Part shown: one piece after another, positions 1 through 17,657 of the stretch
Position numbering within the stretch: the stretch's first letter is position 1
Layout: the number at the start of each line of letters is the position of its first letter
NCBI GenBank assembly: GCA_038247415.1
Contig: JBBRUX010000063.1
Coordinates: forward strand, 1-17,657
Direction: 5' to 3'
Source of the DNA: Chitinivibrionales bacterium
Lineage (GTDB): Bacteria; Fibrobacterota; Chitinivibrionia; Chitinivibrionales; WJKA01
DNA length: 17,657 bases
Made by a program: the position numbers and the translations under genes
The notes under the pieces: model-generated
Told to the model about the DNA's origin: nothing
Database searches by the model: none
What the model saw: the letters and a program-made list of their open reading frames with translations, nothing else

Positions 1-145
1 CGTCAGGCAGGACTGAAGTGTGATGGATGAACAGCGTGAATCCATCAGTCTGCAAAGACCCAGGTGCAAAGCACCGCAGGGCTTGACAGACCGGCTTGCG
101 AAGCAAGAGCACGTAAGAAGGGCCGGTACCGCAGGTAGGCGCCCA
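1..145 (+). repeat. Structured repeat, long copy C1 (four hairpins; may extend left of the window)
   Basis: Hairpins TGATGGAT(21-28)/ATCCATCA(40-47), GGTGC-AAA-GCACC (63-75), CTTGC-GAA-GCAAG (95-107), TACC-GCA-GGTA (127-137). 113-145 matches 2824-2856 at 31/33. The reverse complement aligns collinearly with the copies starting at 10947 and 12438. Confidence 0.85.
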
Positions 146-259
146 TATTCAGTACTCAAAAAAATATTGGGGATAATTGTACTGTAATGGTTACTCTCGA
201 AAATCTATTTATCTTGTTTTGTAAGTTTTTGTAAGTTTCAAATACTATTTTAAGTTCCT

Positions 260-1594
260 ATGAGTCACGAAACCCTACATGATGTGCATACAGCAACCAT
301 TCTCAAGCCTAAATCTGCCGAAAATGGTGTAGAGTCGCTTTTTGACATTGGTTTCTTTGCAGTAAGAAAATTAAGCCAAGTCACCTATTTCTTCGACGGT
401 AGCGTGCAGGAAATATAGGAAAATCAAGTTATTAAATCTTACGACAACCTCGACGGTGAGGGGATCATAGAAGTAAGTGGTTCCACGTATACTGCCAAGT
501 ATTATATCAAAAATCATTTGGGATCTACTCGCGTTGTCCTGGGCGATGACGGTCAAGTTAAAGAATCTATCCGGTACGATGCTTATGGTGTGCAAACAGC
601 TATTGTTCAAGCGGGGACGGAAAATGCGAGGGAGAAGTTTACGGGGAAGGAATTGGATCGGGAAGGGGCCGTGTCGGGTGTGACAAGTGGGATAGGGCTA
701 GATTATTTCGGGGCGAGGTATTATGATCCGGAGGTGGGGATTTGGACGGGGACGGATCCTGCGGAGCAGTTCTGGAATTCATATAGCTACTGCGGTGGCA
801 ATCCGATCAATTTTACTGACCCAGATGGATTAAAAGTGGATTCCGATGGAGATGGGACACTAGATCCATATGATGTTGATCTTGATAACGATGGGGTGAA
901 TGATTCATATTCTACAGACCATGCGTCAACAGACGGCAAGAGCGTAGAATTAGCCGCAGTGTATATCAAAGCTAGTAGTACTGGAGGGCTTTATGGTGAT
1001 GGCTCCAGTTCCTCTGATCACCAATACGATGATGGAATAAGAAATGTTGGCGGCATATCAATATCTACGCGCAAGACAAGTAATTTCGAGAGAAATACTA
1101 TATCAGAATCAGAAAAGTCTATTCCTGTTACTCGAACAAATTTAGTGGCCCCAAATCCTATAAGTAGTAAGTATGCCGAAGGTAGTGGAACTTCACCTCT
1201 CCTTCAGACTATCCGAGCTACAAGTACGGTCAATGATGCTTTGATGGTGGGTTCTCTCGGCCTTCTCCTCGTTGCTCCTCTTGGTGCAGTAGCTCTTACT
1301 ACTACAGGAATAATTGGGACAGGGTTAGGACTTACTGACGCATATTTAAGTGGTAGTAGGTCGAAAGCATTGCTCACAGGCGTAGAGGCCGTGGCAGGTT
1401 TTGGCGCAGGAAAACTTGCGTTGAAAGCAGGAGGATATGCTGCTCTCAAATTCAATTTCGGAGCAAGTCGATACATTTCAGGCGCGACAGGTCGGTTTGT
1501 TGGGACTGCCGTAGGACGTAGTGCGTTTCAACTTGAAGGTGCTGCTGGAAGTGCTGCCTCAATACCATTTATGCTTTCTCCGGATGACCAATAA
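260..1594 (+). pseudogene. Orphan/truncated Rhs core with C-terminal toxin domain (ORF track 518-1594; frame open back to 419, in-frame TAG at 416-418, ATG at 260)
   Basis: Rhs core motifs YYIKNHLGSTRVV, YDAYG, FTGKELD, LDYFGARYYDPEVG and YSYCGGNPINFTDPDGL (DPxGL at 818-832), then a variable C-terminal domain. The long YD-repeat N-terminus is absent. Confidence 0.85.
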
Positions 1595-1597
1595 ACC

Positions 1598-1789
1598 ATG
1601 AGCAAAGATACCGTCTATCTGATTCTTACTTGCATTCTCGGTATTGTACTCTTGCTTTGGGGATGGAACGGCATTAAGAATCGTGCTGCAATTAAGAATA
1701 GATCGCATTACATATTGTCAATCGGCCAAATGGTTTGCGGCGGAATGATTTTTTTGTACGTTGCGATTAGTTTGATTTTTCCAAGATAG
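1598..1789 (+). CDS. Small two-TM protein (63 aa), candidate cognate immunity protein
   Basis: Starts 3 nt after the Rhs stop codon and has two hydrophobic segments. The position is typical of polymorphic-toxin immunity genes. Confidence 0.65.
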   Translation: MSKDTVYLILTCILGIVLLLWGWNGIKNRAAIKNRSHYILSIGQMVCGGMIFLYVAISLIFPR

Positions 1790-1829
1790 GCAAGAACCCG
1801 CCTGCCGGCAATTTCCTGAAATATTGTAG

Positions 1830-2315
1830 TCGCCGCTGAGTCCGAAAGATCCTTTATTCATTGGCAAATGGCGAGAAAAGAGTTTAACAAAATATCTTTC
1901 TTGTTATGGTGATTTTAATGGTGATGGATATACAGATACAGCCTTGATCATGCAACCTCATACTGGTGCTGGTATTGGCCTGTTTGTTTTGGTCTCCGAT
2001 ACGGTAAATGGCAGACAAGCAATTTGCCTATACAATTCAGAAACTGATAGTGCGAATATTGGAAAAATGAATGCCGCTAAAAGAGAAAAGATTCAGAAAA
2101 TTTATCGAGGTTTTTATGGTATCAGGATTGTGAAAAAAGGCATTTACAAAACAGCATGCGGGAAGGGCTTCTTTGATTGCATACAAGGGGAACCAGAACA
2201 AATCAAGCTCCTTTATCCTGGAATAAATTTTTTTCCATATGACGCTGGCTTCGAAAAATGTTACTATTGGGATTCAAAAGAGAACAAATTTTTAAGTCAA
2301 CAGACTGGTGATTGA
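1830..2315 (+). pseudogene. 5'-truncated hypothetical protein, possible orphan immunity protein (ORF track 1944-2315)
   Basis: Frame is open from 1830 (after TAG 1827-1829) with no ATG/GTG/TTG before 1944. It encodes GDFNGDGYTD upstream of the called TTG, then GIYKTACGKGFFDC..GEP..YYWD. Confidence 0.5.
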
Positions 2316-2511
2316 TTTCTAAAACATTGAAATTAAAATTGAATTATTTACAATAAACAAATAACCACCCATCCCATAACCCGGAATTGAAATCATGAAT
2401 CAAAAGTTTTTTTTAGGTGTTTTATTAGTTGTTGCATTAACCTATGTATCGAGTTTTAAATGAGGTGTTGAAACGGGATTCCCACAGAGCACAGTGATAA
2501 CGATACTTGAT

Positions 2512-2691
2512 TTATGTTCCCGTCGCACTCAGTTTAAATTTCGGCGCTCGACGAACTAATCTCGAACCATGTTTCTTTTGACGGCATTGAATATCTTTTG
2601 CAATATCGTCAATATTATTGCCGAATTTTGCCGCATGTTCATTTCGAGCCTTTCTGACATCCTCAACAATAGGATCCAGGATAATAGCCAT
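2512..2691 (-). CDS. 59-aa protein of the type found directly downstream of PIN-domain genes (putative antitoxin)
   Basis: MAIILDPIVEDVRKARNEHAAKFGNNIDDI resembles the DPIVEEVRxxRxxHAxxF family (recognised from memory). GGAGG RBS at 2697-2701 (minus) supports the ATG at 2691 over the ORF-track start at 2763. Confidence 0.7.
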   Translation of the reverse strand: MAIILDPIVEDVRKARNEHAAKFGNNIDDIAKDIQCRQKKHGSRLVRRAPKFKLSATGT

Positions 2692-2692
2692 G

Positions 2693-2800
2693 TTAGCCTC
2701 CAAAAAGTTCTTCAGGTGTACAAATAATCGGACATTCATACCCACATCGACCGATAACTGCAAAGTTTAGGCGCTTTGGCCTAAACGCTATAATCGTGGC
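2693..2800 (-). pseudogene. 3' remnant of a PIN-domain (VapC-like) toxin gene
   Basis: Manual translation gives ...RPK..AVIGRCGYECPIICTPEELFGG* (TAA at 2693-2695), matching the GYxxPxICTPEEL C-terminus of this PIN family. The rest of the gene is missing. Confidence 0.7.
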
Positions 2801-2856
2801 ACCAAGGGCGAATGCCCGCGCCTGTAAGAAGGGCCGATACCGCAGGTGGGCGCCCA
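2801..2856 (+). repeat. Structured repeat, short copy C2
   Basis: GGGC-GAAT-GCCC (2806-2817). 2824-2856 matches 113-145 at 31/33. 2813-2828 (TGCCCGCGCCTGTAAG) is identical to 12767-12782. Confidence 0.85.
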
Positions 2857-2995
2857 GATGGATTGAAATCAAATTATGACTTTATATGAATTTGTACTAT
2901 TGATTCACTAAACCCCATTTTCTTGCATCTTAAACCTCCTTTTTGTAGCTTCATTGTATCGATGTTAAGCCCTCATTTATTTAAAGGAGGACGGT

Positions 2996-4042
2996 ATGAT
3001 ACTTCGATTCAAATTGTTAATGATGTGCTTATTTGCTGCCTGTCCGCTTTTTGCGCAAAACGAAAGTTTCCAATGGCAAACAAAACATCCAGAGTGGATT
3101 TTTTGTGATGATTTTGAGGATGCCGGCGCATTAGTAAAGACTGGTAGATATTTTGAAATAAATAATAATGCCCAAGGATTTAATGCAGTAGCGAGTGTTG
3201 GGCTTAATGGTACCCGGGGGATGCGAGCTAAATTTGCTACGGGAGAAGTTGATCCTGGTAATTTGTCCTTGAGCTTTGGCAGAAACCCTAATGCCTATAT
3301 GAACAAACAGAAAATCCACGAGACAGTCGATTACAAAGAGATATACGTTCGTATGTATCTTAAAATGCAAACGGGATGGCAGGGGAGTATTGCAAAGCTT
3401 ATGCGAGCAACGGTTTTTTCTAGTGCAACCGACTGGAGCCAGGCAATGATTGCTCATTTGTGGAGTGATGATGCCCTTCATTTAGCTATCGATCCAGCAG
3501 GGTGCGTGGATGCAAGTGGAAAAGTTGCTTGTGTTGATTGGAACGATGCGGCTCATTTGAAATGGCTTGGTTTAAAAAGTGGTACTACTCCCATTTTTGC
3601 AACTACTAATTCTGGAATATGGTTTTGCGTTGAGTTTCATGTGAAGCTTAATGATGCAGGGAAATCTAATGGTATAGAGGAATTTTGGATCAATGGAAAT
3701 CTTGAAACCCGTGCCGTAAATCTTGATTTTGTAGGAACCTATGCAGCGTATGCCCTCAATGCTGTCTTTTTCGAAAACTATTGGAATGCAGGATCTCCCA
3801 GGGCTCAGGAACGCTATTTTGATAATATAGTTGTGTCAACAAAACCTATTGGTGCCTACGTGCCTTCTACAGCAACTCTCTGTCGTACCGAACATAATAA
3901 GGAGAGCAACCTACACAAGAACAATCTAAGCTATTATTCCCTGCTTGGCAAGTTGCTCCCTGCAACAAAAACGAAGCATAACGGAATTGCCATTGCTGTA
4001 AAACACAATAACCTTTCGCAAGGATTTATATGGTATGAGTAA
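2996..4042 (+). CDS. Secreted polysaccharide-lyase-like / concanavalin A-like (LamG-fold) protein with a C-terminal sorting-type tail
   Basis: AGGAGG RBS and signal peptide. Motifs IFCDDFE, EIYVRMYLKM, WFCVEFHVKLN..NG..EFWING and YFDNIVVST..IG. Tail YYSLLGKLL. Confidence 0.65.
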   Translation: MILRFKLLMMCLFAACPLFAQNESFQWQTKHPEWIFCDDFEDAGALVKTGRYFEINNNAQGFNAVASVGLNGTRGMRAKFATGEVDPGNLSLSFGRNPNAYMNKQKIHETVDYKEIYVRMYLKMQTGWQGSIAKLMRATVFSSATDWSQAMIAHLWSDDALHLAIDPAGCVDASGKVACVDWNDAAHLKWLGLKSGTTPIFATTNSGIWFCVEFHVKLNDAGKSNGIEEFWINGNLETRAVNLDFVGTYAAYALNAVFFENYWNAGSPRAQERYFDNIVVSTKPIGAYVPSTATLCRTEHNKESNLHKNNLSYYSLLGKLLPATKTKHNGIAIAVKHNNLSQGFIWYE

Positions 4043-4397
4043 ATATGATGAACATGTGTATTCGACCGATAAAAGCATTAACAATGTATGTAAGCGTTGC
4101 AACAAAATCCAGTTGAGTTGTACGTGCCCCAAAGCAGTACCTTCTGTTGATAGGTCAAAGATCAAGCCGCTTCTCCGTTTTGAAAAAGCTCACAGAGGGG
4201 GCAAAGAGGTTACTATTATCGAAAGGTTGCCTGCCAATAACGATTTTCTTAAGGACTTAGCTCAAAAATTAAAAAAACGATGTGGGTGTGGCGGAACGCA
4301 CAAGATTATAGATCAAGCTGGAAGAATCGAAATTCAAGGTGACAAGCGAGATGCAGTTAAAAAAGAATTACTAACGTTAGGATTTTCATGCAAATAA
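4035..4397 (+). CDS. yciH: Translation initiation factor SUI1/eIF1 family protein
   Basis: VYST..CxxC..CxC, EKAHRGGKEVTII, LKKRCGCGGT, IEIQGD. Confidence 0.92.
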   Translation: MSKYDEHVYSTDKSINNVCKRCNKIQLSCTCPKAVPSVDRSKIKPLLRFEKAHRGGKEVTIIERLPANNDFLKDLAQKLKKRCGCGGTHKIIDQAGRIEIQGDKRDAVKKELLTLGFSCK

Positions 4398-4834
4398 TTA
4401 TTGATGCAGATGCGTGTCCGCGAGCGATCAAAGATGTTTTATACAAGGCCGCCGAAAAAGATGGAATTGCGCTTACGCTTGTGGCTAATACGCATATCCG
4501 CACACCCCCGTCGCCGCTCTTTAAATCGATATGCGTTCCCTCGGGTTTTGACGAAGCCGACGACAAAATCGTAGAGCTTGCTAATACGGGAGATTTAATT
4601 ATTACAGCAGACATTCCCCTGGCCGATCGCGTTGTAAAAAAAGGCGGATTTGCCCTCGATCCTCGTGGGGAGCTTTATACCGAAGAGTCAATTGGTTCAC
4701 GTTTATCGATACGGGATTTTATGCAGGAGTTGCGCGAGGGTGGGGTAGAAACGGGCGGGCCACCCCCTTTAACACTACGCGATAAGCAACTTTTTGCCAA
4801 TGCACTACAAAAGTTTTTGCAGAATCATCGTTAG
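4388..4834 (+). CDS. yaiI: YaiI/YqxD (UPF0178) family protein
   Basis: IIIDADACP, EADDKIV, DLIITADIPLA, DPRGELYT, GGPPP. Confidence 0.93.
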   Translation: MQIIIDADACPRAIKDVLYKAAEKDGIALTLVANTHIRTPPSPLFKSICVPSGFDEADDKIVELANTGDLIITADIPLADRVVKKGGFALDPRGELYTEESIGSRLSIRDFMQELREGGVETGGPPPLTLRDKQLFANALQKFLQNHR

Positions 4835-4906
4835 GCGGGCATTGTTTAAAAAATACGGGCTAAATTTTCAAATGTTTGCCTTCGTGTTTTTTTTATAGGC
4901 TCAGGG

Positions 4907-5408
4907 TTACTTTTTTTGTAAAAAAATTGCCGTGTTTTCCCAGGTGCTTGTGCTGCAATCAGGTGTTCTATTATCTCTGTCAAGAGTTTCTAAAACGCGC
5001 CTCATGCCGTACTCTAAAGAAATTGTGGGCTTGAATGCAGACAGATCACGCATTAGTTTTTGGCCACTATACAAGCAATGATGAGCATAAATATCACGAT
5101 ATATTTCAAAAGGTGCATACTGTTGAGCAATACACAAGATGCCCTACATCTGCAAATGCACGCAGCTCGCTTTCGGCATTCTCTTTGGTAAAACAGATCA
5201 TATCAATGACAGCATCAAACTTTTCGCGTTGCATGGCAGCTTCAAATGCTGCGCGATCCGACCTGTCTCCAACAATAGTTTTTACGCCAACAGGCGATGC
5301 ATGACTTTTTCTGCGATTAAACAGGGTGGCTTCTGCCCATATATTTTGCAACGGTGCTATAAAGCCAGCGCTCATATTACTTGTACCGCCGAGTATGCAA
5401 ACGCGCAT
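4907..5408 (-). pseudogene. Internally deleted NAD-dependent epimerase/dehydratase (extended SDR) pseudogene
   Basis: 5106-5408 encodes a Rossmann N-terminus (ILGGTSNMS, LFNR, IVGDRSD, FDAVIDMICF, YCSTV) that stops early. A different frame (4907-~5105) encodes a typical SDR C-terminus (KLMRDL..FKPTISLEYGMRRV). The catalytic YxxxK middle is absent. Confidence 0.75.
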
Positions 5409-5527
5409 AGGCTCTTTTGGTTATGAGAATTCTTTAATATACAACGTTTGAGTGGCAAGTTCATTGTTTCAAAAATGCAGCGTGGAGTGAGATTTTAAAT
5501 TTATGAGCTACAACCATCACGCCCGAA

Positions 5528-5556
5528 TTGACACGCTAACCCATTGATTGTATTAT
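5528..5556 (+). promoter_or_regulatory. Sigma70-type promoter upstream of the 5597 ORF
   Basis: TTGACA (5528-5533), 17-nt spacer, TATTAT (5551-5556), with an overlapping TATAAT at 5554-5559. Confidence 0.6.
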
Positions 5557-5596
5557 AATAATATTAGTTCTAAAGTATTACTTTAAGTTTGTAAGG

Positions 5597-6829
5597 ATGG
5601 TCGCCATGATCCCAAAGACAGATTCAGATACTAATCGACGTCTGGATGGCTTGACAAGTAGCGTTGATTCCAACCGGTTATATTCGATACTGCTTGATGC
5701 TCGCGCAGCAAGCGTATCGGAAAATATGTACGATATCGCCGAAAAAATTCTTGCAAACGAAAAGGAAAATGCAAAAGCTGCCCTCGAAAAATTGTGGTCG
5801 CTTAAGAAAAACATGCAAACTAATGGCGAGACACAGACGGTCGACCTGCTTATTTCGCATTATCAGAATAAGATTGATGTTTTGCGAGACCGCGAAGAAC
5901 ATATCAAAAAAGTGAGTAAAGAGTCACGTTCGCTTCTGGAGGAAAAAAGACAGAAGGATAGCTCGTTAGCTGCTGTAAAGCTTGAGATCGAAGAGTGCAC
6001 CGGCCAGCTGGAAAAACTCACCGAAACATTGCGTCAGGCACGCGTTCGCGAGCAGGAATTGCAGCTGATAGAAGGCCAGGTTAATAAAGAGCTTATTCTT
6101 AATGAAAACGAAGTGGTAAACGGTCTTTACGAGATTATTATGGCGGCAGCTCCTGCAGAAGAAGATGTACCGGATGCCGCTGCTGAGATCCCTGTACCTG
6201 CGCTTCGCAATCAGGCTCGGGGAGCCAAAGAGTTCGAAAAATCTTCTGAGGTGATTCCCGAAGAAACCTCGGCAATTGCCCCGTTCCAATTTGATGAGGT
6301 TATCGATTCGGCTGAACCGGAATCTGACGAAGATCAGCAGCTGGATGAGATACATGCACTTTACAAACAAATCGAACGTCCCGAAGCCGAACTTTTTCCA
6401 AAGTCTGTGGTTAAAACAACGCGGGGAGTTGTAATAGGCGAGTATTACTATGATAGCACTGCCTATAAAAATAGCCGTCATTATATCTTTAATAGTCTTT
6501 ACTTTATGGAGCAATTAGCATTAGGCGTTCAAATGCTGCGAGAAAAATTTGATCCCGTTTCGTATGCAGAAAAAATTCAAATGATTGCAGATGCTCATAA
6601 GCGCGTTACAACAAATCCATCGCTTCATTTTGAGGTGTCTACCAATGAAATCTTGAATGAAAAAACGCTTAAAGAGCTTTATGGAACGCTTAAATCGAAA
6701 CAATACGACGATGTAATTAGTTTTTGCAACCGGCTTGGTGCAAAGATTCGCGTGTTAGGATCAAATTATCGCATTCTCCTCAAAGAACAAGTCGAACGAT
6801 ATTCGAAAGAATCTATTCCTGGCGCTTAG
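5597..6829 (+). CDS. Hypothetical protein: coiled-coil N-half, acidic linker, globular C-terminal domain
   Basis: 410-aa ORF with an E/K/L/Q heptad-rich region and an upstream promoter. No family recognised. Confidence 0.8.
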   Translation: MVAMIPKTDSDTNRRLDGLTSSVDSNRLYSILLDARAASVSENMYDIAEKILANEKENAKAALEKLWSLKKNMQTNGETQTVDLLISHYQNKIDVLRDREEHIKKVSKESRSLLEEKRQKDSSLAAVKLEIEECTGQLEKLTETLRQARVREQELQLIEGQVNKELILNENEVVNGLYEIIMAAAPAEEDVPDAAAEIPVPALRNQARGAKEFEKSSEVIPEETSAIAPFQFDEVIDSAEPESDEDQQLDEIHALYKQIERPEAELFPKSVVKTTRGVVIGEYYYDSTAYKNSRHYIFNSLYFMEQLALGVQMLREKFDPVSYAEKIQMIADAHKRVTTNPSLHFEVSTNEILNEKTLKELYGTLKSKQYDDVISFCNRLGAKIRVLGSNYRILLKEQVERYSKESIPGA

Positions 6830-6917
6830 TTCTGTTTAGCCCAAGTGTATTTTATAGAATGCGCTTACAAAATGTTCTGTAAGCATATTCTGTAACGTTC
6901 ACCCCAAAGGACGATGT

Positions 6918-7916
6918 GTGTTTTTGAAACTTTGTTTGCTTATCCTTGTCTTAATGGTAGCCCATAGTTTTGCAGCATCTACCGAATCGACAAAAGCTCC
7001 TACAAAAGCTTCGGTACCTAAACCATCAGCAACACGAGCGGTTAAAAAGAGCGAGCAACCAACTGCTCCTCAAGGCGTAAAAACACCAGCCAAACCAGTA
7101 AAACCAACCTTTGCAGTACGCGATATCGAGAATGTTCCTAATCAAAGTGTCTCAGTTAAAAAAGATTCTTCGAGAAGTACCTCGGTAAAATCAGCTCCTG
7201 TGACGTTAGCAATATCTGACTCCGATACGAGCATACAAAAAAAAGCTCTTAAAACCGATTCTATATCACACAACACGCTTGTGTGCGACACTCCTCTAAT
7301 AGATTCATTATCAAAAATAGCAGCAATCGATTCTGCAAAGGTTCCCTCCGATACCTCTTTAACGATTCCCGTGGCTGCAAAGAATGTTGTTTCAAGTTCG
7401 CCTGCACAAAAGCACTTAGAAATCAAGAGCGCACTTAAAAAAGCGCCGCGACCCTTTAACGTTATTGTAAAGATATTATTGTTAGTTGCACTCTGCAGTA
7501 TTCTGGGAGCCATTGTACTGTTTCTTTTGCTTCGTAAACAGCAACCACACTTCATGACCAATACGCGATTGTCAATTATGGATAAAGAAATTCAATTGGC
7601 AGCACGTTATATCGAAACAAATTATGCAGACCAGTCGCTAACTGTTGCTTCTTTGTGCGCATCAATAGTTACCGGGCCAGCTTTTTTAGAGGCACTCTTC
7701 ATGCGCGATCTTGGAATGGGTGTGGAAGATTTTATCGAACAAGTGCGCGTTAATCGTGCAAAGCTTCATCTCGATAAAGACTCCTCACTCTCGGTAGATG
7801 TGCTTGCTTCCCTGTGTGGGTATACAAGTGCCGATTCTCTGTCGCTGGCTTTTGAACATGTTACTTCTGTTACTTTACCATCGTATATCAAAACTATCAA
7901 TGCTCCCCATGCGTAA
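6918..7916 (+). CDS. Membrane-anchored AraC-family HTH protein
   Basis: Signal peptide (..AHSFA), S/T/P/K-rich low-complexity segment, one TM (ILLLVALCSILGAIVLFLLL), then an AraC domain (YIETNYAD, FIEQVRVNRAK..L, LASLCGY..F..VT). Confidence 0.8.
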   Translation: MFLKLCLLILVLMVAHSFAASTESTKAPTKASVPKPSATRAVKKSEQPTAPQGVKTPAKPVKPTFAVRDIENVPNQSVSVKKDSSRSTSVKSAPVTLAISDSDTSIQKKALKTDSISHNTLVCDTPLIDSLSKIAAIDSAKVPSDTSLTIPVAAKNVVSSSPAQKHLEIKSALKKAPRPFNVIVKILLLVALCSILGAIVLFLLLRKQQPHFMTNTRLSIMDKEIQLAARYIETNYADQSLTVASLCASIVTGPAFLEALFMRDLGMGVEDFIEQVRVNRAKLHLDKDSSLSVDVLASLCGYTSADSLSLAFEHVTSVTLPSYIKTINAPHA

Positions 7917-7918
7917 AG

Positions 7919-9376
7919 GTGTTTTTTTTGAATAAGCCTTGGCATCACTGTGTCCCTCGTTTCTCAAGGTTCTTTATTGCTTTGAGCATTTTGGGATTTC
8001 CTGCCCAAGCTTTATTACAAGCATCATTATCAGATGTGTACACTGAAGATACTTTAGGTATCTATCTGCAAAAACAACGAGTCGGTACTTTTTTGCATAG
8101 CGTAGGCCCAGGATCTGCGGGAAGAATTATAGAAACCACCGAGCTTTCTATTCGTAAGGTAGCTGGCATATCTGGTCTTGACGATATAAATATGACAGAG
8201 CGTAGTGTTTATAATGATTCTGGAATCTTGATAGGCGCGTGGCAGAAGTTGTCAAGTCCTTCGGGGAAAACGCAGTGGGAGCTTATCCAGAATGCTCATG
8301 GATGGAGTTTGAGTATTGCAACGGGTGGTGTAACCACGGTAAAAAAGATTGCAGCTCCGTATGCTAGCCTTGTGCAAGAAGCTGCAATGGCACATAGAAT
8401 AAAGAATCGAAGCATTGCCAAGAATACAGAGTTTATAGATACGGCGTATGATCTAACCTCAAGCGCATTGGTGATAACCAGAAGCGTTTGTGTCAAGCTT
8501 CCTTCAGAGAACCAACCCAATTATGTATTTATGTCAACAGATGATGTTTCACGCAAACCCTGTCGCGTGGAAATAAATGTACAAGGGAAGCTTGTTTACC
8601 AGGATATTCCCCCTATGTTTTCTGCACATCGCGACAATTACGTTTCATCGGATACTACGAAACAAAGCCAAGTCATTACCGATATCTTTGATGTGGTGAA
8701 AATACCGTCTGAGCGGGTGACAGATGAGCACGATCGCATTGGGGTATCGCTAGGACGCGGAATAGATCTCGACGAAACAGTTAAGACTCTGTACGAACGA
8801 AAGGATTCCTGCTGGATTCTGATTCCGCAAGCAAAGACGTGTTCGATGCTTGGGAGTAAAGACGATCCTGCTGCTCTTAAATATTGCACTGCAACCCCAA
8901 CCATGCAAAGTAACGACAAACGAATTCGTACACTTGCACTGGCTCAAAGCAGGGGAAAATCATCTTTATGCGATATTGTGCAAAGCTTGAATACGTACAC
9001 CTATCGGACCTTGGTAAAGCGCTACACCCCAACTTTTTCGAGTGCACTCGAAACATTGAAGGCTGGATATGGCGACTGTGGCGAACATGCCGTCCTGCTT
9101 GGCGCAATGCTGCGAAGTATTGGTATTCCCGCACGCATTGTATACGGGCTCATGTATTCTTCAGCTAAAAAAGGATATTTGTACCATGCCTGGGTTATGG
9201 TGTCCATAAAGGGGAGCTGGTTTTTTGCAGATCCTGCTTTTGGAGTTTTCCCTGCCTCCACCGACCATATCCCCCTCTTGCTCGATGATAGTGGTGAGGG
9301 AATCATAAAACTGGCTGCATTTATCGATAACATTCTGGTGTTTCCTGTTTCCGAAAATTTAAGCAAAGGGCATTAG
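7919..9376 (+). CDS. Exported transglutaminase-like domain protein
   Basis: Cys-His-Asp triad motifs GDCGEHAVL, RSIGIPARIVYG, YHAWV and WFFADP. Hydrophobic N-terminus; exact start uncertain. Confidence 0.88.
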   Translation: MFFLNKPWHHCVPRFSRFFIALSILGFPAQALLQASLSDVYTEDTLGIYLQKQRVGTFLHSVGPGSAGRIIETTELSIRKVAGISGLDDINMTERSVYNDSGILIGAWQKLSSPSGKTQWELIQNAHGWSLSIATGGVTTVKKIAAPYASLVQEAAMAHRIKNRSIAKNTEFIDTAYDLTSSALVITRSVCVKLPSENQPNYVFMSTDDVSRKPCRVEINVQGKLVYQDIPPMFSAHRDNYVSSDTTKQSQVITDIFDVVKIPSERVTDEHDRIGVSLGRGIDLDETVKTLYERKDSCWILIPQAKTCSMLGSKDDPAALKYCTATPTMQSNDKRIRTLALAQSRGKSSLCDIVQSLNTYTYRTLVKRYTPTFSSALETLKAGYGDCGEHAVLLGAMLRSIGIPARIVYGLMYSSAKKGYLYHAWVMVSIKGSWFFADPAFGVFPASTDHIPLLLDDSGEGIIKLAAFIDNILVFPVSENLSKGH

Positions 9377-9377
9377 A

Positions 9378-9406
9378 TTGCCTATAATGGCAGCATGACA
9401 TATTTT
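9378..9406 (+). promoter_or_regulatory. Putative promoter for tRNA-Pro
   Basis: TTGCCT, 17-nt spacer, TATTTT, ending 17 nt before the tRNA. Confidence 0.4.
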
Positions 9407-9423
9407 TTTAAAAGTTACTCTTT

Positions 9424-9497
9424 CGGAGTGTAGCGCAGCCTGGTAGCGCACTTGGTTCGGGACCAAGTGGTCGCAGGTTCAAATCCTGTCACTCCGA
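9424..9497 (+). tRNA. tRNA-Pro (CGG)
   Basis: Cloverleaf with CGGAGTG/CACTCCG acceptor stem, CTTGG-TTCGGGA-CCAAG anticodon arm and GGTTCAAATCC T arm. CCA not encoded. Confidence 0.97.
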
Positions 9498-9631
9498 TAT
9501 CTCCTCTTTTTTTAGAGTGGTCCTACCCAGGATGTTTCCCCAAAGTGACTACTTTTTGTAAGCAAGCACGGGTAGCAAAAATCCTTAACTGGTTCATTGG
9601 CGTTTACATTTTTACACATAGGTGACCATTC

Positions 9632-10930
9632 ATGCTCAAGTCCATAAAGTCTTTTGTTTTACCAAATGGACTTACCCTTATAGTTTGTCCCAAAAACGAT
9701 GCTCCCATTATAGCAGTACAGGTGTGGTATAAGATAGGCAGCGCTGCGGAGCATGATGGCATTCGCGGAATTTCCCACGTTCTGGAACATATGATGTTTA
9801 GGGGCTCCAAAAACTTTGGGCCGCAGCAACATTCGCGTTTAATCAATGAAACCGGAGGCCATTGCAACGCATTTACCGCCGAGGATATGACAGCTTTTCA
9901 AAATTGTATCCCTACAGAATATTTTGAGCTCGCATTGCAATTAGAAGCCGATCGCATGAGCTGCCTCACGCTTGATCCTGCACTTTTTGAAATAGAACGC
10001 AGCGTGATTATCGAAGAATATCACACCTACATGAATAATCCTGTTGGTAGGGCTTTTTTAGAGTTTCGTTCGGCATTATTTGGTGACCATCCGTATGGCG
10101 TTTCCCCACTGGGAAGAGATCAAGACCTTAAAAGCATGACCTGCGAGGATGTTTCTGCATATTATAAAAAGTATTATAATCCCGATAATGCATCAATCGT
10201 TATTGTCGGCGATTTCGAATCTTCCGAGGCGGTTTACGGAAGGGTGTGCCATCATTTTGGTTCAATTCCTTCTGGATTAAACAAAGCTTCCCTCGAAAAA
10301 ATACCTGTTTTGCCGGTTTCTGCAAAAAATTCTAAACCTATGGTTCGTGTTATCGATTTTGATGTTCCGCTTCTTATTGTTGGGTTTCCCGTACCAACAT
10401 CTGCGGGAATGGCGCTTGAAATTTTACAATTGGTAATGTCTTCGGGCGATTCTGGACGTTTACACAACGTATTAGTTCGCGAGCGTGGGGTTGCTGTTTC
10501 GGTGGGGGGTATGAATCAATTCTTACACCTCTGTGGCATCTCGTTCTTTTTTGCTGCCTTTACCCCCAATGTTTCCGCAAAAAAAGTAGAATCTGTTTTG
10601 TTGCAAGAAATAGAGCGCGTTAAAACAGAACCATTGCTTCAAGGCGAGTGGGATAAAGTAAAGAATTCTGCACTAACGGGTAGAATTTTCGAGTTGTATT
10701 CATCAGAGCAAATTTGCAGTCGCCTCGGATTTTCTCATACTGTAGAGGGCAATTATCAATTATGGGTCGATCGCCTAGCTGCTTTAGATAAACTTACCCC
10801 TCAAGAACTCATGCAGACAGCCTTGGAATGCTGGTCGCAAGACAAGTGTTTTGTGCTGAGAATAAAGCCTAAGAAGGTAAAGCTGCTCTTGTATTTGGTT
10901 GGGTTGATTAGGTTGATATTTAAGAAATAA
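9632..10930 (+). CDS. M16 (pitrilysin/M16B) zinc metallopeptidase
   Basis: LPNGL, VWYKIGS, GISHVLEHMMFRGS (HxxEH), NAFT, LEADRM, ERSVIIEE, HPYG, YYNPDNA. Confidence 0.93.
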   Translation: MLKSIKSFVLPNGLTLIVCPKNDAPIIAVQVWYKIGSAAEHDGIRGISHVLEHMMFRGSKNFGPQQHSRLINETGGHCNAFTAEDMTAFQNCIPTEYFELALQLEADRMSCLTLDPALFEIERSVIIEEYHTYMNNPVGRAFLEFRSALFGDHPYGVSPLGRDQDLKSMTCEDVSAYYKKYYNPDNASIVIVGDFESSEAVYGRVCHHFGSIPSGLNKASLEKIPVLPVSAKNSKPMVRVIDFDVPLLIVGFPVPTSAGMALEILQLVMSSGDSGRLHNVLVRERGVAVSVGGMNQFLHLCGISFFFAAFTPNVSAKKVESVLLQEIERVKTEPLLQGEWDKVKNSALTGRIFELYSSEQICSRLGFSHTVEGNYQLWVDRLAALDKLTPQELMQTALECWSQDKCFVLRIKPKKVKLLLYLVGLIRLIFKK

Positions 10931-10946
10931 GAATACAATAAGATTT

Positions 10947-11108
10947 TGGGCATTCCGGCTTCGTCGTTTGGCCTCCTTCATGCTCTCGCTTTGCGAGCCG
11001 GTACAAAAATCCTTGCGATGCAAAGCGCCTGAGTCTTTTTGCACTGAGGGGTGTCACTGCAATTTCCACCCTCATATTCCGTCCTCCCTAATGTACTTGA
11101 CATAAGGT
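10947..11108 (-). repeat. Structured repeat, long copy C3
   Basis: 10948-11017 matches 12439-12508 at 68/70. Looser similarity continues through a TGAGGG../CCCTCA hairpin (11045-11074), GTCCT..CTAAT and TTGACAT-AAGGT (11097-11108). Confidence 0.9.
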
Positions 11109-11143
11109 ACAAAAGAAAAGTAGTGCGTTTAAGATTATTCTTA

Positions 11144-11191
11144 CCCCTCACTGTGTCGGAGAGGGGCCGACGGTGTACCCCGTGGCGACCA
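11144..11191 (+). repeat. Structured repeat, short copy C4
   Basis: 11168-11191 matches 12789-12812 at 22/24. It has the same GGGCCG-[hairpin]-GGCG(C/A)CCA frame as C1/C2, preceded by a CCCCTC/GAGGGG stem. Confidence 0.75.
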
Positions 11192-11246
11192 GACTGAAGA
11201 TTTACAAGTGGTTTAATAGATTACTACCCAAGCAATTTAATTCAAA

Positions 11247-12308
11247 TTACCTTTGGACTTTATTCACCAGTATCAAGGGGTAAAGCTGAGCACGATTACG
11301 GGTTTCTGATCTTTTGAAATTACCTAGTGTCATTTGTCTGCCCAAAAGGTTGAATTGCACGATCGAATAAGTGCTTGAGTTTACAGGACAGGTCTGGATA
11401 GTTGACAACATGGGCTGAACAGAAGTTGTTGGAAGAAGACCGGCTTTCTGCCATGCGCTATACCAGAGCCGCGCGAGAACTACCGAAGATCGTTGAATAT
11501 GTGCTTTGGTGAAAGGGCCGGTTAATTTCCAGAGGCTTGTATAATAAGTGTTCGGTGGGATGCCCGATCTATCCCAGCCCGAAGCTGTTTGTGCTTTATT
11601 GTCGGCGGCCATGATCGAATCCACGTATGAGTTTACATCAAGAACACAGGAAAAAATCACATCGATGGGGCGGGATAGTACCATCACAGAATCCTTCACA
11701 ATCGTGAGCTCCTGTTGAAACTGGCCGACTATCCCCGTTTCATACCGCGAGTGAATGCCTGTGTTACCGCTGAGTTGCCCATTGTAATTCACCGTTGCGT
11801 GAAGGGCGATATTGCAATCGCCGATGTAGTGCCCAAGGTCTGCGGCACTCTGATAGGCCTTTGTCCAATCGCGGCGTTTTAATTGATTAACAAGAGTATC
11901 ATACATCCAGAGAGCTGCCCATGGTACTATCCCGTTTGTCTCGATCGTAGAAAGCCCATAGCGGGCAACGGCCGAGTCGTAGTCGTGGGTGAACGTTTTG
12001 AAATTTGGGTAGTAGTCTATGTCAATAAAATGCTTCTTAGCTTCGCTTGCGTAGCTGCTTTTACGGTTATCCGCATCGGATGCATGAGCAGAAAAGTATG
12101 CCTTCTGGTCGATGAACTGCTTCATCGATGCGGGAAGATGGGTAACTGCTCCCGCGTTAATAATACTGTGGGCCGTGCCGCCCCAGCCTAAAGAAGGGCT
12201 AGCGTTAAGGGCGATTGAGATAGCGATTAGTGCTAACGTCAAGCGCGTGCGATTAGTAGGGGATGGTTGATGGCATATTCTGGATGTGCAGTCATTTTTA
12301 TGTATCAT
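11247..12308 (-). CDS. Secreted S1/P1 nuclease / zinc-dependent phospholipase C family protein
   Basis: Signal peptide then mature N-terminal WGGTAH. Motifs HASDAD.RK, HFIDID, NGIVPW, AADLGHYIGD..LHAT.NYNGQ, GIHSRYE and tail FNLLGRQ. The ATG at 12308 is preferred because the ORF-track extension to 12563 runs through repeat C5. Confidence 0.88.
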   Translation of the reverse strand: MIHKNDCTSRICHQPSPTNRTRLTLALIAISIALNASPSLGWGGTAHSIINAGAVTHLPASMKQFIDQKAYFSAHASDADNRKSSYASEAKKHFIDIDYYPNFKTFTHDYDSAVARYGLSTIETNGIVPWAALWMYDTLVNQLKRRDWTKAYQSAADLGHYIGDCNIALHATVNYNGQLSGNTGIHSRYETGIVGQFQQELTIVKDSVMVLSRPIDVIFSCVLDVNSYVDSIMAADNKAQTASGWDRSGIPPNTYYTSLWKLTGPFTKAHIQRSSVVLARLWYSAWQKAGLLPTTSVQPMLSTIQTCPVNSSTYSIVQFNLLGRQMTLGNFKRSETRNRAQLYPLILVNKVQR

Positions 12309-12437
12309 ATGAGTAGTCAGTCGAATGTGTAAAAAAGCAGGAATGGGGTATTCAATCAATCTACTATGCATTTGAAAAAATGGCAACCAAAACAATTGTA
12401 AGACAAGATATAAAATAAAAATAAATGCATAAGAATC

Positions 12438-12598
12438 CGGGCATTCCGGCTTCGCCGTTTGGCCTCCTTCATGCTCTCGCTTTGCAAGCCGGTACAAAAA
12501 TCCTTGCGGCACTGCGTGCCTGAGGCATTCAAGCCTGAATGCTTCACTCCGTTTTGCATTCACCCTCCAGTCCTGGCTAATTCGATTGACATGAAGGT
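12438..12598 (-). repeat. Structured repeat, long copy C5
   Basis: Minus-strand hairpins CGGC-GAA-GCCG (12447-12457), CTTGC-AAA-GCGAG (12476-12488), GGCAC-GCA-GTGCC (12508-12520), TGAATGC/GCATTCA (12536-12562). 68/70 identical to C3 over the core. Confidence 0.9.
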
Positions 12599-12751
12599 GT
12601 TTAAACCGTGATTTAAAGAATTATGGAATTACCGTGATTAGTTCGGACAGAAATTAAGAACGTCAAGTAATTCACCCTTCGACCCTTCGACATGCTTATC
12701 TTTAAAATAAAGAGATGCTGTATGCTACATTACTTTTAACATAATATCTCA

Positions 12752-12812
12752 GGGGGCCACAGGCTCTGCCCGCGCCTGTAAGGAGAGTCGACGGTGTACA
12801 CCGTGGCGCCCA
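12752..12812 (+). repeat. Structured repeat, short copy C6
   Basis: 16-nt identity to C2, a perfect palindrome ACGGTGTACACCGT (12791-12804), and the same GGCGCCCA end as C1/C2. Confidence 0.8.
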
Positions 12813-12863
12813 AATCAAGATCCGATTTGTTATTATTTTTTATTATTAGTTGTTTAAAAGATA

Positions 12864-12936
12864 TGGAGCAGAGGGGGTTCGAACCCCTGACCCTCAGACT
12901 GCCAGCCTGATGCTCTACCAACTGAGCTACAGCCCC
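12864..12936 (-). tRNA. tRNA-Ala (GGC)
   Basis: GGGGCTGTAGCTCAGTTGGTAGAGC..., anticodon loop CTGGCAG, G3:U70 alanine determinant, TTCGAAC T loop. U6/U67 mismatch; CCA not encoded. Confidence 0.96.
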
Positions 12937-13095
12937 AAAAATCGAAGTCTATTAATATACTTTTTAGTGATTTGTTTCCACAAGCTAGCCTGGGTCGATT
13001 TATTTTAATAAGCCTTTTTAGCACCTCGCTTGGGTAGCACACAGACTTTGGTGCACGTGATATACCTTTTATTATGCCTGTTTGGATGAAAATAT

Positions 13096-14085
13096 ATGGA
13101 TTTGTTCTTAAAGTCATTAGAAGTTTTGAGGATTTGCCTCCCCGTGTTTCTGCTTATGGGGCTAGGGCGGGAGATGAAGCGACGGGGGTGGATGAATGAA
13201 TCTCACCAGACCTTTATTAATGGGCTTATTTATAATTGTGCGCTGCCATTTTTGGTTTTTGCAGAACTTTCGCGGCAAGATTTTAGAATCTTTTTAAATG
13301 CATCGCTCTTTGTTTCGGTGGTTGTTGCCATTGCTGCATCGGCGCTGTTGTTTTTTTTAATTGCTAAGGTGCTGAGGTTTAAAGGTGCCTATGTGGGACC
13401 TTTTATTTTTGTGACGTATTGGTGCAATGGGGCATATTTGGGGTTTCCCCTTGCTGATTTTGCATTTGGTGCCGAAAAAGGCTTGGCTATTGCAGCAATT
13501 GTCAATGCGTTTACAATTCCAATTTTTGTGGGATCATCGCTGTATCTCGCTCTTTGGTCTGGCGAAAAACATGGGCCAGATTCCTCTCGACCAACATTTG
13601 TAAAGCTTTTGTTTAACCCACCGCTTATTGCAGCGCTTGTTGGAATGCTGGTTTCTTTGCTTATTACAGCCATTCGGGTTAAAGGAATTCCTATCCCTTC
13701 TCCGTTAACAACTATTGTTGTTTCGGGCCATAACTTTTTTAAATTAGGCGGGAGTATGGGGTTTCCCCTAGCTCTTATTACCATAGGGGCAGCGCTCGAG
13801 TTTAAAAGTTTTTCGGCGTATCGTTTGCCCATCTTTTTATCAACCGTGGGCAAGCTTGTTGTTTCTCCATTTATTACGTTTGCTGTTTTTTATTTCTTTT
13901 TTCCCGATGCTCCAAAAGAAGTGCGTGGTGTTGCGGTGCTTCTTATGGCAACACCCAGTGCCGTGGCAAGTTATATTATTACTCGTCAATTAAAAATCGG
14001 AGAAGATTTTACCGCTGCAGTTCTGGTTATTTCCACCATTGCAAGTATTGTGACAATACCGGTGTGGCTGTTTTTTCTGATTTAG
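13096..14085 (+). CDS. AEC (auxin efflux carrier) family transporter
   Basis: About 10 TM segments. Motifs LPVFLLMGLG, ALPFLVF, NGAYLGFPL, NPPLIA, PLALITIG, KLVVSP, ATPSAV. Confidence 0.92.
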   Translation: MDLFLKSLEVLRICLPVFLLMGLGREMKRRGWMNESHQTFINGLIYNCALPFLVFAELSRQDFRIFLNASLFVSVVVAIAASALLFFLIAKVLRFKGAYVGPFIFVTYWCNGAYLGFPLADFAFGAEKGLAIAAIVNAFTIPIFVGSSLYLALWSGEKHGPDSSRPTFVKLLFNPPLIAALVGMLVSLLITAIRVKGIPIPSPLTTIVVSGHNFFKLGGSMGFPLALITIGAALEFKSFSAYRLPIFLSTVGKLVVSPFITFAVFYFFFPDAPKEVRGVAVLLMATPSAVASYIITRQLKIGEDFTAAVLVISTIASIVTIPVWLFFLI

Positions 14086-14132
14086 TTTTTTGATGTTGTG
14101 CTCTTTATTCCAGATTTTTGAGAGGACCTTGT

Positions 14133-15716
14133 GTGAATTTTCGACAGGAAACGTTGAGACGTAGAACTTTTGCGATTGTATCTCACCCCGATGCGGGAAA
14201 GACTACTTTAACCGAAAAATTACTGCTCTATGGTGGAGCAGTGCAGGCAGCAGGCGCTGTATCGGCTCGGAAAAAAGAGCGGGGAACCGTTTCGGATTGG
14301 CTAGAAATAGAACGGACCCGCGGTATTTCGGTAAGCTCTACCGTCTTGTATTTCGATTATGAAGGTTACCACATTAATCTTCTTGACACTCCAGGACATA
14401 ACGACTTTTCTGAAGATACCTACCGGGTACTGATGGCCGTGGATGCGGTTATCATGGTGATTGATGGGGGAAAGGGCATCGAAAAACAAACCAAAAAGCT
14501 TTTTGAAGTGTGTAGACGACGCAAAATCCCTGTTTTTACTTTTGTCAATAAAATGGATCGTCCCTCGCTCGATACTCTTGCCATACTTGACGAAATTGAG
14601 AGTGTTCTAAAAATCAAAGCATGCCCTATCAACTGGCCATTAGGATCGGGTTACGATTTTAAGGGAGTTTGGGATAGAAGAACAAAATTGGCGCATCTGT
14701 TCGAGCGAACTGTTGGTGGTGCGTATCGTGCTCCGGTGCAAACCTATGGCCTTAACGATCCGGCAATGCAGGAAATTTTGGGTGAGAATACCTATAAAAG
14801 GGTTGCCGAAGAGCTTGAAGTTATAGAGCATGCCGGCTCCGATCTTAACCTCGAGGATATTGCAAGCGGAGTCACAACCCCTGTTTTTTTTGGAAGTGCG
14901 GTTAACAATTTTGGTGTTCAGCTCATGCTCGATGGCTTTATAGAGTTTTCGCCGCCGCCTCAGCCACGCACTGCCCAAGGGATAATCGTAGATCCCGAAG
15001 CCGATTTTTTTTCTGGTTTTATATTTAAAATCCAGGCAAATATGGATCCTCGCCATCGCGATCGTATGGCATTCATGCGTATTGTCAGTGGTAAATTTAC
15101 GCGCGATATGCCTGTTACGCATGTGCGCACGCAAAAGAAAATCAGGCTTTCTAATTCGAGTAATGTATTTGGCAAAGATAGAATCTCGGTTGATGAAGCG
15201 TATCCAGGAGATGTAATTGGCGTTATTGGAGGAGATTTTTTTGGAATAGGGGATACGATAAGCGAAAATCCAGCTATTACCTATGCAGAAATTCCTCGCT
15301 TTGCCCCAGAAAGTTTTGTTTACATACGCAACCCGCTTCCCTCAAATGATAAGCGCTTTCAAAGTGGAATAAAGCAATTGGTGCAAGAGGGGTTGGTTCA
15401 TTTATTCGAAAATGTCAATAGCGGACAAAAAACGTATTTGCTCGGTGCCGTGGGCCCTTTACAATTTGATTTGGTAAAATATCGACTTGAGGCAGAATAT
15501 TCGGCAACATCCACAATCGAAAGCGCCTCGTGGGCACTGGCTCGCTGGATCGTTAATCCTTTGCAGGATATATCCTCGATGCAAATACCCTATGGTGCAA
15601 TATTTGTTAAGGATAAAGACGGCAGAAATGTTCTGCTGTTTGAGCGCGAAGCACATGTGCGGTATTTTAGCGATAATAACAAATCAATAGAACTTTCGGA
15701 TGCCCCATTAGGGTAG
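14133..15716 (+). CDS. prfC: Peptide chain release factor 3
   Basis: RRRTFAIVSHPDAGKTTLTEKLLL, DTPGHNDFSEDTYR, NKMD, FKIQANMDPRHRDR, GAVGPLQF. The GTG at 14133 after GAGAGG is preferred over the TTG at 14118. Confidence 0.97.
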   Translation: MNFRQETLRRRTFAIVSHPDAGKTTLTEKLLLYGGAVQAAGAVSARKKERGTVSDWLEIERTRGISVSSTVLYFDYEGYHINLLDTPGHNDFSEDTYRVLMAVDAVIMVIDGGKGIEKQTKKLFEVCRRRKIPVFTFVNKMDRPSLDTLAILDEIESVLKIKACPINWPLGSGYDFKGVWDRRTKLAHLFERTVGGAYRAPVQTYGLNDPAMQEILGENTYKRVAEELEVIEHAGSDLNLEDIASGVTTPVFFGSAVNNFGVQLMLDGFIEFSPPPQPRTAQGIIVDPEADFFSGFIFKIQANMDPRHRDRMAFMRIVSGKFTRDMPVTHVRTQKKIRLSNSSNVFGKDRISVDEAYPGDVIGVIGGDFFGIGDTISENPAITYAEIPRFAPESFVYIRNPLPSNDKRFQSGIKQLVQEGLVHLFENVNSGQKTYLLGAVGPLQFDLVKYRLEAEYSATSTIESASWALARWIVNPLQDISSMQIPYGAIFVKDKDGRNVLLFEREAHVRYFSDNNKSIELSDAPLG

Positions 15717-17477
15717 GTTAATTCCCTTGATATGCTGCAGAATGTGGCGATTGAGCAGATCTGTCAACTCTGCTTTGCGAAAAGGTTTGCAAAGGCTTGC
15801 TGTAAAACCATAGTTGCCGGGGTTGGCAATAATGGGATCAGATGCATAACCGCTTGCAACAAATACCGGCACCGATTGAGAAATTTTTCTTATTTCGACA
15901 ATAGCATCTCTTCCCCCCATTTTTCCAGGTATGGTAAGGTCGAATATCATACCTGCAACATTCTCCTTGTTTGTTTGTTCTACAAAGTAATCTATGGCTT
16001 CTTGCCCATGTTCTTTTATAACAACGGTATAGCCAAACGATGTGAGCATCGAACCAATTGTCTCTTGTATGACTTTTTCGTCGTCCATGAGCAGAAAAAT
16101 ACCACTACCCTGGTGCTGCGTTTGGACATTCTGAACAGATGCGATAGCGCTCTTTTTAGATGCGGGGATATAAACAGTAAAGGTACTTCCTTTACCTGGT
16201 TCTGAGCATACGTCGATTGCGCCGCTATGCTTGTGGATGATAGAATGTGACGTAGCGAGTCCTAATCCATGGCATTTTGGTTTAGTGGAATAAAACGGGT
16301 CGAATATGCGCCCAATAAATTCGGTGGGTATACCGATTCCTTGATCGCGAATTGATATCTTGACATAATCTCCTGCCATAAGAATGATGTGTTCATTGGG
16401 TGTAAACGTTTGATTATGTAATGTAATACATAGCGTCCCACCAGAAGGCATTGCCTGTTGTGCATTTATAACAATGTTATCGATTACTTGTCCAATTTGG
16501 TTTTTATCGAAATTTGCTGGCCAAAGATCGTGAGCACAATCGAATTGACATGAGATGGATGACCCGCTCAGGGCAAATTGAGCAGTTTCCTGAATAAAGG
16601 GAACGAGATGGGCGATAGTTTTTATAGGTGCTCCACCTTTTGCAAATGTCAACAATTGTTGGGTGAGAGCACGAGCGCGATCGATAGTACCAAGTGTTTT
16701 AGCGAGATAGCTCTTAACCTGTTTTTCTGTTGATACTTCGTTGGCCATGTCGAGGTAGCCAAAAATACCGCCCAAGAGATTATTGAAATCGTGTGCAATT
16801 CCACCCGCCAGCACCCCTAATGATTCGAGTTTTTGCATTTGATTGATCTGGAAATCAAGCTTCGCGCGTTCTGTTTCTGCTTGTTTACGTTCGGTAATGT
16901 CGCGTGATATACAAATTATTTCCAAGACTTCACCAGAATCTGGATGAGTGAGCGTTTTATTGTTCGTTTCGAGCCAGCAGTAGGTCCCATCTTTGCACTT
17001 AATCCTATAGGATATTAGATCGACGGCAGCTTCTTTTATAACGGTAGTATGATTTTTTTGAATTGCAGCACTATCATCGGGATGAAAGAGCGTATAGGGG
17101 TTAACCCCGATGAGCTCCTGCGGTTCATATCCCAGAATAGATTTACAAGAAGGTGAAACATAGGCGTATCGGCCATCGGGATGATGGCGGGTAATCATGT
17201 CATTAGAATTTTCGGCTAAAATACGGTAGGTTGCTTCGCTTGTTCGCAGGGCAAATTCGGTGTTTTTGCTTTCGGTTATATCATGAATCATGCCAAAAAT
17301 TTGGTAAGGTTTACCATTTGGCAATCGGCTGTAAATAGTTTCGTGTGAAACAAGCCATCGCCAATCTCCATTTTTATGTTTCATTCTGTATTGAGAAACA
17401 ATTTCTTGATTATCTTTTGCAGTGATATACTGGGGGAATGTTTCATTCTGGTATGTTTTTAGGTCGTCGGGGTGCAT
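15708..17477 (-). CDS. PAS-domain hybrid sensor histidine kinase/response regulator (probably 5'-truncated)
   Basis: PAS/PAC motifs (HPDD, DITE), H-box LAGGIAHDFNNLL, N-box NIVINAQQAM, G boxes DQGIGI and GLGLA, receiver LLMDDE..DLTIP..KPF. Overlaps the prfC 3' end by 9 bp, convergently. Confidence 0.92.
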   Translation of the reverse strand: MHPDDLKTYQNETFPQYITAKDNQEIVSQYRMKHKNGDWRWLVSHETIYSRLPNGKPYQIFGMIHDITESKNTEFALRTSEATYRILAENSNDMITRHHPDGRYAYVSPSCKSILGYEPQELIGVNPYTLFHPDDSAAIQKNHTTVIKEAAVDLISYRIKCKDGTYCWLETNNKTLTHPDSGEVLEIICISRDITERKQAETERAKLDFQINQMQKLESLGVLAGGIAHDFNNLLGGIFGYLDMANEVSTEKQVKSYLAKTLGTIDRARALTQQLLTFAKGGAPIKTIAHLVPFIQETAQFALSGSSISCQFDCAHDLWPANFDKNQIGQVIDNIVINAQQAMPSGGTLCITLHNQTFTPNEHIILMAGDYVKISIRDQGIGIPTEFIGRIFDPFYSTKPKCHGLGLATSHSIIHKHSGAIDVCSEPGKGSTFTVYIPASKKSAIASVQNVQTQHQGSGIFLLMDDEKVIQETIGSMLTSFGYTVVIKEHGQEAIDYFVEQTNKENVAGMIFDLTIPGKMGGRDAIVEIRKISQSVPVFVASGYASDPIIANPGNYGFTASLCKPFRKAELTDLLNRHILQHIKGINLP

Positions 17478-17581
17478 GAGGGTTGGAATTAATTGTTCGC
17501 CTAATTCTTTGAGCTCTGTGCTGGTCGACTTAATTTGACAGAAAAAACGTATTCGTTAGTTGGATTCCCCTTTTTATAGCA

Positions 17582-17604
17582 TCACGCTGCCAACGGCAGC
17601 GTGA
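17582..17604. repeat. Perfect 10-bp inverted repeat (REP-like hairpin or terminator)
   Basis: TCACGCTGCC-AAC-GGCAGCGTGA. Confidence 0.55.
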
Positions 17605-17657
17605 CTTCGCCAATATAAATTTCCATCGGGTAATTGTAAAGTAATGCCGAATGTTCC

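Follow-up and report, generated by a model that had tools for sequence, protein, structure and literature searches.

A non-coding element of ~160 bases populates one order of the Fibrobacterota in dozens of copies per genome. In the 3.84-Mb sediment MAG G000 (contigs bear C-numbers), a 17,657-nt stretch of which was analysed here as a whole and is termed the window, the genome scan suggested in the initial annotation returned 59 matches with nhmmer and 72 with a covariance model (E ≤ 0.01, out of 150 scored candidates). Copy number and fold place the family far beyond chance. It matches no model in Rfam 15, in agreement with the earlier view of a family that could not be assigned, and searches of phage, plasmid and viral collections revealed no similar sequence. 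With roughly even confidence, we interpret it as a new family of small, gene-less, MITE/REP-like intergenic repeats, mobile or formerly mobile, whose sense strand probably folds as single-stranded DNA (ssDNA).

In the full unit, inverted end modules of ~45 nt flank a core of ~155 nt that folds on one defined strand. In the end module, (n)nCGCCCA(A/G)A(T)TCTTAT comes after a short G+C-rich hairpin, and the core fold comprises eight helices, three of them long-range. Four hairpins (H1–H4) had been described before together with compensatory changes in their stems, and both were borne out; two closing helices, a 3-bp junction helix and the G·A-mismatch rod on which H2 sits had been missed. A closing helix forms between the 5′ GCGnn of the core and nnCGC of the right-hand end module, just before an invariant CCA. 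The second closing helix (GCC/GGC, GGC/GCC or GGG/CCC) lies next to a conserved purine-rich internal loop (AGGACUGGA opposite GUAAGGAGG), beyond which, innermost, is a junction with three arms. The 3-bp junction helix occurs as GGG/CCC, GTG/CAC, ATG/CAT or AGG/CCT, and the H2-bearing rod contains 13 pairs with tandem G·A mismatches. Unpaired GGAC, AAGGAGG, ACCG and GCCCA are conserved between genera. The junction is retained even where the central arms differ or are reduced; the closing helices and the 3′ hairpin survive in deletion derivatives, and the helix followed by unpaired CCA persists even in micro-derivatives.

The window was scanned, filters off, with covariance model R1, built from 26 genome copies. 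Of six copies originally proposed there, whose quoted sequences and stems are present as written, the three long and two of the short ones were significant by the model, the remaining short one being weak. The first long copy (1–148, + strand; subtype 1) scored 140.6 bits (1–141, model positions 13–154; nhmmer 1–148); its 5′ end is truncated by the contig start and its 3′ terminus reads ...GGTAGGCGCCCATAT. It is 96–100% identical to copies on contigs C95, C24, C65, C39, C3 and C16, and 96–99% identical to three internal copies; across G000, copy identities range from 68 to 100%. Many contigs are interrupted within copies, and some of the 100%-identical copies at contig ends may represent a single collapsed repeat. 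A short degenerate copy (2736–2865, +; R1 E 0.0028) still has hairpins resembling H1 and H3 (the latter GGGC-GAAT-GCCC), a GCGCC/GGCGC closing helix, TGTAAGAAGG as junction strand, the 3′ hairpin and GCCCAGA. Its 3′ module is matched by the corresponding HMM (2819–2859, E 2e-6), and it is 91.7% identical to positions 113–148 of the first long copy.

The second long copy (10938–11105, −; subtype 2) is full length by R1 (138.1 bits, model positions 1–167) and alignments, and 15 nt separate its 3′ end from the stop codon of a convergent M16 peptidase gene (9632–10930; Pfam). Immediately upstream of it is an inverted, diverged 3′ module (hairpin ACGGTGTACCCCGT plus GGCGACCAGA), the second short copy (11144–11200, +). 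This copy, originally placed at 11144–11191, is assigned by local similarity and arrangement, since the model scored it at only E 0.23 (11089–11200). With the 3′ end of the long copy it forms the terminal inverted repeats of a ~260-bp unit (10938–11200), an arrangement in agreement with all ten upstream, inverted 3′ modules in the genome. The third long copy (12429–12594, −; R1 140.1 bits, mismatch marks) is a chimera, with a 5′ half of subtype 3 and 80 nt at the 3′ end that are 93.75% identical to the second long copy; several pairs are broken in its second closing helix and rod. It lies upstream of a promoter-like site, called by promoter scan, of the gene at 11247–12311 (−). An A+T-rich spacer with GATTA/ATCA-type words (12595–12763; by eye, unscored) separates it from the third short copy (12764–12821, +; R1 E 2.5e-4, with an internal deletion of 109 positions), which comprises a GCGCC/GGCGC closing helix, TGTAAGGAG as junction strand, ACGGTGTACACCGT as 3′ hairpin and GCCCAAAT. 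As this short copy is inverted relative to the long one, 12429–12821 constitutes a ~390-bp unit whose ends are inverted; a tRNA-Ala gene (12863–12937, −) ends 42 nt away from the short copy. By eye, the spacer is homologous to one of ~105 nt shared by five divergent long-copy pairs elsewhere in the genome, as judged against contigs C24, C65, C16, C28 and C39.

Selection on the structure, as initially proposed, is supported by covariation on a larger alignment. In a set of 31 distinct copies taken from other genomes, paired cells make up 93.0% of 1142, compared to 31.9–45.5% with partners slid, and both sides have changed in 39 of 45 pairs; the covariation score is 0.491 versus at most 0.073 and was reached by none of 500 shuffles. 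The 29 G000 copies gave 86.6% paired cells (33.9–41.7% slid) and a score of 0.435 versus at most 0.095, with two of five covariation measures in this set failing to beat shuffles (49/500 and 242/500). Model-fitted alignments are biased towards the structure; from plain MAFFT alignments, RNAalifold recovered helices unaided in G000 and the architecture in genus g8, with 20 of 45 pairs compensated.

The signal is specific to one strand. G·T outnumber A·C combinations in G000 (51 vs. 25, p 0.004, with copies non-independent) as well as in other genomes (14 vs. 6), as do G·A over C·T in G000 (94 vs. 19). The C-G-closed GNA triloops pointed out earlier are real and dominant: 3-nt loops account for 76 of the 87 terminal loops in G000, and 20 of 29 copies carry C-GAA-G at H3. 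Triloop dominance and scarce wobble pairs would be unusual for RNA; in other genomes, only 1.2% of cells are wobble pairs. For two copies, DNA parameters gave stronger z-scores than RNA parameters (–2.39 vs. –1.66 and –5.35 vs. –4.34). Single copies do not always stand out in folding energy: the window copy at 10945–11095 folds no better than shuffled sequence (z –0.23 for RNA, +0.21 for DNA). The prevalence of triloops thus suggests that the fold probably forms in ssDNA, a form also favoured by the many C-GAA-G mini-hairpins, the rarity of wobble pairs and the z-scores. In line with this, GCGNAGC mini-hairpins are described in PMC13037366 as far more stable in their DNA than in their RNA form.

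A less probable but serious alternative sees the core as a functional small RNA and the repeats as its many genes or hitch-hiking copies. A promoter of its own or one nearby would drive transcription of such an RNA, which would then be cut back to the closing helix, with the purine-rich loop as putative protein-binding or catalytic centre; more speculatively, the invariant helix-plus-CCA 3′ end could signal processing or protection, somewhat like a tRNA acceptor end. Eight covarying helices including long-range ones, unpaired nucleotides conserved between genera, the excess of G·T over A·C, tandem G·A at fixed places, the junction kept despite variable arms and the helix-plus-CCA kept in micro-derivatives all fit this idea. 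Indeed, it is not obvious why a transposition cis-site should require a conserved 155-nt core of many helices in which unpaired purines are kept, an organisation more typical of functional RNA. The loop and wobble statistics speak against it, however, as does the genomic setting: upstream sequences vary from copy to copy, no promoter- or terminator-like site occurs at a fixed distance (4 promoter-like sites vs. 4.0 expected from shuffles), only 3 of 59 copies have a tRNA gene nearby, and orientation relative to genes is random, with about a quarter of copies between convergent gene ends. Besides, we know of no precedent for 59–72 paralogous sRNA genes.

All copies are intergenic, and the gene-orientation classes are about equally filled (11, 11, 10 and 8). 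This random orientation and the lack of co-oriented arrays rule out an integron-cassette arrangement and do not support the integron machinery considered initially. The least probable reading is that of an attC-like site or of some other folded-ssDNA site used by a tyrosine recombinase. The strand-specific fold, the closing helix, the variable centre and a shape kept as sequence varies would suit such a site, but copies are scattered and not located 3′ of co-oriented promoterless genes, the window encodes no integrase, and inspection by eye found no RYYYAAC/GTTRRRY boxes at the helix ends.

Returning to the mobile-repeat reading, the element has a patchy distribution. It was found in 18 of 61 sampled genomes of the same order (5/6 in genus g8, 2/3 in g22) and in none of six of the same family; across the phylum, 9 of 111 genomes matched at E ≤ 1e-8, with 0/58 in families f10–f17. 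As far as searched, the family is restricted to this one order, which includes Chitinispirillaceae. Copies differ between sister species. G034 and G037 both carry the element at four shared intergenic regions, in opposite orientation at three; G016 is devoid of it at two of these four, in the parts covered, and at one syntenic locus it is present in G032 and absent from G051, G117 and G052. No clean filled-versus-empty site was found, sister-species intergenic DNA being too diverged or remodelled, and no target-site duplication was seen; the 3′ flank consensus TCTTAT fades gradually and defines no exact element end. Separate 3′ modules near a long copy (n = 24) were either its own displaced end (14) or upstream and inverted (10), with no other arrangement, and core-less inverted pairs of end modules exist, as does a 50-nt mini-palindrome.

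Inverted repeats bounding the units, the opposite orientation of three of four orthologous copies in G034 and G037, and TTGAC words at the 5′ edge of the core would also fit invertons that, as known from Bacteroides, a global invertase flips to switch adjacent genes on and off. We deem this very unlikely: all four gene contexts occur equally often, even convergent gene ends, which offer a promoter no target, intergenic DNA at the inspected loci is remodelled rather than simply flipped, and a covarying fold is not needed.

For a mobile repeat, the end modules, which persist in deletion derivatives and as inverted pairs lacking the core, are probably the cis-sites required for propagation, and the fold would act in a single-stranded form of the sense strand, in our preferred view ssDNA exposed during mobilisation. 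The candidates tested yielded no transposase or recombinase partner. The window contains no Pfam mobility domain, no G000 ORF family exceeds three members and none is a multi-copy transposase, and PDDEXK_2 was found in 0/5 genomes. Y1/RAYT, TnpB and IS110 were rejected as movers, as their genes do not co-occur with the element (IS110: 3/5 element-rich genomes, two above cut-off). With these excluded and no multi-copy transposase in the genome, we assume a moving protein that is single-copy or host-encoded.

The same data largely refute, by co-occurrence, the HUH/Y1 machinery (IS200/IS605, RAYT) invoked in the initial annotation. There is little to commend the corresponding reading, in which folded ssDNA of a REP/REPIN-like or IS200/IS605-derived element (PATE) is moved by a Y1 HUH transposase (RAYT/TnpA) and possibly doubles as a TnpB guide-RNA scaffold. 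Hairpin richness, inverted pairs, intergenic location, GNA triloops and one weak Y1-domain ORF in G000 (C19:51888–52208, E 1.8e-11) agree with it, but no copy lies near this ORF. Moreover, PF01797 is absent from G034 (45 scored copies) and G037 (37), while present in 6/6 element-free genomes of family f1 and 46/61 overall; TnpB is found in 0/5 element-rich genomes, and the ends are inverted rather than same-strand subterminal hairpins. Nor is there replication-strand bias (19/47, p 0.24), which a lagging-strand ssDNA route would predict and which thus also counts against the mobile reading more generally.

Several known systems share features with the element. IS200/IS605 ends, PATEs and TnpB ωRNA/reRNA scaffolds likewise place a strand-specific structure of ~150 nt at a transposon-like boundary, yet IS200/IS605 shows lagging-strand bias, and they differ in the TnpB, Y1 and end-orientation features given above. 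Integron attC and other folded-ssDNA sites conserve structure rather than sequence, on one strand, with a closing helix and variable centre; here, cassette arrays, R/L boxes and a linked integrase were not seen and orientation is random. Multi-hairpin ssDNA structures of similar size are found in initiation signals on ssDNA and in phage origins of the G4 type, which carry GCGAAGC/CCGAAGG mini-hairpins of the same C-GAA-G type (PMC13037366). Such sites occur singly, on phages and plasmids; the present element, by contrast, has dozens of chromosomal copies, no replication-strand bias and no phage or plasmid match. REP/BIME and REPIN sequences with their RAYT (Y1 HUH) are high-copy, intergenic, hairpin-forming and often paired in inverted orientation, with compensated stem changes and common mosaics with other small modules. 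A REP, though, is a single palindrome of 20–40 nt rather than a ~155-nt eight-helix core with long-range helices, and its defining RAYT gene does not co-occur here. Correia/CREE of Neisseria, ERIC/IRU of enterobacteria, and RUP and BOX of pneumococcus are likewise dispersed, gene-less elements of 100–400 bp with inverted ends, modular make-up, deletion derivatives, predicted folding and no transposase nearby, although neither sequence similarity nor a target duplication or parent IS was found here. To our knowledge, a covarying one-strand fold across genera has not been shown for them, whereas the fold of the present element is conserved by covariation across genera, on one strand only.

The stems and linkers quoted in the initial annotation are present in the window sequence, where the three long copies (1–148 on the forward strand, 10938–11105 and 12429–12594 on the reverse strand) align over about 150 nt. 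In the source assembly of this sediment Chitinivibrionales bacterium (G000; 3.84 Mb in 99 contigs, 96% complete), an nhmmer profile iterated to convergence retrieved 59 matches at E<1e-3. The covariance model that had been suggested for the family, R1, was built from 26 full-length copies and comprises 167 positions and 45 pairs; of 150 candidates scored in G000, 72 matched it at E≤0.01. Run on the window with filters off, R1 scored the three long copies at 138–141 bits and also recovered a short copy at 12764–12821 (+; E 2.5e-4) and a degenerate 130-nt copy at 2736–2865 (+; E 0.0028), the third short copy (11144–11200, +) being weak (E 0.23). Three internal G000 copies are 96–99% identical to the copy at 1–148. 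As many G000 contigs start or stop within element copies, some 100%-identical copies may represent one collapsed repeat.

At gathering threshold, Rfam 15 reported only two tRNAs in the window, and searches at E-value thresholds (window 10900–12900, five copies from three genomes and one copy from g8, a genus of the same order) gave chance matches only, the best score over element copies reaching 15.3 bits where the family's gathering score is 79. The comparison with Rfam proposed at the outset thus assigned no family to the element, be it in the window, the five copies or the g8 copy. Likewise, no description of such repeats in Fibrobacterota was found in the full-text literature outside subscription journals. 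The element family is real and uncatalogued.

The initial annotation had described four local hairpins. These are real, but incomplete: the alignments give eight helices, defined by the columns of one alignment (A2). P0 pairs a 5′ GCGnn with nnCGC just ahead of an invariant CCA (pair types GC/AU, UA/CG/UG and UA/CG/AU/GC), P0b is a second closing helix (GCC/GGC, GGC/GCC, GGG/CCC) and P1 a junction helix (GGG/CCC, GTG/CAC, ATG/CAT, AGG/CCT). H1 is a local hairpin; P3, a rod of 13 pairs with tandem G·A mismatches, bears the triloop hairpin H2; H3 is likewise a triloop hairpin, and P6 is the 3′ hairpin. Between P0b and P1 lies a conserved purine-rich internal loop, with AGGAC(U/G)G(G/A)A opposite G(U)AAG(G/A)AGG.

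Alignment of 31 distinct copies from other genomes to R1 showed 93.0% of 1142 cells to be paired (31.9–45.5% with slid partners) and 39 of the 45 pairs to change on both sides. Their covariation score, 0.491 versus at most 0.073, was reached by none of 500 shuffles, bearing out the earlier claim that the structure is under selection. Among 29 G000 copies, 86.6% of cells were paired versus 33.9–41.7% with slid partners, and the covariation score was 0.435 versus at most 0.095; two measures, pairs with double change (49/500) and further pair types (242/500), were not above shuffles in this set. Because sets aligned to R1 are fitted to the model, plain MAFFT alignments were also used. From these, RNAalifold recovered P0, P3, H2 and H3 in G000, and P0, P0b, P1, H1, P3, H3 and P6 in 12 copies from g8, where 20 of the 45 pairs were compensated and C:G and U:A pairs were added within the internal loop. 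Across genera, the junction and the ends stay and the central arms shrink or vanish. Folding energy was uneven between single copies, with z-scores as RNA and as DNA of –0.23 and +0.21 for the window copy at 10945–11095 (–), –1.66 and –2.39 for a canonical G000 copy, and –4.34 and –5.35 for a g8 copy. Single-sequence minimum free energy folds did not reproduce the long-range helices; in place of P0 and P0b they favoured a local hairpin of the 3′ domain (GGGC...GCCC), which leaves room for an alternative conformer.

The folding strand is the sense strand. In G000, G·T exceeded A·C (51 vs. 25; binomial p 0.004, calculated over copies that are not independent) and G·A exceeded C·T (94 vs. 19); other genomes had 14 G·T vs. 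6 A·C, and the sense strand has the better RNAalifold energy. As to whether this strand acts as DNA or RNA, three features lean towards DNA. Three-nucleotide loops made up 76 of the 87 terminal loops of H2, H3 and P6 in G000, with the H3 loop being C-GAA-G in 20 and C-AAA-G in 7 of 29 copies; wobble pairs accounted for 1.2% of cells in other genomes; and the canonical G000 copy and the g8 copy had stronger z-scores with DNA parameters. A predominance of triloops and a scarcity of wobble pairs would generally be unusual in an RNA. In passages of one published account, the DNA form of the GCGNAGC mini-hairpin is described as exceptionally stable and the RNA form as far less stable, and such hairpins are said to occur at ssDNA origins and ssi signals (PMC13037366).

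Two features lean towards RNA, namely that some helices are long-range and that unpaired purines are conserved. They would fit the main rival reading, in which the element is a functional RNA; we regard this as a tentative and less likely alternative. Among the sequencing runs listed for the locus (window 9400–13100), none is recorded as RNA. A scan for promoter and terminator consensus sequences around the copies stayed at chance level. The terminator scan flagged one stretch at window 11011–11025 (–): in subtype 2 copies, the rod's 3′ strand, which comes directly after H2, reads ATTTTTGT. As the rod is A/T-rich in subtype 2, the flag is probably coincidental.

All 59 G000 copies are intergenic, overlapping ORFs being spurious frames; sorted by their orientation to the neighbouring ORFs, copies fall into four classes of 11, 11, 10 and 8. 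A convergent gene often has its stop codon 4–55 nt from the element's 3′ end, as does the M16 peptidase gene in the window, at 15 nt. By Pfam, the window genes are ordinary (SUI1, DUF188, transglutaminase-like, M16 peptidase, RF3, PAS histidine kinase), and no Pfam mobility domain was found among them. Directly downstream of the copy at 1–148, at the contig start, the region 518–2315 contains a 358-aa ORF that begins with YD/RHS-like repeats, as judged by eye, has a Gly/Ala-rich hydrophobic tail and is followed by small ORFs; it had no Pfam match and may be the end of a polymorphic-toxin locus. Linkage to tRNA genes was rejected, as just three of the 59 copies have a tRNA gene at a distance of 600 nt or less. 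The idea that the GCCCA end copies tRNA 3′ ends was dropped as well; some tRNA-Val, Ile and Met genes have similar ends because of their acceptor stems. The window genes for tRNA-Ala(GGC) (12863–12937) and tRNA-Pro(CGG) (9423–9498) lack an encoded CCA, and roughly half of the 45 G000 tRNA genes called by ARAGORN, a fraction estimated by eye, end in or precede CCA.

R1 matched 18 of 61 genomes of the same order, including five of six in g8 (at least 30–45 scored copies each) and two of three in another genus, g22, and none of six in G000's own family. Nine of 111 genomes in a phylum-wide sample matched at E≤1e-8, all listed as the same order; none of 58 genomes from eight families absent from the same-order set (f10–f17) matched. 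A pattern scan of species genomes gave three matches. Two are real copies, one in a Chitinispirillaceae MAG and one in a MAG of an uncultured Fibrobacterota member; the third, in a Polyangiaceae MAG, was rejected as chance. Phage and plasmid collections gave no match by blastn. Viral contigs gave none with one pattern and one chance match, unmatched by R1, with a second, and JGI metagenome contigs gave two chance pattern matches, neither matched by R1.

The ~45-nt 3′ module, consisting of the P6 hairpin and the tail nnCGCCCA(A/G)A(T)TCTTAT, also occurs apart from the core. An HMM of this module gave 80 matches in G000, 40 of them outside long copies. Fourteen of the latter are displaced true ends of copies carrying a ~55-nt hairpin module in the purine-rich junction strand; ten lie upstream of a long copy, inverted in every case; and 16 are solo, several making core-less inverted (–)(+) pairs and one forming a 50-nt mini-palindrome with 20-nt arms. 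The inverted upstream modules, the core-less pairs and the mini-palindrome amount to terminal inverted repeats, a feature of MITEs. Units with inverted ends span 10938–11200 and 12429–12821 in the window. Five pairs of long copies diverge around a common A+T-rich spacer of ~105 nt, deletion derivatives keep P0, P0b and P6, and in g8 the left arm GATTGGCGCG mirrors CGCGCCCAAATC, as judged by eye. No direct repeats indicative of target-site duplication were seen at the flanks, where the exact unit ends are not fixable.

The ~55-nt module, which holds the triloop hairpins TACCC-CAA-GGGTA and CCC-GAA-GGG, occupies one and the same position of the purine-rich junction strand in no fewer than 11 copies, which belong to different subtypes (contigs C68, C10, C16, C24, C3, C88, C89, C70, C21, C54 and C19). 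It got there by nested insertion into the AGGAGG motif or else through shuffling of modules. In two further copies, on contigs C14 and C75, another insert follows H3. Several other repeat modules are found repeatedly next to the element in G000 5′ flanks, and a GC-rich module X accompanies it in g8 (loci L107 1251–1400, L130, L131, L132 and L143). Intergenic DNA in the order thus has the look of a patchwork assembled from small hairpin modules. In one genome (G049, locus L102, 1134–2037), copies of the element follow one another head to tail with a period of 354 nt, the units being 98% identical; copies elsewhere are dispersed.

Between the sister genomes G034 and G037, whose flanking genes are 85–91% identical, the element was present in both at all four common intergenic regions inspected, in opposite orientation in three and in the same orientation in one. 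A GC-rich companion module lies beside it at all three inverted regions, and the remaining spacer is remodelled. In G016 (flanks 72–79% identical), the element is absent from the covered parts of two of these four regions, and at a g22 locus it is present in G032 and absent at the syntenic site in G051, G117 and G052. Presence/absence polymorphism between relatives, another MITE feature, is hence found, with unsharp boundaries: the intergenic DNA of G032 is not alignable with that of G051 and G117, and the regions are remodelled between G034 and G037. There is DNA-level turnover at these loci, without clean insertion boundaries. When contigs from four DNA runs were mapped to the window, all that aligned was cross-mapped sequence from other copies, and no joint indicating excision, an empty site or inversion was trustworthy.

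The element behaves like a MITE/REP-like mobile repeat in its copy number, its inverted ends, its deletion derivatives, its nesting and its patchy, unstable occurrence, and we put the chance that the element is a mobile repeat of this kind, its fold acting in ssDNA, at about even. Movement as folded ssDNA would imply an unrecognised enzyme. The Y1/RAYT machinery named in the initial annotation does not fit: its domain, PF01797, was found in 46 of 61 genomes, among them all six element-free members of G000's family, and had no match in G034 and G037 (45 and 37 scored copies), and so does not track the element. The single PF01797 match of G000, on contig C19 at 51.9 kb, has no element copy nearby. 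TnpB (PF07282) was absent from all five element-rich genomes, with control genomes matching, and IS110 (PF01548) occurred in three of these five, above cut-off in two; it was absent from G016 and G032 and had no match in the window. No known single-strand transposase tracks the element. A PDDEXK_2 nuclease partner, guessed from a neighbouring ORF fragment, was rejected (0/5 genomes). The 4,990 G000 ORFs with a length of 120 aa or more included no family (defined by ≥60% identity over 90 aa) larger than three members, and no parent autonomous element with the same ends was found in G000. The only inverted end pair 0.5–3.5 kb apart in this genome flanks an ORF with a P-loop-like motif, which we take, from the motif read by eye, to be a putative AAA-type ATPase.

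A further, rather unlikely reading would make the core an active nucleic-acid component of a new mobility or processing system, not passive cargo. The folded single strand (DNA or RNA) might recruit an enzyme, encoded by the host or by a single-copy gene, that belongs to none of the Y1, TnpB and IS110 families. Alternatively, the core might be an RNA of a new type, either catalytic or serving as a protein scaffold, with a closing helix and CCA end that tRNA-processing enzymes would excise. If functional as RNA, the element would be among the largest paralogous structured-RNA families in bacteria. At a practical level, assemblies break at the element, many contigs of this MAG ending in copies; it is worth masking or modelling in Fibrobacterota annotation, for which R1 is a starting point.

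Known systems differ from the element in several respects. Integron attC sites form co-oriented cassette arrays with R″/R′ boxes and an intI integrase, whereas element copies are scattered and random in orientation, and no R″/R′ boxes were seen by eye in the element alignments. IS110/IS1111 bridge or seek RNAs have an adjacent DEDD recombinase gene, which has no match in the window and none in the element-rich genomes G016 and G032. IS200/IS605 PATEs or TnpB omega-RNAs go with a family tnpB or tnpA in the genome, whereas here PF07282 is absent from the five element-rich genomes and PF01797 uncorrelated. IS200/IS605 elements also show a lagging-strand template orientation bias; the element shows no replication-strand bias, its sense strand lying on the G-rich strand in 19 of 47 copies (p 0.24; median absolute GC skew 0.064). 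REP/REPIN–RAYT systems have a Y1 RAYT gene in the repeat-carrying genomes, usually flanked by repeats, whereas G034 and G037 carry the element with no PF01797 match. Small interspersed repeats are known from many bacteria, most being simple palindromes for which folding has been taken for granted more than demonstrated. The element is set apart from most of these by 30 to >70 copies per genome, by carrier lineages in which the usual single-strand transposase does not track it, and by an eight-helix, junction-containing fold held by covariation across genera. While a REP/REPIN unit is a single imperfect palindrome of 20–40 nt, the element unit has ~155–167 nt, 45 modelled pairs and eight helices, a fold far more elaborate and better supported than in known MITE/REP-like families.

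Follow-up and report, generated by a model that had tools for sequence, protein, structure and literature searches.

Two copies of a dispersed, hairpin-forming repeat flank an accessory gene beside tRNA-Ala in a Fibrobacterota genome

Genes and repeats at the locus

The window analyzed here is the whole of a 17,657-nt contig from a Chitinivibrionales bacterium of sediment. The gene order under study runs from an M16 peptidase coding sequence (9632-10930, + strand), which closes a block whose synteny extends to same-family genomes, through a repeat copy, E1 (10938-11192, +), a minus-strand open reading frame for 353 aa (12308..11247; the boxed gene) and a second copy in the orientation of the first, E2 (12429-12813, +), to tRNA-Ala(GGC) (12863-12937, −), whose 3' end is 50 nt from the E2 terminus. 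E1 starts 8 nt past the M16 stop codon (10928-10930) and fills the convergent spacer between this codon and the stop of the minus-strand gene (11247-11249). Two further pieces of the same family lie in the window, both oriented as E1 and E2: the 3' half of a copy cut by the contig start (1-150, +) and an isolated 3' fragment of about 100 nt (2762-2860, +). The 17.6-kb contig thus carries four co-oriented copies or fragments compared with ~0.3 expected, a count biased by contigs ending in repeats. A search of the window against Rfam returned tRNAs only.

The initial annotation named the boxed gene an S1/P1 nuclease, an assignment that is backed in part. PF02265 matches seven of nine aligned sequences (the boxed protein and eight homologues; best E 1.5e-7), but the boxed protein is not one of them; it has no Pfam match at E ≤ 0.01, its sole match being Zn_dep_PLPC (E = 0.04). 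We chose 12308 as the start, the first ATG before a hydrophobic stretch; the mechanical open reading frame extends to 12563, inside E2. The resulting N-terminus is signal-peptide-like and is followed by W-G-G-T-A-H. Residues W42, H47, D78/D80, H93, H160, D164, H170, H186 and E190 are invariant in the nine-sequence alignment, with a spacing that presumably corresponds to the zinc ligands of P1 nuclease. The predicted model (mean pLDDT 66.5) is closest to the zinc phospholipase C of Bacillus cereus (target-normalised TM-score 0.69-0.70), with the S1 and SmNuc1 nucleases next (0.47-0.56). A profile search of the PDB returned nothing at E ≤ 0.01 and a single-sequence search only phospholipase C, at E ~0.4. 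The C-terminal tail is short and degenerate at the position where Bacteroidota homologues have a T9SS sorting domain. The gene stands at the 96th percentile for GC3 and is absent from all six same-family genomes. Its best homologue (60%), found by a search with a two-sequence alignment, is on an unrelated metagenome contig of 56% GC that has neither synteny nor the repeat; single-protein scans of genome and metagenome contigs for related loci found nothing. We regard the boxed gene as accessory, probably acquired horizontally, and its product as a predicted secreted enzyme of the zinc phospholipase C/S1-P1 nuclease superfamily.

Anatomy and distribution of the repeat

The initial annotation had described two doublets, each comprising a long member, filler and a short member (C3 and C4 in E1, C5 and C6 in E2), and had likened each doublet to a REPIN- or MITE-like unit. 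This likeness is borne out: the long and the short member turn out to be opposite, inverted ends of a single dispersed element, and the fold of full copies is a long rod (z = −7.5 and −5.1). The basic unit of about 150 nt consists of TGGGCRTTCC and a 4-bp hairpin, a variable arm and then CTAAYGC; in a full element, two such units stand inverted on either side of a loop, in the manner of a REPIN, and because of this inverted pairing the outer ends of the element resemble imperfect terminal inverted repeats. A core, GAATCTGGGCG, is common to both element ends, with partial similarity over ~25 nt, and a minimal copy on contig C86 has a perfect 20-nt inverted repeat. The outward ends read TGGGC.../...GCGACCAG in E1 and CGGGC.../...GCGCCCAA in E2.

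E1 contains one complete unit, from TGGGCATTCC at 10947 to CTAATGT at 11088-11094; then come ACTTGACA, a spacer and an inverted second unit, which is truncated and ends ...GGCGACCAG. Its 5' terminal motif carries the subterminal hairpin (CGGC TTC GTCG; 10947-10972, +), and its 3' terminal motif (11168-11192, +) is an inverted, diverged 5' motif with a hairpin of its own, ACGGTGTACCCCGT. E2 is a mosaic, in which the first ~80 nt are E1-like and the remaining unit and loop belong to another subfamily, like the copies on contigs C17, C65 and C28; its inverted second unit is truncated (terminus ...GGCGCCCAA) and its own 3' motif is degenerate (CTAATTCG). The open reading frames within both copies are short mechanical ones of at most 67 aa that overlap repeat sequence. 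The filler, described as unrelated, does differ between E1 and E2, but most of each is common to other copies in the genome (up to ~11106 in E1 and ~12674 in E2).

The long members had been reported to share 68 of 70 nt at an offset of 1491 bp, and BLAST recovers precisely this identity (10948-11017 against 12439-12508); a repeat search gives 86% over 101 nt at the same spacing (10938-11038 against 12429-12529). The identity of 22 of 24 nt between the short members was likewise reproduced (11168-11191 against 12789-12812), but this likeness is typical of the family: the two 3' ends are 80% identical to each other and 80% identical to several distant copies too. Over the first 82 nt on the 5' side, E1 and E2 are each other's nearest neighbours (91.5%, compared with 84-87% for the next best), and the derived bases common to both 5' modules occur in no other copy, a pattern that suits local conversion more than the arrival of an element from outside. 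The near-identity of the first ~80 nt would best be explained by gene conversion, or by recombination, across the 1.5 kb that separates the two neighbours. Closest-relative 5' modules are also expected from Campbell-type integration or local duplication.

Across the 3.84-Mb genome, nhmmer returned 56 matches to the 5' end and 31 to the 3' end, which merge into 68 loci totalling 14,434 bp; the repeats seen in E1 and E2 are therefore far beyond chance. The geometry of the doublets recurs as well, with 20 complete pairs of 5' and 3' ends elsewhere in the genome. Elements are 90-490 nt long, none of the merged loci exceeds 492 bp, and single copies are scattered across ~50 contigs, some of them in the middle of contigs of 100 kb. 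The 5' motif has 24 matches at no more than one mismatch; in 16 copies CTAAYG and then TTGACA follow 140-200 nt downstream of it, and 15 of the 16 have an R in the 5' motif that is able to pair with the Y in the 3' motif. Sixty of the 68 loci are intergenic, in a genome that is 85% coding sequence, and convergent spacers hold 13 of 45 internal loci (14% expected). Four loci have a tRNA within 1 kb compared with 1.5 expected under uniform placement; loci and tRNAs are both intergenic, so this excess is not convincing as evidence that the family targets tRNA genes.

The rod-like folding of full copies is lost at the locus: as whole-element DNA, E1 folds no better than shuffled sequences (z = −0.57) and E2 reaches z = −2.37. 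E1 and E2 are decayed copies with truncated second units, and they fold poorly. Pairing in the subterminal hairpin is kept across copies through the stem variants CAGC/GCTG, CGGC/GCCG and CGGG/CCCG, and the P2 stem, which closes the arm, shows compensatory changes across phyla (10 cells; none of 500 shuffles reaches the observed score). Summed over 20 copies, the minimum free energies of the two strands are −2324 and −2346 kcal/mol, with no strand bias, as expected for DNA palindromes; selection on one RNA strand was rejected, given folding energies without asymmetry between strands.

Relatives of the repeat and known mobile systems

Comparison with related genomes shows in part that the family owes its numbers in this genome to a lineage-specific expansion. 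BLAST did not find the repeat in 20 relatives, apart from two marginal matches of ~30 nt in one of them (G016), and the 5' motif was matched in one of 40 relatives, a sample that includes no same-genus genome, compared with 24 matches here and none for the reversed control. Among the genome contigs searched, exact matches to the 5' motif number 40 compared with one for its reversed control, and in 25 of the 40 the 3' motif lies within 260 nt. A pattern for the 3' end gave seven matches in genome contigs, all in high-GC Actinomycetota or Myxococcota-type records, and these were taken as chance rather than as true relatives. Multi-copy repeats of Bacteroidales, Treponema and other phyla have the same end motifs as their borders, and hardly a letter of the end motif differs between Bacteroidales, Treponema, Desulfobacteraceae, a planctomycete, a Paceibacterota MAG and this Fibrobacterota lineage. 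This patchy but conserved distribution points to horizontal spread and to a conserved putative partner enzyme, for whose discovery the 23-nt end motif offers a concrete handle.

The Bacteroidales copies connect the family to the Flavo-1 motif (RF01705), originally put forward as an RNA (Weinberg et al., 2010; PMC2864571). Five of them, re-scanned with the Rfam model, scored 40.3-45.5 bits against a gathering score of 42, which three of the five reach, on the strand opposite to the unit strand used here. In this genome the best RF01705 score is 14.1 bits (E 9.2), at an unrelated place in a whole-genome search; there is no match at E ≤ 1 in the window or in eight loci with other copies, where Rfam returned only weak, chance-level matches (CrcZ, isrN); RtT (RF00391) was not among the Rfam matches. 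By the 42-bit gathering score the copies of this genome are thus not Flavo-1, while the wider pattern of Flavo-1-type repeats (5' TGGGCRTTCC with hairpin and GTCG, 3' CTAAYGC, variable arm closed by G/C pairs) is present in them. The likeness comprises the common 5' end motif TGGGCGTTCCGGCTTCGCCGTCG, the 3' CTAACGC, a variable hairpin arm between the two, and the occurrence of both as multi-copy, intergenic and often inverted pairs. The differences are a longer and different arm, an extra CTTGACA after the unit, and a host in a different phylum, where 39 of the 40 sampled relatives lack the motif. These comparisons show in part that the family and the Flavo-1-type repeats found in Bacteroidota and further phyla are related. 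The orphan motif Flavo-1, reported in 2010 as an RNA of Bacteroidetes, appears to form a single arm of a dispersed repeat in DNA that is larger than the motif. A limited literature search (Flavo-1; REPIN, RAYT and Bacteroidetes; Chitinivibrionia, Chitinispirillum and Chitinivibrio) found no description of the family as mobile DNA.

REPINs and REP sequences are mobilized by RAYT tyrosine transposases (Bertels and Rainey, 2011; PMC3116915). The present family shares with REPINs the inverted pairing of a palindromic unit into a long hairpin, a non-coding and intergenic character, tens of copies with no enzyme inside, and a subterminal hairpin kept by compensatory change. In contrast to REPINs and REPs, the unit is ~150 nt rather than 20-40 nt long and has no GTAG tag, and the family is not vertically shared with relatives. 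The sole Y1 transposase gene of the genome (PF01797; C19:51846-52829) has on its flanks a 24-nt inverted repeat of its own, unrelated to the present elements; there is no TCTGGGCG within 1.5 kb of it, its flanks have no dispersed BLAST matches, and homologues of it occur in one of five other motif-bearing genomes. A RAYT was rejected as mobilizer on these grounds, namely the lack of flanking elements and of co-occurrence. The passages on GTAG- and CGTC-tagged REPs in Di Nocera et al. (2013; PMC3733652) give a 20-40 bp unit, an unpaired tag, a stem of 5-13 or 8-9 bp and a 3-nt tail as their marks, place CGTC repeats in Bacteroidetes and Spirochaetes as well, and name no dedicated transposase for them. 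As in those repeats, CGTC abuts hairpins here, the other strand ends ...CCA, head-to-head dimers predominate and no dedicated transposase is known; the stems described there are 8-9 bp long, start with A/T pairs and enclose loops of 4-5 nt, whereas ours have 4 bp and a 3-nt loop. Compared by description rather than by consensus sequence, the family, with this stem and loop and its ~150-nt unit, does not belong to either tagged class.

Modular MITE-type repeats such as Correia/NEMIS, BOX, ERIC and BIME combine imperfect terminal inverted repeats with internal modules that can be exchanged; they favor the ends of genes, where some may have been recruited as terminators. The present family, which has terminal inverted repeats of the MITE kind, resembles them in these repeats, in its modules and in its position at gene ends, with no relationship in sequence. 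No target-site duplication was recognised in 18 complete copies or in the information profile of their flanks. No enzyme or transposase gene was found inside any element and no DDE_Tnp_1 gene in the genome; a search of three enzyme families in the assembly (99 contigs, 96% complete) brought up no insertion sequence as a parent.

Origin of the boxed arrangement

Taken together, these results make it likely that E1 and E2 are non-coding, non-autonomous, hairpin-forming copies of a dispersed repeat that flank an accessory gene. Since no target-site duplication was recognised and no mobilizing enzyme was found, mobility itself is something we infer: copies would spread, or would once have spread, into intergenic spacers through a putative enzyme supplied in trans. 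This enzyme would act on the conserved end motif and its subterminal hairpin, probably as folded single-stranded DNA, by analogy with REP/RAYT and IS200/IS605 ends, and some copies may now act as bidirectional terminators. E1 and E2 would then simply occupy both spacers beside the gene for the predicted secreted zinc phosphoesterase, at the junction of rearranged synteny blocks.

The initial annotation proposed instead that the gene and its two repeats form a single-gene cassette. With occupied spacers placed at random, simulation gives a mean of 0.64-0.71 boxed genes compared with the one observed (P(≥1) ~0.5). Two copies flanking one gene are about what chance placement gives and are not evidence of a movable cassette; as the box consists of two ordinary copies of a genome-wide repeat, annotation as a mobile cassette is unwarranted. 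The outcome at this striking locus is accordingly deflationary. A recombinational origin, in which the boxed gene enters or leaves through the repeats, seems unlikely to us. Circular or linear DNA with one element might recombine with a resident element, Campbell-fashion, to leave two hybrid direct repeats, or the element-gene-element unit might move as a composite. The mosaic structure of E2, with 68 of 70 nt E1-like in the core of its first module and another subfamily thereafter, is consistent with such a history, as are the accessory character, outlying GC3 and restricted distribution of the gene. The gene also lies exactly at the junction of two synteny blocks, the M16 side and the tRNA-Ala side, which are rearranged and not adjacent in same-family genomes; the proposed comparison with an empty site in relatives thus fails, as the two sides are not neighbours there. 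Elsewhere in the genome, copies bracket a VapBC-like toxin-antitoxin pair, two DUF4143 ATPase genes and an arabinose-isomerase remnant, so the repeats do gather near dispensable DNA.

Against the cassette, apart from the chance-level geometry and the derived bases that favor local conversion, the boxed gene is single-copy in the genome, and the loci of its closest homologue and of two weaker ones lack the motif with up to three substitutions allowed. No element is present at the partner breakpoint upstream of the displaced M16b block (contig C12, ~37.2 kb), and the census places none near this breakpoint or the block on contig C15; repeat-mediated rearrangement was rejected as the cause of the synteny break for the same reasons. 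Four metagenome runs lend no support to an excision, a deletion or a circle junction; they were searched as assembled contigs, which drop rare variants, and so weigh neither for nor against excision. Over 9400-14200 these runs gave three joints, 10962>12505, 11004>12502 and 11026>12770, whose sides are short (21-31 nt); two carry extra letters and none is an in-register E1 × E2 hybrid. One was traced to a copy on contig C4, and another is an element variant absent from the assembly. An independent 2017 run contains pieces of the boxed gene and of the M16 gene without differences. Of the two observations that the initial annotation had set against a cassette, one was made, namely that the repeats are intergenic regardless of cargo; the other, a syntenic and vertically inherited nuclease, was not seen in any of the six same-family genomes. 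Direct repeats of 70 nt could let RecA delete the boxed gene, a passive property of any direct repeat rather than a cassette system.

A functional RNA or cis-acting role, by which the repeats would be kept as bidirectional terminators, mRNA stabilizers or small RNAs and would flank the boxed gene for the regulation of it and its neighbours rather than through DNA mobility, appears improbable. The filling of the convergent spacer by E1, the over-representation of convergent spacers among the loci, and the terminator-like hairpins with trailing T-runs that a scan and direct reading reveal on both strands within elements are consistent with this role, as are the conserved pairing of the unit stems, the compensatory changes in P2 and the original proposal of Flavo-1 as an RNA. 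However, terminator and promoter scans of the elements gave counts no higher than in shuffled sequences, folding energies are symmetrical between strands, and both copies in the window are decayed. With 24 motif matches here compared with one across 40 relatives, the distribution is that of an expansion rather than that of a conserved regulator. In Flavobacterium psychrophilum, Flavo-1 matches are found in either the sense or the antisense direction relative to transcripts, and for many of them there is no transcription (PMC9723704).

A broader proposal, that the repeats are portable recombination sites through which a putative cross-phylum enzyme recognizing the end motif inserts and excises single accessory genes, we consider very improbable. 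Were it correct, the end motif (TGGGCGTTCC, hairpin and GTCG) would be recognized as folded single-stranded DNA, and the boxed gene with E1 and E2, together with the toxin-antitoxin and ATPase genes boxed on other contigs, would be captured cassettes, integron-like but without a known integrase.

The attC core consensus is of the GTTRRRY/RYYYAAC type. That the elements represent attC-type sites of unusually large size, belonging to a cassette array or to an attC cluster lacking an integrase, is scarcely credible: a gene lies between two co-oriented hairpin-forming repeats here, the four window copies share one orientation, copies here and on contig C14 enclose one gene or a small pair of genes, and each element is an imperfect palindrome, conserved at its ends and variable in the middle, but no such core is seen at the element ends, the elements are up to 490 nt long and dispersed singly, the genes between copies point both ways, and the locus has no integrase or transposase, the three tyrosine recombinase genes of the genome being on other contigs. 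A composite transposon was likewise rejected, with E1 and E2 encoding only the short reading frames described above. Thirteen of the 68 loci, counted from the locus table, lie at contig ends; the repeats break the assembly and mark regions of gene flux.

Anatomy and census of the repeat

The window is the complete contig C63 (17,657 bp) of an assembly that comprises 3.84 Mb in 99 contigs at 43.7% GC, and the closest relatives of the M16 peptidase encoded in the window come from MAGs labelled Chitinivibrionales, Chitinispirillales or Fibrobacteres. The gene order at the locus is as initially annotated: the M16 peptidase gene (9632-10930, plus strand) is followed by a first repeat doublet (E1, 10938-11192, plus strand), a minus-strand ORF (the boxed gene, 12308-11247), a second doublet (E2, 12429-12813, plus strand) and tRNA-Ala(GGC) (12863-12937, minus strand), whose 3' end faces E2. 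E1 begins 8 nt past the M16 stop codon and fills the whole convergent spacer between this and the stop codon of the boxed gene; E2 separates the upstream region of the boxed gene from the 3' end of the tRNA. Counts of promoter-like and terminator-like sequences around the locus are at shuffle level. Positions 10938-11038 and 12429-12529 match at 86% over 101 nt, and this match contains the core of the 'long' repeat, in which 68/70 positions agree and the copies are offset by 1491 nt, as claimed; the 'short' repeat likewise matches at 22/24 positions between 11168-11191 and 12789-12812. The intervening sequence, described as unrelated filler, does differ between E1 and E2, but E1 matches other copies in the genome as far as ~11106, and E2 as far as ~12674.

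Whole-genome BLAST and nhmmer searches show each doublet to be one element, whose two ends are the 'long' and the 'short' member. Profiles of the 5' and 3' ends have 56 and 31 nhmmer matches, respectively, among which the doublet geometry recurs as 20 same-orientation 5'...3' pairs with 19-387 nt between the matched ends. The merged family occupies 68 loci and 14,434 bp in total; 13 of these loci, counted from the census table, are at contig ends, which makes the repeat a cause of assembly breaks as well.

Side-by-side reading of the copies yielded a basic unit of ~150 nt that opens with TGGGCRTTCC, followed by a 4-bp hairpin with a 3-nt loop, whose stem keeps its pairing in each variant (CAGC/GCTG, CGGC/GCCG and CGGG/CCCG); in a third subfamily a longer GGCGC...GCGCC hairpin stands at the same place. 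Downstream are GTCGGG, a variable arm and a terminal CCCTAAYGC, which in this genome is followed by CTTGACA. In the full element, a loop of ~100 nt separates this unit from a diverged second unit that is inverted, and the outer ends therefore read as imperfect inverted repeats (core GAATCTGGGCG). Minimal copies of ~55-60 nt also occur, one with a perfect 20-nt inverted repeat; no target-site duplication was recognised at the copy flanks. Full copies form long rods that fold far better than shuffled sequences (z = -7.5 for the copy on contig C65 and -5.1 for that on C9); the window copies, with truncated second units, fold poorly (z = -0.57 for E1 and -2.37 for E2). The dispersed pairs and rod-like full copies bear out the REPIN- or MITE-like character first proposed for each doublet. 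Summed over 20 copies, the folding energies of the two strands are about equal (-2324 and -2346 kcal/mol), and selection on a single RNA strand is accordingly not indicated. Across all copies, the small hairpin of the 5' motif (for example at window 10958-10968) is, when read from the opposite strand, mostly GCGAAGC-like with a GAA triloop. GCGAAGC forms an unusually stable DNA mini-hairpin, which would fit a putative single-stranded-DNA role.

Placement of the copies and the boxed geometry

When genes are mapped crudely as ORFs of at least 120 aa (85% coding), 60/68 loci are essentially intergenic, and convergent spacers hold 13 of the 45 loci with genes on both sides, against 14% expected. 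A tRNA gene is found no more than 1 kb from four of the 68, where uniform placement would give 1.5; the tRNA-Ala neighbour is thus not a family trait. Gaps below 4 kb between neighbouring loci number ~10 against ~5 expected (counted from tables), an excess which indicates that copies gather mildly in dispensable regions. The window itself holds four copies or fragments in 17.6 kb, against ~0.3 expected, the other two being the 3' half of a copy cut by the contig start (1-150) and an isolated 3' fragment of ~100 nt (2762-2860), both in the orientation of E1 and E2. At C14:68400-73600 (L120), an RHH+PIN (VapBC-like) pair and a DUF4143 AAA ATPase gene are bracketed by three copies or fragments in one orientation; another DUF4143 ATPase gene, on contig C86, also has copies on both sides. 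Beside the C14 genes, and likewise bracketed, is a 169-aa remnant of L-arabinose isomerase, with its N- and C-terminal ends joined, that looks like an internally deleted pseudogene.

The first 82 nt of E1 and E2 are reciprocal nearest neighbours (91.5%, against 84-87% for the next best), with common bases absent from every other copy. Beyond this point E1 runs on as one subfamily and E2 as another, which makes E2 a mosaic; their 3' ends are 80% identical to each other and also to distant copies. On the simplest reading of these alignments, the 5' likeness would stem from recombination or gene conversion between two copies separated by 1.5 kb. A similar pattern would be left by Campbell-type integration through an element, which we retain as a rival.

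Synteny places the two elements at a rearranged junction. In two same-family genomes a hypothetical gene, an HTH gene, a transglutaminase-like gene, tRNA-Pro and the M16 gene occur in this order, with M16 directly preceding a second M16 paralogue, followed in one relative (G004) by folK, a kinase gene and panC. Here this second block is on another contig (C12:37269-40825), the break falling at the start of E1 (window 10930/10938); neither the sequence nor the genome census places an element at the edge of the C12 block. In another same-family genome, tRNA-Ala(GGC) stands back-to-back with a Mem_trans gene, as in the window, and on its other side are three genes whose counterparts here are on contig C15. 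E1, the boxed gene and E2 thus sit precisely where two rearranged blocks meet. The M16-to-tRNA-Ala interval is absent from the relatives compared, all of other genera, and the comparison proposed in the initial annotation therefore cannot give an empty site. The Mem_trans gene of the window was found in one of five same-family genomes, and its RF3 (prfC) gene (14118-15716) has no close counterpart in these five, the best matches being ~30% identical EF-G-like genes of ~700 aa.

Four metagenome runs cover the stretch, three of one study and one independent; no gene-removing joint is supported in them as contigs, which drop rare variants, and three listed joints trace to other element copies. 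In runs X1-X3 a variant of the element has E1-like sequence on the left, six different letters and E2-like sequence on the right (window 10984-11004 / 12502 onward). It lies on contigs at approximately the genome's own depth and was not found in the assembly; probably at least one family copy was left unassembled.

The initial annotation had proposed that the doublets box a single-gene cassette. The loci reduce to 42 occupied spacers of 1,796, and when 42 were drawn at random under three weightings (3,000 trials each), the mean number of genes with both flanking spacers occupied was 0.64-0.71, with a probability of at least one of 0.47-0.52. The observed number is one, the boxed gene, in a count that leaves out multi-gene boxes and boxes around ORFs below 120 aa, of which there are cases on C14 and C86. 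The boxed geometry is no more than chance, and a cassette is neither supported nor needed.

The boxed gene

With the start placed at 12308, the first ATG ahead of a hydrophobic stretch, the product has 353 aa. The name S1/P1 nuclease has partial support. The protein's own Pfam match is only to Zn_dep_PLPC, at E=0.04. Database relatives number 2,088 at E<=0.001; a T9SS sorting-tail domain is present in most of the best 120, of which the few with names are from Bacteroidota. In an aligned set of nine (the boxed protein and eight homologues), 7/9 match S1-P1_nuclease and 7/9 the T9SS tail; in the boxed protein and its best relative (60% identity) this tail is replaced by one that is short and degenerate. 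This C-terminus (window 11247-11420) is the site at which Bacteroidota homologues have the ~75-aa sorting domain. The invariant Trp-x4-His start and the His/Asp pattern fit a trinuclear-zinc site. A structural model of moderate confidence (mean pLDDT 66.5) is nearest to Bacillus cereus zinc phospholipase C (target-normalised TM-score ~0.7), with S1-type nucleases next. The protein is thus clearly placed by superfamily (zinc phospholipase C / S1-type nucleases), not by substrate.

The gene was found in none of six same-family genomes, and weak matches (27-28% identity) occur in 2/34 genomes of the order. Among 1,591 long ORFs it ranks at the 96th percentile for GC3, with neighbours typical; the metagenome contig that carries its best relative has 56% GC, no neighbouring genes in common and no repeat. 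The gene looks acquired.

Candidate enzymes and the wider family

No mobiliser of the repeat was identified among the Y1, DDE_Tnp_1 and tyrosine recombinase families searched in the genome. The single Y1 (IS200/RAYT-type) gene (327 aa; C19:51846-52829, L115; 57% GC, the genome having 44%) has its own inverted repeat of 24 nt on either side, its flanks have no dispersed copies, no family element lies near it, and homologues occur in one of five other motif-bearing genomes. No DDE_Tnp_1 gene was found in the genome, and the three tyrosine recombinase genes are all away from the locus.

The remaining interest lies in the family, a repeat of patchy occurrence across phyla whose end motif is almost invariant. 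BLAST searches of 20 relatives with E1 and E2 gave essentially no matches; with up to one mismatch allowed, the 23-nt 5' motif has 24 matches here and one in 40 relatives (reversed control, 0). Across one genome per species the exact motif has 40 matches (L126-L165), against one for the reversed control and ~2 expected by our own arithmetic with equal base frequencies. The hosts are Bacteroidales and other Bacteroidota MAGs, Treponema, Desulfobacteraceae, a Fibrobacter-labelled MAG, Zavarzinella and a Paceibacterota MAG; about 9/40 matches, inside genes and including three Chromobacterium species, look like chance. C[CT]TAA[CT]GC lies within 260 nt of the motif in 25/40, and several more have GCTAACGC. 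At up to two mismatches, one Treponema MAG (G041) holds 10 copies and one Bacteroidales MAG (G045) holds 19.

As reported by Di Nocera et al. (PMC3733652), CGTC-tagged REPs, present in Bacteroidetes and Spirochaetes, are alike in their CGTC tag, CCA tail, head-to-head dimers and lack of a transposase, but have defined stem and loop sizes that differ from those here, in a comparison by description rather than by consensus sequence.

On re-scanning with the Rfam model Flavo-1 (RF01705), 5/5 Bacteroidales copies score 40.3-45.5 bits (gathering score 42), on the strand opposite to the unit's reading strand and across the arm between the two motifs. The model has no match to the copies of this genome, which we therefore class not as RF01705 members but, on their end motifs and architecture, as relatives. 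In a cross-phylum alignment of 20 sequences, the arm-closing stem has compensatory changes (GC 13 against CG 4; UA 12 against GU 4 and CG 1); the remaining two stems do not vary, but had been selected for. In the Flavobacterium psychrophilum transcriptome, Flavo-1 matches are reported (PMC9723704) to be sense or antisense to transcripts and often untranscribed, a pattern that fits a DNA repeat.
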